From NCBI GenBank assembly GCA_963775685.1, contig CAVZJV010000014.1, positions 1,856,001-1,920,000 of the forward strand: 64,000 nt of DNA. Direction: 5' to 3'. Under the pieces are notes generated by a model, which saw nothing but the letters and a program-made list of their open reading frames with translations, searched no databases and had not been told where the DNA came from. The position numbers were made by a program, and so were the translations under genes. The DNA comes from Candidatus Bathyarchaeota archaeon. Lineage in GTDB: Archaea; Thermoproteota; Bathyarchaeia; Bathyarchaeales; Bathycorpusculaceae. Shown piece by piece: positions 1 to 64,000 of this stretch (position 1 is the stretch's first letter; every line of letters begins with the position of its first letter).

Positions 1-36
1 TTTAAATCGAAAACAAAGTCGCCAAACCTTGTTCTT

Positions 37-861
37 TTAGTTGGACAAGGCATTTGCTAATGCTCCAAAGAGCTCAGGCGACAATTCTCTTACGCGCATA
101 TCGTAGTGAGTAAGGCTATGAGCTAATTTCTCTGCGTCTTTTTTGCTTAATTTGAAATTATCTCTGATGAAGGGCGAGAGTGCTTTTGCTAACTTTTTGT
201 TTCTCTGGGTGAAGAGCCACTTGATCATATGCACAAACAAGGCTGGATTTTTCACTTCAAACGGTTTATTACTCCAAGGTTTTAGGCTGATAACAACGGA
301 ATCCACCTTTGGCGGGGGATAGAACAGGGCTTTAGGAACTGAATCCAAAAGCTTGACTTCTGCCATCTGGCGGGCAACAACAGTTAACCAACCGTACGCT
401 TCACTGCCATCTGGTGCTACAAGACGGTCAACGAACTCTTTTTGCAATATCAAAACGGCATGGTCAACTTTGCGCTCCAAAAGCCAAGTCACCAAATGAG
501 AAGACAAGTAATAAGGAGGAGCAGCTATGACCTTGTTGAACGACGGCAAAGATACCTTCAAGAAGTCGCCTTCAACCACAGTAACGTTTCCTAAGCCCTT
601 GACTTGTTCATGAAGCACCGACGCAACTTGTAGGTCCTTCTCAACAGCAACCACCGCCTTGCATTTATCAGCTAAGAAACAAGTTAGCCAACCGAAGCCA
701 GCACCAGCATCCAACACAACATCCTTTTTGCTAAGCGCTGCATAGGTGCACAGTTTTGGGTAGAGCAAGGAATCAACCATAAAGTTTTGACCCAGAAGCT
801 TTTTCGGGGTGATTTGATGGTTTCGAAGCAGCTGCTTCGTTTCTTCAAGACTGATCGCCAT
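37..861 (-). CDS. rsmA: 16S rRNA m6,2A dimethyltransferase (KsgA/Dim1)
   Basis: KKLLGQNF, DAGAGFG SAM-binding motif, PPY motif, FYPPPKVDS. Confidence 0.95.
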   Translation of the reverse strand: MAISLEETKQLLRNHQITPKKLLGQNFMVDSLLYPKLCTYAALSKKDVVLDAGAGFGWLTCFLADKCKAVVAVEKDLQVASVLHEQVKGLGNVTVVEGDFLKVSLPSFNKVIAAPPYYLSSHLVTWLLERKVDHAVLILQKEFVDRLVAPDGSEAYGWLTVVARQMAEVKLLDSVPKALFYPPPKVDSVVISLKPWSNKPFEVKNPALFVHMIKWLFTQRNKKLAKALSPFIRDNFKLSKKDAEKLAHSLTHYDMRVRELSPELFGALANALSN

Positions 862-864
862 GCC

Positions 865-1440
865 TTACTGCGACCGCGTGAACAATCGGTACTTGCTGTC
901 ACCTTCAAGCTCTTCCATAACCCGCTTTGTAATTAGCTTCACAGGGTTAGGTAGCTCGGTGCGCTTCTGCAAATCCTCAAAGCTTTCAAACGGTTTCCGT
1001 TCACGGTCATTTATGACCTGCCACATGTATTTTTTGCCGATGCCTGGAACAAGCTCCAACGCATGCATTCGTGGCGTAATTGCGCGCGCGGTATTGAAGA
1101 AGTTAACAAACCACTTTTCCCGGTTGGCAACTATTTTGCTAATCACGCTTGGAAGTTCAGCTTTAGCTGAAGCAGTTAACTCTTCATAACCAATTCGACC
1201 GATGATATAGGTAACTTCCTCACGTGAATCCTTTCCCACATACACGCGGTCACCTGGCTTCAAAAGTAACTCTTCTTTCACCAAAGCCTCTAATAACGTA
1301 AAAAATTCTTCGCCAACACATTGAATTAGCGCTCCCGCTCTGTAACCTGCCCTTCCAGTAGGGCGAAATCCTGGCTTGCCGTGCTGAAGAAAATCTAACA
1401 CGTAAGCATACTCTTCATACCGCTTTTCCATAACAGTCAC
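865..1440 (-). CDS. DUF655 family putative RNA-binding protein
   Basis: EEYAYVLDFL, FFNTARAITPRMHALELVPGIGKK; conserved rpl21e-rpo4-DUF655-ksgA order. Confidence 0.9.
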   Translation of the reverse strand: MTVMEKRYEEYAYVLDFLQHGKPGFRPTGRAGYRAGALIQCVGEEFFTLLEALVKEELLLKPGDRVYVGKDSREEVTYIIGRIGYEELTASAKAELPSVISKIVANREKWFVNFFNTARAITPRMHALELVPGIGKKYMWQVINDRERKPFESFEDLQKRTELPNPVKLITKRVMEELEGDSKYRLFTRSQ

Positions 1441-1498
1441 TGAGTCCGTCCACTAGACTATTCTCGCTTACTGCTTAAAAATACTTAGCCAGTTCCAG

Positions 1499-1837
1499 CT
1501 ACTTCAACGTTCGATTCTCGTTCAAAAGCTCAACAATCGTGTGTAATTTTGACGTTTCTATGATTTTGCGCCCGCCTGCTAAAAAGATTCTAAGCTCATC
1601 AACAGTCTCAGGCATGCAGTTGATAATCTCAACTGCTTCTGCCTCGTCAAGTTCATATTCGTTAAGGAGCATTTGCAAGAGCGCTTCAGCTTTTTCTGGA
1701 TCACATTTGGAGAATTTGCTTACATAATCTAGCGTTCGACGTTGGAACTGATCAAGGTTCTCTTCTCCGATGGACTCCAGAACCTTCTTAACTTGAGGAA
1801 GGGTTAAGCGGCTTTCACTTATTTCTCTTTTGCTCAT
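1499..1837 (-). CDS. rpo4: RNA polymerase subunit Rpo4 (RpoF)
   Basis: QRRTLDYVSKFSK...EIINCMPETVDELRIF; synteny. Confidence 0.9.
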   Translation of the reverse strand: MSKREISESRLTLPQVKKVLESIGEENLDQFQRRTLDYVSKFSKCDPEKAEALLQMLLNEYELDEAEAVEIINCMPETVDELRIFLAGGRKIIETSKLHTIVELLNENRTLK

Positions 1838-1843
1838 TCTATC

Positions 1844-2140
1844 TCACTTACCAGTGTAAAGCTCGAGATGCTCGGGGCGGGTAATGATTTCTTTTATGGC
1901 GTCGCCTTGGGGGACGCTGACCACGTATCCTCGACCCCGTTTTTCTACTATGACACCTATTTTGCCGTGGAAACGTTTGTGGGGCATACTTTTCTGCACG
2001 CTAGAATCCATCTTAATGATTACTTGAGACCCCGGAGCGTAGTCTTGAAGTATCTTGCCGATGTGTGGTTTGCCTTTTGCGCGGGTTGGTTTGCGCAGCA
2101 AACTGCGAGTTCCAGTATAATAGCCTTTTGAACCTCTCAT
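1844..2140 (-). CDS. rpl21e: 50S ribosomal protein L21e
   Basis: SKGY..GTRSLLRK, MPHKRFHGKIG, RPEHL. Confidence 0.96.
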   Translation of the reverse strand: MRGSKGYYTGTRSLLRKPTRAKGKPHIGKILQDYAPGSQVIIKMDSSVQKSMPHKRFHGKIGVIVEKRGRGYVVSVPQGDAIKEIITRPEHLELYTGK

Positions 2141-2155
2141 CTAATTTCACCTTAA

Positions 2156-3487
2156 TTATTCCAATATTACGTTGAGAACGTCAAGCTTAAGAGTCTTCGC
2201 TCTGTTGTTGAGCAAATCTGAAATATTTGGGTTTGTGCGTCTTTCATCTCCAGACACCAATTCTTTAACGTAGAGCCCACCTTGGCAACGAATTTCCATC
2301 AGAGCCCTCTTAAGTGACACCTTCTTTACTTTAACCTGATATATGTACTTTTCTCGGATTAAATCTGCCCTTCGATGCAAAACTCGAAGAGGCGTCTGCT
2401 GTTTAATGCAAATACCTGAAAGCTTCTCTTCTATAGTTCGCAGGTCCTGGTCTGATAATTCATTCTCGAACTCAGCTAATAAGCGATATTCTTTCTGTGC
2501 ACCTTCACCCTGCTTGAGGCGCCTGACAACATCTTTGGTAGTAAATCGTAAACCTGAAACCTCAACTTTTCCCACAGCGTCTGAATTAACTCGAGCTTCA
2601 ATTTGTTGCAAATCAACAAATCGCTTTTTGGGCTTTGAAACTTCTATCACAAAAGGTCGTCCAGTTCCCAACATCCGTGCATCGATGTCTTCACGTCCCG
2701 AAGCGTGCAAAAACGCCTCTTCACCCAAAGTTGACAAAAGCAAAGGTTTAGAAGACAACTCCTCCACCGATTCAGGATACAATTTCCCGGTTCCGCCGCA
2801 TTTCTTGCACCCTCTACCGCGACAGCTGGAACAGAACCACTTTGACTGAGGAATAGTCCTAACCAGCTTACGATATCTACCAGCGACAAAAAGAGGGTTA
2901 ACTTGGAGCCGAACGGTCTCCAGAAAAGGGTTGAACACTACAACAAGGTCAGGCCTCAAATAGTCAGCTTCTTTACCCGTTTGTTTAGAGAGAGCTTTTC
3001 CAAGTAAACGACCGAATTCATGTTTGATGCTCTCGCCATAGCCAACATTAAAGGCGGCTTTGAACTCATCTTCGCGTTCCTCAACCTTGAGCGGTAATTC
3101 AATACCGACAAGAAAAGTTGTGAACTCGTATTCGGCGATTATGCCTAAAGCTTTTTGAGTTAAAAAGTCAACTAATTCAAACTTGCCGTCACAGATACTA
3201 CACTTTATCAAGTCATCCTTTTTTGGGAGGCGTTTGTTTAGATGTTTTAGAGTTCCCTGAGCTTCCCTGGAAAACCCATTTGACGCAAGAACTTTAAGGC
3301 GCCTTATGCCTTCGCCATTTTTTTCCGCAATAAGATCACTGGCTTGCATTGTCAAACTGACTTTTAGCGCTTGACCTCGGACGTTGTTTTCCATGCTGTA
3401 ACCAAGTAATGCGAATTGTCTGCCTAAACAGTAGTCGCAAAGCGGGTATTTGCTAAGAATATTAAAGGCTTTTTCTAAAATATCCAT
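2156..3487 (-). CDS. pus10: tRNA pseudouridine 54/55 synthase Pus10
   Basis: LCDYCLGRQF Zn site, GRYRKLVRTIPQ, SGREDIDARMLGTGRPF, GGLYVKEL; start placed at MDILEK to avoid overlap with srp54. Confidence 0.95.
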   Translation of the reverse strand: MDILEKAFNILSKYPLCDYCLGRQFALLGYSMENNVRGQALKVSLTMQASDLIAEKNGEGIRRLKVLASNGFSREAQGTLKHLNKRLPKKDDLIKCSICDGKFELVDFLTQKALGIIAEYEFTTFLVGIELPLKVEEREDEFKAAFNVGYGESIKHEFGRLLGKALSKQTGKEADYLRPDLVVVFNPFLETVRLQVNPLFVAGRYRKLVRTIPQSKWFCSSCRGRGCKKCGGTGKLYPESVEELSSKPLLLSTLGEEAFLHASGREDIDARMLGTGRPFVIEVSKPKKRFVDLQQIEARVNSDAVGKVEVSGLRFTTKDVVRRLKQGEGAQKEYRLLAEFENELSDQDLRTIEEKLSGICIKQQTPLRVLHRRADLIREKYIYQVKVKKVSLKRALMEIRCQGGLYVKELVSGDERRTNPNISDLLNNRAKTLKLDVLNVILE

Positions 3488-3497
3488 TTCCGCTTGC

Positions 3498-4838
3498 CTA
3501 CTTGAACCCGGGCATACCTTTGCCGCCACCTAGTCCAAAGGGCAGCTTCTTTTTATGCTTAAACATTTTGAGCATCTTACGCATCATAATGTACTGCTTG
3601 AGAAGTTCTTTGACTTCTTTTTCTGTGGTTCCTGAACCGCGCGCGATGCGTTTTGCTCGTGAAGAATTCAAAAGTTTAGGGTTCTCTTTTTCAGCAGGCG
3701 TCATAGATTGGATTATTATACCCCATTTGTCCAGTCGGCCCTCAGCAGTATTGAGCATCTCTTCAGGCACATCAGCTGACATTCCCGGAATCATCTTGAG
3801 AACTTTACCGAAAGGCCCCATCTTTTTAACCGCTTGGAATTGTTCGTACATGTCCGTTAACGTAAAATTGCCGCTCATTATGTCCTTGGCTTTCTTTTGG
3901 GGAACATTTATTTCAGCATCTTTTACTTTTTCCAAAAGCGTTTCTAAGTCGCCCATCCCTAAGAGGCGCCCTACGAACCTTGAGGGAATAAAAGCTTCTA
4001 GATCTTCTATTTTCTCGCCTGTACCAATAAATTTTATGGGTGCACCCGTTGCTGCAACGGCTGACAGAGCCCCTCCGCCGCGTGAGGAACCGTCAAGTTT
4101 TGTTACGATGATTGCTCCTATGGGGGTTGCTTCATGGAAGGTTTTGGCTTGTGCAAGAGCTTGCTGACCGATGGTTCCGTCGATAACCATAATGACTTCG
4201 TCGGGATGAATGTTCTTTTCAAGGTCTTTCATTTCCTTTATTAAATCTTTTTCTTCTTTGTGGCGACCCGCTGTGTCAACAATTATTAAATCTTTATCGC
4301 TGAAAAGTTTTAGACCTTCCTTGACAACCTTTACGGGATCTTTAGCTTTGAGGTCACCATAAAACGGTGTATTTGTTCTGGTCGACAGCTGTTGAAGTTG
4401 GTTATAGGCGCCTGGACGATAAGTATCAGCACAAATCAACCCTACCTTTAAACCCCTTTTCTGAAAATACCTTGCAAGTTTGGCAGCATGAGTAGTCTTT
4501 CCTGAACCCTGAATGCCTACTAGCATAACGATTTTCTTTTTGCCAGGCTCCACTTTTAAGGCAACCTGTTTATCGCCGACAAAGCGGGTTAACTCTTCAT
4601 AAACAACTTTTATTACATGTTCGCGCCTTGAAATGCCTGGAGGCATTTTCTCTTTCAAAGATCGTTCTTCTATGCGTTTGGAGATTTCCAGTACGAGTTG
4701 AACGTTTACATCTGCTTGAAGCAGTGCGCGTTGGACATCGCGAACCAGTTCCTTCACTGCCGCTTCGTCAACTACGCTGGCCTTGAACAGCTTTTTTATG
4801 GCGCCGGTTAGTGAAGAACCTAGTTTATCTAATGCCAT
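3498..4838 (-). CDS. srp54: Signal recognition particle protein SRP54
   Basis: GIQGSGKTT, DTAGR, TKLDG, Met-rich M domain RIARGSG; start at MALDKLG. Confidence 0.97.
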   Translation of the reverse strand: MALDKLGSSLTGAIKKLFKASVVDEAAVKELVRDVQRALLQADVNVQLVLEISKRIEERSLKEKMPPGISRREHVIKVVYEELTRFVGDKQVALKVEPGKKKIVMLVGIQGSGKTTHAAKLARYFQKRGLKVGLICADTYRPGAYNQLQQLSTRTNTPFYGDLKAKDPVKVVKEGLKLFSDKDLIIVDTAGRHKEEKDLIKEMKDLEKNIHPDEVIMVIDGTIGQQALAQAKTFHEATPIGAIIVTKLDGSSRGGGALSAVAATGAPIKFIGTGEKIEDLEAFIPSRFVGRLLGMGDLETLLEKVKDAEINVPQKKAKDIMSGNFTLTDMYEQFQAVKKMGPFGKVLKMIPGMSADVPEEMLNTAEGRLDKWGIIIQSMTPAEKENPKLLNSSRAKRIARGSGTTEKEVKELLKQYIMMRKMLKMFKHKKKLPFGLGGGKGMPGFK

Positions 4839-4930
4839 CAGAGTCTCCAGCCTAAACATTCTCGTATTCTTTTAAATAAAGATTACACAAAATAGGCAAA
4901 TAATAGCCCTAAAATATGAGTTGTTTTCCA

Positions 4931-5040
4931 AGTGAAGCCGTTTCACTTAAACGAATGTTCACGCAGATGAAGCCTCAGTTTCCCCATATTAAATATTCTT
5001 CACAATTCAGACGGCTCTTCATGCATCATTGGCTTCATCC
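4931..5040. repeat. Cluster of RTGAA/TTCAY motifs with inverted repeats
   Basis: AAGTGAAGCCGTTTCACTT hairpin, GATGAAGCC...GGCTTCATC, about 7 TTCAC/TTCAT/RTGAA copies in 110 bp. Confidence 0.5.
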
Positions 5041-5116
5041 AGAAAGGCTCCAAGCTAGAACATAAACTTTAATGAAACAAAACAAAAAATAAGGAAAACC
5101 TAAAGAAAGGAAGAGT

Positions 5117-5509
5117 CTATTTTACTCGGACAATTTTCACTTTGCCAAGGATTTTCCAATATTCAATTTCTGCGCCCGAAACAAGTTTGTCTTTAAGTTC
5201 CTGCTCATCAGGAAACGGCGCATCAAGGTATTCGTAGGTTTCGAGGTCCATTATTTGGACACCTGTCGGGTTAATGGCAAAGACTTGCCCCGTTCTTTTG
5301 TCAATTATTGGGACTTCAGCGCCCAGGTCGACTGGTTTTACGAATTGACGTTTTTGCCCGTCGAATACGCCTATCGCGACTATTCTTGCTTTGGCTGACC
5401 CGTGTTTTCCAGGTTTAGATTTAGCAATGTCTACTATGCGGCAAGGTTCACCCTCAATCATCATGTAGCCGCCAACGCGTAATTCTCCAACATCTACTGG
5501 TTTACTCAT
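5117..5509 (-). CDS. eif5a: Translation factor aIF5A/eIF5A
   Basis: Hypusine motif SKPGKHGSAK. Confidence 0.97.
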   Translation of the reverse strand: MSKPVDVGELRVGGYMMIEGEPCRIVDIAKSKPGKHGSAKARIVAIGVFDGQKRQFVKPVDLGAEVPIIDKRTGQVFAINPTGVQIMDLETYEYLDAPFPDEQELKDKLVSGAEIEYWKILGKVKIVRVK

Positions 5510-5592
5510 GCTCTCACCACAGTATAGTTCTATTCAATGCAATTCTGAACAACACCCATATATAGATTAAGGTTTACGATAGTTACTGAGCG

Positions 5593-6453
5593 GTGGAAAA
5601 AGTGCTAAAAAGCGTGGGTTTGGTTGCCCGCTGTGACAACAAGTCGGCGCTGAAGCTATCCGAGGAGTTGGCGGAGTATCTTGCTGGGAAAGGTTTGAAG
5701 GTTTACATAGAAGATTCACTCAAAAACTTGGTATCCACGCAGAAAGAGTTTCTTCCACTCTCAAAAATGAAAACTGACTTCATAGTAACTATAGGCGGCG
5801 ACGGAACCATCTTGCGAACATGCCTAACTGTTCCCAAGCCTGAACCCCCGCTTTTAACAATCAACATGGGTGTTCGAGGATTTCTAACCGAGGTTGAACC
5901 AAAAAACGCCTGTGAAGCAGTCGACAGAGTTCTAAATGGCGACTACAAAATAGAAAAATGTGCAAAACTAGCTGTAAAAGTGGGCAAAGAAAATTTGCCT
6001 GACGCCCTCAACGACGTTGTAGTTTCCGCTTGTGAACCCTCAAAGATCCTATACACCCAAATATACAAAAACGGAAAACCTATCCTAAAATGTCAAGCCG
6101 ACGGCTTAATTGTCGCAACCCAAACAGGTTCAACTGGATATTCGCTTTCGGCGGGAGGACCAGTGTTAGATCAGGAAGTGGATGCACTTGTTCTTACACC
6201 GATTTGTTCGTTGACGGTGTTCCGTTCGCTCGTGTTTCCCGCTGATTCCACCCTTTCATTTAAAGTTGAACGACCAAAGGATATGCTTGTCCTAATCGAT
6301 GGCAATTACCGTAAACTGGCAAGCGCTGATACGACCATAAAAGTCACCAAATCAAAGAACATAACCTCCTTTATCCGCTTTGAAACCGACTTTGACTTTG
6401 AAACAGACTTTTACGATAGGCTTCGAAGCAGACTACTTTTTAAGGGAATATAA
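5593..6453 (+). CDS. nadK: NAD kinase
   Basis: GGDGT, G..GFL, LND, ADGLIVATQTGSTGYSLSAGGP. Confidence 0.95.
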   Translation: MEKVLKSVGLVARCDNKSALKLSEELAEYLAGKGLKVYIEDSLKNLVSTQKEFLPLSKMKTDFIVTIGGDGTILRTCLTVPKPEPPLLTINMGVRGFLTEVEPKNACEAVDRVLNGDYKIEKCAKLAVKVGKENLPDALNDVVVSACEPSKILYTQIYKNGKPILKCQADGLIVATQTGSTGYSLSAGGPVLDQEVDALVLTPICSLTVFRSLVFPADSTLSFKVERPKDMLVLIDGNYRKLASADTTIKVTKSKNITSFIRFETDFDFETDFYDRLRSRLLFKGI

Positions 6454-7019
6454 TGGAAAACTTCCAAGGCGCTCCATGTAGAAGAATTATTGTTTTAGAT
6501 ACTTCAGCTTTTGTGGCTGGCTTTGACCCGTTCTCGTTGGGTGCCGAGCAGGTTACAGTCCCCAAGGCTGAAGAGGAAATTCGCAGGAACTCTATGGTTA
6601 AGATGCGTCTAGAGATGGCAATTGAAAGCGGAAAACTCAAGGTCAAAGCACCAACGCAAGAATCCCTATTCAAGGCACAAGCAGCAGCTAATGAGGTAGG
6701 AGACACCTTTAAGCTGTCGGACGCAGATAAACAACTTTTAGCTCTAGCTATAGAACTGAAAACTTCAGGGTATATCCCTCAAATCGTCACCGATGACTAT
6801 TCAATCCAAAATGTTGCCGCCAAAATAGACATAGAGTTTTTGTCTTTAGCTACGTTTGGAATCAAACGTCTGTTAGAATGGATACGTTACTGCCCCGCCT
6901 GCCATAAGGAATACTCTATTGGCTACAAGTTTAAGGAGTGTCAAATTTGTGGCACTGAACTAAAAAGGAAACCAAAAAGGCAAACTAAAGGACCAAAGTC
7001 AAGACAGGCGCTAATTTAG
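6453..7019 (+). CDS. nob1: Nob1-type PIN endonuclease with Zn ribbon
   Basis: VLDTSAF, LSDAD, TDDYSIQNVA, CPAC...CQICG. Confidence 0.9.
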   Translation: MENFQGAPCRRIIVLDTSAFVAGFDPFSLGAEQVTVPKAEEEIRRNSMVKMRLEMAIESGKLKVKAPTQESLFKAQAAANEVGDTFKLSDADKQLLALAIELKTSGYIPQIVTDDYSIQNVAAKIDIEFLSLATFGIKRLLEWIRYCPACHKEYSIGYKFKECQICGTELKRKPKRQTKGPKSRQALI

Positions 7020-8833
7020 AAAAGCAACAAAATCAGGATTAACAATAAAGCTTCGACTCCAAAGATGGGAAACACCGAATGTTTTGCCTTAACAATTGCC
7101 TTATCCACCAAGGTAGTTACGGACTTTAAACGTTCCTCGCCGATTACTCGGACTCGTGGCACAATGAAGGTTTGACATCCTGCCTTACACAATTCAAGGT
7201 TTGTTTCAGCAGCCTTCACCAATTCAACGATGTATCGAATAAGCACTATTTGATCCATGACCTCGCCGACAGGATGGTAGCCGCGTCGCCCCGTAATCGA
7301 AGCGGTTACAGCATGAGTATCGGTTGTGAAAACTTCGCTGGCATCAAAACCCAACCCTTCTAAAGCGTCGAGGATTTTTTCGCGTAGATTTGGAACCATG
7401 TTGTTGCCATCTATGACTATGTATGCTGTTTTCTGGTTCTCTACTTGAACGGCTATCGCTGTGATGCCACCCGCGCCCATGCCTGCTTTAAGGGTAAATT
7501 CTGCTGGAAAAACTGTAGCTGAACCAACTTTAAAGCCCTTTTTTGGCAACTCAACAGCTTTTTGAAGGCATAGAGAAGCCGCCCGCTGTAGCTCATCCAG
7601 ATGCTCTGCCGTGTCGATTACGTCGGTTAAGCAGTTGTGGCAATTAACAACAATAGCGTTTTGGAGTCCATGCTTTTTGGCTTCCTCTTCAACGATGCGT
7701 CCTAGCTCCTGAGGCAGGTCTTCTGTGGTTTGAGGCGCAAGTGAGAAGGACAGAAAGGCGGTGTCCCCGAAAATCTGGCAAGAAGCCGTTGCGGCACCCT
7801 CCGTGACTCTAACAAGGGGCGAAGATAGAGATGATTGAGCCTCAAATTTAGCTGAAGCAATTACTTGAGCGGCGATCTTGTAGTTCTGAGTTTGTGAAGC
7901 TAAGTCACGCTCATGTCCAAGGATTCCTAAGGGAACACAGGCGGTGATACCAAATTCTTTTTCGACTTCGCGTTTGAGAAGCGAAGGCAGAAGGCTGCTG
8001 CCTATGTTCTTGAAGGGACCTGGATGCACTTGAGGAACGATTATGGCGGTTTTAGGTTTGGAGGCGTCGAACTTTAACACGGTCACCTCAATGTCAGCGT
8101 CGCCTCCCATTGCTTCGAGGTGTTTTTCGAGGGGTTCGTTTTGGTCTGTGACCCAGTTGAGTAGAAACGCCCTAAACAAAGGTAGTGCAGGCAGCGAGTA
8201 GTTTTTTTTTCCTAAACGATCGATGGATGAAAGTAGCAGGTGCACGGCAGCGTAGCCGATTATTGGGGATAAGACTATGAAGGGCAAAACCTGCCAAATA
8301 ACATCACCTGATACGGTTGCCCAAAACACTAAGAATGCCAGTATGGACAAGGCTGGCTCAATTAGTATTGAAAGGAGCTGTCGTCCTATAGTTGCTGATG
8401 AGGTAGCGTTAAATACCAAAAACCGAAGTGTCACAACGGCGGCGAAGCCTAAGAGGCTAAGTTTTACCCAAATTAACCAGCCAAATGTGAAGCTCAAACC
8501 AACTCCAAAAACGATGAAGACCATCCATATTATCCAGCATGCAAAGGATAACCCGAGCGTTCTCCGCACTGTAAAGATGGGATCGCTTTTGAGGAGATAT
8601 TTGCTTACCAATGTGTCAGTTAAGTAAGTTATAGCAAAAAAGGCAAGTCCTAGAGCTAAACTGACTAAGGAGGGAAAGAGTAAATAGGTGCTGAGGTTAA
8701 TGGCGATGATGCAGGTGGCAGCGACGGCTAAGAGCGCTGTTTTGTATGATGGAAGAAAGAACATCGATGAATAATGTTTGGTTGCACTATCCATTGATTG
8801 GTTTAGAGAACTCTGGGATGCCATGTTTGACAA
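7016..8833 (-). CDS. DUF2070 family membrane protein
   Basis: N-terminal TM helices, HPGPFKNIGSS, NCHN, DGNN, TTDTH. Confidence 0.88.
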   Translation of the reverse strand: MSNMASQSSLNQSMDSATKHYSSMFFLPSYKTALLAVAATCIIAINLSTYLLFPSLVSLALGLAFFAITYLTDTLVSKYLLKSDPIFTVRRTLGLSFACWIIWMVFIVFGVGLSFTFGWLIWVKLSLLGFAAVVTLRFLVFNATSSATIGRQLLSILIEPALSILAFLVFWATVSGDVIWQVLPFIVLSPIIGYAAVHLLLSSIDRLGKKNYSLPALPLFRAFLLNWVTDQNEPLEKHLEAMGGDADIEVTVLKFDASKPKTAIIVPQVHPGPFKNIGSSLLPSLLKREVEKEFGITACVPLGILGHERDLASQTQNYKIAAQVIASAKFEAQSSLSSPLVRVTEGAATASCQIFGDTAFLSFSLAPQTTEDLPQELGRIVEEEAKKHGLQNAIVVNCHNCLTDVIDTAEHLDELQRAASLCLQKAVELPKKGFKVGSATVFPAEFTLKAGMGAGGITAIAVQVENQKTAYIVIDGNNMVPNLREKILDALEGLGFDASEVFTTDTHAVTASITGRRGYHPVGEVMDQIVLIRYIVELVKAAETNLELCKAGCQTFIVPRVRVIGEERLKSVTTLVDKAIVKAKHSVFPIFGVEALLLILILLLF

Positions 8834-9061
8834 TGGAATCGGATAGCCCTATTAAAATTTAGTCTAGCAACCGATCTTTGGAGAGCAATAAATACATTAT
8901 TTTGATTAACATAAAAATGTCAAAACAGTGTTTTAGCATAAAAAGCGCTAAGCGTAGGCTTCGGCAAGCTGTTTTTGAGCGGTTGGAGCCGGAAACCAAC
9001 ATGTTTTGGCAAGGGAACGGTTTTATCCCTAAAAGCCATATCTTAGTAGTTTGCGAACGTT

Positions 9062-9352
9062 ATGCCAGATCAAGACCTACCTCCGTCAATCTTCCATATG
9101 CTGGAGAGAAACGTAGGCAAAAAAATCAGAGTTATACTGGACCCCGCATACGGGTTTGAGGGCGTCCTAGCCGCGGTTACCCATGAGCCATCAGGAATCT
9201 GGCTATCCGAGGCAGAAGCAATCGTTTTAAGGTCCACCATCGCTCAACCCATCCCGCAGGTTGCCAGCCGAGAAGAAAGAAGCGAACTATTTTTGCACCT
9301 TAACTCGGTTCAAAGAATAGAAGTCTTACACTCTACGCCGCCAAGACGATAA
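9062..9352 (+). CDS. Divergent Sm/Lsm-fold protein
   Basis: Sm1-like VGKKIRVIL....FEGVL...IWLSEAE and Sm2-like LFLHLNSVQRIE. Confidence 0.6.
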   Translation: MPDQDLPPSIFHMLERNVGKKIRVILDPAYGFEGVLAAVTHEPSGIWLSEAEAIVLRSTIAQPIPQVASREERSELFLHLNSVQRIEVLHSTPPRR

Positions 9353-9362
9353 AAAAGCGTGT

Positions 9363-9533
9363 TTATGGGAAGAAAATTTTCGCTAAGACAGACACAACAA
9401 TGAGTGAAACCGCAAGAACCACAAGCAACTCTGGCCTGATTTTGACCCCTTCGGTTTCTTCCTCAAAGAACCTAAGCAAACCTGCGCTGGCTGCAGGCAT
9501 TGGACCGGTATCTTTCTTTTTCCTTCGACTCAC
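9363..9533 (-). CDS. secG: Protein translocase subunit Sec61-beta (absent from ORF track)
   Basis: Manual translation from GTG: MSRRKKKDTGPMPAASAGLLRFFEEETEGVKIRPELLVVLAVSLIVVSVLAKIFFP; AGLLRFFEE is the Sec61-beta signature. Confidence 0.9.
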   Translation of the reverse strand: MSRRKKKDTGPMPAASAGLLRFFEEETEGVKIRPELLVVLAVSLIVVSVLAKIFFP

Positions 9534-9897
9534 CAAACATCCCTTATCCTATGATGTGCAATGCCTAATATTTGCTTAAACTAATTAATCTTGCGCCAAA
9601 ACTTGTTGCCTAAAACAGGAAATTAATTCTTCAGAAGACTCCAGGCTTTAGTTTGCTAAAATAGGTTAGGCAGGATAAGTTGCGGGGTTTCTTTTGTATG
9701 ATAAATAAAGGTGATAGTTCTTCGTGAGCAAAATGAGGAGTCAAGGTTTGGCGCATGTTTGGATTCATAACAAAGGGGTTATAGCTTTTCTCGAACAATC
9801 GTTTGTATACGAAAGCATCAACCAAAACAATAAAAATTAACTTAATACAAGTTTTAACTTTAATACTCTCCATGGCAAATCCTCTCCGTGAGAATCC

Positions 9898-10185
9898 ATG
9901 CAAATCTATGAATTTCAAGAAATGATGAAACATCTTTACTTTAAACGCGACTCCGAGCGGGGAATAAAGGGCACTTTCAATTGGCTTGTCGATGAAGTCA
10001 ATGAACTGGGTGAAGAATTGAAAGGAACAGACAGAGAAGCAACTGAGAAGGAATTTGCAGATGTCATTGCTTGGCTTGCATCTCTTGCCAACATAATGGG
10101 TATCGACCTTGAAAAAACCGCCCTCAACAAATACAAAAACAAATGCCCAAAATGCCAAAGCTCACCGTGTAAATGCGCCTTTTAA
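9898..10185 (+). CDS. MazG-like nucleotide pyrophosphohydrolase
   Basis: WLVDEVNEL...KEFADVIAWLASLAN; C-terminal CPKC..PCKC. Confidence 0.88.
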   Translation: MQIYEFQEMMKHLYFKRDSERGIKGTFNWLVDEVNELGEELKGTDREATEKEFADVIAWLASLANIMGIDLEKTALNKYKNKCPKCQSSPCKCAF

Positions 10186-10442
10186 CTGAGACGTTTCTGC
10201 CCAAAACCTGTCGCCAACCAAACATAGCGCCCGCTTCCTTTCCGCTCGACTGTACCTTCGTCTTTTAGCAGCCGAAGATGATAAATTACAACACCATACG
10301 ACAAACCCGATTCCTTAGAAATTTTGCAAGCCGCAAAACCCTGCTTCTGAAGCAAAACCAAGATTTTTGTCCGCGCCAAAAGACCACAATGTACGTTTCT
10401 CGTATTCTTTAAGTAAGCGTTGGGATGCATGGACTCTTTGAT
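10182..10442 (-). CDS. Small winged-helix (ArsR-like) protein
   Basis: SGLSYGVVIYHLRLLKDEGTVER; first ATG at 10430, possible ATC start at 10442. Confidence 0.75.
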   Translation of the reverse strand: MKESMHPNAYLKNTRNVHCGLLARTKILVLLQKQGFAACKISKESGLSYGVVIYHLRLLKDEGTVERKGSGRYVWLATGFGQKRLS

Positions 10443-10495
10443 GCTTCTCTTCCACCTTGAAATATGAGTGCAGGTTACCCATTGAAAAGCTTTAG

Positions 10496-13400
10496 CTAAC
10501 TAAAATCGAAAAGCTTGGCCTGCTTGGGCTTTTTGTTATCAAACATCATAGCTATCTCTTCCTTGATAAGATCCATTCGCTGCGTGTAATACTTTGGCAA
10601 ACCATACTTGTCCACTAACTGTTGAGCTGCAATGAGATACTTCTCTATGCCACCTCGATAAACTGTAAGAGTTAACTGTCCACCGCAAAACGGACATTTA
10701 CCCTTAAGCGGCAGACGACGAAACTTTTTGTTGCAGGATTTACAGCGAAACCCCTGAGTTGAAAAAGCACGCATGTTCCCAGCGATGTCACGCATAAAAT
10801 GAGTATTGAGAACTTTAAGCGCGACTCGCCTTGCATCGACCGCGTCAATCCGCTCGCCCAGTTCCAACTGCATATGAAGCTTGTCTATCATGGACTTGAA
10901 TTCTTTGTAAGAGCTGTTGGCGTTGCCGAGGTTGATGTTGGTGCATGGAGTAGTGTATTGGAAGCCTTCATACTGGGCTTCTGTTCCCAATCGGTGACTG
11001 ATAACATCCATTAAGGCGCTTGCAGGCCTAGCATCAGACTTCTCCAAAGTCTTCTTGTAAAACTCGATTGGATAGGTCGCACTCACGTCAAAGTCGTGGG
11101 CTTGTCTTTGCACTTCCTTAGTGTTCACAAAGGGAATAAGCAAGATGGGCGCATCCATGATTCCGCCTATTTGTGCAGGCAAATAGATTCGTGAAAAGTT
11201 GACAAGCGTGTCCAACGCAAGCATGATTGCATCTTCGTCACCATCGCAGTCCCGACGCTTAGCCGAATGCCAAACAGGATGAGCATAAATCACATTTCTG
11301 TCAGTAAAGCCAACTACTCTGCCCAAAATGCAAGCACACGTGTGCGGCGCCAACCCAAAAAGCAAATGCCCAACCATATCTTCAGCTTTCTTAACGTTGT
11401 AGAAGGCAGATTGCTTGTACACCCGGGTTAAGAGGTCGTCGATGAAAGAGGCAATTTGAACAAAGTATTCACCTGCACTCCAAGGAATAACGACATCTTG
11501 GATTTTTAGTTCACAGACTTGATTAGGTTCAGTCAGTGGCAATCCATGCGTGTCCGCGAGGTAGCCCATCTGACGCATCTTTTCGACAGACACACCGATT
11601 TCGAAAGGTGTTATGTGTGTTAAAGGGGCGTTTGTGGCATCGAAGCGTATGGTGCCGTCTTTATAGACAGATAATCCATGCTTTGCCCGCAAGATTCCTT
11701 TTTCGATGATTTCGGGGGTCTTATCTGAGTTGGTTAAACCTTTCACTCCTCTCAACATTTTGGGTGCGTGGTAACCGATGTTGATTGATGCTTTGTCGAT
11801 TTGTTCTTTGAAGTTTATGGGTTGCCGCTGAAAGAGAACTCCATCTGTTTTGCAGGTTGAGCAGCCGCTGTCTTTAACTATTCTTCCACAGCGTGGACAG
11901 CTCTTCTCGGGAACAGTTTCACAGCCACAACTGTCGCAAACGATTTTAAGCGTATAGACTTTGCAGCTGGGGCATTTACGTTTAGCTAACTCGACAAAAA
12001 CTGGACCTTGTCGCGCTGCTTCCATCAAGTCACGGTGGGAGCCGCCCTTTAAACCAACCGGAAAAAGCACATGAACATTTGGCTTCATTTCGCGATGTTT
12101 AGCTTTCTCGGGTCTACCCATGCGTCCGCCCACGTATGTTGGCGCTTTATCTTTAACCTGCACACCCGATAGCAGAGTCAGCAACTCAAGCACCGAATCC
12201 GCTTGCAAAGGTTCAGTAATCCTTGAAGTGCCATATCCAAGAGTGAACCCGAAAGCAGCCGCGTCCTCGCCATACAACACGACATTGGAGTCAACGATCT
12301 TGTGGGGCAAAAAGACTTTTCGAAACGAGGATAGGACTTCATCATTAACGGGTCCCGTGATTTTAGAAGCAACCCCATCTTCAACGCAGACGTCACAGCA
12401 AACCAACCACTTTTGCAGGGATTCAACCTCTTGAACTGTTTCTAAGCTGGTCCAAAAAAACGTGCAACTCGGCGCTAAAGGAATGCCCAATCTTTGGCTA
12501 AGCAGTATCGCTTCTTTAACTGTGGGCTTGTTTTGGAAAGGGTCAATAAAGAAACTTTCAAGCTTCTTAATTGAAAGCTTGCACGCGTCTGCAGCTTTTC
12601 TGTTGTCGGCGCCGAATTTTCCTAAAACTGCTTTTTGCAAGTCTTTTGACCACCATTCCTCCACGTAACCAGATGGGAGAAGTGCCTTGTTGCAATAGAG
12701 GAAATCGCCAAAATCAATAAGCATGTCACCTAAGAAGAGGATTTTCTGAATCTTTCCTTTAACATCTGCGAAGTTTTCGAGGGAAACTCGAACTACTGAG
12801 TTATCTTTAAGCAAGACCACGGGTTGCTCGATACTGTCCACGGGCATTGTGACTCCGCCTTTGCCAGGTAATTCCAAACGCATCTGGGTGCCAGCTGCAA
12901 GGAACCCATCGACCACAAGCATCGTGGCAGGATGAATACCTACTGCCGAGAGCCCAGTATTTCGAGACCTGCCATATCTTAACCTAAAACCTCCCCGAGT
13001 AGAAGGAAAAGAGAAGATAGGACGTCCTGCGATAACATCGTCCATAAAGCCTCCGGATTTTTTCTCAGATTTCTTCTTGAACTCTTTTAGCCAGTCCCAG
13101 CCCTGAAAACCCAGCTTGTCAATGATTACATATACTTTTTGGGCGCGTCCCACAATGCCATCATTTACAACACGAAGTGCGCCTCCTCGCACTCGATTTG
13201 TTTCAACTCTCTGCAAGTTTCTATAAGATGAAACCTCTACAGGATCTGATTCTGTTCCTGTGCATTCCACAGGAATCAGGTTTAGTGCTTTTCGCAGTTC
13301 CCCATCAGGGATGTGATATTGAAAGCGTCCTACTGAACGTTCATAGAGTCTTAGTTCTTCTATGAAGCGGGAGACTTCATCTTCTGTAGGCTTATACTTG

Positions 13401-13921
13401 TCTAGGTTCAGCTCGCGACGAACATAATCTCCTACAACCAAGGTTAAGGCCTGGTCTGTGCCACCTGCTGAACGGATAGGCCCAGCGAAGTATATGGCAA
13501 GGTAACGTGTTCTGTCGGCGTTTGTTTTAATTTTTACTTGTGCGATGCCTTGAATAGGGGCTGCAGTTAGGCCTTCTGTGAAGATTGCTAAGGCAGTTCG
13601 AATTGCTTGTTCAGCCAATTTCTCTTGATTAATTTTCTCTTGATCCGTTTGGGCGAATTTGCCTTGGGCAATTTCTTGAGCCACCTTGAAAGCAATTTCT
13701 TCACGTGGTATCTTGTTGCTGAGTTCACGGATACTTAAAGCAACGCCCTTGGGTCCTACTAAGCCTTCCACTAAGTCAGCAATATCTTGAGCTTTAATGC
13801 ACTCTGTTTTTAGGGCTGGATCAAGACCTTTGGATCTGGCGCTGTCGCTTATTGCATATAGGAGCTTTAACTGGTTTTCCAGTGTTTCAACGTATTTTTG
13901 ATAGCCCTTGCTGATATTCAA
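10496..13921 (-). CDS. polC: DNA polymerase D large subunit DP2
   Basis: AGPIRSAGGT, FRLRYGRSRNTG, RRDCDGDED catalytic motif, C-terminal Zn finger and PIP-like QAKLFDF. Confidence 0.98.
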   Translation of the reverse strand: MNISKGYQKYVETLENQLKLLYAISDSARSKGLDPALKTECIKAQDIADLVEGLVGPKGVALSIRELSNKIPREEIAFKVAQEIAQGKFAQTDQEKINQEKLAEQAIRTALAIFTEGLTAAPIQGIAQVKIKTNADRTRYLAIYFAGPIRSAGGTDQALTLVVGDYVRRELNLDKYKPTEDEVSRFIEELRLYERSVGRFQYHIPDGELRKALNLIPVECTGTESDPVEVSSYRNLQRVETNRVRGGALRVVNDGIVGRAQKVYVIIDKLGFQGWDWLKEFKKKSEKKSGGFMDDVIAGRPIFSFPSTRGGFRLRYGRSRNTGLSAVGIHPATMLVVDGFLAAGTQMRLELPGKGGVTMPVDSIEQPVVLLKDNSVVRVSLENFADVKGKIQKILFLGDMLIDFGDFLYCNKALLPSGYVEEWWSKDLQKAVLGKFGADNRKAADACKLSIKKLESFFIDPFQNKPTVKEAILLSQRLGIPLAPSCTFFWTSLETVQEVESLQKWLVCCDVCVEDGVASKITGPVNDEVLSSFRKVFLPHKIVDSNVVLYGEDAAAFGFTLGYGTSRITEPLQADSVLELLTLLSGVQVKDKAPTYVGGRMGRPEKAKHREMKPNVHVLFPVGLKGGSHRDLMEAARQGPVFVELAKRKCPSCKVYTLKIVCDSCGCETVPEKSCPRCGRIVKDSGCSTCKTDGVLFQRQPINFKEQIDKASINIGYHAPKMLRGVKGLTNSDKTPEIIEKGILRAKHGLSVYKDGTIRFDATNAPLTHITPFEIGVSVEKMRQMGYLADTHGLPLTEPNQVCELKIQDVVIPWSAGEYFVQIASFIDDLLTRVYKQSAFYNVKKAEDMVGHLLFGLAPHTCACILGRVVGFTDRNVIYAHPVWHSAKRRDCDGDEDAIMLALDTLVNFSRIYLPAQIGGIMDAPILLIPFVNTKEVQRQAHDFDVSATYPIEFYKKTLEKSDARPASALMDVISHRLGTEAQYEGFQYTTPCTNINLGNANSSYKEFKSMIDKLHMQLELGERIDAVDARRVALKVLNTHFMRDIAGNMRAFSTQGFRCKSCNKKFRRLPLKGKCPFCGGQLTLTVYRGGIEKYLIAAQQLVDKYGLPKYYTQRMDLIKEEIAMMFDNKKPKQAKLFDFS

Positions 13922-14019
13922 GTAGATAGCTCACATGCAAGATATGGACATATGGGTTATTTTGGCTTTCTAAAGCTTAAAGAAAAACCTAAGTTGAAAG
14001 TTATAGTTAACAAAAAGTT

Positions 14020-14766
14020 TCAGCGAGTTTTTATCGCCGCAATTATTTCAGAGATTCTTTGATTAGCATCGCTTGATTCAGTGATGTTTCCAGTTACGAT
14101 TATGTCTGCTCCAGCCGAAGCCGCAGTGAACGCCTGCTCTTTGGTCTTTATTCCGCCGCCAACAATGAGCGGAATGTCTATTAGATGCTTTACTGCCCGA
14201 ATCATTTCAGGAGGCACCGGGTTTGTTGCTCCGGAACCACCTTCAAGATAAATGAAGCGCATGCCGAGGTATTGACCTGCTAGAGCATGAGCAGCTGCAA
14301 GCTCAGGCTTATTGTACGGCAATGAAATAGCTTTTCCAACTATCCCAGCTGTTCCTCCATCGCCGACAATTATATAGCCCATAGCAATCGGTTCTAAACC
14401 GTATTTTTTTACAAGTGGAGCGCCCAAGATTTGGGCGCCTATCAGGAAATATGGATCAACCGAATTTAAAAGTGACATGAACCAAATTGCGTCTGCATGG
14501 CTACTTATTCCAGTTACGTTATTTGGGAAAAGAATTGTGGGAATGTCTACCTCGGATTTAATGGCTTTCACTATTTCATCCAAGTGATTCTCAGAAACAA
14601 ACGTTGAGCCCCCTATCATTATAGCGGCCGTTCCGCTATTCTTGGAGCTTTTAGCAATCCGCGACGCGGCCAAACCAGTTACTTTTTCTGGGTCTATTAG
14701 GGTTATGTGAATTGAGCCATCTGTTTTTATTTTTTCAAGCAAGTACCTTTCAATAGGCCCAGGCAT
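14020..14766 (-). CDS. Geranylgeranylglyceryl phosphate synthase
   Basis: HITLIDPEK, IMIGGS, YLEGGSGA, VGGGI, ADIIVTG. Confidence 0.94.
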   Translation of the reverse strand: MPGPIERYLLEKIKTDGSIHITLIDPEKVTGLAASRIAKSSKNSGTAAIMIGGSTFVSENHLDEIVKAIKSEVDIPTILFPNNVTGISSHADAIWFMSLLNSVDPYFLIGAQILGAPLVKKYGLEPIAMGYIIVGDGGTAGIVGKAISLPYNKPELAAAHALAGQYLGMRFIYLEGGSGATNPVPPEMIRAVKHLIDIPLIVGGGIKTKEQAFTAASAGADIIVTGNITESSDANQRISEIIAAIKTR

Positions 14767-14782
14767 ACCAATAATCCTTCAG

Positions 14783-15052
14783 TTACTCTTTTTTCACGCT
14801 TGTTACAGGCGTTCTTTTTTGTGTACCATAAACACGGTCAGTAAGCATGCAGTACACGTCAACTTCGCCTTGTGCGGATTTAATTGTGAATTCTTCCTTA
14901 AGACCACAGCTACTGCATTGTGCAACAGAATGACCACCCTCTTCTCTTATAATTTCCACTTTCACGGTCTCTTTTCCGCATCTAGGGCATGAGAAGAACT
15001 TCGGTAAACGTTTCTTTGGAATATGGACAACTTTTTTTCTTCTTCGCCCCAA
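14783..15052 (-). CDS. elf1: Transcription elongation factor Elf1
   Basis: MGRRRKK, FSCPRCG, CSSCG, VDVYC. Confidence 0.9.
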   Translation of the reverse strand: MGRRRKKVVHIPKKRLPKFFSCPRCGKETVKVEIIREEGGHSVAQCSSCGLKEEFTIKSAQGEVDVYCMLTDRVYGTQKRTPVTSVKKE

Positions 15053-15149
15053 TACAACAACCTTCTACATCGTCTGGTTAAGCTCATAATATTTATGTTT
15101 GTCCTTAAATACTTGCCTACTAACCATCAATAATGAGGCTGCATGGTAA

Positions 15150-15992
15150 GTGAAATTAACGCCTTCCCTGTTAGAGATAGATTTTTCGGAGACACAAACT
15201 AGAATCTGCCGTTTCATAAAACAATACGTGGAAAACGCTGGAGCAAAAGGAATCGTTCTTGGTCTCTCTGGAGGAATAGACAGCGGAACCATAGCGGCAC
15301 TGTCAAGCCTTGCAATAGGAGGCGAAAACGTCCTGGGGCTTATGTTGCCTGAAAAGGAAAATTTTAACCAAAAAGACATCGACGACGCCAGAGCCGTTGC
15401 AGGCCAATTTCAATTGGAAACCCATGTCTGCGACATGTCAGAAGCACTTAACGGATTATATGGGGCCATTCCTGCTTTTGACAAAGCCAACAAGCTCTGC
15501 AAAGGAAACGTCAAAGCACGAACAAGAATGATTTTTCTCTACTACTACGCCAACAAACAAAACCGAGTCGTCTGCGGCAGCTCCGATAAATCCGAAACGA
15601 TGATGGGCTACTTCACCAAATGGGGAGACGCCGCAGCAGACATCGCTCCAATCATGGATTTATACAAAACGCAAGTCCGCAAACTCGCAATGCATCTTGG
15701 AATCCCAAAGGAGCTCTCCATAAAACCCTCCACTCCAGCGCTTTGGCCAAACCAAATGGCAGAATCTGAGCTTGGAATCAAATACGAAACCTTAGACCTT
15801 ATTCTCTATGGACTCGAACGGTTCATGGAACCTCAGGAGATTGCCAATCAACTGGGCATAAAGATCGTTATGATCGACCAGATAAAGACTCGATGGCTTG
15901 CCAATGAGCATAAGAGAAGAATGCCCCTTGCTCCTAAAATTGGGTATAGAACTGTGGGAAATGATTTTAGGCTTCCAAGACACACCTATTGA
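15150..15992 (+). CDS. nadE: NAD+ synthetase (synthetase domain only)
   Basis: LSGGIDS, GNVKARTRM, GYFTKWGD, LYKTQV. Confidence 0.96.
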   Translation: MKLTPSLLEIDFSETQTRICRFIKQYVENAGAKGIVLGLSGGIDSGTIAALSSLAIGGENVLGLMLPEKENFNQKDIDDARAVAGQFQLETHVCDMSEALNGLYGAIPAFDKANKLCKGNVKARTRMIFLYYYANKQNRVVCGSSDKSETMMGYFTKWGDAAADIAPIMDLYKTQVRKLAMHLGIPKELSIKPSTPALWPNQMAESELGIKYETLDLILYGLERFMEPQEIANQLGIKIVMIDQIKTRWLANEHKRRMPLAPKIGYRTVGNDFRLPRHTY

Positions 15993-16002
15993 GTGGAAAA
16001 GG

Positions 16003-16836
16003 ATGAAGGATAAAATCAAACTTGCTTTGTGCCAAATAAGCAGTAAGCGGGAAGACAAAAACGAGAATCTGCGTAAAATTGAAGGCTTGACGTTAAAAGC
16101 TAAACAGAGGGGGGTAGACTTAGTGATTTTTCCCGAAATGTCACTTACAGGCTACGTGTTGCACGACCAAGTCTACGAGTTAGCAGAAACAATTCCTGGA
16201 CCCACAGTCCAAAAAGTTGAATTGTTAGCAAAGCAAACAGGGATGCACATCATTTTTGGAATGCCTGAACGAAGCGAGAAAACCCATGCAACAGTCTTTA
16301 ACACAGCGGTCTTTGTTGGTCCAAAAGGGCTAATCGGTAAGTACCGAAAGATGTATTTGCCGACTCATAGCGTGTTTGAAGAAAAAAGGTATTTTCGTCC
16401 AGGCTATAAGCCAGCCGCTTTTGAAACGGACTTAGGAAACATAGGTTTAAGCATTTGTTATGATGTTTTCTTTCCTGAAGTGTTTAGACTAACACGTCTT
16501 AAGGGTGCTCAATTAATAATTTGCATTTCTGCTTCTCCAGCTGTGCGAAGGGGGTACTTTGAAATTTTGACATCTGCTCGGGCACTAGAAAATACATCAT
16601 TTTTAGCCTACGTTAACCTTGCTGGTGTCGAAGAAGGCTTGCAATTTTGGGGAGGAAGCCGCCTCGTCTCTCCAACTGGGGATGTTGTAGCTAAGGCAAA
16701 GTACGATGAAGAAGACTTTGTTGTGGCTGAAGTCGATTACAGTGATTTAAAGACTGCTGAAACCTTCATTCCGACCTTAAGAGACCTGCGGCCTGAACTT
16801 TTCGCCAAACTGAAAGAGTATTCAGAGCGTCTGTAA
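16003..16836 (+). CDS. Carbon-nitrogen hydrolase (nitrilase family)
   Basis: Glu-Lys-Cys triad: FPEM, KYRK, ICYD. Confidence 0.92.
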   Translation: MKDKIKLALCQISSKREDKNENLRKIEGLTLKAKQRGVDLVIFPEMSLTGYVLHDQVYELAETIPGPTVQKVELLAKQTGMHIIFGMPERSEKTHATVFNTAVFVGPKGLIGKYRKMYLPTHSVFEEKRYFRPGYKPAAFETDLGNIGLSICYDVFFPEVFRLTRLKGAQLIICISASPAVRRGYFEILTSARALENTSFLAYVNLAGVEEGLQFWGGSRLVSPTGDVVAKAKYDEEDFVVAEVDYSDLKTAETFIPTLRDLRPELFAKLKEYSERL

Positions 16837-16837
16837 C

Positions 16838-16973
16838 AAATCACAACAAACTGCATTGCCATAGGTTGGTATCACAGATGAATCACAACCCTGTGATGCG
16901 AATGTTTAAACGTGAAAATCACATGATTTCTGCGCGATCGGTGACGTCACGGGTTTTTTCATACTAAGTCACA
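16838..16973. repeat. ATCAC/GTGAT motif cluster 1 with GTGACGTCAC palindrome
   Basis: ATCACA/TGTGAT near 16840, 16871, 16882, 16892, 16918; GTGACGTCAC at 16941-16950; GTCACA at 16968. Confidence 0.75.
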
Positions 16974-17334
16974 TGTAAGATAGTCATGCAATAAAGTTCG
17001 CATTGCGAGAAGCACAGAAACTGTGTTTTGTTCGACATGAGTCCGAAAAAAAGGGAATAATTAGGGGAAGGTTCATTTGAAAAAGTGTATTTTTCATGTA
17101 AAGTTTAGCCTTAATTGGTTGATGAATAATCAAGATTTTTGTCGTTTTAATGTTAATCGACCACAAAACAACTCAAAACTGCCGAAAACACTTGTTTTAG
17201 CTTTATTTTACTTTTTAGGCATTATTTAGTCGCTTAATTATGCAAGATATGTGTTTTGGCGCTCGGACAAAAGTTAAAAAGTCGACAATGTCTACAAAAC
17301 TGTATCCATTCAAAGGATAGGGAGAAGCAACGAA

Positions 17335-17814
17335 ATGAAACTAAAAGACAGCGTACAAGCATGGTTAAACGGGGCTTTAAATGACCCAATTGTACAAATA
17401 CTGGCTAAAAACAGCCAATTAACTAAAACTCAGCTTGAAACATTCCTTATAGACGTTTTAGCCGAAAATATAGCGGGAAAACAGCTAAATTACGACAATA
17501 AAGCAGCTTTAAGGTTAACAAAGGCCAAAATAAGCCGCGGAAGTTTTAATAGGACTTTAAAACAGTCCAAAGAAAATGTCATAAAATCCATCTACACAGT
17601 ACTCCTTTTGGGATATTTAGGAGTATTTGAGAGCACAACTCTCGACCCCTATCTCGAAATAGCTAATAAACTGCACGATTATGTGGAGGCACACCAAGAT
17701 GTACCTAGCAAGGAAGAAGAACTAAAAGACCATCTAAAAGTTATAGAAATTATTCGAGAGGAGCTCGAAACAAGCTTAAAACGTCTTTCCAGCCCATCTG
17801 ACGGAACTCTGTGA
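17335..17814 (+). CDS. Uncharacterised origin-proximal protein, possible HTH
   Basis: 159 aa with GGAG SD; LTKTQLE...ISRGSFNRTLKQ resembles an HTH recognition helix. Confidence 0.7.
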   Translation: MKLKDSVQAWLNGALNDPIVQILAKNSQLTKTQLETFLIDVLAENIAGKQLNYDNKAALRLTKAKISRGSFNRTLKQSKENVIKSIYTVLLLGYLGVFESTTLDPYLEIANKLHDYVEAHQDVPSKEEELKDHLKVIEIIREELETSLKRLSSPSDGTL

Positions 17815-18115
17815 CGTCACAAATCACAGATCAATCATCTTTCTTATTTAATTTAAATACCCTTTTAAAAACCCAACAATATACCTAAAATTATGGTTAA
17901 ATCAGCTAAATAGCTTCAAATTGGATTGATTTTAGTAGCAGCAATATAACCTAAAACCCAACAGAACGCATTTGTGATGCGTGATATCATATCGAATGAA
18001 TGTTAATATCACCGCAAACCTTAAAAAGTCCATGGAACAACTGTGATGTGTGATGCAACCAATCAAATCACGGGTAAATCACCGTTAAATCACAATCAAG
18101 GGGTGGCAAATCACG
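17810..18115. repeat. ATCAC/GTGAT motif cluster 2 with helically phased direct repeats
   Basis: TGTGACGTCACA 17810-17821; GTGAT/ATCAC near 17823, 17974, 17981, 18008, 18043, 18050; AAATCAC at 18065, 18076, 18087, 18108. Confidence 0.8.
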
Positions 18116-18895
18116 GTTGACATTGGAGCAATACTCGCAAGCATTTTACTTGTTGTGACAGCGGTAGCTTCTTTTGAGTATTATAATCAGATCCGAAAGG
18201 CGCATAAAGAGTACATTAAGGCGCGAGATTTTATTGAGGATATTGTACTAAGTTTCAATCGTGAACTTAAGCGCAATGCGGATAAGTTTGAATCTATTGC
18301 TTTTAAGGTTGAAGGAACCACGTCGAAGGCAGACGCAAGTCTAAAAATAATCAGTAATGTCGAGAAGCGTATAACACCCTTCGAAGAACAACTTGCGACA
18401 ATTAGTCAATCATATCAAACAATGTCTCAGATAGTCTCTCAAAACCTGACGGAGAACTCTCAAAATAGTACCAACATATTGTCTGGATTAACAGGTTTGG
18501 AAACAAAACTTAGAGACATTGAAGCAACCCAGGAAACTTTGCGAAACAAAATTACCGATTTTGAAGATCAAGTACAAAAGATAACGATTGTCCAACCTCA
18601 GGAAATTAAAACTCAAATGGCCCTACCACCTATTCCAATTAAACGCGACAAAGCATTGGCTGCACTAACAGACACAGAAATAGCAGTATTGGAAATGTTA
18701 TTAAAGGACGGTGCAAAGACGGCGCCTGAAATCAAAGAGATAGTCCATCTAAGCAGAGAGCACACAGCTAGGCTGATGAAAAAGCTATATGAAGAAGGAT
18801 ATCTTGAGCGAGAAGCAGGCAAAATTCCTTTTCAGTACAGTTTAAAGAAGGAAATGAAAACCTTACTTCAGAAAGCAGAAAACCCCTCTGCGTGA
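18110..18895 (+). CDS. Predicted TM anchor + coiled coil + C-terminal winged-helix protein
   Basis: Frame is open upstream of GTG 18155 and adds the hydrophobic ITVDIGAILASILLVVTAVASF; heptad-rich middle; LTDTEIAVLEML...TAPEI...LSREHTARLMKKLYEEGYLER wHTH. Confidence 0.75.
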   Translation: MTVDIGAILASILLVVTAVASFEYYNQIRKAHKEYIKARDFIEDIVLSFNRELKRNADKFESIAFKVEGTTSKADASLKIISNVEKRITPFEEQLATISQSYQTMSQIVSQNLTENSQNSTNILSGLTGLETKLRDIEATQETLRNKITDFEDQVQKITIVQPQEIKTQMALPPIPIKRDKALAALTDTEIAVLEMLLKDGAKTAPEIKEIVHLSREHTARLMKKLYEEGYLEREAGKIPFQYSLKKEMKTLLQKAENPSA

Positions 18896-18943
18896 GAATA
18901 AATTAAATAGTTTTAGAGTAGCCGGTTATTGTGTTATTATTTT

Positions 18944-19375
18944 TTATTTTATGCGTTGCTTTATTGTGGCTTGGGAAATGTTTGGCGCTGACTTATATTT
19001 CAAGTTATTTTGCCCACCGGTTCGAAAAAGCATACCTTTGGCTGCCATTCTAGAAAGATAAGTGGAGACTGTGCTGAGGCAAACTGGTTCCTTGAGTTCT
19101 TGTTCATAAATAGACTGGATATCCTTGGAGGAAAACCAGATTAAGGGAAAATTCTTCTGGATAATTAATTGGACTTTCTCGAAACGTGATAGAGCCTTAT
19201 TAGGCATAACTGTGCTTGTATTCATAATCGGGCTCTCTCCAGGTGCACCTCCAAGCAATTCCACTAGATCCAAGAGGCGAAGAGCTTTATCCCGGGTCAC
19301 TTGACCCTCAAATGCAATGGTATATCGATTACCATCACTATCGAACAGCTCAACGCGCATTTTACGAGCCGGCAT
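18944..19375 (-). CDS. Origin-adjacent winged-helix protein
   Basis: WFSSKDIQSIYEQ...LSTVSTYLSRMAAKGML wHTH; small N-terminal beta domain; divergent from cdc6. Confidence 0.75.
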   Translation of the reverse strand: MPARKMRVELFDSDGNRYTIAFEGQVTRDKALRLLDLVELLGGAPGESPIMNTSTVMPNKALSRFEKVQLIIQKNFPLIWFSSKDIQSIYEQELKEPVCLSTVSTYLSRMAAKGMLFRTGGQNNLKYKSAPNISQATIKQRIK

Positions 19376-19396
19376 CGGGAGTACACCTTAAGGTTG

Positions 19397-19790
19397 CTCA
19401 CATTTACACTTCACACCTTAAAGCTGTTATGGTGAAATGAAGTAACTGAAAAAGGCAATGTAATGCTCATATTTTATAAATCAGACTTTTTTGAAGTGTT
19501 TTCGCTATTACCAGCTTCACAGATAAATGAATAACCAGAAAACTTTGTGTTAAGCCTTGGTTCATGTTTTCCAGTAGAAGTGAAGGGGTGGCTTATTCAC
19601 TTGTGAAAGACAGAAAAATGGTAATTTATAGGAAAATGAGCTCATTAATGCGGCAGAAATATTGATATTTCATATGAATTCACAATTTTGTGAACTTAAA
19701 AAGGCCGGGAATTTGAAAATAAACACTTTTGGTTTGCTTGGAGTAAATTGTTGATAGTTTATGGTTAAGTGAAGCAACTTGTCACTTCTA
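19397..19790. repeat. TTCAC/GTGAA motif cluster in left half of origin region
   Basis: CTTCAC 19409 and 19515; GTGAA 19432 and 19580; palindromes TTCACTTGTGAA 19596 and TTCACAATTTTGTGAA 19679; AAGTGAAG...TCACTT 19767. Confidence 0.6.
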
Positions 19791-20153
19791 ATTCAACGTT
19801 ATGACATGGAAAAGCTTTGTTGAGGGACACCCCTATGTTTCCTCTCGAAGTTTTTGGGACAAAAGAAGTTAGGAAAGCTCGAAAAAATATTTACAGACAG
19901 ATTGTCTAAAATGTTTGATGATAATCATTAATATATAAAAATGCGTTTTATCACTCAGAGTATATTATTATATATATTATAATTAGTAGTTTCCTTATAA
20001 TAAACTATATTCTCCAGTAGAAACTTTGGTGTGTGTCTTCTCTTGGTTTGTTTGACCACTATCGCCTATTTTCTTTGTTTTTTAGGATTGTTGTGGTCTA
20101 AAACTAGTTTTTTGTACTGTATCCTTTATCTGTTCCACAAGAAATAACGGTTG
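19569..20153. other. Probable replication origin (oriC) with ORB elements and AT-rich DUE
   Basis: ORB-like TTCCAGTAGAAGTGAAGGGGT (19569,+), CTTCGAGAGGAAACATAGGGGTGT (19827-19850,-), CTCCAGTAGAAACTTTGGTGT (20012,+), GTTCCACAAGAAATAACGG (20132,+); AT-rich ~19915-20010 between inverted ORBs; directly upstream of cdc6. Confidence 0.85.
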
Positions 20154-20180
20154 TACCTGTCAAGATTGATGTGATGACGA

Positions 20181-21428
20181 ATGGGGAATCCGAGTGTACT
20201 AGATGATGTATTTGACAACTTCGTTAATGGTGCTCGATTGTTTAAAGACCGAGAAGTTTTAAGGCATGATTATCTTCCTGAGAAGTTGCCACATCGTGAA
20301 GACCAAATACGATTATTAGGTTCAACTGTTGCTCCAGTTTTGAGAGATTCAAGGTGCTCTAACATTTTTATTTATGGCAAAACTGGAACCGGAAAGACTG
20401 CAGTAACAAAGTATGTTTTAAGCCATTTGGAGTCCAAAGCAAAAGAGTATGGTGCACAAGTAAAATTTTGCTACATCAACTGCCGCATGACTGGTTCAGA
20501 GTACAGAGTGTTTGCAAGCCTAAGCCAAAGTGTTGGGTTATCCGTCCCTTTTACTGGGTTGTCAGTGGGTGAGGTTTTTGACAGGTTTAGAACGGGGTTA
20601 GATTCCTCAAGGATAATTTTCATAATTGTCTTAGATGAGGTTGATGCCTTGATTAAAGAGCGTGGCGACGCGTTCATGTATGAACTAACAAGAATAAACG
20701 AAACCTTAAGCAAAAGCAAGGTTGCTATAATCGGAATATCCAACGATCTGCGTCTAAAAGAATTCCTAGATCCGCGAGTCTTCAGTTCACTTAGCGAAGA
20801 AGAGCTGGTCTTTAGACCATACGATGCAGGAGAACTCCGAAATATACTTTTAGAAAGGTCAAAATTGTCCTTCCAAGAAGGTGTTTTATCCGATTCAGCC
20901 CTTAGCATTTGCTCGGCTTTGGCTGCAGCTGAACATGGGGATGCTAGGCGTGCTCTAGATTTGTTACGTGTTGCTGGAGAAGTGGCTGAGCGTGCAGGTG
21001 CAAAAATGATTACAGAAGAGCACGTGCGTCAGGCAGAGAAACACATTGAGCATAATCGTGTAGTTGAAGCCCTCAACAACTTAACGTTGCATTCAAAGTT
21101 GGTGCTGCTGAGTGTTTATCATCTAAACAAGTCAAGCCCTACTACCGGAGAAATTTACGATGTATACAATGAATTGTGCGGCGAAATGGGTGCTGGGCTT
21201 TTAACTCAAAGACGTTTAGGCACTTTGGTTAATGAGTTGGATTCAATGGGACTTGTGAACGCAAAAGTTGTAAGCATGGGACGTTATGGTAGAACCAAGA
21301 AAATAAGGCTCGATATTTCCCGAAGTTTGATCAGGGATGTCTTTGGTAGCGACAACCGCTTTAGCCGCTTGATTGAGTACTCACCTCAAGTTTCCCGTAA
21401 AAACTTAAAAAGCCATCCTAATCCGTGA
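20181..21428 (+). CDS. cdc6: Orc1/Cdc6 replication initiator
   Basis: LPHRE, GKTGTGKT, LDEVD, GDARRALDLLR, GRYGRT wing. Confidence 0.97.
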   Translation: MGNPSVLDDVFDNFVNGARLFKDREVLRHDYLPEKLPHREDQIRLLGSTVAPVLRDSRCSNIFIYGKTGTGKTAVTKYVLSHLESKAKEYGAQVKFCYINCRMTGSEYRVFASLSQSVGLSVPFTGLSVGEVFDRFRTGLDSSRIIFIIVLDEVDALIKERGDAFMYELTRINETLSKSKVAIIGISNDLRLKEFLDPRVFSSLSEEELVFRPYDAGELRNILLERSKLSFQEGVLSDSALSICSALAAAEHGDARRALDLLRVAGEVAERAGAKMITEEHVRQAEKHIEHNRVVEALNNLTLHSKLVLLSVYHLNKSSPTTGEIYDVYNELCGEMGAGLLTQRRLGTLVNELDSMGLVNAKVVSMGRYGRTKKIRLDISRSLIRDVFGSDNRFSRLIEYSPQVSRKNLKSHPNP

Positions 21429-22986
21429 AGGACAATACGGTAGTGTGCAATGTTTGCAGGTTAACCACTGGCACTTTACCGGGTGTCGGAACCAACCCTA
21501 ATTTTTCCATGTAATCGGTCTGGTCTTGCCAACCGCCCGAATTAACAACTAACACTCCGCGGTAATTGCAGTATCCTATTACGTGTATGTGACCTGCATG
21601 GAAAATATCTGGAACTCTGTCTACAACAAGGTAGTCTCTGTTTTCTGGGGACAGCATGGTTTTTCCGCCATAAACAGGTGCTAAATGGCGGCCTTGCATA
21701 AGCAAGCGCATTGCTTTTTCAGGGTGATCATGGTCCATTCCAGGTATGACCGCGATTATATCGTCTAAACTGCGACCATGATACATAAGGATCTCTACGC
21801 CATGAAGGCTTAGCAGGCATGGGCTTCCGACGGAGTGAATGTTCTTTTTCCCTTTGATGCCTGTCAAGTAACCTTCTGGGATAGCTGGCTGGGGTAGTGA
21901 TTTGCGTGCGGCATCGTGGTTGCCTGGCGAGAGAAAGATTTCAATGTAATTTGGGATTTTTTCAAGGTATTTGGCTGCGAAGTCATATTGTTTGTGTACG
22001 TCACGTATGGTTAGTTCGTTTTGCTGGCCAGGGTAGATTCCCACCCCGTCAACGATGTCTCCGGCGACTAAGAGATACTTTACTCGACTAGCAATTTCCT
22101 TCATCTCGGGCGTTCCGTATTTGCCTTTAAGCCATAGTATGAAACGTTTGAATGATTCTTTGGTAAATTTTGTGCTGCCGATATGTATGTCGGATGTAAG
22201 GACTGCGTAAATTGGTTCTTGAGCTCTCTGCTGCTGTTTTCTTCCTATTTCAGGAAAGATAATGTCTTCTGCCATGAAAAGATTAGTTCGCGTCTTGATT
22301 ACAGCTAGACAGACTACTTGGTCGGGCAGAAGCATGAGGGTTTTCTTCTTGACTTCCTCGGGGACGTTTTGAGATACAAGTACCGTTGCGTTTCCTTGTA
22401 AGTCTTCAACTGAAAGTATAGTGTGGTTTTTTGAATCTCGCTTCTCAGTAATCATGCAAATAATTTTTAGTTTAGTTTTCGCAGGCGATTTTAGAGCTTC
22501 CAGAATTGGGGTTGCAGCTTTAACATCCATTCTCTGCCTAAGAAGATGTTCGATACGTTTGAAGCGGTCTTGAAAGTAAAGCACATATTCATTTAGTGTT
22601 CCGTTTGAGCTTAGTTTACCTGTAGCGTCTTCTATGATTTTGATATCTGACGGTATGTCTTTTGCGTATGGATAAAATTCGGTTTCATCACTGCTCAGCT
22701 CTTGTGTTATCCCAGGTTCTGGGGTTGTTTGTGGCTCCAATATTGGTATTTCGGGTATCGTTCTTTCAGGTACCGACTGCAATAATTTTTCCAAAAAACC
22801 TTTTTCGATGAACATCGGCTTGTCTTCAAGTTCTCCAATTCGTTTAAATGCTAACTGCATAATTGTGCCCGGATCATTTGCTTCACAGTTTTGGCACAGG
22901 TACTCAAAGGCTTCGCTGTTTAGCTGGTAGCCTGCAGCTATTGTCGCCTGAATTGCTCTTTGAAGTTTATCTCTTGAGCTCATCAA
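21418..22986 (-). CDS. polB: DNA polymerase D small subunit DP1
   Basis: SDIHIGS, AGDIVDG.GIYPGQ, PGNHD, HGRS, HLAP, GHIH. Confidence 0.96.
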   Translation of the reverse strand: MMSSRDKLQRAIQATIAAGYQLNSEAFEYLCQNCEANDPGTIMQLAFKRIGELEDKPMFIEKGFLEKLLQSVPERTIPEIPILEPQTTPEPGITQELSSDETEFYPYAKDIPSDIKIIEDATGKLSSNGTLNEYVLYFQDRFKRIEHLLRQRMDVKAATPILEALKSPAKTKLKIICMITEKRDSKNHTILSVEDLQGNATVLVSQNVPEEVKKKTLMLLPDQVVCLAVIKTRTNLFMAEDIIFPEIGRKQQQRAQEPIYAVLTSDIHIGSTKFTKESFKRFILWLKGKYGTPEMKEIASRVKYLLVAGDIVDGVGIYPGQQNELTIRDVHKQYDFAAKYLEKIPNYIEIFLSPGNHDAARKSLPQPAIPEGYLTGIKGKKNIHSVGSPCLLSLHGVEILMYHGRSLDDIIAVIPGMDHDHPEKAMRLLMQGRHLAPVYGGKTMLSPENRDYLVVDRVPDIFHAGHIHVIGYCNYRGVLVVNSGGWQDQTDYMEKLGLVPTPGKVPVVNLQTLHTTVLSFTD

Positions 22987-23220
22987 ATTCTTGCCCTGAC
23001 CCTTGAATATTAATTGTTTAATGTGTTAGCCTTTTATGCTCTTGAGTTATATACTGTTTCTTATTACCCTCTTTTCTTTTTGTCGGAACACTTGAAGGGC
23101 GGATTTTTTGTTATAACGCTAGTGATTGTATTTTTAAAAGTAAAGTTATGGGAAATCAATTTAATTTAAATAAGCAAACAATAGTTTAGATAGGTCGTAT
23201 CTTCATAGGTGAACTTGCAT

Positions 23221-24195
23221 ATGAGTGAATCGCGTAAAGTTCAGCAAACACCAACTGGAACCTTTTTTATTTGCGTACCCAGAGACTGGGCAAAAGATAA
23301 CGGCTTGAAGAAGGGCGCTTTAGTAAATTTAGAGATAACAGGTGATGGTAAACTTCTTGTTGACCCAAAGAACGTAGCTGAACCTGAGCCCAAAGTTGCA
23401 ACATTAGCTATTGGTCCTTTTTTGGGGCGTGAAATCGTGGGCAGATATCTTCTGGGTTATGACACTATTAACATTGAAGCAAAAGATCGTATTGATGCCA
23501 ACGCAAGGAAAATAATTAAATCGACTGCTAGTTCTTTAGCAGGTTTAGAGATTGTAGAGGAAACCATCTGCAAAATTTCTTTGCAAAGTATTTCGCAACA
23601 GCCGTTTGGGTTTTTGCCTGAGAAAATTTTACAGCGCAATCATGGTCTTGTTGCAGGAATGATTCGAGATGTCTCTAATTCTTTCATTAATAGCGATATC
23701 GAGTTAGCTAAGAGCGTGGTTTCTCGCGATAACGAAAGCAACCGCCTTTATTTTTTGTTGGTTAGAACTCTGCGGACAATTATTCAGAATCCACGGTTGA
23801 GCGATAAGCTTGGGATTACACCCATTGAGTGCTTAGACTATCGTTTGGCTGCAAGCTTAATTGAAGGCATCGGTGACGCATGCGTTCAGTTTGCGTCAAC
23901 CGCAATTGAGCTTAACGGAATCAAATTGTCTACTGACCTTCGAAAGCTGCTGTTCGAACTTCAATCTGCATGCTCAGATGCTAACGACCAAGCCATCAAA
24001 GCTTTCCTAAACAAGGACATTTCGTTGGCGGAAAATGTTCGGAATTTAGGTGGGAAAATTGAGCCAATTTATTCTAATATAGAACGTATGGCGAAGGATT
24101 TGTCAGTGGATTTGATGCCTCAGATTTTGGCAGCGGTGGCTTTTCTTAGGCAAATTTACGAGCGCAGTGTAGATATGGCTGATTTGGTTGTATAG
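23221..24195 (+). CDS. phoU: Phosphate uptake regulator, AbrB-like N-domain + PhoU domains
   Basis: RKVQQT..GTFFICVPRDWA AbrB/MazE-like domain; RLYFLLVR, IEGIGD. Confidence 0.85.
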   Translation: MSESRKVQQTPTGTFFICVPRDWAKDNGLKKGALVNLEITGDGKLLVDPKNVAEPEPKVATLAIGPFLGREIVGRYLLGYDTINIEAKDRIDANARKIIKSTASSLAGLEIVEETICKISLQSISQQPFGFLPEKILQRNHGLVAGMIRDVSNSFINSDIELAKSVVSRDNESNRLYFLLVRTLRTIIQNPRLSDKLGITPIECLDYRLAASLIEGIGDACVQFASTAIELNGIKLSTDLRKLLFELQSACSDANDQAIKAFLNKDISLAENVRNLGGKIEPIYSNIERMAKDLSVDLMPQILAAVAFLRQIYERSVDMADLVV

Positions 24196-24525
24196 TTACT
24201 GCTCTGAGTCCCTGGTGCTCGTTAGATTGTTGCCTTCATGTTTAAAGGCTGAACATTGCATAGTTTATTTCAGATGAAATAACTAACGTTCGTTGCCAAA
24301 GAAACAATTAATTGATACTATCCATCTGGGCCAAGAGTTAAGGTTCCAAAAGTTTGTTGTGGCCTAAATTTGCTTTGAGTACTGAGGCGATAACTTGATC
24401 TAAAAGAGACGACTTCCCCCCTTATGTTTTTATACTCAAGCAAACCTTGAACTACTGCAAGAACCTGATTTTGGATAGTAAAGGGTTAAATTTGCAGTTT
24501 AGTATTCCATTCAGGGATAAATCTC

Positions 24526-25149
24526 ATGTCAACTATCACTGACAAAATAGCAAATGCCCTTTATCTGTCTGGTTGCTTAAAATTTGGACGCTTCAAAATC
24601 AAATCTGGAGCAACAAGCCCCTACTACATAGACCTTGCCCGTATACTCGCTGTGCCCCAACAACTCTGTATTATCGCTGAACTTGCCTCACAGAAAATCA
24701 AGAAGCTATCCACAGTTGATAGAATCGACAAGTTAGCCTCTATCGAGCTTAAAGGCGCGTTGATTGCGCCAAGTATCGCATGCAAACTAAATCTGCCCTG
24801 CGTGATTGTTCGAAAAGAAGAAAAAGGCTATGGTGTCACCGGCAGAATTGCCGGTGCAGAAGTTACTAAAGGTGACAATATTCTCTTCTTTGACGACGTC
24901 ATAAGTGAAGGCTTGTCCAAAGTTGAGGGAATAAAGTCTCTTCAAGATCAAGGTGCCAACGTCAAACACCTGTTGGTTGTGGTAAACCGGGAGCACGGAG
25001 GCAAAGAAAAACTAGAAAAACTCGGCTTCAAAGTACATGCCTTAGCCAAAATCACGGACACCGTGGTTTCGCTTTACCGAGAAAAACACATTTCTAAAGA
25101 ACAAGCTGACAATGTCTTAAATTATGTTAAAAATCTACATCTTGAATAG
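24526..25149 (+). CDS. pyrE: Orotate phosphoribosyltransferase
   Basis: KFGRFKIKSGATSPYYID, VRKEEKGYG, FFDDVISEG PRPP motif. Confidence 0.9.
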   Translation: MSTITDKIANALYLSGCLKFGRFKIKSGATSPYYIDLARILAVPQQLCIIAELASQKIKKLSTVDRIDKLASIELKGALIAPSIACKLNLPCVIVRKEEKGYGVTGRIAGAEVTKGDNILFFDDVISEGLSKVEGIKSLQDQGANVKHLLVVVNREHGGKEKLEKLGFKVHALAKITDTVVSLYREKHISKEQADNVLNYVKNLHLE

Positions 25150-25273
25150 TATACTGTTCTGCGATTTTTTCAGGAACGCCTGCTAGATTGCCAATTTTTC
25201 CAAGTTCCCCCTCTAATTTCTCTAACTTGTCGACCTCCACTCTTGGTCCCACTTTCATTTCGATAGGTCGCAT
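25127..25273 (-). CDS. Possible small protein or gene fragment (48 aa)
   Basis: Manual translation MRPIEMKVGPRVEVDKLEKLEGELGKIGNLAGVPEKIAEQYTIQDVDF; protein-like composition only. Confidence 0.3.
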   Translation of the reverse strand: MRPIEMKVGPRVEVDKLEKLEGELGKIGNLAGVPEKIAEQYTIQDVDF

Positions 25274-25385
25274 ATGAAATTAAACAAAAACAAGAAATAA
25301 CCTAAATAAAGCAACCATGTGAAAAGGTACCCCTATATTTATTGGATACTATTTCACAACAATATAGGAATGGAGAAATCAGCCA

Positions 25386-26391
25386 ATGCAAGACCAAAAG
25401 CAAGTAGTAAGCGCGATGCTCACACCAGAAGCTTATCCCCAAAACCCTGGCAAAATTGAGCTTATCCAAACCCACATATCCTTTGTGTTCTTAACCGAGA
25501 ATTTTGTTTATAAAGTAAAAAAAGCGGTTAACTTTGGCTTCCTTGACTTCTCCACAAAAGACAAAAGACGCTTGTTCTGCGAAAAAGAATTAGAGCTCAA
25601 CAGACGGCTCTGTCCAGAAATATACCTCGAAGTTGTTCCAATTAACAAGTCAGACATCATCAAAATAAGGGGAAGCGGCGAAACCGTAGAGTATGCCCTA
25701 AAGATGAAACGATTGCCTCAAGAACGAATCATGACCCTGCTCATAAAAGAAAACAGAGTTGACAAAAAAATAATCGACGATATAGCCAACATAGTTGCAG
25801 AATTCCATTTAAGAGCCCAAACAAGCCCTGAGATTGACGAATTCGGCTCCCTGAAAATCATTAGGACTAACTGGGATGAAAACTTTGCCCAAACCACAAA
25901 ATACTTAAACCAATCCATCACCCAAAAAGACTTCCAACTTATCCAAATCAATATAAATGCTTTTCGAAAACAAGAAAGCGCTTTTTGAAAGTAGAATCAC
26001 TGACAAACGTATCCGAGATTGCCATGGTGACTTGCACTCCGGCAACATCTTTATAACCGACAAAATCTGCATTTTCGACGCTATTGAGTTCAACGATCGT
26101 TTCCGCTATTCTGATGTTGCTTCGGATGTAGCCTTCTTAGCAATGGACCTAGATTATCAGCAACGAGGAAACCTTGCCAACTACTTCATAGAACGTTATG
26201 TGGTCTATTGTAAAGACCAGCAACTACTAAGTGTGCTTGAATTCTACAAGTGTTACCGCGCCTATGTGCGGGGCAAAGTAATCAGCTTCAGGCTCGACGA
26301 CCCAAACATTTCCGCAAAAGAAAAAGCAGCGGCGATCACAGAAGCTCAAGCATACTTCAAATTAGCCACTCAATATGCACGGAACCTTTAA
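25386..26391 (+). CDS. COG2187-type aminoglycoside-phosphotransferase-like kinase, split by +1 frameshift near 25961
   Basis: QTHISFVFL, YKVKKAV.FGFLDFS, ELNRRL in frame 1; IRDCHGDLH, FDAIEFNDRF, YRAYVRGKV in frame 2. Confidence 0.85.
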
Positions 26392-26394
26392 CAG

Positions 26395-27261
26395 CTATGG
26401 GAATTGGTTGGCTACCCAATGGGGAATTCCCATGGTTCCCATAATTATTGGTTTTTGATGACAATCGCTGCCTCCCGTCGCAATCAAGCCATGCTGCTTT
26501 GCAAAAGCCAAGTAATGTTTTGTGGTTTCTGGAGTGCTTCTTGAATGCCAGCATTCAACGCCGTCGATGGACGGCAACATTTTTTCCTCAACAATTTGGG
26601 TTTGTTCGGCCAACACATTGGTTAAAGCGACCAGTGAGGTTCCATGAGGGTCGTTTGGGTGTGCCAAGACCAGTTTTCCGCCTGCATTCCTGATGAGCTT
26701 TGAGGCTTCTTCTATATAGAGTGGGAACTTAGGGACATCACATTTGACTAGGTACTTGTCAAAGGCTTCTTGGCGTGTTTTAACGATTCCTTTCTTAACA
26801 AGATAGTCGGCGATGTGGGGTCTGCCAAGGGTTCCGTCGACGGATTCATGAATTTGCCTAAAGGTGTCTTCTGATAAAGTTGCAATATTTTCTTTTTGAA
26901 ATTCAGCATTGAGGTTTTCGAGGATTTTGGTTGCCCTCTCCTCACGATACTTAGCCATTGTTTCCAGCTTGCTCTCCAATGAATGGTTGGTCGCGTCGAA
27001 ACGGTAACCTAAAAAATCCAACGAAACCGTTTTGCCTCTATGAAAACTGGGGTGAGAAAAAGTCACGTTCAACTCGACACCAGTAAGGTACCGTACATTT
27101 GATTTTTTTCCTAGCGTTATCGCTCGGGTTTGGCCTGTTATGGTGTCATGGTCGGCAACTGCTAAAAAGCCAATGTCTCTGGCTTGAGCTTCAATGAAAA
27201 TTTCTTGGAGGGTCATTTTTCCATCGGAATTCTTAGAGTGGATATGTAAATCAATTTTCAT
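26395..27261 (-). CDS. PHP-domain metal-dependent phosphoesterase
   Basis: DLHIHS..SDG, ADHD, GVE, GRPH, LAHP, GGSDCH. Confidence 0.93.
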   Translation of the reverse strand: MKIDLHIHSKNSDGKMTLQEIFIEAQARDIGFLAVADHDTITGQTRAITLGKKSNVRYLTGVELNVTFSHPSFHRGKTVSLDFLGYRFDATNHSLESKLETMAKYREERATKILENLNAEFQKENIATLSEDTFRQIHESVDGTLGRPHIADYLVKKGIVKTRQEAFDKYLVKCDVPKFPLYIEEASKLIRNAGGKLVLAHPNDPHGTSLVALTNVLAEQTQIVEEKMLPSIDGVECWHSRSTPETTKHYLAFAKQHGLIATGGSDCHQKPIIMGTMGIPHWVANQFP

Positions 27262-27274
27262 CGGTTGGCGCTCG

Positions 27275-27880
27275 TTATCTCTTTTCCATTCCAACCACAT
27301 TCCATTGGTCAGTTTCATCGTGGCAGGTGTCGACTATTAAATGAGTCACATTGAGTGTTGGATATTTTTCCTTTAAGTCCTTTATATTTACGAGTTCAAA
27401 CTTGTTCTTGTTAGCAAGATAAGCTTCCTCTGTTAAGGCGTTTGACTCATATTTTTCTTTTGTCCGTCTCATAATCCTATTGATTGAAACTTCCTGTGGG
27501 CAACTGGTTTGTAGGATAACAAAAGTCATGTTGTTTTTAGTTGCTATTTCAGCTGCACGCCGACGAAGTTCTTGAGTAACAAACGTAGCGTCTAAGATCA
27601 AACCGCCCTTCCCCTTTGCAGCTTGTTCATCTGCACGGCGAAACAATTCATCATAGACGGATAATCGCTTGTTCATGTTTCCCGCAACTTTTGTATCAAA
27701 AATATCCTCATTCCTGAGGACTTCCAGCCGAATCAAGTCGCTGCGAAGGATAGGGTAGCCTTTGATTTTTGAAACTTCCTCTGAAGTTTCTGTTTTGTAA
27801 CTTGCAGGCAATCCACATGTTATGAGTAAGGTTCTTGGTTCTAACTCTTTTTTGATAAACGAGGCAAAAGGGTCTTTCAT
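27275..27880 (-). CDS. AAA_33/COG0645-like P-loop kinase
   Basis: CGLPASYKT degenerate Walker A, LRSDLIR, ILDATF. Confidence 0.85.
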   Translation of the reverse strand: MKDPFASFIKKELEPRTLLITCGLPASYKTETSEEVSKIKGYPILRSDLIRLEVLRNEDIFDTKVAGNMNKRLSVYDELFRRADEQAAKGKGGLILDATFVTQELRRRAAEIATKNNMTFVILQTSCPQEVSINRIMRRTKEKYESNALTEEAYLANKNKFELVNIKDLKEKYPTLNVTHLIVDTCHDETDQWNVVGMEKR

Positions 27881-28011
27881 TTGTATCTCTCACAAGAACC
27901 TCTGGATATTAAATAATTAAACTTTTTTAAGAAAACATCTATCACTTTGAGTGTTGAAGAGCAAATTCTAAATAGGTAGATACCCCAATGTTCCTGAAAA
28001 GAAGGAATACC

Positions 28012-29268
28012 ATGGAAGATTTCCAAGTTAAAGATAAAAGTTTAGCGTCTCAAGGTCACCTACAGATAGAATGGGCATCAAAACATATGCCTGTTCTAAA
28101 CATCATTAAAACTCGTTTTGAAAAAGAAAAACCACTAGAAGGTCAAACCCTAGCGGCATGCCTTCATGTGACTAAAGAAACGGCAGTTCTTATAAAAGTG
28201 CTCATCTCGGGGGGCGCCAAAGTTGCGTTATGCGGCTCAAACCCACTCTCAACCCAAGACGATGTTGCAGCAGCTCTTGCTGACAGTGGCGTGCATGTTT
28301 TCGCTTGGAGAGGACAAAACACTGAAGACTACTACAAATGCATTGACAATGTGTTAGATTACAAGCCAACCATCACAATGGATGACGGCGCAGATGTCGT
28401 CGGCATGTTGCATGGTAAACGCCAAGCAGACATCAAAAACGTTAAAGGCGGAACTGAAGAAACCACCACTGGTGTAGTTCGCCTAAAAGCCATGGAACAA
28501 GATGGCAGCCTGAAATATCCCATCGTAGCAGTCAACGACGCTTACACAAAGTATCTCTTTGATAACCGCTATGGAACAGGTCAAAGCACAATCGACGGTA
28601 TTCTGCGTGCAACTTCTGTTCTGCTTGCTGGCAAAAACTTTGTAGTGGGCGGATACGGCTGGTGCAGCAGAGGTATTGCTATGCGGGCCCGAGGCTTAGG
28701 TGCTAACGTAATAGTGACAGAAGTTCAACCGATCCGTGCCCTCGAAGCCGTTATGGACGGTTTAAGAGTCATGCCCATGGCTGAAGCGTCACCAGTTGGT
28801 GACATATTCGTCACTGCAACAGGCGACATAAGCGTTATACGCAAAGAGCACATGGAAAAGATGAAGGATGGTGCCATTATATGCAACAGCGGCCACTTCA
28901 ACGTAGAAATAAACATAAAAGACTTAGAATCACTCTCAAAAGCTCACCGCACAATGCGTCCAAACATGGAAGAATATACCCTTAACGATGGCAGAAACCT
29001 TTACCTCCTCGCAGAAGGTAGACTAGTCAATTTGGCAGCAGCAGAAGGTCACCCCTCAGAGGTCATGGATATGTCTTTTGCAAACCAAGCCCTCTGCTCC
29101 GAATACATTGCCAAATCGATTAAACTGCAAACTAAAGTCTACACTGTTCCAAAAGAAATCGATGAGAAAGTTGCAGAGTTAAAACTACAAAGCATAGGCA
29201 TAGTCATCGATGAGCTTACCGCTGAACAGAAAAAGTACCTTTCAACTTGGGAAATGGGTACTACCTAA
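28012..29268 (+). CDS. ahcY: S-adenosylhomocysteine hydrolase
   Basis: [48 protein letters not shown]. Confidence 0.97.
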
Positions 29269-29346
29269 TCACTCAAGCGCTTGGAAAACATGACAAACTT
29301 TAAATTGATTAAGCGAATACATGGCTATAAAGTGGTGAATCACTAA

Positions 29347-29721
29347 ATGGTTAGCAAAGATCAAGGAATAGGTGGAGCAATACTTGTAGTTTGCGTTGTG
29401 GTAGCTATTGGCTATCTAGTTACATTGTTCTATCCAACTTGGCTTCATAGCATCGGTCTTATTGGAGGTTCATCTGACGCACTGAAAAATGCACAGTTCT
29501 GGATAATCGCAATACCAGTTTTCGTAGCTTTCGTAGCTATCCTATTCATAGGAGCATGGATAGGCTGGACAATGGCAACAACACCCCCTCCAAAACCAAT
29601 CGAAGAAATCACAACCGAAATCGAAGACAAAAAAGAAGAGCCAAAAATGGATGAACCTGCCACGGCAGCAACCGACCCAGCAACCACCGAAGAAAAAACA
29701 GCAGCGAAGAAAAAGAAGTAA
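29347..29721 (+). CDS. Conserved archaeal two-TM membrane protein
   Basis: SKDQGIG, WIGWTMATTPPPKPIEE, charged tail. Confidence 0.75.
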   Translation: MVSKDQGIGGAILVVCVVVAIGYLVTLFYPTWLHSIGLIGGSSDALKNAQFWIIAIPVFVAFVAILFIGAWIGWTMATTPPPKPIEEITTEIEDKKEEPKMDEPATAATDPATTEEKTAAKKKK

Positions 29722-29798
29722 AAACCTTCAATCTTTCTTATAATACTCCCATTTCAGTTTTTTTTCTTTTTATTTTGCATAATAAGAACGTTGGTTAT

Positions 29799-30174
29799 TT
29801 ATTCACGCATTTTCTTTAGCATACAATTGACAATGTCTTTACATACAAGGCATTCATCTGGGATCTGTTCGTTTGAAGATCTTTCACTTAAGTATCCAGG
29901 GTGAAAATTACAAGCAGCTTGCTTATGGCTATTCTGGGTTTTCCCTTTATTTTCTTCAGCGTTTGTTTTTGGTTGAGCATTTCCAATCTCTATTTCTTCA
30001 GTTTTTTTATCTGTCCTCAAAGAAGTCTCTAATTTTTTTATTTTAGTTAAGCAAAAAGGGCAGGCAAAAAATGTTTCTGAGGGGGTGATCTGTTGGTTTA
30101 AAGTTTTGAGGGGAACAGTAAAGCTTTTTCTGCAGGATGGGTTTTGGCATGTGTACGCTTCTTTTTTCCCCCAT
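29799..30174 (-). CDS. Double Zn-finger protein, +1 frameshift just after start codon
   Basis: Removing one C from CCCCC (30168-30172) gives MGKKEAYTCQNPSCRKSFTVP...ACPFCLTK...CNFHPGYL...IPDECLVCKDIVNCM. Confidence 0.7.
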
Positions 30175-30253
30175 GTTCTAAGGTAAGACTAATTCTTCTA
30201 TCTATGAGCGCTACTGGCTTATAGCATTATTGAATCTAAACTAATATTACAGA

Positions 30254-31450
30254 CTATTCGATGTCGCAGGTTTGAGTTGGGGAGGCGAGTCGTTTTAAGT
30301 CATCCGCGCCTTCAGCGTAGCCGGAAGCAACCAAGATGTCGCCCGCAGTAATTTTTGATTCTCCGCGTGGACGTATACATTTTTCATTTCTCTTTATGAC
30401 TAAGACCCACATTCCTGTTTCCTCATTCACACGTGCCTCTTTTAAGGATTTTCCAACTAGCGATGAATCCGCCGTTACACAAGCTTGCGTCACCGTTTCT
30501 TCTGCTTCTTTAATAGTTAACTTCAGAATAGGGTGCGGTTCGATCTCTCTTAATACAACCTCAGCCATGTCGGCGGCTGCGTCAGCAATCTTTTCTGTTG
30601 CAATGCCCAGCCGGATTAACCCTAGAAAGCCTGAAGCCTCCTCTTTCTTGAAGTCACTTGTTAACGCAAGCAACTCAAAATCCGTATGCAGCTGATCCAT
30701 CCGCTCTTCGAGCCCCTCTACTTCCTCTGCTAATTCTTTGCTATTCAGCATCAAGGACGAATATGCTAAGTCCATCATCAATTCGGAAGTATCCTTAAGT
30801 TCTACAAACCTTGAAACGATTTCTTCAAATTTAGCCCGCTTATCAGTATCTAGCATGGCGAGTTTGCCCTCAGCTAAGTTTTTGAATTCCTTAATTCCTA
30901 AGGGTGCACCCCGGGTGATCAGTATGTCGCCTTGAAACACGGTCTCTTCCTCTTTTGGGTTTAGTATCCAATCGTGGTTTCTGCGAATGGCTATAATGTC
31001 AACGCCCATCCGAGCCGCCAAATTGAGTTCACCGATGTTTTTTTTGATGATTTGCGAGTTTGGCTTCACGGTTACCTTCATTAGGTGTTCTTCGACTTTC
31101 TCAAAGATTTCGCCAACAATCGGGTGTACGCCAATGTTTCGGGTTACTATAGCTGCAATATCAGCTGCGGCGTCGGAAATTTTATCCACCGAAGCCGCTA
31201 CTATGGATACGCCGATGAGAGACTCAGCGTCCTTTGCGTCTCTTGCTGCGACCATTATTTCCATATCCAAAAGATATGACAGATAATCAACCCTGCTCTC
31301 CAAGGCAAGCACGTCTTCTGCAAGGTCCTTGTCGTTATATAAGGCAGAAGAGTAAGCTAAATCAATCATTAATTCAGAGAGATTCTTCATCTCAAGTAAC
31401 AATTCTCTGACGGGGATGGGTTTATATTCTATTTTTTCAAATTTAGGCAA
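30254..31450 (-). CDS. Duplicated PhoU-like/TrkA-C (RCK_C) transport regulator
   Basis: Two repeats of K..SELM.DLAYSS plus TrkA-C (IIAIRR, VLVIKR). Confidence 0.88.
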   Translation of the reverse strand: MPKFEKIEYKPIPVRELLLEMKNLSELMIDLAYSSALYNDKDLAEDVLALESRVDYLSYLLDMEIMVAARDAKDAESLIGVSIVAASVDKISDAAADIAAIVTRNIGVHPIVGEIFEKVEEHLMKVTVKPNSQIIKKNIGELNLAARMGVDIIAIRRNHDWILNPKEEETVFQGDILITRGAPLGIKEFKNLAEGKLAMLDTDKRAKFEEIVSRFVELKDTSELMMDLAYSSLMLNSKELAEEVEGLEERMDQLHTDFELLALTSDFKKEEASGFLGLIRLGIATEKIADAAADMAEVVLREIEPHPILKLTIKEAEETVTQACVTADSSLVGKSLKEARVNEETGMWVLVIKRNEKCIRPRGESKITAGDILVASGYAEGADDLKRLASPTQTCDIE

Positions 31451-31511
31451 TGTTGATGGAGCGCTCCATGGTTAAGATAAGGGTTCTTTGATATTTAATT
31501 TTGTCTTTAGC

Positions 31512-32711
31512 CTAAATGATTAAAACTAAAGCTACAAGAAGGGCAATGGTTGTTATGGTGTCGGCTAAAGAACTCCCGACAGGTATGACAAAGTTGTCAG
31601 GGTCTAAGCCTCTTTTGAATGTTACTATTGAAATTGCATAGGATAAAACCACGATGAAGAAAAAAGCGATTATGTTGGAAGCAAAAAGTATCAATAAAAT
31701 ATTGGAAACCGCCTGCAGAGAAAATATTCCATTCAACGCTAAAGATAACAATCCCAAGACCGAAAACAGCATAAGGGATGCAGTCCAAGCACTGAGAATG
31801 TTTTTGGAATGATTCTTAATCGATGAAAACGTGGGCGAAAGGACTCCTAATGCAAGTTTTGTAGTAGCAGCTGAGCCAACAACTAGTCCTACATCGCCCA
31901 TCATGTCAATTATGGCTGGATAAACAGTGTAGATTATCTTACGGCCATCCGCTATTATATTTATTCCTTTAAGCACCGTTCCAGCTATGTTTGCCATAAA
32001 AGCAACTAAAAACATCGTTGGCAACGATTCTTTAAGGATTTTTAAAAACTCTGTTTCCCGTCCAACCTTTGGAATTATTATTAAGACTAATGATACATCA
32101 ATGAGTCCAAAGGCTATTATCATCCACTTGCCAAATGAACCTGAAAAATAAAGATTCAGTACAATAGTATATAGTAATGTTATTACGATGTCAGCAATGG
32201 TTGAAGTAGCAGGGTAAAGAATTGTGTCAGGGTCTAGACTTTTCTTAAACGAGAAAAAAGTAATTTTTATTGAAATTAATGTAGTTAGCAACCCCAAGGA
32301 AAGGGTTGCAACCATAACTGTCAAAATAGCTGGAAACTCTGTTATGGTTATTCCCCAAAACAAGCTACCGAAAATCAACGAAATCGCGCTTATGGTTGTG
32401 CTTGTCGCCAATGACAATACGACAATTCCTCCAATTAGCCTATAAAAACTCTTTGAGTTCCCAAAGAACTTAGGAGAAACTGTTCCTAAATGCAACGCCG
32501 TGCTCAACCGGCCTGTAAGCAAACCTGTCATAACGCCCTTCACGCTTACAACTGCTGGGTATAACGCTATCGCCCAGGGTGACAATTGAAAAATGCCCAG
32601 CTCTAATGCAATCGCAAAACCAGCAATTAAACCGCCGACGTCAAAAAGACATGCAAGTGTGGTCTCTTTGAACATTCCAAAGAAACTTTTAGAGAGACCA
32701 GCATGAGTGAT
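31512..32711 (-). CDS. MgtE/SLC41-type divalent cation transporter membrane domain
   Basis: RLSTALHLG, LDPD(T/N) twice, about 11 TM segments; ATG at 32675, possible ATC start at 32711. Confidence 0.85.
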   Translation of the reverse strand: MTHAGLSKSFFGMFKETTLACLFDVGGLIAGFAIALELGIFQLSPWAIALYPAVVSVKGVMTGLLTGRLSTALHLGTVSPKFFGNSKSFYRLIGGIVVLSLATSTTISAISLIFGSLFWGITITEFPAILTVMVATLSLGLLTTLISIKITFFSFKKSLDPDTILYPATSTIADIVITLLYTIVLNLYFSGSFGKWMIIAFGLIDVSLVLIIIPKVGRETEFLKILKESLPTMFLVAFMANIAGTVLKGINIIADGRKIIYTVYPAIIDMMGDVGLVVGSAATTKLALGVLSPTFSSIKNHSKNILSAWTASLMLFSVLGLLSLALNGIFSLQAVSNILLILFASNIIAFFFIVVLSYAISIVTFKRGLDPDNFVIPVGSSLADTITTIALLVALVLII

Positions 32712-32972
32712 CTTGGCAGCCTCCTAGCACCTGTAAATTTTTAGGTTGGAGAATTTGCATATCCAAGGCTTCATTTGAAGGCTCTGGGTGTTCATCATAT
32801 CTAGTGAAGTTGATGCTGTAACCGCTTTGGTCGAATTCGGAGAGTTGTGGACTCCATTCATCTTTTGTGCCTCCAAGACTGTTTTGGCGGTCCACGTCAC
32901 CAAACGCTGTGTTTGCGGGCTGCCAAAGCCGCTTTTTACTGCCTGTTAAAGTTTTTGAAAGACAACTATTGC

Positions 32973-35051
32973 TTAAAGGGTTTTTGGTTGATAGACGCAC
33001 CAAGGGTCCTCAGTTAAATAATCACTTTTTACCTCGACTGGTACATGCAAATCCCCACAATAATCGATGAAGTCACTTGAAAGTCCATAAGCCCGTGCAC
33101 GGCATCCGCCACATAAGGCGCGGTATTCGCACTCTCTGCATTTGCCCTTAAGGGAGTTGGGGTCACGGAGAGCTTTGAATATGGGTGAATCAAACCAGAT
33201 TTCTTTGAAGCTTTTTTCCCTCACGTTCCCAAGCTTTATTGGCAAATAGGGGCAAGGTGTGACGTCACCGTTGGGGTAGATGCGGCAGTAGTATAAGCCT
33301 GCCAAGCAACCGCGGATCCATTGTCTCATGTCTAAACCCATGCCTTTGGCGATGCGCATAAACTGGGGAGCACATGAGGGTCTTACGTTTAGCTTGTGTT
33401 TTGCAACTTTTGCGAAGGTTTTTGTTATCATGTCTTCGTATTTTTGGGGCGAAATATCTTCTAGTTTGGTGCCACGACCTGTTGGAACAAGGAAGAACAT
33501 GTGAAAATTTTCAACGCCAATTTCCTCCGCTAAACTCATGATGTCGTCGATTTGGTTATAGTTCTGCTGAGTTAGCGTAGTATTCACTTGGACGAGCACG
33601 TTATTTTTCCTTAGTGATTTGCAGGCGTTAACTGCTTTTTCCCATGCCCCCACAACACCTCGGAACTCGTCGTGTTGAGCGGGAATATGAGAGTCTAAGC
33701 TGATTGAAACTGTCGCTATACCCGCTGCCTTAAGTTTAGCCGCTACGATATCGTCGATGAAGCTTCCGTTGCTTCCCAACCCCATCTTCAAACTCTTAGA
33801 TGCGCCATATTGGATAAGTTCATAGATGTCTGGGCGTAGGAGAGGTTCGCCGCCGCTTAGTATAAGCAGAGGTTTGCTAACTTGGCAAATTTGGTCCATT
33901 AGGTTTTTGCCCTCTTGAGTGGACAGTTCATCGGTTAGTTTCTTATCTGTGGCGTTAATGTAGCAGTGGCTGCATTTCATGTTACACTCTCTGGTTACGT
34001 TCCATGACATGACCAGGGGAACAAACGGTTCCGATGTCTTTGCTTCTGGTGAATGTGCAAGTTTTAGGTAGAACTCACAGTTGCCGTGCGTTGCTATAAG
34101 TTTAGGTTGCCACAGCGTGAAGGGGAAGGGCAAAACTGTGTCCAGCATGGCTTTGGCGTGTGCAAAACAGAAGTGAGAACAGAACAGCGCCGAAACCTTG
34201 TCGCTTACGCCGTATTTTTCAGCGGCATACTTGTGGCTTCCATAAATTGGGCAATTTAAAAATTCCATATTTCCATCAAGGGTTTCGTTGCTCATAGTCA
34301 TGTTGATGAAGTGGTCGCTTAGCATGACTGACTGCAGTTTTTCTCGGCGCATACCAACTTTAAGCGTTACATCAAGGGCTATGCTGACCGTCTCTCGACC
34401 GAACTTGTCCTGCACTCGCGCCATCGCTTCCTCCAGTGCTTGAACCCCGCTGGTTTTGGCTAGTTCAGCCGTAACCAACATGCCTTTGATTGTTTCGTAC
34501 TCTTGGATAAGCCGCACCCTAATGATTTGCACTGCCCATGCCTCAAACAGCTTTTCAAACGCCTTACAAGCATTTTGGTCATTGTTGTTTAGCAGGGTTT
34601 CGACTTTGCTGTTTTCTTGTTTCAGCTTGTTAAAAAGAGCTATTTTCTCTTCTGACACTAATCTTTTGCTTGAAGCAATTCCCTCAAAATCCATGTGGGA
34701 AACTGCTTTTTTGGTGAGTTCTTTGGCGTCAGACTCAAAATCGGCGTAAATCTTACATAACTTCGCTGAAACATCAGGCAACTCATTCTTCAACTCTTTA
34801 AGGAGCACTTGGGTTTCCGACTCCATCTTGGTAACCATAGCCATATGGTACAAAAGCGAACCAGCCATACCTGGGTCAGCTTGTTTGCCCCCCATTGCCC
34901 CGGGGAAAATTTGGTTAAACAACCGCTTTGCCAAATCAAAATCTTGGTTCTCGATGGCGGATTGGGCTTCGCTGAGTTTTTGTCGGCGACCAAGTAAGAG
35001 TTGAGCCCATTTATGGCAATGCCTAACATCAAAGTTTGTGACTGTATCCAC
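32973..35051 (-). CDS. Radical SAM/SPASM protein (AhbD/NirJ-like) with ~340-aa N-terminal extension
   Basis: WNVTRECNMKCSHC, SGGEPL, PSCAPQF, GCLAG..YC, KCRECEYRALCGGCRARA, EDPWC. Confidence 0.88.
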   Translation of the reverse strand: MDTVTNFDVRHCHKWAQLLLGRRQKLSEAQSAIENQDFDLAKRLFNQIFPGAMGGKQADPGMAGSLLYHMAMVTKMESETQVLLKELKNELPDVSAKLCKIYADFESDAKELTKKAVSHMDFEGIASSKRLVSEEKIALFNKLKQENSKVETLLNNNDQNACKAFEKLFEAWAVQIIRVRLIQEYETIKGMLVTAELAKTSGVQALEEAMARVQDKFGRETVSIALDVTLKVGMRREKLQSVMLSDHFINMTMSNETLDGNMEFLNCPIYGSHKYAAEKYGVSDKVSALFCSHFCFAHAKAMLDTVLPFPFTLWQPKLIATHGNCEFYLKLAHSPEAKTSEPFVPLVMSWNVTRECNMKCSHCYINATDKKLTDELSTQEGKNLMDQICQVSKPLLILSGGEPLLRPDIYELIQYGASKSLKMGLGSNGSFIDDIVAAKLKAAGIATVSISLDSHIPAQHDEFRGVVGAWEKAVNACKSLRKNNVLVQVNTTLTQQNYNQIDDIMSLAEEIGVENFHMFFLVPTGRGTKLEDISPQKYEDMITKTFAKVAKHKLNVRPSCAPQFMRIAKGMGLDMRQWIRGCLAGLYYCRIYPNGDVTPCPYLPIKLGNVREKSFKEIWFDSPIFKALRDPNSLKGKCRECEYRALCGGCRARAYGLSSDFIDYCGDLHVPVEVKSDYLTEDPWCVYQPKTL

Positions 35052-35167
35052 GCCCTTAAGGCTAAGATTCGCTGTTGAGAGTAATAAAAGCTAGCGGTAC
35101 TCAAGCAGCTTTAGTAATAATGTATCTTTAACTCTGTTGAAGTTTCGATAGCCTAATTAAGCTCTAA

Positions 35168-35494
35168 ATGGAACATAGCCAGCTTAGATGGGTGAACCGT
35201 GTGGATCTAAACTTCAATTTAATTTACGCTTTAGTTGGCTTCCTAATCATGTTAGGTATGCTTGGCGGCATCGGCATCAACAAGCCTCGTGGAATGAGCG
35301 TTAAAATGTGGTGCGTAGGCTACTTGGCAGTCGCGTTAGGTTTTGACGCATTAGCTGTTGTAGGACTAGTTGGGGGATATACTTGGTTGACTTATTTGCT
35401 TGTCGGACTCTCAGCGGGCGCAGCAACAGGCTTAGCATTGCACGTCATGCACCACATCAACGAAGAAGATGCACACCCAACCTTCATGAGCTAA
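35168..35494 (+). CDS. Small three-TM membrane protein
   Basis: Three hydrophobic stretches; His-rich tail; start may be GTG 35192. Confidence 0.7.
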   Translation: MEHSQLRWVNRVDLNFNLIYALVGFLIMLGMLGGIGINKPRGMSVKMWCVGYLAVALGFDALAVVGLVGGYTWLTYLLVGLSAGAATGLALHVMHHINEEDAHPTFMS

Positions 35495-35586
35495 ACACTC
35501 ACTTTTTCTAATACTATATTCTTAACGTCCAGCAAAGATTCTATATAGTTATTCAGCGCTAACTAACAAACAGTTGTGAAGGAAAG

Positions 35587-36349
35587 ATGCGAAAAATAAT
35601 TGTTGCTGCCTTAACAGCAATCCTAATAATCGTAGTCAGAGGATACTCGGCTGGATCTACTTTAGGTAACCAAAACCCAGCAGACACAAAACCCACTACT
35701 CCTTCAGTGGAACAAATCCGAGACCAAACCATGCTCTCTCTACATTTGGTCTACTATCCTGATACCTTGCCGCTTATGCCAGGACCTCAACTGGAGCGGT
35801 GGTAGACAAGAAACTGGGTCAGTCGGCTCAGAAAAATATGCATACTGTAACGGAAATTGGGCAATCAAAATTCAGTATCCTGTTGCGCCTATCCCAATTT
35901 ATGACGTAACAACTAATTTTACTTCGGAAAACACAGTGGTTGCATGGAGTGGAACCTACCAAAACGATATGCTAACAGAAACAAACAGCGTACTGGACGT
36001 AACCCATTTCGTTGCTTTTACTCAGGAGCAGGTTAGGGCTTTATCGGTGTCTTATATCAAAGACAAACCACCCTCAACCGCGCAGTACATGAATAGCCTC
36101 ATGTGGACAGGCGGAAGAATGGACATCGGCATGATGCTTGGTTCAGATATTTATTCCTACCAGAGTTCAGGGTGGAACCAAATGCTGCAGTACCCCGTTG
36201 TACCAAACCCCATCTACCGTATAACGGTCCAGTACGAGCCGTTGCAATCGTATTTTGCACAAACCTCTTCGGCAAGAGCCATTGTATTATGGCAGGGCCC
36301 TATGCACAACGGAACCATACACCAAACCGCCTACAACTTCAACCCCTAA
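35587..36349 (+). CDS. Secreted two-repeat protein, split by +1 frameshift near 35780
   Basis: Signal peptide; shifted frame reads DLNWSGGRQETG..GSEKYAY...W..QYPVAPIPIY, which repeats as WTGGR...GSDIYSY..GW..QYPVVPNPIY. Confidence 0.7.
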
Positions 36350-36388
36350 CACTCAAGCTGAATAGAAGAGTTAACCTGTAGGCGATTG

Positions 36389-37363
36389 TTAGAAAGTTGA
36401 TATGAACTCTCTTTGAAGCGGCCAAACAGTAAATAACCTATTTACTCCAACTTCCATTTTCATTAATCCCGGCAAACTTGCAATCTGTTCTTGGGTATCT
36501 ATAAACTGATTGATGTCTTTTATCATAAAACTGAATGTATAATCAAAGTTGCCGCTTGATTTAGTTATGAAATTTATGTCCTGTATTTTGGACAGAATTT
36601 CGGTGTTACGTTCCAATGTTTCATGAGAAAATGATACATAAAAAATTGCATACGCATAATATCCAATCTTAGTTGGATTTATCTGAATTACAACTTTGAG
36701 GTCTCTATTTTCCTTTAGTCTCTCATACCTTCTAACAACAGTGTCGGTTGAAACACCCAACGGCTTAGCAATCTTTTCAAAAGATATGTGGCCGTCTATT
36801 GCTAGTTTCTCTATAATCTTTGTGTCAATGTTGTCAATCTTTGTTTCGACCTTTTTTTCAGGTAAGATTTCCTTTCTGAAGACCGTTTTGGATTCTTGTT
36901 CTTGGGTGTTAAGAATTGACAGGTTCTCTGGCGTGGTTCTTGTACCTATCCACACCCTCACATCAGTTGCGAGGATAAAAGGCAACCGCTGGATTGAGTG
37001 TTTAGCCTCTTCTAGTTCTTCAATGCTCTTCAAAATTGCCACCGCAGCAACCGTTTGATTTACAACTCGGGAGTAGACGTGAAAAACGTGCGGTATTCTC
37101 TTAACAGACGTAATAGCGCAGTCTAATTTACCGCGCTGAAAATTAATGAGAATAGTTGCAACGAATTTGCCCAGATAACAAGTGTAACTGTTTTGAATTG
37201 TTGCTCCAACGATTATGCCTTTTTTCTCCATTTGTTTATAACGTTTGGAAATAACATCTTTTGTTGTGTTGCATTTTGGCGCGATTTCTGCAAAGGTCTT
37301 TCGTCCATCTATTAGAAGTTCCTTTAGGATTTTTTTGTCGATTTCGTCAATTACGGGCTTCAT
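36389..37363 (-). CDS. Tandem-domain Lrp/AsnC transcriptional regulator
   Basis: Two HTH_AsnC (IDEIDKKILKELLIDGR; IDNIDTKIIEKLAIDG) plus RAM domains; ends WP....ISTF. Confidence 0.9.
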   Translation of the reverse strand: MKPVIDEIDKKILKELLIDGRKTFAEIAPKCNTTKDVISKRYKQMEKKGIIVGATIQNSYTCYLGKFVATILINFQRGKLDCAITSVKRIPHVFHVYSRVVNQTVAAVAILKSIEELEEAKHSIQRLPFILATDVRVWIGTRTTPENLSILNTQEQESKTVFRKEILPEKKVETKIDNIDTKIIEKLAIDGHISFEKIAKPLGVSTDTVVRRYERLKENRDLKVVIQINPTKIGYYAYAIFYVSFSHETLERNTEILSKIQDINFITKSSGNFDYTFSFMIKDINQFIDTQEQIASLPGLMKMEVGVNRLFTVWPLQREFISTF

Positions 37364-37575
37364 GACTGCTCTTATCGTTTTTACCTGCTTAATTAATTTA
37401 TTCTATTGACATCCTAAATAAATGGGCAAAAGATGCAAAATCCACATTAGTGGAAATAAATCTGTTTTATTTTCTACTTTTAAGGGTTTTGTCGTTGAAA
37501 ATGCTGAAAATAGGAAAAGCCTAAATAACTTGGCCGTTATCCTTTTTTTTTACAAAACATATAGGAAGGAAAAAC

Positions 37576-40416
37576 TTGAAAAACTTTAGTAAAACAGCAG
37601 CAATAGCAATTGCGATATTATTGACAATTTCAATAGGAACTTCAATGATTCTAATACCTCAAGCGAACGCCCACAACCCGGGCTACCAGATTCCAACGTT
37701 TGCTTACATTGCCGTTCATCCTGACCCAATCGGTGTTGGCCAGACAGTTAACGTTTTCATGTGGCTCAACCAAATCTTCGGAGTAGGCTTGGGTGACTCA
37801 AGCAGCTATGCACTACTATCCAACAACTACAGATTCCACAACTACAATTTCACTGTCGTTGCTCCAGACGGCACTGTTAAAACGACAATTTTCGAAACTG
37901 TTTCAGACACTACATCAAACCAAATAACAAGTTTCACACCCGACCAAACTGGTACATACACGTTAATATTTAGTTTCCCAGGACAAACATACACAGCAAG
38001 CAACGGTAATCCCAACAGTGCAATTGTCAACGACACATATCTGCCAAGCAGCGCAACAACAACACTTACTGTTCAATCAGAAGCAGTACCTGCCGCTATA
38101 GGTAGCTCACCATTGCCAACCGCTTACTGGACACGTCCAATCTACGGCGAAAACACTGACTGGTGGACTATATCCTCAAACTGGCTAGGCGCAGGCTCAG
38201 CGGTTAACCCCGCAGTAGGTTCAGGCGTGGTCTCTGCTTTCTCTACAGGTCCCCCACAAAACTCGTGGGGAGCAATCATGAGTCGAAATCCAGGTGACGC
38301 TATAGGATCCCTGTCTAGCCACGTAATTTGGACTAAGCCGATTCAAAGTGGTGGAGTCGTCGGAGGCAACATGTACTATGATGGTGGTGGATATCCAGGA
38401 ACAGGTCAAGGTGTTGGCTACTACGAAGGCACTGCATACGAGCAACGATACATTAACCCGATAATCATGGACGGTATACTCTACTACATGGCACCATTAG
38501 GATTCGATGCTCCAAGCTATGGACCATTGACCGCCCTTAATCTGCAAACTGGAGAAGTTGTTTGGACCAGCAATACATTGCCAGCGCCATCATTCGGATA
38601 CATATACAACCTCTGGGACCCTGACGAACACGGAACCTTCCCACCAATACTTATTTGCCCACTCGGATCTACATGGGAAATGGTCGATGGATTCACTGGA
38701 ACCGTACTGTTTAACGTGACTGGTGTTCCATCAGGCTACGTGGCAGCAGGCCCATCAGGCGAACAACTAAGATACGTCTTACAGAACAAAGGTACAACCG
38801 CAAACCCGAACTGGTACTTGGCAGAATGGAATTCATCAAGAATTTGGCAATACGACATTAACCCATTCACAGGTGCAGGAAGTGTTTCACCAGCAATCAT
38901 CAATGCAAGCACCGCATCATCATTAGTTACAATATTTCCAGCTTCCAACCAAGCAGCCGCTCAAAATACGCTCATTGTCCAAGCAAACGTAGGATTTGAC
39001 ACCATTGTACCAGGTACACTTTTGGACTCAACAAGGTATCCCTCAGAATGCACTTATGACTGGAACGTTTCAATACCCGAACTGAACAACCCAGGCGGAT
39101 CATCACCTTCAGTAATTGCAGGAATGTACAACAACGTTTTGATGACCTTGAACGGAACTCTACCAGCATCGCCAAGCAGCTTTAACGGAGCAGGCAGCTA
39201 TACACCTTACACCTACATGGCATTCGACCTAACCAACGGCCATGAAGGGGCATTTAAATGGATAAACACACTGCAACCAGTACCAGGCAACGTCACCGTT
39301 TACTACGCCGGAGTCGACCCGACAACTAACGTCTTCATAGAAGAAAACTATGAAACCTTGAATTGGGTTGGATACAGCCTGTTAACAGGACAAAAGATAT
39401 GGGGTCCAACTCCAGCTATGGAGTCGCTTGACTACTATGGTCAAACAGCGCCAAACGAATTCTGCGGTCAACTCGCCTTTGGTAACCTATACACAAGCGC
39501 ATTCGGCGGCACAGTATACTGCTACGATGATTCAACTGGAGAGCTAAAATGGACATATGGTAACGGTGGCGCAGGCAACAGCACTTTGGCAGGATTTAAC
39601 ACACCCTACGGCGATTATCCGACATTCATCCAAGCAGTTGGCAGCAATGGGGTGATTTACCTGGTTACAACAGAGCACACTGTAATCGACCCAATCTACA
39701 AAGGCGCAAAAGCACGAGCAATCAATGCCACAACAGGTGCAGAAATCTGGACAATTTCAGATTACACCAGCGAATTCACTCAAATGAGTTACATTATCGC
39801 AGATGGATATACAACGTTTTTCAACGGGTATGATGGACAAATCTACACTTTAGGCAGAGGACCAAGTCAAACGTCCGTTACAGCACCAAACGCAGGCTTA
39901 GACTCAGGACAGAGCGTAGTAATTCGCGGCATGGTCACAGATATTTCCACTGGCACAAAGCAGACTCAACAAGCAGCTGACTTCCCCAACGGCATTCCAG
40001 TTGCAGCAGACGCGATCATGGGTGACTGGATGGGCTATATCTACCAGCAGCAACCATTGCCAAGCAACTTCACAGGCGTTCAAGTAACAATTAACGTCAT
40101 CGACTCAAACGGCAACCAACGCACCATCGGCACAGCAACAACTGACAGCCAAGGAGTCTACACTCTAAGCTGGGCACCAGACATTCCAGGCGACTACAAA
40201 GTCATCGCAAACTTCGCAGGCACCAACAGCTACTGGCCATCAAGCGCTGAAACCTCATTCAACGTGATGGAAGCACACCCAACAGTCGCACCAACCACCC
40301 CACCACCACAATCAGCAGCTGACCTATACTTCGTTCCCGCAGTCGCAGGCTTATTCGTCCTGGTCATCATAGTATTAGCATTGCTAGTAGTTATGATGAT
40401 GAGAAAACGAGCATAG
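37576..40416 (+). CDS. Large membrane-anchored surface protein with PQQ-like beta-propeller
   Basis: Signal peptide, P.PIGVGQ Ig-like domain, TGE..W propeller repeats, C-terminal Ig-like domain, PT linker, TM helix, RKRA tail. Confidence 0.85.
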   Translation: MKNFSKTAAIAIAILLTISIGTSMILIPQANAHNPGYQIPTFAYIAVHPDPIGVGQTVNVFMWLNQIFGVGLGDSSSYALLSNNYRFHNYNFTVVAPDGTVKTTIFETVSDTTSNQITSFTPDQTGTYTLIFSFPGQTYTASNGNPNSAIVNDTYLPSSATTTLTVQSEAVPAAIGSSPLPTAYWTRPIYGENTDWWTISSNWLGAGSAVNPAVGSGVVSAFSTGPPQNSWGAIMSRNPGDAIGSLSSHVIWTKPIQSGGVVGGNMYYDGGGYPGTGQGVGYYEGTAYEQRYINPIIMDGILYYMAPLGFDAPSYGPLTALNLQTGEVVWTSNTLPAPSFGYIYNLWDPDEHGTFPPILICPLGSTWEMVDGFTGTVLFNVTGVPSGYVAAGPSGEQLRYVLQNKGTTANPNWYLAEWNSSRIWQYDINPFTGAGSVSPAIINASTASSLVTIFPASNQAAAQNTLIVQANVGFDTIVPGTLLDSTRYPSECTYDWNVSIPELNNPGGSSPSVIAGMYNNVLMTLNGTLPASPSSFNGAGSYTPYTYMAFDLTNGHEGAFKWINTLQPVPGNVTVYYAGVDPTTNVFIEENYETLNWVGYSLLTGQKIWGPTPAMESLDYYGQTAPNEFCGQLAFGNLYTSAFGGTVYCYDDSTGELKWTYGNGGAGNSTLAGFNTPYGDYPTFIQAVGSNGVIYLVTTEHTVIDPIYKGAKARAINATTGAEIWTISDYTSEFTQMSYIIADGYTTFFNGYDGQIYTLGRGPSQTSVTAPNAGLDSGQSVVIRGMVTDISTGTKQTQQAADFPNGIPVAADAIMGDWMGYIYQQQPLPSNFTGVQVTINVIDSNGNQRTIGTATTDSQGVYTLSWAPDIPGDYKVIANFAGTNSYWPSSAETSFNVMEAHPTVAPTTPPPQSAADLYFVPAVAGLFVLVIIVLALLVVMMMRKRA

Positions 40417-40489
40417 GAAAAGTCCATGAAAACAATTTCCCTTTCCCTTTTTTTAGTCTTAAAATCTTAAAATAATTTGGATAACTTGT

Positions 40490-40606
40490 GGGGGCTGAAT
40501 AGGCTCTGACTGTGTTTCACGATGCTTAGCCATAGTTTTCGTGATGGAGCGTTTTTGCATTTCGCTCTTTCTCCTTAAGCTTGGTCTAGAGCCTCAGCAA
40601 ACCCTT
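40490..40606 (-). ncRNA. Candidate structured ncRNA, copy 1
   Basis: Near-identical to 46072-46185; nested stems GCTGA/TCAGC, GGCTCT/AGAGCC, GCTTA/TAAGC, CCAT/ATGG, AGCG/CGCT; strand inferred from upstream TTAATA box. Confidence 0.55.
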
Positions 40607-41064
40607 ATGTATATCACTTAGAGCCAACCATATTAACCAATGCATATAGAAATGTAATCAACACTGCTTGAATTAGTGATTATCCATGAAATCATAATCT
40701 TAAATCCGAAATCTGCTAATACGACACCCAAAATATGCAAAGAGGTTTAAGAAGAAAAATGATAAACGTTGGAGAAACATATCTTATTGGTTTTTTCAAT
40801 TTATCTGAAATCTTTAGTGACACTATTTGAAGCAGTTGACGGACCAAGCTTAATCAACTCAAGATATCTCTGAACTGACTTATTCATAAAAACACCTATA
40901 GTGTGCCAGAAAGACTTCTGGAATAGCAAGATAGATGCGTACCGGCGTCATAATGCCATTATTGAATATAGCTTTCAAAGACTAAAATGTTTAGTCGGCA
41001 CCTTATAAAGAATTCAAGACTCATTAAAAATTTCTTAATTGTGTTTTTTCAGTAAAACGGTTTG

Positions 41065-42051
41065 TTAGAATGTTGATATGTGCTGTTGTAGCGTTGGCCA
41101 CTTGTCGGGGATTTTTCTTGCGCTTGCTTCTATTTTTGTTATGCCGCAAACCTCGGAAATTTGATCTTGAATGTCAAACGACTGTGCCATGTCTCTTACT
41201 ATTGCTGTTAATTGAAGATCAAAATCGCCACTGGTCTTTGTGATGATAACTACATCAGGTATTTCCGCTAATGTCTCAACTAATGTATCTGTTAACCCCT
41301 CAGAAGTTGTAAAAGCTACGTTAATGTCCAATATCGAGGTATACCCAATTAAGTTTGGATTTATCTGTATGGAGACTTTTATCGCGCCATTCTCCTTGAG
41401 TTTATAATACCTTTTTAAAATTGTATCTGTTGAAGTGCCCAACTCTTTAGCGATTTTTGTAAATGAAATGCGTCCATTTATGGCTAATATGCTTGCAATG
41501 TGTCTGTCTAAAGCATCAATTTCAACAGGAAAAGAGCTTTTGTTGATTGATTGTTTTGAATTTTTCAAGCTTTCTTTTTCTCTGTCTTTTAGGCTTCTTG
41601 TAAAATCCAAGTTCTCAGGCCTATTTCTTACGCCTGCCCAGATGTATGTTTTTAAACCCGTTGTTGGCAGTTTGCGCTTAATCAACTGTTTTATGTAGTC
41701 TAATTCATTTAGATCTTTTAGGATTGCAACTGCTCTCACGTTATAAACGCTATTGTATTGCCGGTATGCACGTACCTCAGTCAGGTTTTCTGAAAATTTA
41801 CCTAGGTTGTTTTCTAACTGCTGTGCTTCTACGCTAATAAGGAAAGTTGCAAGCGCCGCGTTGCCAAATTGTCTGAAATCTATTTGTGTCGTAGCTCCTT
41901 TAATTATGCCTTTTTTTTCCATCGCTTTGCATCGTTTCCAAACTTTGTTTTTTGGTTCTCCGCATTCGTTTGCAATAGTGCCGTAGCCAGCTCGTCCATC
42001 TTGTAATAACCTTTTTAGAATTCTTGAATCTAGTTCACTTATTTTGGCCAC
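41065..42051 (-). CDS. Tandem-domain Lrp/AsnC transcriptional regulator
   Basis: SELDSRILKRLLQDGR; IDALDRHIASILAINGR; KTSGDFDL; ends WP....ISTF. Confidence 0.9.
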   Translation of the reverse strand: MAKISELDSRILKRLLQDGRAGYGTIANECGEPKNKVWKRCKAMEKKGIIKGATTQIDFRQFGNAALATFLISVEAQQLENNLGKFSENLTEVRAYRQYNSVYNVRAVAILKDLNELDYIKQLIKRKLPTTGLKTYIWAGVRNRPENLDFTRSLKDREKESLKNSKQSINKSSFPVEIDALDRHIASILAINGRISFTKIAKELGTSTDTILKRYYKLKENGAIKVSIQINPNLIGYTSILDINVAFTTSEGLTDTLVETLAEIPDVVIITKTSGDFDLQLTAIVRDMAQSFDIQDQISEVCGITKIEASARKIPDKWPTLQQHISTF

Positions 42052-42181
42052 GTGCTTTTCCCTTTTGTTATCTTATTTTTTGGTTATTTGCACTTGAATT
42101 TCTTGTTTTTTCTAGTTTTAGGCGATACTGCTGGTAAACATTTTATTTGATGATATCTTAATGATTGATCCTTAGTTAGTG

Positions 42182-43174
42182 CTAGAAAGTTGATATGTAC
42201 TGGCGAGGACTTGGCCACTTCATCCACATTTCGCCTATTCTTGAGATTTCTGATTCAATTTTATTTATCCCTGGGATCTTTCCAATCTCCTCTTGAACAT
42301 AAAGCAGTTGATCGATATTTTGGACAATTGCGTATACTTCAAGGTCATAATCTCCGGATGTTTTCATAATGCTTATGATATTAGGTAGCATGCAGAGTTT
42401 ATCAATAATTAAGTGGGATGTTTCTCCTAAAGTTGAAATGAAAAAGATGCAAATTGCTTGGTATCCGATTCTTTTGAGATTAATCTGAATCGTGACTTTT
42501 AATACGCCGTTTTTCTTCAGTCTTTCATACCTTCTTTTTGAGGTAGCAACAGAAATTCCAATTTCCTTGCTTAACCTTTCCATTGATATTCGACCGTTTT
42601 CAGCGAGTTTATTGGCTATTTTTTTGTCGATTTCGTCGGTAGTACCAGTTTGGGTTTTGACTTCTTTCTCCATCGTCGCTGCATGACTGTCTTCCGAAAC
42701 TTCTTTGAAGTTGAGCGGAATAATGGCAAGGTTTTCATTCATTTCTTTTACATCTGTCCAAATTGCAGTTTTCATTTCCAAAATAGAAAAAGACCGCTTA
42801 ATCAAGTCCTTGACCTCGTTGAGTTGCTCAAGTGCTTTGAGGATTACAACTACGTCTATGTTTCCTTTTACTTCCCTATTGTAAACCGAATAAACTTCTG
42901 GCGTTTGTTGTAGTTGTTTGACGAGTTTGTCTGCTTGTCGGGGGTCTACGTTTATTAAGATGTGTGCAACTGCTTTGTAACCAAAACTTTTGTAGTTGAC
43001 GTGAATTGTAGCGCCTGTTATGATGCCTCTTTCTTCCATTTGAAGATAGTTTTTTTTAACATTCTCTTTGGTTAGATTTAATTTTTTTCCAATTTCGTTT
43101 TCGGTTTTACGTCCATCTGCTATTAACTCTTTGAGGATTTTTGCTTGAATTTCAGTAACTATCTTGGTTAAGAT
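42182..43174 (-). CDS. Tandem-domain Lrp/AsnC transcriptional regulator (N-terminally extended)
   Basis: Frame is open upstream of ATG 43039 and encodes the first HTH (TEIQAKILKELIADGRK); probable non-canonical start near 43174; ends WP....ISTF. Confidence 0.85.
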   Translation of the reverse strand: MLTKIVTEIQAKILKELIADGRKTENEIGKKLNLTKENVKKNYLQMEERGIITGATIHVNYKSFGYKAVAHILINVDPRQADKLVKQLQQTPEVYSVYNREVKGNIDVVVILKALEQLNEVKDLIKRSFSILEMKTAIWTDVKEMNENLAIIPLNFKEVSEDSHAATMEKEVKTQTGTTDEIDKKIANKLAENGRISMERLSKEIGISVATSKRRYERLKKNGVLKVTIQINLKRIGYQAICIFFISTLGETSHLIIDKLCMLPNIISIMKTSGDYDLEVYAIVQNIDQLLYVQEEIGKIPGINKIESEISRIGEMWMKWPSPRQYISTF

Positions 43175-43393
43175 TAATACCCCTTGTTAAGAATTCATGG
43201 TCTTTTTCTATTATATTAATTAATCGAGTGTTTTATCTTTTATTTTGGGAATGATTCAAATCTGAGAAAATTGTCAGATGTTATTGCCTTTTCTTTGTAA
43301 ATAAAGAAATTTCATCGAACAAAAATGTAGTCTTTAAAAACTTTTAAATATGAAGAAGGCGCTTGGTCTCGCTCACAAATCGGAGAAAAGAAA

Positions 43394-45994
43394 ATGAACT
43401 CTAGAAAAACAATTTCGCTAATCTTAGTATTAGCTTTTGCAGCAACATTAGTTATATCAATACCTACACTAACAGTCAACGCACAGACGACACCTACGCA
43501 GAAAACTTTCCCAGTCATAGATGCTATTCCTAATCCAATTGGGGTCGGACAAGTAACACTGCTAAAAACCGGAATCTTACAGCAAATTGCTGGTTCTCTA
43601 AACGGTTGGACTGGCATAACAATAACTGTAACTAAACCGGACGGCACAACCCAAACACTTGGACCTTTCAAAACTGACTCAACAGGATCAACTTTTACAC
43701 AGTATACACCCGATGAAGTAGGGACGTACATTTTAACTACGAACTTCCCGGAGCAAATCAACCCTGAAACCTACTATAACAATGAAGGAGGCAACTATAT
43801 TCTCGCAGGCACTATCATGCAAGCAAGCACTGCAACAACCAACCTCACTGTACAGCAAGAACCATTACCCTTCTATCCAGGACATGCTCTTCCAACAGAA
43901 TACTGGAACCGACCAATCGACCCACAGCTTAGAGAATGGTACTCTATCTCAGGCAACTGGGTAGCTAGACCAGACAATTCAGTAGCACTCTATAACGACG
44001 ACGCACCAGAAACAGCTCACGCACTATGGGCGCTCCCAATAACCACTGGAGGCTTAATGGGTGGTCTATGGGGTGACGGGCAAGTTCCATCAAGCGCTGA
44101 AGCAGGCGACGCATATGAAGGCAAATTCCCTAACTCAGTCATACTCAACGGAATACTCTACTACCAAAGAACAGATACCCGAAGAGAAACGGCACCAGCG
44201 ATTATCGCAGTTGACCTTCACACAGGCGAACAATGGATGTTCAGAAACACCACTACATTATCATTCGCTCAAATCTTGTATTTTAACAGCTACAACTACG
44301 ACGGCACTTTCTCATACATCTGGGATACAACAGGTCGAGTAGCTGACGACCCAAGCACACCAAGCGTAAACGAAGGATACACCTATTGGTCTGCGTACGA
44401 TCCATTCACTGGCAATGAGCAAATGAGGATCTCCAACCTTCCATCAGGAACACGCTTCTTTGGACCTAGTGGCGAATTTCTCATACTACAAATCGATTAC
44501 AACAATGGTTGGATGGCTCTCTGGAATGAAACAGATTGCGGACTTCAGAATGCAGTCATCGGCACACCCGACTATGGCAGCTGGGGCAACACAGCTCACG
44601 GAACCGCATTGTCAAATCCAGCTCGTTATCCAGGCTTAAATGCAACAAACCCACGATGCTACACATGGAACGTCACAATCCCCAAAGGCTTAGGAACTAC
44701 TAGCGGAATCGGCGGACCAGCACTAAAAATCTACGTTGAAGACAGAATAGTTGGCATGATGTTCAACCAAACAAACGTTAACATATGGTCACTTGACATT
44801 TCACCTGGACATGAAGGTGCAGTCATATACAACAAGAGCTGGTCACCACCAGCAGAATGGGCAGAAGGCTCAATCACATTAGCCTATACACAAGCAACCA
44901 ATTATGTTAAAGACAGCACATACGGAAACGGTGTGATTGGATTATGGGCAAAAGAAATACGAACACACTACGGCTTTAGCGTCCAAACTGGAGACTTCCT
45001 CTGGAACACTGACTCTGAAATCTACCTAGACGCTTACGGTTGGGGCAATGCAGAACATACATGGTACTTCGCAGATGGCAAACTCTACTCAGTTGGAGTC
45101 GGAGGCATACTATACGCCTACGACCTTGCAACTGGCAAAATCGCTTGGACATACGTAATGTCGGATCCATACAAAGAACCAGTAACCGGTGAAAACTGGT
45201 GGGGCTGGATAGATCTAATAGCTGACGGAAAAATCTACATCGGCACACTCGAACACTCTGCTGAACAGCCAGTACCACGCGGTGGACCTTATGTTTGCGT
45301 TAACGCAACAGATGGCAGTGAAATCTGGCGAGTCAACGGCATGTACCGTCAAACCCGTTGGGGTGGAAACGGAGTCATTGGTGACAGCATCATAGCAACT
45401 ATGGACACATACGACCAGCAAGTATGGGCAATCGGCAAAGGACCAAGCAAAATCACAGTTGATGCACCAAACATAGGTGTTCCAGCATGCAACAGTATAG
45501 TTATACGCGGTACAGTCACTGACATATCCCCGGGCACAGAGCAATACGCAAAAGAAGCACGCTTCCCCAATGGTGTACCAGCAGTATCAGACGAAAGCAT
45601 GAGCGCTTGGATGCTGTACGTTTACAAGCAATTCGAGCGGCCAATGAACGCAACCGGTGTACCAGTAGCTTTAGATGTAATCGATGCAAACGGTAACATC
45701 CGCAATATCGGCACGACTACAACCGACGCAAACGGCTTCTACAGCCTTCAATGGACCCCTGATATACCCGGCAAATACACATTGTTCGCAACATTCTCTG
45801 GCTCTAACGCTTATTATGGTTCATCTGCAGAAACATCATTTGCAGTCGAACAAGCCGCAGAACCAACCGCCGCACCAACAACAACACCTGCATCAACAAC
45901 TGAGCAATACTTCCTTCCCTCAGTAGCAGCCATCATTGTTGTCATAATCATAGTTGGCGCAATGACAATATTGCTACAGAGAAAAAGACCATAA
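43394..45994 (+). CDS. Large membrane-anchored surface protein with PQQ-like beta-propeller (paralog of 37576-40416)
   Basis: Shared PNPIGVGQ, LPTEYW.RPI, ISGNW, IADG, GKGPS, RGTVTDIS, FPNGVP, W.PDIPG.Y; TM helix plus RKRP. Confidence 0.85.
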   Translation: MNSRKTISLILVLAFAATLVISIPTLTVNAQTTPTQKTFPVIDAIPNPIGVGQVTLLKTGILQQIAGSLNGWTGITITVTKPDGTTQTLGPFKTDSTGSTFTQYTPDEVGTYILTTNFPEQINPETYYNNEGGNYILAGTIMQASTATTNLTVQQEPLPFYPGHALPTEYWNRPIDPQLREWYSISGNWVARPDNSVALYNDDAPETAHALWALPITTGGLMGGLWGDGQVPSSAEAGDAYEGKFPNSVILNGILYYQRTDTRRETAPAIIAVDLHTGEQWMFRNTTTLSFAQILYFNSYNYDGTFSYIWDTTGRVADDPSTPSVNEGYTYWSAYDPFTGNEQMRISNLPSGTRFFGPSGEFLILQIDYNNGWMALWNETDCGLQNAVIGTPDYGSWGNTAHGTALSNPARYPGLNATNPRCYTWNVTIPKGLGTTSGIGGPALKIYVEDRIVGMMFNQTNVNIWSLDISPGHEGAVIYNKSWSPPAEWAEGSITLAYTQATNYVKDSTYGNGVIGLWAKEIRTHYGFSVQTGDFLWNTDSEIYLDAYGWGNAEHTWYFADGKLYSVGVGGILYAYDLATGKIAWTYVMSDPYKEPVTGENWWGWIDLIADGKIYIGTLEHSAEQPVPRGGPYVCVNATDGSEIWRVNGMYRQTRWGGNGVIGDSIIATMDTYDQQVWAIGKGPSKITVDAPNIGVPACNSIVIRGTVTDISPGTEQYAKEARFPNGVPAVSDESMSAWMLYVYKQFERPMNATGVPVALDVIDANGNIRNIGTTTTDANGFYSLQWTPDIPGKYTLFATFSGSNAYYGSSAETSFAVEQAAEPTAAPTTTPASTTEQYFLPSVAAIIVVIIIVGAMTILLQRKRP

Positions 45995-46071
45995 ACACAG
46001 CAGAAAACAACCATCAACAATCTTTCCTTTTTTTAGTCTTTAAATATTAAAAAAAATTTGGTGAACAGATA

Positions 46072-46185
46072 GGGGCTTAGTTGGCTCTGGGTGTGTTTCG
46101 CAATGTTAGCCATAGTTTTCGTATGGAGCGTTTTTGCATTTCGCTCTTTCTCCTTAAGTTTGGTCCAGTGCCTCAGCAAACCCTT
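46072..46185 (-). ncRNA. Candidate structured ncRNA, copy 2
   Basis: 46107-46185 differs from 40527-40606 at 4 positions; AAAAAG-TTAATA BRE/TATA-like upstream and T8 tract downstream on minus strand. Confidence 0.55.
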
Positions 46186-46285
46186 CCTTATGCAAACCAA
46201 AATAGATGTATTAACTTTTTGTAAAGTGAACCTTTCAATACAGTTGAGCTTTTTTCAGACTAAACTGACAGAATTTACAATAGTT

Positions 46286-46409
46286 TGGCGCCGGGGAAGG
46301 GATTCGAACCCCTGCGAGCACGAAGCCCACCAGCTATCTTGCCTTTTCAGGCTCAGCCCTCTTTTGTATAATCTCGAGGCTGGCGCGATAACCACTCCGC
46401 CACCCCGGC
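46286..46409 (-). tRNA. tRNA-Ser(CGA) with 37-nt intron at 37/38 (46336-46372), encoded CCA
   Basis: GCCGGGG/CCCCGGC acceptor, CCAGC-CTCGAG^A-GCTGG anticodon arm, long variable arm, GGTTCGAATCC, G73 discriminator. Confidence 0.93.
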
Positions 46410-46908
46410 TCCAGCCTAAACATTTGCAGTTGTGGCTAAAAGAGTTTTCACTTGAGACAAAATAATTTAGTTCAGTTTTTTGACCCCTTCTAAAGAAAGA
46501 CTGAAGACATGATTAATCTCCACTATAACCTAGATCCGAACCACCCAAACCTACACATCTAAATGAAACATAGACTTAATGATGAGACAAAGCATTTTGC
46601 ACGACAGTGTTATCTTTCAGAAGTAAATACAACTTATACTTGCGAGTTTAACCCATATCCCTGAAATACCAAAACAGAAACTAAGTTGTTCAAAACCAAG
46701 TAACTTATTCAAACAAAAAACAAAGCAATATTTAGGCGCAGAAATCTCTATCGATTTCAAACTATAGGTAACCATTAAAATACTCTAACAACTCAAGAAA
46801 TAAGAGTTGTGAAATTTCTTTTTCAGAGTTTGCGCTCACTTTTGCGTTTTTAATGGCAACGTTTATAACCCCTTTTACTATTTGCTAAAGGCGCGAAGCT
46901 GAAGTACT

Positions 46909-47923
46909 ATGGGACATCGTAAAACTCATGCTCCAAAACATGGTTCACTAGCCTACTTGCCAAGGCACCGTGCAAAGAAACCAACAGCACGAATCAGATA
47001 TTGGCCAGAAACAAAGTCAGATTCACCTAGGCTTTTAGGATTCACATCCTACAAAGCAGGCATGACATACATCTTCACCATCGAAGATCGGAAACGTTCT
47101 CCACACTTTGGAAAAGAAGTCGCGCGAGCAGCAACCATACTAGAAACGCCGCCGATAATTATCTGTGGCATTAGAACTTACACAAAAACACCGTATGGCC
47201 TCAAAAACATAACGGAAGCTTGGATGAAAGAGCCACCAGCCGCACTAGATCGCCTGCTGGTTTTGCCCGACAACTTTAACACAGAAGCCATGCTTCAAAA
47301 AATCCAAGACAGCCTCGAGCAGACAAACATAGTTCGAGTAATCACCGCCACACAACCCACACAAACAAGCCTCTCCAAAAAGAAACCTGAAGCATGTGAA
47401 ATCCAAATCGGCGGGGGAACCATCGCTCCAACAATTTGAGTACGCTAAACAGCTACTCGGCAAAACCGTGACGCCTGAAGAAGTCTTCAAAGACGGACAA
47501 TACATTGACGTCGCAGGAATCACCGTGGGCAAAGGTTTCCAAGGTCCAGTTAAACGCTGGGGGGTAACCTGTCTGCAGCATAAAGGCAGAAAAACCAAAC
47601 GAGGCATCGCCACGCTCGGTCCATGGAATCCCCACCATTTAATGTACAGCATCCCCAGAGCAGGACAGATGGGCTATCACCAACGCATCGAATATAATAA
47701 ACGCATTATGAAAATCGGTAAAGACGGCAAAGAAGTCACAGTTAAAGGCGGATATATCCGATATGGCGAAGTAAACGGACCATACATCCTAATTGAAGGA
47801 AGCGTACCCGGAACAGAAAAACGCCAAATCCGACTGAGAGTTCCAGCACGTCCACCAACGGAAGTACCCGAAGCAGCACCGCAAGTCACATATATTTCGT
47901 TGGAGTCCCCACAGGGAAAATAG
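46909..47923 (+). CDS. rpl3: 50S ribosomal protein L3, +1 frameshift near 47428
   Basis: PKHGSLAYLPR, YKAGMT, EIQIGGG then GKGFQGPVKRWG, PRAGQMGYHQR, GSVPG. Confidence 0.95.
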
Positions 47924-47935
47924 GAGAAATAAGCA

Positions 47936-48721
47936 ATGGCACAAAAAATAGCAGAAATCTTTGACTTACAAGGCAAAGCATCAGGCAAAATCACTCTTCC
48001 CCAAGTTTTCTCAACGCCCCTAAGACCAGACGTGATAAAACGTGCAGTCTTAGCTATCCAGTCCAACCGAAGACAGCCGCAAGGCAGAGATCTGATGGCT
48101 GGAAAGAAAACAACTGCCGAGTCACGAGGAACCGGCAGCGCAACAGCAAGAGTCCCACGCATAAAAAGCGGTAGCGGCAGAGCAGCTTTTGCTCCGAGCA
48201 CTGTTAAAGGTAGACAACCCCACCCACCAAAAGCCGAAAAACGCATAATAAAAAGTATCCCAAAGAAGGAAGCAAAATTAGCTTTAACTTCGGCCATCGC
48301 AGCAACCGCACAAAAGGAAACAATAACCTCCCGCGGGCACAAAATCGGTAACATTTCACAGTTTCCGTTAGTCGTTGAAGATGCAATTGAAGGCTTAACG
48401 AAAGCAAAAGAGGTAGAAGACGCATTCGTGAACCTAGGCATTGACGAAGACTTAATCCGAGTAAAAGACAGCCGAAACATCCGTGCTGGCAAAGGCAAAC
48501 GCAGAGGCAGAAAAATGAAACAAGCCGTTGGGCCACTCATCGTTGTTGTTGATGGAAAAAGTTTAGTTAACGCGGCCTCTAATCTTCCAGGCGTTGATGT
48601 AACAACCGTTGCCAACCTTAACACTGAAATGCTTGCACCAGGAACCCATCCGGGACGATTAACAGTATGGACTAATGGCGCTATCGAAAAATTAACCACT
48701 CTTTATGGAGAACAAGTGTAA
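47936..48721 (+). CDS. rpl4: 50S ribosomal protein L4
   Basis: RPDVIKRA, TTAES.GTG, IRAGKGK.RGR, LAPGTHPGRL. Confidence 0.96.
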   Translation: MAQKIAEIFDLQGKASGKITLPQVFSTPLRPDVIKRAVLAIQSNRRQPQGRDLMAGKKTTAESRGTGSATARVPRIKSGSGRAAFAPSTVKGRQPHPPKAEKRIIKSIPKKEAKLALTSAIAATAQKETITSRGHKIGNISQFPLVVEDAIEGLTKAKEVEDAFVNLGIDEDLIRVKDSRNIRAGKGKRRGRKMKQAVGPLIVVVDGKSLVNAASNLPGVDVTTVANLNTEMLAPGTHPGRLTVWTNGAIEKLTTLYGEQV

Positions 48722-48981
48722 TGAATATTAATGAAATAATTACTTTTCCTTTGATGACGGAATCCGCCAGTGTTATGGTCGAAAAAGACAACAAACTAAT
48801 CTTTGTGGTCAACTTTAAAGCGGGCAAAACCGACGTTAAACGCGCGGTGGAGACTCTCTATGAAGTTAAAGTCAGCAAGGTAAACTTGCTTATTACTCCT
48901 CAAGGCGAAAAGAAAGCGTTCGTGAAGCTAAGACCCGAATTTAGGGCTTCAGACGTTGCAATTAAACTTGGAATACTCTAA
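48721..48981 (+). CDS. rpl23: 50S ribosomal protein L23
   Basis: P..TE, NKLIFVV, KKAFVKL, ASDVA.KLG. Confidence 0.96.
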   Translation: MNINEIITFPLMTESASVMVEKDNKLIFVVNFKAGKTDVKRAVETLYEVKVSKVNLLITPQGEKKAFVKLRPEFRASDVAIKLGIL

Positions 48982-49001
48982 ACTTGTAGAAGGTATGATT
49001 T

Positions 49002-49742
49002 ATGGGAAAACGAATTCGTGTTCAAAGACGTGGTCGCGGTGGACGAAACTTCCGCGCCAACACTCACAAACGTGTGGCTCCAGCAAAGTATCCACCGATA
49101 GCACCTAAACAATCTTATGAAACTTCAATAATGGGCATCATAACAGAGCTTGTACATGACCCAGGCCGCGGATCACCATTGTCAATAATCAAATTTGAGA
49201 ATGGCTTATCCATATATACGGTTGTTCCTGAAGGCGTTTTCACTGGGCAACAAATCTGCTATGGCGGAAAAGCTCCCGCTGAAATAGGCAATATTATACC
49301 CTTAGGCAAAGTTCCTGAAGGAACCATTGTTTGCGATCTTGAGCTTCGTCCAGGTGACGGGGGAAAAATGGCAAAGTCTTCAGGTGCATACGCAACTGTT
49401 GTCGGTCACACACCTCAAGGTACCATGATTAGATTGCCTTCAAAGAGAACACGCTACATTAACGATTACTGTTTGTCAACTGTTGGTGTAATTTCTGCTT
49501 CAGGAAGAATTGAAAAACCCTTCCTTAAAGCAGGCGCGAAATTCCACTTAATGAAAGCTAAAGGTCACACCTACCCACGTACCAGTGGTCGTAAAATGGT
49601 TCCGGCAGTTCACCCATTCGGTAGCAGCAAACGAAGTTCTCGCAGATGCACAACTACATCGCATGGTGCTCCACCAGGACAGAAAGTCGGATTAATCGCC
49701 GCAAGGGGTCCAGGACAGAAGAAAAAACGGGCAATACGCTAA
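49002..49742 (+). CDS. rpl2: 50S ribosomal protein L2
   Basis: MGKRIRVQRRGRG, HDPGRG, PGDGGK, HPFG, PPGQKVGLIAAR. Confidence 0.96.
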   Translation: MGKRIRVQRRGRGGRNFRANTHKRVAPAKYPPIAPKQSYETSIMGIITELVHDPGRGSPLSIIKFENGLSIYTVVPEGVFTGQQICYGGKAPAEIGNIIPLGKVPEGTIVCDLELRPGDGGKMAKSSGAYATVVGHTPQGTMIRLPSKRTRYINDYCLSTVGVISASGRIEKPFLKAGAKFHLMKAKGHTYPRTSGRKMVPAVHPFGSSKRSSRRCTTTSHGAPPGQKVGLIAARGPGQKKKRAIR

Positions 49743-49788
49743 AGGAAACTATAAAAAGGGAAAAAATCAAATTTAGGAAAGATGAAAA

Positions 49789-50193
49789 ATGCCGAAAGAA
49801 TTTAGCTACCGTGGACATAGTCTTGTTAGCCTAACAGGCATGTCTATGGATGAATTCATCAATTTGCTTCCTTCACGCCAACGAAGAAGCCTACAACGTG
49901 GATTAACAGCCGAACAACGCATACTGCTCGAGAAATTACGTGAAGCAAAAGAAGCCCAAAAACAAGGCAAAGATGTCAGCTTAAAAACACATGTCCGTGA
50001 TCTAATCATTCTGCCCGAGATGGTGGGTGCGAAGATCGGCGTTCACAACGGCAAGGAATTTGTTGGAATGGAAATCAGGCCAGAAATGATTGGTCACTAT
50101 CTTGGTGAATTCGCCATAACTAACAAACCTGTTAGGCATGGAACTCCAGGTATCGGTGCGTCACGTTCGTCAATGTACGTGCCACTGAAATAA
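49789..50193 (+). CDS. rps19: 30S ribosomal protein S19
   Basis: [37 protein letters not shown]. Confidence 0.97.
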
Positions 50194-50200
50194 ACCGTTT

Positions 50201-50230
50201 CTTTTTTTTCTTTTTCTTCTTTGTTTTGTT
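50201..50230 (+). terminator. Oligo-T terminator after rps19
   Basis: CTTTTTTTTCTTTTTCTTCTTT directly after the stop codon. Confidence 0.65.
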
Positions 50231-50287
50231 GATGCTTCATACCCACAAGAGTATTAGTGAAAAATTTATAGTCCAATTATATCAAGT

Positions 50288-50450
50288 TGCATAAATCGTA
50301 GGTTGGATAAGATTATTGACCTCGGGTGATCTGCCCCCGATTTATAGTAATAAGAAAAAAGGTTCTTCCCTCTTGGGCGGACCTCTTCTCTTCTTTGCTT
50401 ATAGAATCAACCTACAAGTGGTCCATAGTAGGGCGGGAGCGTAGACTGTT
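50288..50450 (+). ncRNA. Candidate structured intergenic RNA
   Basis: GTAGGTTG/CAACCTAC and ATAAG/CTTAT close two internal hairpins; GAAAAA-TTTATA promoter-like element about 25 nt upstream. Confidence 0.45.
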
Positions 50451-50546
50451 AAAATTTTACTTGAACCGATAAGTTTGCGAATTTTTTTTTACTAAGTAAA
50501 GTGTTAATACTGCAACACGGTTATTTTCTATTGAGGCTTTTCTAGT

Positions 50547-52043
50547 TTGCTAAGTTTTCCAACAGGTGCATCTCATTTTTGCAACATCCATTCAGGCAGT
50601 TCGCAGAATATTCTGCTTGTTTTTCCAGGAAAATTCAAAGCACCTGACCCTCAGGTTCCGCTTTCATTGTTGCATATTGCAGCTTCGCTTAAGCAAGACG
50701 GTTTTAACGTGCGTATTCTTGATATGCGCCTCGAAGACTTTCACCATTTTGAGGTTGGCGACCCTGTTTTTGTTGGAATAAGTTGCATGAGCGGTTTACA
50801 AATTAAGTACGCTTTAGAGTTTGCCCGATACGTGAGGGTGCATAATCCTTCTTGTCCGCTTGTTTGGGGCGGCGTTCATCCGACGCTTTTGCCTGAGCAA
50901 ACGGCAAGCAACGATTTTGTTGACATAGTTGTTCGGGGCGAAGGAGAATTAATAGTTAAAGACCTTGCAATTGCACTTGTCCTAAACCGACCGCTTAACG
51001 CTGTTGCAGGCATAACCTTTAGCCTCAACGGTTCAATCACAAGCACCCCAGACGGGAAAGTAATTGACTTAGATACAATTCCCATAGATTTGCCCTATGA
51101 GCTTATCCAAATAGAAAAATACCCATCTTTTAGGTCTGGACGTTTCCATATACAAACGAGCCGAGGGTGCCCCCACAGATGCGGCTTTTGTTACAACTCA
51201 ATATTCAACAAGAACCGTTGGCGAGGAAAAAGTGCAAAGCGCGTACTCGACGAAATCGAATACATACAAAAAGCCTATCCACATATCAAAATAATCGATC
51301 CAATCGATGACAACGTATTCGTTGATGAATGTCGCGTGAAGGAAATGTGCCAAGGGCTTATAGATAGAAAACTTAGTATTCAATGGAGGGCTAATTGCCG
51401 CTTTGATTACCTCGCCAACTACGATAAGAATTTTCTTGAACTTTTAGAGAAGGCTGGATGCGTTGAACTGGATTTTGGCGGTGAATCAGGTTCTGGGCGT
51501 CTTCAACAACTTATATGCAAGGATGTGACGGCTGATGAGATGTTGCAGTCCGTTGGTAATCTGAGGCGTTGGGCACCATCCATTGAGCCTTATGTTTCTT
51601 GGATGAGTGGTTTACCCGGAGAAACCGATGAAGATTTAGCAGAAACTTTTGACTTGATGGATAGGCTACGTGAGGAGAACCCTAAAACGCAGCATTTTGG
51701 CATTTTCGTCTACACCCCCTTTCCGAGTCCAGTTATGAAATATTTACCACAAGACTATATTTTGCCACAAACGCTTGAACAATGGGCGCGAGTTGATGTT
51801 TTCCAGTTCAGCCCTCCTTGGCACAGCAAAAAGAGAATAGAAAAACTCCATACAATTTCCTCTGTTGCGCGTTGTACTTTCTATCCGCAGTCAAGAATTA
51901 AGGATCGAGGTTTACCTTTCAAATTTTCTTATAGATTACTAAATAAGGTTGCAAGTTACAGGTGGCAGCACCGATATTTTGGCTTTCCAGTTGAACTGAA
52001 GATTGCCGATGCCGTTGCAAAGAAGTTTAAGGGGTTTCTTTAG
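50547..52043 (+). CDS. Cobalamin-binding radical SAM protein (class B)
   Basis: PLSLLHIAA, WGGVHPT, RGEGE, TSRGCPHRCGFC, GGESGS, GLPGET. Confidence 0.9.
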   Translation: MLSFPTGASHFCNIHSGSSQNILLVFPGKFKAPDPQVPLSLLHIAASLKQDGFNVRILDMRLEDFHHFEVGDPVFVGISCMSGLQIKYALEFARYVRVHNPSCPLVWGGVHPTLLPEQTASNDFVDIVVRGEGELIVKDLAIALVLNRPLNAVAGITFSLNGSITSTPDGKVIDLDTIPIDLPYELIQIEKYPSFRSGRFHIQTSRGCPHRCGFCYNSIFNKNRWRGKSAKRVLDEIEYIQKAYPHIKIIDPIDDNVFVDECRVKEMCQGLIDRKLSIQWRANCRFDYLANYDKNFLELLEKAGCVELDFGGESGSGRLQQLICKDVTADEMLQSVGNLRRWAPSIEPYVSWMSGLPGETDEDLAETFDLMDRLREENPKTQHFGIFVYTPFPSPVMKYLPQDYILPQTLEQWARVDVFQFSPPWHSKKRIEKLHTISSVARCTFYPQSRIKDRGLPFKFSYRLLNKVASYRWQHRYFGFPVELKIADAVAKKFKGFL

Positions 52044-52468
52044 GCACTGTAGTCTCGTCCTTCAGGTTTTGAGCTTACAGGTTTTCCAGCTTCAGGAATC
52101 TGCGGCAGCGGAATTGGTGGCGGAATATTTAACGTCCTTGAAATGAGCACTGACTCGATGAAAACAACATTGGATATAGATTGCATTATTATCTGCGCCG
52201 GAGGTTTCTTCTGATCGTAGTCCTTGAGAACTTTGTCAACTTCCCCTTTTTCACCATTTACATAGGCATTCCCTTTCAAGGTTAATTGCGCTATGGATGG
52301 GTTATATCCGATTGATAAAACAAATGGCACTTCCAACGATTCATCCTGTTTCCTTTCCATACCAACAATGTTAATGTTAGTGCTGATCTGGATAGGCGGG
52401 ATTGGCTTTCTAATATCCCAATGACGTTCAGCTGAAATGCTATTTATAACTACATTTACTCTAAGCAT
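52040..52468 (-). CDS. Conserved archaeal hypothetical protein (possible SecB-like fold)
   Basis: Four beta strands plus helices ending LNIPPPIPLP; follows rps27ae. Confidence 0.65.
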   Translation of the reverse strand: MLRVNVVINSISAERHWDIRKPIPPIQISTNINIVGMERKQDESLEVPFVLSIGYNPSIAQLTLKGNAYVNGEKGEVDKVLKDYDQKKPPAQIIMQSISNVVFIESVLISRTLNIPPPIPLPQIPEAGKPVSSKPEGRDYSA

Positions 52469-52513
52469 TATGGGTCAAAAAAGAATAATTGCGATTGAAA
52501 GATTTAAAACTGC

Positions 52514-52774
52514 TTATTTCGGTTTATAACGAGTAAACCCACAGTGACCGCAAGTATATCTCTGTTGGTGGTCTGCCATGAAATATCCTGGTCCGCATCG
52601 CTCACATGTCGGGCGTGTCCTTGAAAGTTTTTCACCTTCAGCCTTGTACATGAAATGAACGCCTTTTTCATCTTTCTGTTTCTTTTCACTTTTACCTTTT
52701 TCTGTTTTCTTTGTTGATGCTGCTACTTCAGTTGGAGCTTCTTCTTTCTTTGGAGGCGTTGGTTTTGCTGGCAT
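52514..52774 (-). CDS. rps27ae: 30S ribosomal protein S27ae
   Basis: CERCGPGYFMADH..RYTCGHCG. Confidence 0.95.
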   Translation of the reverse strand: MPAKPTPPKKEEAPTEVAASTKKTEKGKSEKKQKDEKGVHFMYKAEGEKLSRTRPTCERCGPGYFMADHQQRYTCGHCGFTRYKPK

Positions 52775-53085
52775 TATGCGGTCGCCTCTTCTTTGGGCTT
52801 TTCAGGTGGACTATTACGTTTCCTAATGTATTCAGGCTCAACGATTTTTGCTTGATTAACGGACTTGTAAACGTTAGCAGCTCCCACAGTTGTGCTAGTT
52901 CCAGTTTTGGTGCGCATTCTCTTAATGAAAACGACATCGTCACCAATCTGAAGTTCAACGGCTAAAGCTTTCTTTACTTCTAGCCTTTGGGGCGTTTTCT
53001 CTTTAGGACCAGAAATAATTGTGAAACCTACTTCCTTCCGTTTTAAAAGCGGATTATCCTTGGTTGAATCTATTTTGACTTGCAT
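52774..53085 (-). CDS. rps24e: 30S ribosomal protein S24e
   Basis: NPLLKRKE, TP.R.EV, EPEYIRKRN. Confidence 0.94.
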   Translation of the reverse strand: MQVKIDSTKDNPLLKRKEVGFTIISGPKEKTPQRLEVKKALAVELQIGDDVVFIKRMRTKTGTSTTVGAANVYKSVNQAKIVEPEYIRKRNSPPEKPKEEATA

Positions 53086-53128
53086 TAATGTTCACTTAAG
53101 GCGGTATTTCATACAAGAATCTTCTTAT

Positions 53129-53662
53129 TTAGCTTTTCGAAGATTTCATAGCGTTTAGGAACTTCTGGGCTCGAGCTTTTACCTCAAAAGTGACTTTAAC
53201 AACCACAATGCCACAATAAGGCTGCCCATAGACCACAAAAGCATTTTTTGGTGCATACAAAACCGCTATAAGAGTGAGTAAATCTTCCTCACCCTTAACT
53301 ACTATGTGTGTGTGTTCATCTCTGTCTAAAGCTTCCTTTACTGCAGAAATGGCTTGATGAGTTATTGTTCCCTGCGGGTTATCTACATAAACCGTTTTCT
53401 CTACTGCTTCCTCTTCTTCAGGAATTGCTTGATTTCTTAATGAAATGTTGTCGATAATCGTTAGTTGCGGCTCAATGCCATTTTTGTGGAGGTTACGGGA
53501 GACAACATCTCCAACAGAAATTATTTTCGGCGGCTTTTCTTTTTCAACCAATTCCTTCATTTTAGCCATCGTTTCTTCAGGTACACCTTCAATGAAGCTG
53601 CCGAAGGGTTCTTTTAGTTTAATGCGAAGCTCTGGCGTTATTGCATAAGCTGTTGTCATCAT
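53129..53662 (-). CDS. GTP-dependent dephospho-CoA kinase (DUF359)
   Basis: LKEPFG, VGDVVS, NPQGTI, GEEDLL, YGQP. Confidence 0.92.
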   Translation of the reverse strand: MMTTAYAITPELRIKLKEPFGSFIEGVPEETMAKMKELVEKEKPPKIISVGDVVSRNLHKNGIEPQLTIIDNISLRNQAIPEEEEAVEKTVYVDNPQGTITHQAISAVKEALDRDEHTHIVVKGEEDLLTLIAVLYAPKNAFVVYGQPYCGIVVVKVTFEVKARAQKFLNAMKSSKS

Positions 53663-53724
53663 TTGAACCTGCAAAAAAGAAGATGCCTGGTAGGTTATGA
53701 AGCTACCGCGGACACCAAAAAGGG

Positions 53725-53910
53725 TTAACGTACTTTTAAGGCGTATCTGCCTTTCTCTTTAATATTCATCGCCTTAGCGATGGCGGAGTTTTCTGGATCG
53801 AACATAACCACTAAGCCGCTGAAATCTTCACTAAAATTGGTTGATTTGCATCTTGAGCAAACATTATCTTTTGTTATGTAATGGCAGTTTGAACATGCTT
53901 TTTCACTCAT
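53725..53910 (-). CDS. spt4: Transcription elongation factor Spt4 (RpoE2)
   Basis: ACSNC...CSRC, DPENSAIA, GRYALKV. Confidence 0.94.
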   Translation of the reverse strand: MSEKACSNCHYITKDNVCSRCKSTNFSEDFSGLVVMFDPENSAIAKAMNIKEKGRYALKVR

Positions 53911-53927
53911 TCAACACAACTCCTTGC

Positions 53928-54515
53928 TTATGCAGCTTTCTCGGGGCTTTCGGTAGCTTTCTTTTCAGACCCTTTGCTTTGATCCATCTTTAGCCAGTCC
54001 AATTTACCTAGGAAAGGTTGCCTTGCTGTAACGCCAATTTTGCCTGAGCTGCCAATTCTGCCAAGAGACACAGCAGTTATTCTGACGCGCACTTGGTCGC
54101 CTGTTGTTAGTTTACGTTTGCTTTCTTTTCCCAGAAGAACTCCTTGTTTTTCATCGTATGAAATATAGTCGTCCATAAGCTGCGAGACGTGAAGCAAAGC
54201 GTCTACTGGTCCAATACGAACGAAAGCGCCAAAATCAGCGATTTCAACTACGTCGCCCTCAACTACCTCTTGAATTATTGGGTAGAATGCTAGTAGAGAA
54301 AAGGTTACCTTGTGGAATGTTGCGCCGTCGCCAGGTATTATTTTGCCAATTGGGCTAACTTGAATACCTGTGACTGCAATTACGTATCCTAATTCTTCGT
54401 CCACGATTCCTTCGTATTTTTGCTTTACCTGTTCCCGGCCGACTTTTTCAAGTGGCTTTCCGAAGGTTTCTGGTGGAATGCGGATAGTGTCTTGAAGAGT
54501 AATTAGTTTAAACAT
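53928..54515 (-). CDS. rpo7: RNA polymerase subunit Rpo7 (RpoE1)
   Basis: IRIPP, PGDGA, FGAFVRIGPVDALLHVSQ, RQPFLGK. Confidence 0.96.
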   Translation of the reverse strand: MFKLITLQDTIRIPPETFGKPLEKVGREQVKQKYEGIVDEELGYVIAVTGIQVSPIGKIIPGDGATFHKVTFSLLAFYPIIQEVVEGDVVEIADFGAFVRIGPVDALLHVSQLMDDYISYDEKQGVLLGKESKRKLTTGDQVRVRITAVSLGRIGSSGKIGVTARQPFLGKLDWLKMDQSKGSEKKATESPEKAA

Positions 54516-54944
54516 CTAAGATATCAACCCGTCAATGTCTAGACGCGATTTTTGTCTGACATAAATCACTGGCACACTTATATCTCTTAGCCTCAACTTT
54601 AGCTGTCTGTCGTTCGTAAATACTGGAGAATTCCAATTTTTAGCTACCCTCACGATCGCATCATCGATAGTTGTTTTATTGTCGTTTTCAACTGGCACAA
54701 GCTTGCATTTTTCTGCAAGTTTCAACGCAAATAAGGCTTCCCTGCGGATTCTAGGAGAATCCTTGGTTGCCAGCATCTCAAGTTCACGTTTAATGGGCGA
54801 GAGCAAAACAAAATCCACGTTTCGATTTAAAAGCTGCTTAACTTCTTTAAAAATGTCAATTTTTAGCTCCAGCGGGACAAAAAAGGCGTTGGAATCTAAA
54901 ATCACTTTCAGAGGTTCAATTTTTTTAGGTGTTGAAACCAACAA
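54516..54944 (-). CDS. PIN-domain protein (Fcf1/Utp24-like)
   Basis: VILDSN, DDAIV, FTNDRQLK; conserved eIF2g-PIN-rpoE order. Confidence 0.88.
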   Translation of the reverse strand: MLVSTPKKIEPLKVILDSNAFFVPLELKIDIFKEVKQLLNRNVDFVLLSPIKRELEMLATKDSPRIRREALFALKLAEKCKLVPVENDNKTTIDDAIVRVAKNWNSPVFTNDRQLKLRLRDISVPVIYVRQKSRLDIDGLIS

Positions 54945-55062
54945 ATGGATGCTCCTGTTTCTTAGCTCTTTAATCTAGCGTTAAAACATTTTGTTTTGAA
55001 GGCGTTAGCTTATATTTGCTATTACTTTAAATAGATAGAATAATTGATTTTAGCTAAACTGG

Positions 55063-55503
55063 GTGAATGTAGTGATTCGCGAGAAATCATGCGGCGCCGT
55101 GGTGTTCGTAAAAAAGGAAGATCAAACACTGTATCTTCTTCTCAATTATGCCGCAAGGCATTGGGATTTCGTGAAAGGCAACGTGGAGCAAAATGAGACT
55201 GAAAAGGAGACCACAATTAGGGAACTTGAAGAAGAAACGGGCATAACTGATGCGGTCTTTGTTGAAGGCTTTAAAGAAACCATTGCTTACTTCTACCGAA
55301 GGCAAGGTTTAACGGTTCACAAGGAGGTCGTGTTCTTCATTATGAAGTCTTGTACAGAGAAGGTAACATTGTCTTTTGAGCACATAGGCTACGTCTGGCT
55401 GGATTATGAGCATGCGATGGAGAAACTAAACTTCAAAAACGCGAAAGATGTGCTCCAGAAAGCACATGAGTTCCTAAAGAAACAGGGAATAATAAAAGAA
55501 TAG
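55063..55503 (+). CDS. NUDIX hydrolase (Ap4A hydrolase-like)
   Basis: SCGAVVF, HWDFVKG.VE..E......RELEEETG, LSFEH. Confidence 0.9.
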   Translation: MNVVIREKSCGAVVFVKKEDQTLYLLLNYAARHWDFVKGNVEQNETEKETTIRELEEETGITDAVFVEGFKETIAYFYRRQGLTVHKEVVFFIMKSCTEKVTLSFEHIGYVWLDYEHAMEKLNFKNAKDVLQKAHEFLKKQGIIKE

Positions 55504-55505
55504 GC

Positions 55506-56753
55506 CTATTTTACGAGTCCGTAGCCAATGAGTCTCCACCTGGCAGTAATCTTTCTGCTGATGGCAACTCTTGAATCCGGCAAGGCACAAATTGGTCTAG
55601 TCAACTTTACCTTAATTATGTTCTGCTTAATTGAGACAACTTTACCAACATTCACCGCGGAACCAACATGGAGCAGAAGAGCTTCATCTGGGTTAATTTT
55701 TTCAACTTTCTGCAACTCCTTAGTTCCCACGACACGTTCCAAAACATGCGTTTCCAACGTTAACTCGGTAAGTGTTGGTGGAAGCTGCCCTGTTTTTCCT
55801 GCGATACTGCCTGTTAAGCCGTCGGCTTTCGAGTAAGATGGGTCAAGCAATGTTCCCACTCCGACTAGTCCGCCACATGTGGCTTCTTTTGCATCTTGGT
55901 TGCCCGCTTGGAGGCTGATTATTTCGCTAATTAAAGGGTCATATACTGTTTTGCCTTCCCGTTCAGCCATCACGCCTGGGCGTATTTCTATTTCTTCTCC
56001 AACGATGAATTTGCCTTGCGCTATGGTTCCTCCGATTATGCCACCTTCTAGTCCTTCGATGGTTGTTCCAGGCTTGTTCACGTCAAAGGAGCGGATGATG
56101 AACATCATCGGCGGCTTTGTTTCATCCCTCTTTGGCGTAGGAATGAGGGTTTGTATTGCGGTTAGAAGTACGTCGATGTTTATTCCGCGTTGAGCCGAGA
56201 TTGGAATTATCGGGGCGTTTTCCGCTACCGTGCCTTTGACGAAGGCCTTGATTTCCTTGTAGCTCTCCACGGCCCGTTTCTCATCAACAATGTCGATTTT
56301 GTTTTGTACGATAATCAGGTTCTTTATGCCACTGACTTCTGCGGCTGCGAGATGCTCTCGTGTCTGCGGTTGAGGACAAGGCTCATCAGCTGCAATCACC
56401 AAGATTGCGCCGTCCATAATTGCTGCGCCGCTGAGCATGGTAGCCATCAAGGCTTCATGTCCGGGTGCGTCAACAAAGCTTATGGCGCGGACAAATTCTG
56501 CTTCTGAGTTGCAGCCTTCGCAATAAGGCTTGATGGTGTAGTTTTTTGGGGGTTCGCATTTGGGGCATTTGTAGATGGGCATGTCGGCGTAGCCGAGTTT
56601 TATGGTGATGCCCCTTTTGAGTTCTTCACTGTGGCGTGACGCCCAAGTTCCTGTTAACGATTGAACTAAAGTAGTTTTTCCATGGTCAACATGTCCGATG
56701 GTGCCAATGTTGACTTCCGGTTGCTTAGGCAAGGCTTTACTAGTGTTACTCAT
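55506..56753 (-). CDS. eif2g: Translation initiation factor aIF2 gamma
   Basis: GHVDHGKTT, RGITIKLGY, DAPGHE, NKID, RWRLIGYG. Confidence 0.97.
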   Translation of the reverse strand: MSNTSKALPKQPEVNIGTIGHVDHGKTTLVQSLTGTWASRHSEELKRGITIKLGYADMPIYKCPKCEPPKNYTIKPYCEGCNSEAEFVRAISFVDAPGHEALMATMLSGAAIMDGAILVIAADEPCPQPQTREHLAAAEVSGIKNLIIVQNKIDIVDEKRAVESYKEIKAFVKGTVAENAPIIPISAQRGINIDVLLTAIQTLIPTPKRDETKPPMMFIIRSFDVNKPGTTIEGLEGGIIGGTIAQGKFIVGEEIEIRPGVMAEREGKTVYDPLISEIISLQAGNQDAKEATCGGLVGVGTLLDPSYSKADGLTGSIAGKTGQLPPTLTELTLETHVLERVVGTKELQKVEKINPDEALLLHVGSAVNVGKVVSIKQNIIKVKLTRPICALPDSRVAISRKITARWRLIGYGLVK

Positions 56754-56843
56754 AGTATTCTTCTTCTTTCCAATAAATGCTGGCGAATAAATGATGAATT
56801 AATTATGCGAGTTTATAAGGTTTAAGCATGCACAAAAGCAAAA

Positions 56844-57245
56844 TTACTGTTTAGGTGCTTGCTCAGCTTTTGCTTCTGGCGCTTTTGCCGCTGAGGCTGG
56901 TCTTTCAGTGATTTTCATGTTGATTTGTGCAATTTCATCGGTAATTATATTTCCGCGGACTGTTTTGCGTTTTCTCTCGCCTTTTTTCTTTGGGCTAAAA
57001 CCTGCTCCGCCGCTTAGCACAACTCTTCTGCGTACACCGCCATGAACGTTTCCCCTCATGGGAACGCCGTCTTTGTCGGAGCCGCCTAGGAGCTGTACTG
57101 TGTGTGCTGGTAAATCAACAACTGAGCCATCCATGGTTTCGCCTAATCTTCTGCCTATGAAGGGGGCTGCGCGTGTTTCTTCAAGCTCAACTACTTTGGA
57201 TGTTCCAGCTTGGGGATCCGAAACTATTACCTTAAACTTTGCCAT
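56844..57245 (-). CDS. rps6e: 30S ribosomal protein S6e
   Basis: FKVIVSDP, GGSDKDG.PM, GERKRKTVRG. Confidence 0.96.
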   Translation of the reverse strand: MAKFKVIVSDPQAGTSKVVELEETRAAPFIGRRLGETMDGSVVDLPAHTVQLLGGSDKDGVPMRGNVHGGVRRRVVLSGGAGFSPKKKGERKRKTVRGNIITDEIAQINMKITERPASAAKAPEAKAEQAPKQ

Positions 57246-57379
57246 GATATTCTCTCCAGCGGAGTATGAAGTTGGCTGGTCTCTCTATTAAGTATTTATG
57301 CAACTTTTTCTCTCCAAAGCACATCTATAAGCAAGTTCACATTATGGGGGTAAAAGTTTTAATCTAACTGTGAAGTGGG

Positions 57380-58624
57380 TTGAGTGCTATGTGGCGGCTA
57401 GGGTTCTTCTTTCACGAGATAGCGTTTGGGCTATTGAGCGTTTTCATTCCGCTCTACTTGGTGGCTTTCGAGGACACGAGCATTCTTGGTGGTCCACTTG
57501 TCGCGTTGGGCGCAATGACCTCAATTGCTATTTTTTGCTCAATTCCTGCCTCCTTTCTATGGGGCTACCTCTGTGACTCTACACGGCACTACAAAGCATT
57601 TATTCTTCTATCCTTTCTTTCTTCGGCGATAATTCTCTTTTTGATGGCTTTACCCTTTGCCCAAAATATCGTCATCTTTGTGATCATGTACGTGGTCATG
57701 CAGGTGCTCCATGTCTCACATGAAGCGCCAAAAAACATCCTCATCGCCGAACACTACAGTCGCGAAGACTGGGAAAAATCCTACGGTTTCTATGAAGGAA
57801 TCACAGAAATAGGCTTCATAGCTGGGCTAGCGATTGGATTGATACTGACTATTGGGTTGTTCGCGTTTACAGCAGCTCTTAGCTCAACAGTCTTGGCACA
57901 ATATACACTTTATTTGTGTAGTGTTTTGAGCTTGGTTGCCTTCATATTTTCCGTTGCTTTGATTGCTGACCCTTTGATGATTTTTGAGCGGCGGCTGGTA
58001 GGCATGGAGAGAAAGCTAAATTTTACCTCTCGAGGAATAGAATCCTATAGCATGCGATGGAAAGTTTCCCTTAAACAAGAAAGTTTCCCAGGGTTCGCTT
58101 TTGCAATAGTAATATTTTCGTTGGCGACGAGCCTCTTCTTTACTCCCCTGCCAATTTACCTAAAAGAGATCTTCAACGGACAGGCTAGCATGGTTTATGT
58201 TGCTTACATTCTAAACTCGGTTGGGGCAACACTTGGCTACTTCTTGATTCGGAACCGAGCAAGAACCATGGATACAAGAAAACAAATGCCTCGATTTGTC
58301 CTCGCCCGAGGGCTTCTAATATTTCTCCTAGTAGCCGTTATCGAGCTTGCTTTTTCACCCACGATTTTGACTAGCTTATTCCTTGTTTTCATAGGTTTCG
58401 CCTATGCCGTCTACTTCATTATGATGATTTCTCTGTCAATGGAACTCATTCCTGAAGGAAAATCAGGCTATTTTGACGGTTTTGTCGGTTTGGGTGCTGG
58501 CATAGGCTCTTTCCTTGGACCTTTTCTAGCTGAATATCTAACTTATCTTCCGACCTTCATAATTGCAGGTGTTGGTTTTTTCTGTGCGTACTTAATACTG
58601 AAGATTTTTGCGATTAAAAACTAA
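57380..58624 (+). CDS. MFS transporter
   Basis: About 12 TM segments, WGYLCD motif A-like, P..K.G. Confidence 0.85.
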   Translation: MSAMWRLGFFFHEIAFGLLSVFIPLYLVAFEDTSILGGPLVALGAMTSIAIFCSIPASFLWGYLCDSTRHYKAFILLSFLSSAIILFLMALPFAQNIVIFVIMYVVMQVLHVSHEAPKNILIAEHYSREDWEKSYGFYEGITEIGFIAGLAIGLILTIGLFAFTAALSSTVLAQYTLYLCSVLSLVAFIFSVALIADPLMIFERRLVGMERKLNFTSRGIESYSMRWKVSLKQESFPGFAFAIVIFSLATSLFFTPLPIYLKEIFNGQASMVYVAYILNSVGATLGYFLIRNRARTMDTRKQMPRFVLARGLLIFLLVAVIELAFSPTILTSLFLVFIGFAYAVYFIMMISLSMELIPEGKSGYFDGFVGLGAGIGSFLGPFLAEYLTYLPTFIIAGVGFFCAYLILKIFAIKN

Positions 58625-58669
58625 AAAATAGAAAAGAAAGGGTTGAGCGAGTTTTCGCTAAGTTTAGGT

Positions 58670-60109
58670 TTATTCTGTGTGGACTCTGTATAAGTCGACG
58701 TCTTCACGCATGCTGGGTGTTAATTCGAGGAAGTCTCGTACTGATCGTTCAATGTCTTTGGATTGTGTAACGTATCTTCCGACGATGAGTATGTCTGCGC
58801 CCTGCTCTAGTGCTTCTTTAGCTGTTTCTGGCACTATGCCGCCTGCTACTGCGATTAGGTATTTCCTGTTGGGGAAAGCTTGGCGTATGAGTTTTATGCG
58901 TTCTAACCCGCAGGTTCTGCCGCTTTCCTGATCGATGCCTCTGTGTAAGATGACTATGTCTGGGAGGTCTTTGAGGGACTTCAGTTTGCCCAACACGTCA
59001 TCAACGTTTAGCATGTCGATAACTGCGTAGATTCCAAGGCGTCTGGCTTCTTGAACTGTTGCGTCAAGGGTCTCGGGTGGTGCTAAGCCCGCTGCGACAA
59101 CTGCGTCTGCGGTGTCCTCATAGGCAATGTCTACTTCCACTTTGCCTACATCAAGCGTTTTGAGGTCTGCAATAATGAATTTGTCTTTGGCGATTTTTCG
59201 TAATTCGTTGATGCCTCTTGTACCGTAGCGTTTAATGAGTGGTGTTCCGACTTCAAGGATGATTCTGTCGCTTCCGGGCAGTTGTTCAATCACCTTCTTT
59301 GCCCCTTCAAGTGAGGGTGCATCAAGTGCAATTTGTAGGTACGGAGGTCTCCATAGGCGTGGAACTTTGAAGCCCATGATTGGGTGCTTTGCGCGGTCTT
59401 TGTCATAGTTTATCTTGTCTAATGTTGGGTACTTCTTGAGCGCACGTTGCAACGCCATTTTTGTTGCGCCATAGTTATACTGGTATATCTTCCTGTAGTC
59501 TACTGCTTTAGGGTGAATGAATACGCTGCAGATGATAACCCATTCATCTAGTTTGTTTGCTGGGATTATTCCTTCTTCGGATGCATCAGCAATTGCTTTT
59601 GCAACTGCGGCTTGTGCGGGACCGAAAATTTTGCCCGTGTCTTCCATATTTTTGATAGTGACTTTTGGAACGATTAGTGTATGTGGTTTTGGCGGCAGGT
59701 TAGGTCTAATAACTGCCAGAACTGGTGTGTGGCCAGCTGAGAGCTGTGTCATGCCATTTGCGAACGCTTGTCCAATAGGTCCATTTTTGTCTCCTATCAT
59801 GAGGTCGATGTGCGCAACTTCATTTCCTTCTCCTAACAGCGATTCGCCAATTAAATATGTAGGTCCTGAATTTTCCTCAGCTTCGTCCGCTATTGTCGGT
59901 ATGCGGTCAACGATTTCTTTGAAATCGACATTGAACTCCTTTAACCATGAGTAAATAGTGTCCCGGTGAATGTCTATTTCTTTTGCTGTTCCGACAACTG
60001 TCGGTTTTGTCGGCTTTCCTTTGGAGCCAACTTCTTTCTTTGCCGCCTCAGTCAACATTTTTATAAGTTCATTTCTTGATTCTGGCTTTTTAACGTCTGC
60101 TCTCGACAT
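58670..60109 (-). CDS. fae-hps: Bifunctional formaldehyde-activating enzyme/3-hexulose-6-phosphate synthase with N-terminal HTH
   Basis: GESLLGEGNEVAHIDL, FGPAQAAVAKA, VFIHP, YNYGAT (Fae); LQIALD, EVGTPL, ADLKTLDVG, HRGID, AGG, VGR (Hps). Confidence 0.92.
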   Translation of the reverse strand: MSRADVKKPESRNELIKMLTEAAKKEVGSKGKPTKPTVVGTAKEIDIHRDTIYSWLKEFNVDFKEIVDRIPTIADEAEENSGPTYLIGESLLGEGNEVAHIDLMIGDKNGPIGQAFANGMTQLSAGHTPVLAVIRPNLPPKPHTLIVPKVTIKNMEDTGKIFGPAQAAVAKAIADASEEGIIPANKLDEWVIICSVFIHPKAVDYRKIYQYNYGATKMALQRALKKYPTLDKINYDKDRAKHPIMGFKVPRLWRPPYLQIALDAPSLEGAKKVIEQLPGSDRIILEVGTPLIKRYGTRGINELRKIAKDKFIIADLKTLDVGKVEVDIAYEDTADAVVAAGLAPPETLDATVQEARRLGIYAVIDMLNVDDVLGKLKSLKDLPDIVILHRGIDQESGRTCGLERIKLIRQAFPNRKYLIAVAGGIVPETAKEALEQGADILIVGRYVTQSKDIERSVRDFLELTPSMREDVDLYRVHTE

Positions 60110-60318
60110 TTTATTTGCCTCGAACGCAGTCTGTATGTAATCGCGTATATAAGACTGTCGGATATGCTTAGTCAGATTCAAGTTGGCCGCATTGTTTTTA
60201 GCGGTGAATTGTCGTTTTTGTTTCTTTATTTGATGGCGCAATCTCACATTGTTTGATTTTTGGTAAATCTTTATATCTGAAGGGTCTTATTGAATGGCTA
60301 ACTTTACGAGGAGTTTCA

Positions 60319-60501
60319 ATGTCTTACACTGACTGGGCATTGTTAGGTTTATTCATTCTTGGTTTCATACTGTTCTTATATGGCGCCAACACCTACAATG
60401 CAATCGTCGGATACAGCGGAGTCTACTTATTCATAGGGTCAATAGTAGCTTACCTTATCCTTTACATCTACAAAGAAATCAGTAAGAAGAAGCCCGTTTA
60501 A
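60319..60501 (+). CDS. Small two-TM membrane protein
   Basis: GAGGAG SD before ATG; MSYTDWALLGLFILG...YKEISKKKPV. Confidence 0.7.
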   Translation: MSYTDWALLGLFILGFILFLYGANTYNAIVGYSGVYLFIGSIVAYLILYIYKEISKKKPV

Positions 60502-62030
60502 AACCCGTAGAGTACTCCGTATTTTTTGTTTAGATACTTTAAGTATGGTTCTGAATCAAGGGCTTGTCCAGTTGCCTGCTTGATAAGATCTTGCGGGTCA
60601 TAGAGATCACCTTGGTTGTGAATGTTAGTTTTTAGCCAGCCCTTTACGTCTTCGAGGGTTCCTTTAGCAAGCGAGTTGCGCCAGTCTGGCAAGTCTTTGG
60701 TGATGGCGGCGGATATTTGTCCACTATAAATGTTGCCTAACGCGTAGCTTGGGAAATAACCGAAAAGCCCACTTGCCCAATGTGTATCCTGCATTACACC
60801 CTCAGAGGCATTCTCGATTTTTACGCCTAGGTACTCTTTGTATTTCTGATTCCATGCCTCTGGCAACTCATCTACCGAGAGTTTATCCGTAAAAAGATCC
60901 TTTTCGAGTTCGAAGCGGATGATGATATGAAGGCTGTAGGTTACCTCGTCTGCTTCAATTCGGATTTTGGAGCGTTCAACTTTGTTTACCGCTTGGATGA
61001 CCTGGTTTAACTGGAGACTGCTCAGACTTGGTGCTACCTGTTTGATTTTTGGCAGAAAACCAGTCCAGAATTCTTTGGAGCGTCCGATGATGTTTTCGTG
61101 GAATCGCGATTGGGATTCATGTATGCCGTATGAGCACGTGGACCCGACTGGTTGGTATTGCCATTCGGGGTTGAGGTTTTGCTCGTAGAGTGCGTGCCCA
61201 GTCTCATGTAGCACGGAAAAGATTGAGCTGGCGAAGTTGCAGGGGTAATAATGCGTGGTTATGCGGACATCGTCGTAGTAACCCGTGGTAAAGGGATGTT
61301 CAGTCTCGTCCACTCTTCCTCCAGCTTTCGATGAAGCTGTATCATAACCAAGCGTTTGGGTTATTAATTGTGTGATTTTGCGTTGGTTTTCCACAGGAAC
61401 GGTTACCCTGAAGCTCTGCATTGAAGGCTTGATTTGGCAGTCTTCAATTTTCGAAATCAAAGGCTTCAAGCCTCCAAGCAGCCTGTTGAAGGTTTTGGTT
61501 ATGGTCTCTGTTGGCATTTTGGGCTCAAAATTGTCGAGCAATGCCTCATAGGGCGTCTTGGTTTGTTTGACTTCCATTAGAATCTCAGCAGCTTGTTTGG
61601 TTAAGTCCAATAGTTTTAGGAGGTCCGATTTAAAGAGGTTAAAGTTTTTTTGAGCCTTTGCTTTTTTCCATGTGTTAACTGTTATTGCTTCTTGCATTGC
61701 GAGGTCCGCAACTAGTTTTTCGGGTAACGATGTCTGTTCCCGGAAGTCTTTGTCGATAAGGTAAATGTTGCGTTTCTCGATTTCGCTGAGCGCTTGGTAC
61801 TGGTCATCTTTTTGGAGGTTATCAAGGAGTCTTCCTATTTGCGGGTCCGTTCGCAGCTTATGATGAATGCGGCTTAGAAGTGCCAGTTGTTGGCTACGTT
61901 GTTCCACAGCCTTAGGTGGCATGTAGATTTCCATATCCCAATGGATTATGCCTTCAGCAGTTGAAAGCACCATGGCATCTTTGATTTTTGATAAAAGTTC
62001 TCGGTAAGATGAATCTATTTTACAGATCAA
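60498..62030 (-). CDS. Carboxypeptidase, M32 family
   Basis: HPF, DVRITT, HETGH, HESQS, IRIEADE, QDTHW, GYFPSY.LG. Confidence 0.96.
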   Translation of the reverse strand: MICKIDSSYRELLSKIKDAMVLSTAEGIIHWDMEIYMPPKAVEQRSQQLALLSRIHHKLRTDPQIGRLLDNLQKDDQYQALSEIEKRNIYLIDKDFREQTSLPEKLVADLAMQEAITVNTWKKAKAQKNFNLFKSDLLKLLDLTKQAAEILMEVKQTKTPYEALLDNFEPKMPTETITKTFNRLLGGLKPLISKIEDCQIKPSMQSFRVTVPVENQRKITQLITQTLGYDTASSKAGGRVDETEHPFTTGYYDDVRITTHYYPCNFASSIFSVLHETGHALYEQNLNPEWQYQPVGSTCSYGIHESQSRFHENIIGRSKEFWTGFLPKIKQVAPSLSSLQLNQVIQAVNKVERSKIRIEADEVTYSLHIIIRFELEKDLFTDKLSVDELPEAWNQKYKEYLGVKIENASEGVMQDTHWASGLFGYFPSYALGNIYSGQISAAITKDLPDWRNSLAKGTLEDVKGWLKTNIHNQGDLYDPQDLIKQATGQALDSEPYLKYLNKKYGVLYGF

Positions 62031-62233
62031 GGGTTAATTCTTCCTTTCTTTAGTGTTCAAAGGGCGCAGTCTTTTATTTACTGTTAGGTTAAAGCATATA
62101 GACGTTGAACCCTATCTACGTAGGTCTTCCCTCCTTTTTTAAAGCAGCCGACTAGTTAGGTACCGAGCGTTAATTTGATTGCAAAAGTCTTTTATCTTGG
62201 TCAATAAATGCGCTCTATTGAGGAATTAGTAAA

Positions 62234-62881
62234 ATGAGTAGTTTAGAATCTAACAAGAACTTAGCTGGCGTCGGCTCAATACTGCTAATGTTTCCATTTG
62301 TGAACATAGTTGGCATAATATTGATATTCATAGGCATGAAGGGCTTAGCAGAATACTACAAAAATGACAGCGTCTACCGTGATGCTCTTCGAGGGCTCAT
62401 CTTTCTAATAATTGCAGCCATCTCAATCGCGGTCGCTGTCCCAGTGTTCGCAATCAGCGGTATGTTCAGTATTTTTGCACTTGGTCCATTTGGTGTGGGT
62501 TTTGAGCTTATAGCTTTGCTTTTGATGTTAGTACTGGTTTTCATATTCTATCTGCTGGCTGCAATTAATCTGAGGAAAGCATTCAACAGTCTTGCCCAGG
62601 AGTCAGGTGAACATATGTTTGAAACCGCTGGAATGCTCCTGTTCTTCGGAGCAATATTCACCATAATATTAGTTGGCTTTGTGCTGATATTTCTCGCCTG
62701 GATAATTGCTACAATAGCGTTCTTCTCCATCAAAGTCCCTCCGCAACAATACGTTTATGGGCCTCCTCCAACAGCAGTCCCTTCAATGCAACCAACAAGT
62801 TTCTGCCCTAACTGCGGTGCCCCTGTCGAGGCAAATGCAACTTTCTGCCCTCATTGCGGAAAACAGCTTCCCCCCGTCTAA
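62234..62881 (+). CDS. DUF996-like membrane protein with C-terminal zinc ribbon
   Basis: LAGVGSIL, FETAG..LFFGA, AFFSI; CPNCG....FCPHCG. Confidence 0.85.
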   Translation: MSSLESNKNLAGVGSILLMFPFVNIVGIILIFIGMKGLAEYYKNDSVYRDALRGLIFLIIAAISIAVAVPVFAISGMFSIFALGPFGVGFELIALLLMLVLVFIFYLLAAINLRKAFNSLAQESGEHMFETAGMLLFFGAIFTIILVGFVLIFLAWIIATIAFFSIKVPPQQYVYGPPPTAVPSMQPTSFCPNCGAPVEANATFCPHCGKQLPPV

Positions 62882-63180
62882 ATCTTCTTTATTTTTTTTA
62901 TTTCTCACCTATAACCACCATACGTTTAAGAGATTAGCCGCCTCGATTCATCTAAAAGAAGCCATTTATTGAAAGAAACCAACTTACGAAAACGTCTCAA
63001 AAGCAGGCTAAAATTACCTAAGCGTCATCGCTACGTAAGAAATTCTCAGCGGAATCAAACTGGGCAAAATAGTCTGCGAAATATGTGGAAAAGGTTTCTT
63101 AAGCGAAACCTTGTTGACAAGCAAATGCATACCTTGCTTTGAATCACTAAAGGAAGAAAAATAAACTAGAAATGATAAGT

Positions 63181-63258
63181 TGGTGCTCCGGCCGGGATTT
63201 GGACCCGGGTCGCCGACTCGAAAGGCCAGTATACTTGACCGGACTATACTACCGGAGC
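63181..63258 (-). tRNA. tRNA-Glu(TTC), encoded CCA
   Basis: GCTCCGG/CCGGAGC acceptor, CTGGC-CTTTCGA-GTCGG anticodon arm; T loop reads TCCAAAT. Confidence 0.92.
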
Positions 63259-63329
63259 GCTTTCACAATAAAGCACCAACCAGAATGCTTTTTCCCTCGA
63301 ATAAACCTTACTCTTCCAGAACCATACTT

Positions 63330-63866
63330 TTAGCTAATATGCTTGGTTCGTTTAGGTTTTTTGGGAGTAAACAAAAAGCCTGTTATTTGATCTATAAGTT
63401 TAGCTTGGTTTGCGGTGGTTTTTTCGAGTTCTTGGATCCTTTTTTCTAGGTCGTTTGAGATGATTTTTCCTTCTATACGGTTAGCCGAGCGGAACATGAG
63501 TAGCATTTTGAACACTTCATCGATGGCGTGTTTTTGTTCTTCGGCGGACGCTGGTTTAGTTCCTGCGATTACTGATAATAGATCAACATAGTGCTCTTTG
63601 ATTTTTAGTTCAGCGCTGACAGAGGGATCTTTTGGGAATGCGATGCTTAACGGTGTTTGTTTGGCGAGTTCGGCAGCGGTTGGAAAACGAATGATGATAT
63701 CTCCCCTTATCCATGAAGAAACAAACTCCGAGACGAAGCGGAGGATCTCTTTTTCTGAGTAAAGCAAAGAAGACTCTGGGTTTGCATCTGTTTTTCTTTT
63801 GATTCTTACACTAATAATTTTCTTGTCTTCAGCATCATTTGACATATGGGTCCCTTCATGTGCCAT
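63330..63866 (-). CDS. Hypothetical protein with C-terminal coiled coil
   Basis: 178-aa ORF with no competing long frame; no recognised motif. Confidence 0.6.
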   Translation of the reverse strand: MAHEGTHMSNDAEDKKIISVRIKRKTDANPESSLLYSEKEILRFVSEFVSSWIRGDIIIRFPTAAELAKQTPLSIAFPKDPSVSAELKIKEHYVDLLSVIAGTKPASAEEQKHAIDEVFKMLLMFRSANRIEGKIISNDLEKRIQELEKTTANQAKLIDQITGFLFTPKKPKRTKHIS

Positions 63867-64000
63867 CTATCGTTTTGTGTTTGTTTTGTTAATCAATACC
63901 TAGTATTTAAGAAAACTTTCCAAAGTTAGAAAGAGATTTTTGCCGCTGAAGGAATCTTTCCTAATATCTTTGCTGTTGCCTTCTCAACTTTTGTCCTGTC

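Follow-up and report, generated by a model that had tools for sequence, protein, structure and literature searches.

Three small DNA-binding proteins with candidate private operators beside a predicted replication origin in Bathyarchaeia

The locus described here bears on how origins are positioned and segregated in archaea without ParA-type systems, and on which proteins besides Orc1/Cdc6 act at archaeal origins. In the 3.06-Mb assembly of an uncultured Bathyarchaeia archaeon, three genes (g1, g2 and g3) stand left of an ORB-bearing origin and cdc6. An earlier note on the 64,000-nucleotide stretch that was analysed (the window) took the three for one cassette and a candidate DNA-to-membrane tether acting at oriC. 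Do they form a single origin-tethering machine, or do they merely share an address? We favour, with reasonable though far from full confidence, the second answer: three separable Bathyarchaeia-specific DNA-binding proteins, each with private operator sites. A literature search outside supplements gave no description of the three proteins, in agreement with the earlier view that this is not a described archaeal system (survey tables of PMC10269533, a source available to us in part, might list g2 homologs). On the replication origin and Cdc6 of Bathyarchaeota, the search returned only unrelated papers.

Gene layout and predicted origin

Gene calls and Pfam agree with the earlier placement of the three genes immediately left of the origin and the initiator gene, where the following features are found:

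20181-21428, plus strand: cdc6/orc1 initiator gene (Pfam Cdc6_lid 88 bits, Cdc6_C 88 bits)
19567..20151, no strand: predicted oriC core (ORB-like elements, A+T-rich stretch and mini-ORB read from sequence)
19567-19591, plus strand: ORB-like element (ORB1)
19828-19850, minus strand: ORB-like element
19925-20005: A+T-rich stretch with ORB-like elements around it
20010-20033, plus strand: ORB-like element
20132-20151: mini-ORB

Thus cdc6 adjoins ORB elements that flank an A+T-rich stretch, the arrangement by which an archaeal oriC is recognised. The core is kept in an alignment of 10 genus sequences, and the full ORB pattern has two occurrences in a search of the whole genome. We infer that 19567..20151 acts as replication origin; along the 2.47-Mb contig the GC skew is not strong enough to mark one.

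The three proteins

17335-17814, plus strand: g1, 159 aa, all-helical, of a Bathyarchaeia-wide family, no Pfam match
18113..18895, plus strand: g2, 260 aa, with an anchor at residues 1-19, an amphipathic/coiled-coil helix at about 25-165 and a C-terminal TrmB/MarR-type winged helix
18944-19375, minus strand: g3, 143 aa, with a beta-beta-alpha unit at 3-41, a linker and a BlaI/MecI-like winged helix at 64-129

The g2 frame is open from 18089 to its end at 18895, the sole ATG, GTG or TTG within it being the GTG at 18155, and it is conserved as coding back to 18110. Translation likely starts at the ACG at 18113, possibly at the ATC at 18110; the predicted start codon is ACG in 63 of 69 genus loci and lies within a candidate operator site. 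This is likely a conserved non-canonical initiation codon in an archaeon, and since gene callers miss such a start, they cut the membrane anchor off. The 19-residue Kyte-Doolittle maximum (2.25) falls on residues 1-19, with 0.92 as the next best elsewhere, and the hydrophobic 3.5-residue periodicity of residues 25-165 was matched by none of 2000 shuffles. Residues 171-229 of the 246-aa form exceed the curated Pfam cut-offs for both TrmB (29.6 bits versus 25.6) and MarR (26.9 versus 24.6), which places the domain in these families, and NCBIfam matches to Lrs14 and Sta1 are far under cut-off (27 bits versus 90). The hydrophobic N-terminal membrane helix is kept in all 27 aligned homologs across the class, and the recognition helix REHTARxxKK is invariant or nearly so in these 27 sequences, which are 27-70% identical overall. 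Hydropathy, periodicity and Pfam therefore bear out the earlier reading of the middle gene as a frame extending to 18110 with an N-terminal hydrophobic helix, a heptad-rich part and a C-terminal winged helix, and the check for the helix in homologs came out in its favour. With a DNA-binding domain and a predicted membrane helix in one chain, g2 has the make-up of a transmembrane transcription regulator.

For g3, the Penicillinase_R match is sub-threshold (17.9 bits versus a cut-off of 22.6), so that profile scores do not place it in the BlaI/MecI family. Its model (pLDDT 69.9, N-terminus weakly modelled) has a winged helix at residues 64-129, as expected from the earlier description of a 143-aa winged-helix protein; by fold this part is nearest to MecI/BlaI (Foldseek E 1e-3 to 1e-2), a likeness limited to the winged helix. 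A profile search of the PDB returned weak winged-helix matches only. The sugar-binding and dimerisation domains of the TrmB/MarR/Lrs14 and BlaI/MecI families are missing from g2 and g3. In relatives, g3 is also seen as the first gene of a NurA-like/HerA-like operon.

The earlier note's HTH-like neighbour corresponds to g1, in which the conserved K-x-SRG-(A/S)-FNRTL-x-Q stretch resembles a helix-turn-helix. The protein, present in 120 of 151 class genomes, gave no match in the PDB profile search, NCBIfam, PHROGs or Pfam, ten distant relatives included, and its AF2 model is poor (pLDDT 54.7) and not usable for fold search. An Atlas lead to a Hadarchaeota cluster scores only 0.78, with Sigma70_r4 in 14% of cluster members, and a related-loci search with a narrower g1 alignment returned matches from the own genus only. 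Complex prediction of g1 with g2 (residues 24-259) scored 0.00 in two runs, which speaks neither for nor against contact.

Repeat arrays and the proteins they follow

The intergenic DNA carries the following motifs:

16838..16975, no strand: RTCAC/GTGAY cluster A, some 400 bp before the g1 gene; only one ATCAC window in the genome is denser (ATCACA-N5-ATCACA-N5-TGTGAT at 16872-16899; AAATCACATGATT at 16917; GGTGACGTCACG at 16940-16952)
17270..17307, plus strand: g1 promoter AAAGTTAAAAAG (TATA-like), then near-palindrome GTCTACAAAACTGTATCC at the predicted transcription start, presumed g1 operator
17811..17829, no strand: RTCAC cluster B GTGACGTCACAAATCACAG, which overlaps the stop codon of g1 and is unchanged across 10 of 10 genus sequences
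17971..18115, no strand: RTCAC cluster C, covering promoter and leader of g2, the genome's densest ATCAC window, blocks conserved (TTTGTGATGCGTGATATCAT at 17971-17990; ATCACC beside BRE/TATA at 18008-18028; CTGTGATGTGTGATGCAAC at 18041-18059 at the predicted g2 transcription start; AATCAC at 18066, 18077, 18088 and 18109 with 11-bp phasing)
19376..19700, no strand: cluster of TTCAC(A)/(T)GTGAA sites that covers the g3 promoter and surrounds ORB1, with palindrome TTCACAATTTTGTGAA at 19679-19694 among them

Promoters and transcription starts are predicted from the sequence throughout. The earlier note called this DNA dense in ATCAC and TTCAC repeats, and genome-wide density maps show both families to be strongly and specifically enriched. 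ATCAC averages 0.39 per 300 bp on both strands of the 3.06-Mb assembly, and its two densest 300-bp windows start at 17823 (10 matches) and 16742 (6), the next best having 5; TTCAC averages 0.6, with the genome's densest window starting at 19410 (8 matches, next best 6). The enrichment is local: over the whole 64 kb, AATCAC is not enriched (44 versus 36.7 +/- 5.6, with 13 of 100 shuffles reaching 44), and 8 of the 44 fall in 16839-18114, all on the plus strand.

The arrays are also conserved. The blocks of cluster A are invariant in 10 aligned genus sequences, and across 79 loci the cluster has a median of 9 sites per 190 bp (background 2.24 per kb). Distant families have an equivalent of cluster B, GTGATATCAC-N5-ATCAC, at their g1 stop. 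The triple 11-bp direct repeat of cluster C is unique in the genome, and RTCAC spacings in the 79 loci are 11 bp in 104 cases versus 10 bp in 25 and 16 bp in 33. On the g3 side, palindrome TTCACAATTTTGTGAA is unique in the genome, and the cluster's sites are conserved in the genus, reaching a median of 8 per 330 bp across 76 loci (background 2.0 per kb). The region of the g1 promoter and palindrome is conserved across the genus as well, and the class consensus, GATACA-N4-5-TGTATC, precedes g1 in every class-level locus printed, the 12 loci without g2 among them. In a genome-wide search composite RTCAC sites are confined to 16838-18115; composite RTCAC, TTCACA and g1-type sites outside the locus are not above chance, single half-sites being not judgeable in this respect. 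GTGACGTCAC has four occurrences in the genome, two of which flank g1; another lies at window position 33259.

The RTCAC arrays lie outside the origin, 1.5-2.7 kb from the ORBs. They cover the promoter and 5' leader of g2 itself, where autoregulatory sites are usually found, and the placement of sites at BRE/TATA, predicted transcription start and leader fits repression.

Which protein each motif family belongs to is indicated by co-occurrence. RTCAC arrays are found beside g2 in 79 of 79 genus loci and also in six printed loci from families without g3 and cdc6; they are missing from all 12 loci in which g1, g3 and cdc6 stand without g2, the top 200-bp window there holding 2-4 sites (these 12 represent four families, so that the counts are not phylogenetically independent). 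The g3-cdc6 spacer holds 6-7 TTCAC sites (10.8-15.3 per kb) in each of five loci from a single g3-bearing family; the count is 0-2 (0-5.2 per kb) in all eight loci where cdc6 and mostly ORB-like elements are retained and g3 is missing. This is a contrast between two families, and some of the sites belong to g3's own promoter and would be lost with the gene anyway. The GTGAY/RTCAC arrays thus track g2, and the TTCAC sites among the ORBs track g3 and not the membrane protein.

The genes themselves separate across genomes. In one draw of 151 Bathyarchaeia class genomes, g2 was found in 101, g3 in 92 (two of them weak) and any cdc6 in 146. Within these 151, g3 is seen only together with a cdc6 ortholog (E < 1e-100); in family f24, for example, it occurs in one of 27 genomes, which is also the sole one to carry the ortholog, and there the g3 fragment shares a contig end with it. 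It was not found in some lineages that retain cdc6 and mostly ORB-like elements. The g2 gene was not found in seven families (0 of 31 genomes sampled) that retain the cdc6 ortholog and g1 (in two of them mainly g3 instead). Conversely, g1 and g2, neighbours in almost all genomes having both, are kept with their RTCAC arrays in six fetched loci from three families without g3 or cdc6 beside them, five of which have no ORB-like element within about 20 kb. A single cassette is not compatible with this pattern. The proposed synteny with cdc6 stands in part: of 79 genomes with g1 and the cdc6 ortholog on one contig, 78 have the two no more than 10 kb apart, rearranged orders such as g3-g2-g1-cdc6 included, but the g1-g2 pair also occurs without cdc6 as a neighbour.

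Separate regulators and the competing explanations

As the genes separate and the motifs follow the proteins, three autoregulated regulators appear most likely, and with one protein membrane-anchored and another tied to the origin, separate regulators are preferred to one origin-tethering machine. In this model, whose protein-DNA contacts, repression, membrane topology and start codon are all predictions, g1 would bind the GATACA-N4-5-TGTATC palindrome at its own transcription start. Protein g2 would be a transmembrane regulator with a very short outside N-terminus, one membrane helix, a long dimerising helix and a cytoplasmic winged helix, binding about 20 GTGAY/RTCAC half-sites in three clusters. 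These half-sites stand on both sides of g1 and extend over the promoter, leader and start codon of g2, so that g2 is predicted to repress itself and probably to influence g1. The near-cognate ACG inside the last operator site would keep its expression low. With g2 anchored in this way, the arrays that it occupies would be located at the membrane too, and g2 may thus hold array DNA there as well. Finally, g3 would bind TTCAC(A) over its own promoter and around ORB1, and would be the member functionally tied to the cdc6-linked origin.

The design of g2 has parallels among membrane regulators. According to the part of a survey available to us (PMC10269533), such proteins with only a DNA-binding domain are common in archaea, about four transmembrane regulators are reported per archaeal genome, about 57% of these regulators consist of a DNA-binding domain alone with membrane helix, 56% are single-pass, and one-component examples include ToxR, CadC and ArnR of Sulfolobus. 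Like these, g2 has a DNA-binding domain and one membrane helix with no other recognisable domain. Unlike typical members, it carries the anchor at the extreme N-terminus with about 3 residues predicted outside, and therefore would have no outside sensor; a helix of about 140 aa precedes its C-terminal winged helix, and its only dense target is its own neighbourhood beside the origin. A regulator of this kind has no obvious output, which favours a structural role of DNA binding.

This is the starting point of the rival that survives best, which we consider unlikely though by no means negligible: g2 is mainly structural, its dimers on about 20 RTCAC sites fastening DNA 1.5-3 kb from oriC to the membrane for positioning or segregating the origin in the manner of RicO and RocS in cocci, with autoregulation secondary. 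The arrays are the densest of the genome and their composite sites occur nowhere else, so DNA binding at this locus looks like the purpose; 11-bp phasing places sites on one helix face, the membrane helix is conserved throughout the homologs, and the closeness of g1 to cdc6 survives rearrangement. There is also a bacterial precedent in RicO of Staphylococcus aureus, a site-specific membrane-bound anchor that, in the part of the preprint available, has nine sites over about 700 kb and is proposed to bridge origin-proximal DNA to the membrane (bioRxiv 10.64898/2026.03.06.710092), and RocS of Streptococcus pneumoniae is described, in the material at hand, as combining a DNA-binding domain, a coiled coil and a membrane-binding element. 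With both, g2 would share a specific DNA-binding domain, coiled coil, membrane element, sites near the origin and a proposed bridging of DNA to membrane. The earlier comparison with RocS in reversed domain order is right as to the parts and their order, but it is an analogy of parts with no sequence relationship claimed, the anchor being an integral N-terminal helix in place of a C-terminal amphipathic one. The roughly 20 predicted half-sites of g2, moreover, are packed in 1.3 kb around its own promoter as opposed to the nine ricS sites over about 700 kb, and composite sites stay within 16838-18115, so that neither the domain order nor the spread of sites assigns g2 to the RocS/RicO type. Against a tether also count the families in which g1-g2 and arrays persist without a neighbouring origin, those that keep cdc6 without g2, and the failure to find a partner ATPase.

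A more elaborate proposal, which we hold to be improbable too, is a two-part origin-organising system. Here g2, as an archaeal functional counterpart of RicO and RocS, would fasten the phased array to the membrane without ParA, the ACG start keeping it at the few copies a single tether needs; g3 would dock among the ORBs and modulate initiator loading or helicase release, acting like UBP of Sulfolobales. In the part of the UBP paper available (PMC12141716), UBP, the only factor besides Orc1/Cdc6 at archaeal origins in the literature covered here, is a 111-aa beta-rich saddle with hundreds of sites genome-wide and a ucm element at origins, and its gene is not described there as origin-linked. 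Similarly, g3 is a small non-initiator protein with predicted sites between the initiator's ORB elements; its predicted beta-beta-alpha unit and winged helix differ from the saddle of about 111 aa, its composite site has no second copy in the genome, its gene borders directly on the origin, and no UBP chain was among the PDB matches. We therefore do not regard g3 as a UBP.

A ParABS/SegAB partition system was also considered. The clustered repeats exist and track g2, for which adaptor binding is predicted, but the ATPase is lacking from the locus: matches to PF13614 and PF01656 map to other parts of the genome, and the 64-kb window's single weak CbiA match is SRP54, which confirms that no ParA/SegA-type ATPase is encoded there. 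Omega, the ParB of pSM19035, is a ribbon-helix-helix protein that binds contiguous WATCACW heptads and works with a ParA ATPase (PMC9499535, available in part). According to that part, it has comparable direct and inverted short-repeat arrays overlapping promoters and is both repressor and DNA-handling adaptor; here, however, spacing is mostly 11 bp, the predicted binder is a winged helix, no ParA is nearby, and ATCAC is contained in the heptad by coincidence.

Bathyarchaeia are abundant and largely uncultured, and testable sequence-derived predictions are therefore the main route to their cell biology. Three small proteins conserved throughout the class are available here, with predicted sites defined well enough to be ordered as oligonucleotides, and lineages without g2, g3 or the origin serve as natural knock-outs.

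The separate-regulator model assigns the RTCAC arrays to g2. That g1, or g1 together with g2, binds them is very improbable: two of the three clusters flank g1 and the two genes adjoin in almost every genome that has both, but the arrays vanish in all 12 loci that have g1 without g2, where a different palindrome still precedes g1. We attach scarcely any credence to the leader repeats acting as RNA, with 5' leader folding controlling translation from the weak start codon. Repeats do lie between predicted transcription start and start codon, the last one containing the latter, and GUGAU and AUCAC are complementary and resemble Shine-Dalgarno and anti-Shine-Dalgarno sequences. The g2 leader, however, folds no better than shuffles (z = -0.31; 73 of 200 as good), its repeat number ranges from 2 to 5 among species, Rfam gave no match at E <= 1 within 16500-20300, and copies of the motif are also found before the promoter, at the g1 stop and 400 bp ahead of g1. 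Least credible of all is a mobile, viral or defence island landed beside the origin, as g1 and g3 have no PHROG matches, the three genes are single-copy and class-wide in fixed synteny with housekeeping genes, and the fall of G+C to 0.35-0.38 at 17-20 kb of the window, which could suggest an island, is accounted for by long intergenic and origin DNA.

Gene order at the origin and across the class

The window belongs to a contig of 2.47 Mb in an assembly totalling 3.06 Mb. The three genes g1, g2 and g3 are flanked by the gene for a carbon-nitrogen hydrolase (15898-16836) on one side and the initiator gene cdc6 on the other. Gene calls and the anatomy of the origin recognition box (ORB)-like elements bear out the earlier note, which had placed the three genes beside an ORB-containing origin and cdc6.

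Features of the locus (window positions)
17335-17814, plus strand: g1 (gene call)
End at 18895, plus strand: g2 (gene call and open frame)
18944-19375, minus strand: g3 (gene call)
19567-19591, plus strand: ORB-like element in the g3-cdc6 spacer (read from sequence, genus alignment)
19828-19850, minus strand: ORB-like element in the same spacer (same basis)
19925-20005: A+T-rich stretch in the same spacer
20010-20033, plus strand: ORB-like element in the same spacer (read from sequence, genus alignment)
20132-20151: mini-ORB in the same spacer
20181-21428, plus strand: cdc6 (gene call)

GC skew is too weak to help mark the origin, so the origin call rests on cdc6 and the ORB anatomy. A genome-wide pattern search returned two occurrences of the full ORB pattern. 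The only one outside the window (G000:C14:1447295, minus strand) may mark a second origin there; a second, divergent cdc6 match is also present in the genome. At the other end of the locus, the listed ORFs for an NAD synthetase (NadE-like) and the carbon-nitrogen hydrolase (15150-16836) share about 95 bp. Alignments with relatives begin only at residue 31-36 or so of the hydrolase, hence the true start of the hydrolase is probably later. The hydrolase assignment was tested by profile search, while the NadE label is a reading of the sequence alone.

At the level of the class, g1, g2 and g3 come apart and are not one cassette. Synteny by itself says little here, because housekeeping neighbours are equally syntenic. 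Gene order is fixed within the taxonomic order (g1 and g2 in 20 of 20 fetched loci, g3 in 19 and cdc6 in 17, the loci without g3 or cdc6 stopping at or near a contig end), and 77 of the 80 genus loci hold all four genes. In one genus member (among loci L033-L112), g3-cdc6-PolD-PhoU is turned around as a block with respect to g1-g2, the break falling between g2 and g3. In a class-level draw of 151 genomes, identical in all four gene searches and including incomplete assemblies and relatives that are not independent, g1 was found in 120 genomes (87 of the 95 of high quality), g2 in 101 (E <= 1e-8), g3 in 92, two of them weak, and any cdc6 in 146. Taking E < 1e-100 as the criterion for an ortholog of this cdc6 and tallying linkage by hand, we found 79 genomes with g1 and the ortholog on one contig, 0.45-9 kb apart in 78 and 16.7 kb apart in one; in 11 genomes the two lie on separate contigs, and about 30 g1-bearing genomes are without the ortholog.

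Ten exceptional loci were fetched for inspection. Six of them (families f24, f21 and f33) read GGGPS-Spt4-(NadE)-g1-g2-PolD and are without g3, the origin and cdc6; one of the others has g1 only, and three are rearranged yet linked, e.g. g3-g2-g1-cdc6. No case of g3 without the cdc6 ortholog was found in the 151-genome draw, and in f24 a single genome of 27 has g3; within the family the ortholog is found in that genome alone, and both genes lie at one contig end. We did not find g3 in f30 and part of f17, where cdc6 is kept, nor g2 in f14, f20, f22, f23, f25, f26 and f27 (0 of 31 genomes), where cdc6 is kept and g1 and g3 mostly are. The earlier proposal of one origin-linked system is not supported as stated by this class-wide synteny check: g3 was found only with the cdc6 ortholog, g1-g2 are kept in some families without the origin, and g2 was not found in several families that keep cdc6.

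In some relatives (e.g. L018:5479-8014) g3 is followed, between g3 and g2, by a same-orientation 339-aa ORF without a Pfam match, which we call NurA-like, and a HerA-like ORF (DUF87, 33.7 bits). Of 76 genus loci, 9 carry this pair, as do several other families. The g2-g3 gap in the window is 48 bp (18895-18944), and a search with the relatives' HerA-like ORF found none in the window's genome.

The encoded proteins and the start of g2

The architecture suggested earlier for g2, a membrane helix with a heptad-rich region and a winged helix-turn-helix, is upheld by hydropathy, periodicity and a TrmB/MarR match. Its single hydrophobic segment spans residues 1-19 (hydropathy 2.25 versus 0.92 for the next best elsewhere), and a basic juxtamembrane stretch follows. 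The next ~140 residues show a strong 3.5-residue hydrophobic periodicity, at a value reached by 0 of 2000 shuffles, and the C-terminal TrmB/MarR winged helix exceeds Pfam cut-offs. All 27 class-wide homologs (27-70% identical) have the hydrophobic N-terminus; their middle region varies in sequence and length, with little or no variation in the recognition helix (S/T)REHTARxxKKLY. One relative (L071:8817-9731) carries an insertion of ~28 residues with Q/E/Y-rich repeats in the juxtamembrane helix, and the g2 reading frames of L083 and L111 are similarly long, as judged by frame length only.

For g1 no relative was found in Pfam, NCBIfam, PHROG or PDB; members of its family fall into 315 clusters at 50% identity. 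Its invariant stretch SRG-x-FNRTL-x-Q looks like a helix-turn-helix; the sole outside hint is an Atlas lead scoring 0.78, to proteins 14% of which carry Sigma70_r4, and the AF2 model is all-helical and poor (pLDDT 54.7). In the g3 model (pLDDT 69.9) a disordered linker joins a beta-beta-alpha unit to a winged helix, which is nearest, with marginal scores, to the DNA-binding domains of MecI/BlaI, RosR and Fur.

The g2 frame contains no ATG, GTG or TTG from the upstream stop (18086-18088) to a GTG at 18155, and a start there would halve the membrane helix. Among the 69 genus loci whose alignment reaches the g2 N-terminus, the first codon of the frame opened at 18110 is variable (ATC 57, AGC 5, ACC 2, ATT 2, and GAC, AGT and GTC 1 each), and the second is ACG in 63, ATG in 5 and GCG in 1. 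Six more divergent loci have ATG, GTG or TTG at this same second position, and in other families one of these codons opens the frame just before the hydrophobic segment, 1-2 codons from that second position in the cases read. The stretch of 24 codons downstream of ACG has the signature of coding sequence: its column entropy by codon position is 0.90, 0.50 and 1.30, and all 62 distinct sequences keep this frame open, whereas the other two frames have stops in 62 and 58 of them. An SD-like motif, GGAGG or GGTG, is found 6-9 nt upstream. Translation of g2 thus appears to begin at a non-canonical codon, most likely ACG at 18113 and less likely the adjacent ATC at 18110. ACG is not generally counted among the usual prokaryotic start codons. 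The start codon forms part of the last ATCAC site, and loci with ATG there read ATCAT.

Repeat families and their proposed partner proteins

The dense ATCAC and TTCAC repeats noted earlier are enriched here, the locus holding the genome's densest 300-bp windows for both motifs. Counted on both strands, ATCAC has a genome mean of 0.39 per 300 bp, and the two densest windows of the assembly start at 17823 (10 hits) and 16742 (6 hits). For TTCAC the mean is 0.6 per 300 bp; the densest window starts at 19410 (8 hits), and two other windows reach 6. A three-fold 11-bp direct repeat and the palindrome TTCACAATTTTGTGAA each occur once in the genome; of the four copies of GTGACGTCAC, two flank g1. Over 79 genus loci the three RTCAC/GTGAY clusters have median site counts of 9 (190 bp), 3 (40 bp) and 8 (158 bp), against a background of 2.24 per kb; for the TTCAC cluster the median count over 76 loci is 8 (330 bp; background 2.0 per kb). 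Most neighbouring sites in the g2 leader are spaced by 11 bp (104 cases versus 25 at 10 bp and 33 at 16 bp). Ten aligned genus sequences show invariant blocks with free-running sequence between them.

Conserved elements in the genus alignment (n=10)
GTGACGTCACAAATCACAG: invariant block spanning the g1 stop codon
TTGTGATGYGTGATRTCAT: invariant block upstream of the g2 promoter
RTCACCG: invariant, abutting the conserved BRE/TATA (AAACCTTAAAAAG)
CTGTGATGTGTGATGCAAC: invariant block at the predicted g2 transcription start
RRRTCACR: 2-5 units in the g2 leader

The g1 promoter carries a different conserved near-palindrome (GTATACA-N4-TGTATCC in the genus, GTCTACAAAACTGTATCC in the window). Another conserved block (17078-17107, genus consensus about TTTGCAAAAGTGCATTTTTCGTGTAAAGTT) lies in the 500-bp gap between the first RTCAC cluster (16838-16975) and the g1 promoter; it had no Rfam match, and short ORFs there are not conserved.

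Co-occurrence of motifs and genes points to their partners, although the contrasts rest on few lineages and some TTCAC sites belong to g3's own promoter. The six cdc6-less loci keep the RTCAC arrays, GTGATATCAC-N5-ATCAC at the g1 stop and an array before g2, with 6-10 sites in the top 200-bp windows versus 0.5-0.9 expected; an ORB-like element within ~20 kb is absent in five of them and single in the sixth. The RTCAC array is absent in 12 of 12 loci with g1, g3 and cdc6 but without g2 (f14, f23, f26 and f27): the 600 bp upstream of g1 contain 0-2 sites, another 0-3 lie downstream, and the densest 200-bp window has 2-4. These 12 retain the palindrome GATACA-N4-5-TGTATC before g1. Five g3-bearing loci of f17 carry 6-7 TTCAC/GTGAA sites per g3-cdc6 spacer (10.8-15.3 per kb), among them a GTGAA located 15-20 bp past the G-string of the first ORB. 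In eight f17/f30 loci with cdc6 and without g3 the number is 0-2 (0-5.2 per kb), and a pattern search shows ORB-like elements in seven of these. The simplest reading would give each protein a motif of its own, matching g1 with the palindrome, g2 with GTGAY/RTCAC and g3 with TTCAC(A).

Probable autoregulation, possible tethering and known systems

A literature search found no published description of g1, g2 or g3. The most fitting description of the locus is a set of three lineage-specific proteins, predicted to bind DNA and probably autoregulated, one of them a putative membrane-anchored regulator and possible DNA tether, another a candidate origin-associated factor. Each protein would sit on its own promoter and so probably regulates itself. 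Dimerised through its long helix, g2 would occupy phased half-sites at BRE/TATA, the transcription start and the leader, and additionally two clusters bracketing g1 ~870 bp apart, a spacing that would invite looping. Since g2 would be fixed in the membrane, the DNA it occupies would be held there.

Such tethering may be the purpose of g2 or a by-product; that the sole dense target is this single locus speaks for a purpose. A tether specific to the origin is argued against by the g1-g2 pair, which outlives loss of the neighbouring origin, and by the origin, which outlives loss of g2. The interpretation given in the earlier note is partly supported: g2 as a possible DNA tether is kept, the single origin-tethering machine is not.

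Transmembrane transcription regulators occur in most archaeal genomes, according to a survey (PMC10269533), and g2 as predicted fits this broad class. RicO and RocS are the nearest functional models for a tether, from which g2 differs in domain order, anchor type and site distribution. The omega/parS arrays of pSM19035 recall the g2-linked arrays in architecture, and their heptad WATCACW (PMC9499535) happens to contain ATCAC; unlike that system, this locus has no ribbon-helix-helix fold and no ParA. The absence of a ParA-type ATPase from the window, already remarked on earlier, holds, the only weak ParA/CbiA-type match being accounted for by the SRP54 gene (3498-4859, minus strand).

Among the three, g3 appears to be the origin-linked member: it always abuts ORBs, is lost together with them, and its predicted sites interleave with them. 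UBP of Sulfolobales origins (PMC12141716) is its nearest functional model, with an unrelated fold. In f17 genera without g3 (L126 at about 2230-2600; L128, L129 and L130), what reads as a different small open frame with an HTH-like stretch lies on the cdc6 strand in the ORB-cdc6 spacer; it could have taken the place of g3 at the origin as a non-orthologous substitute.
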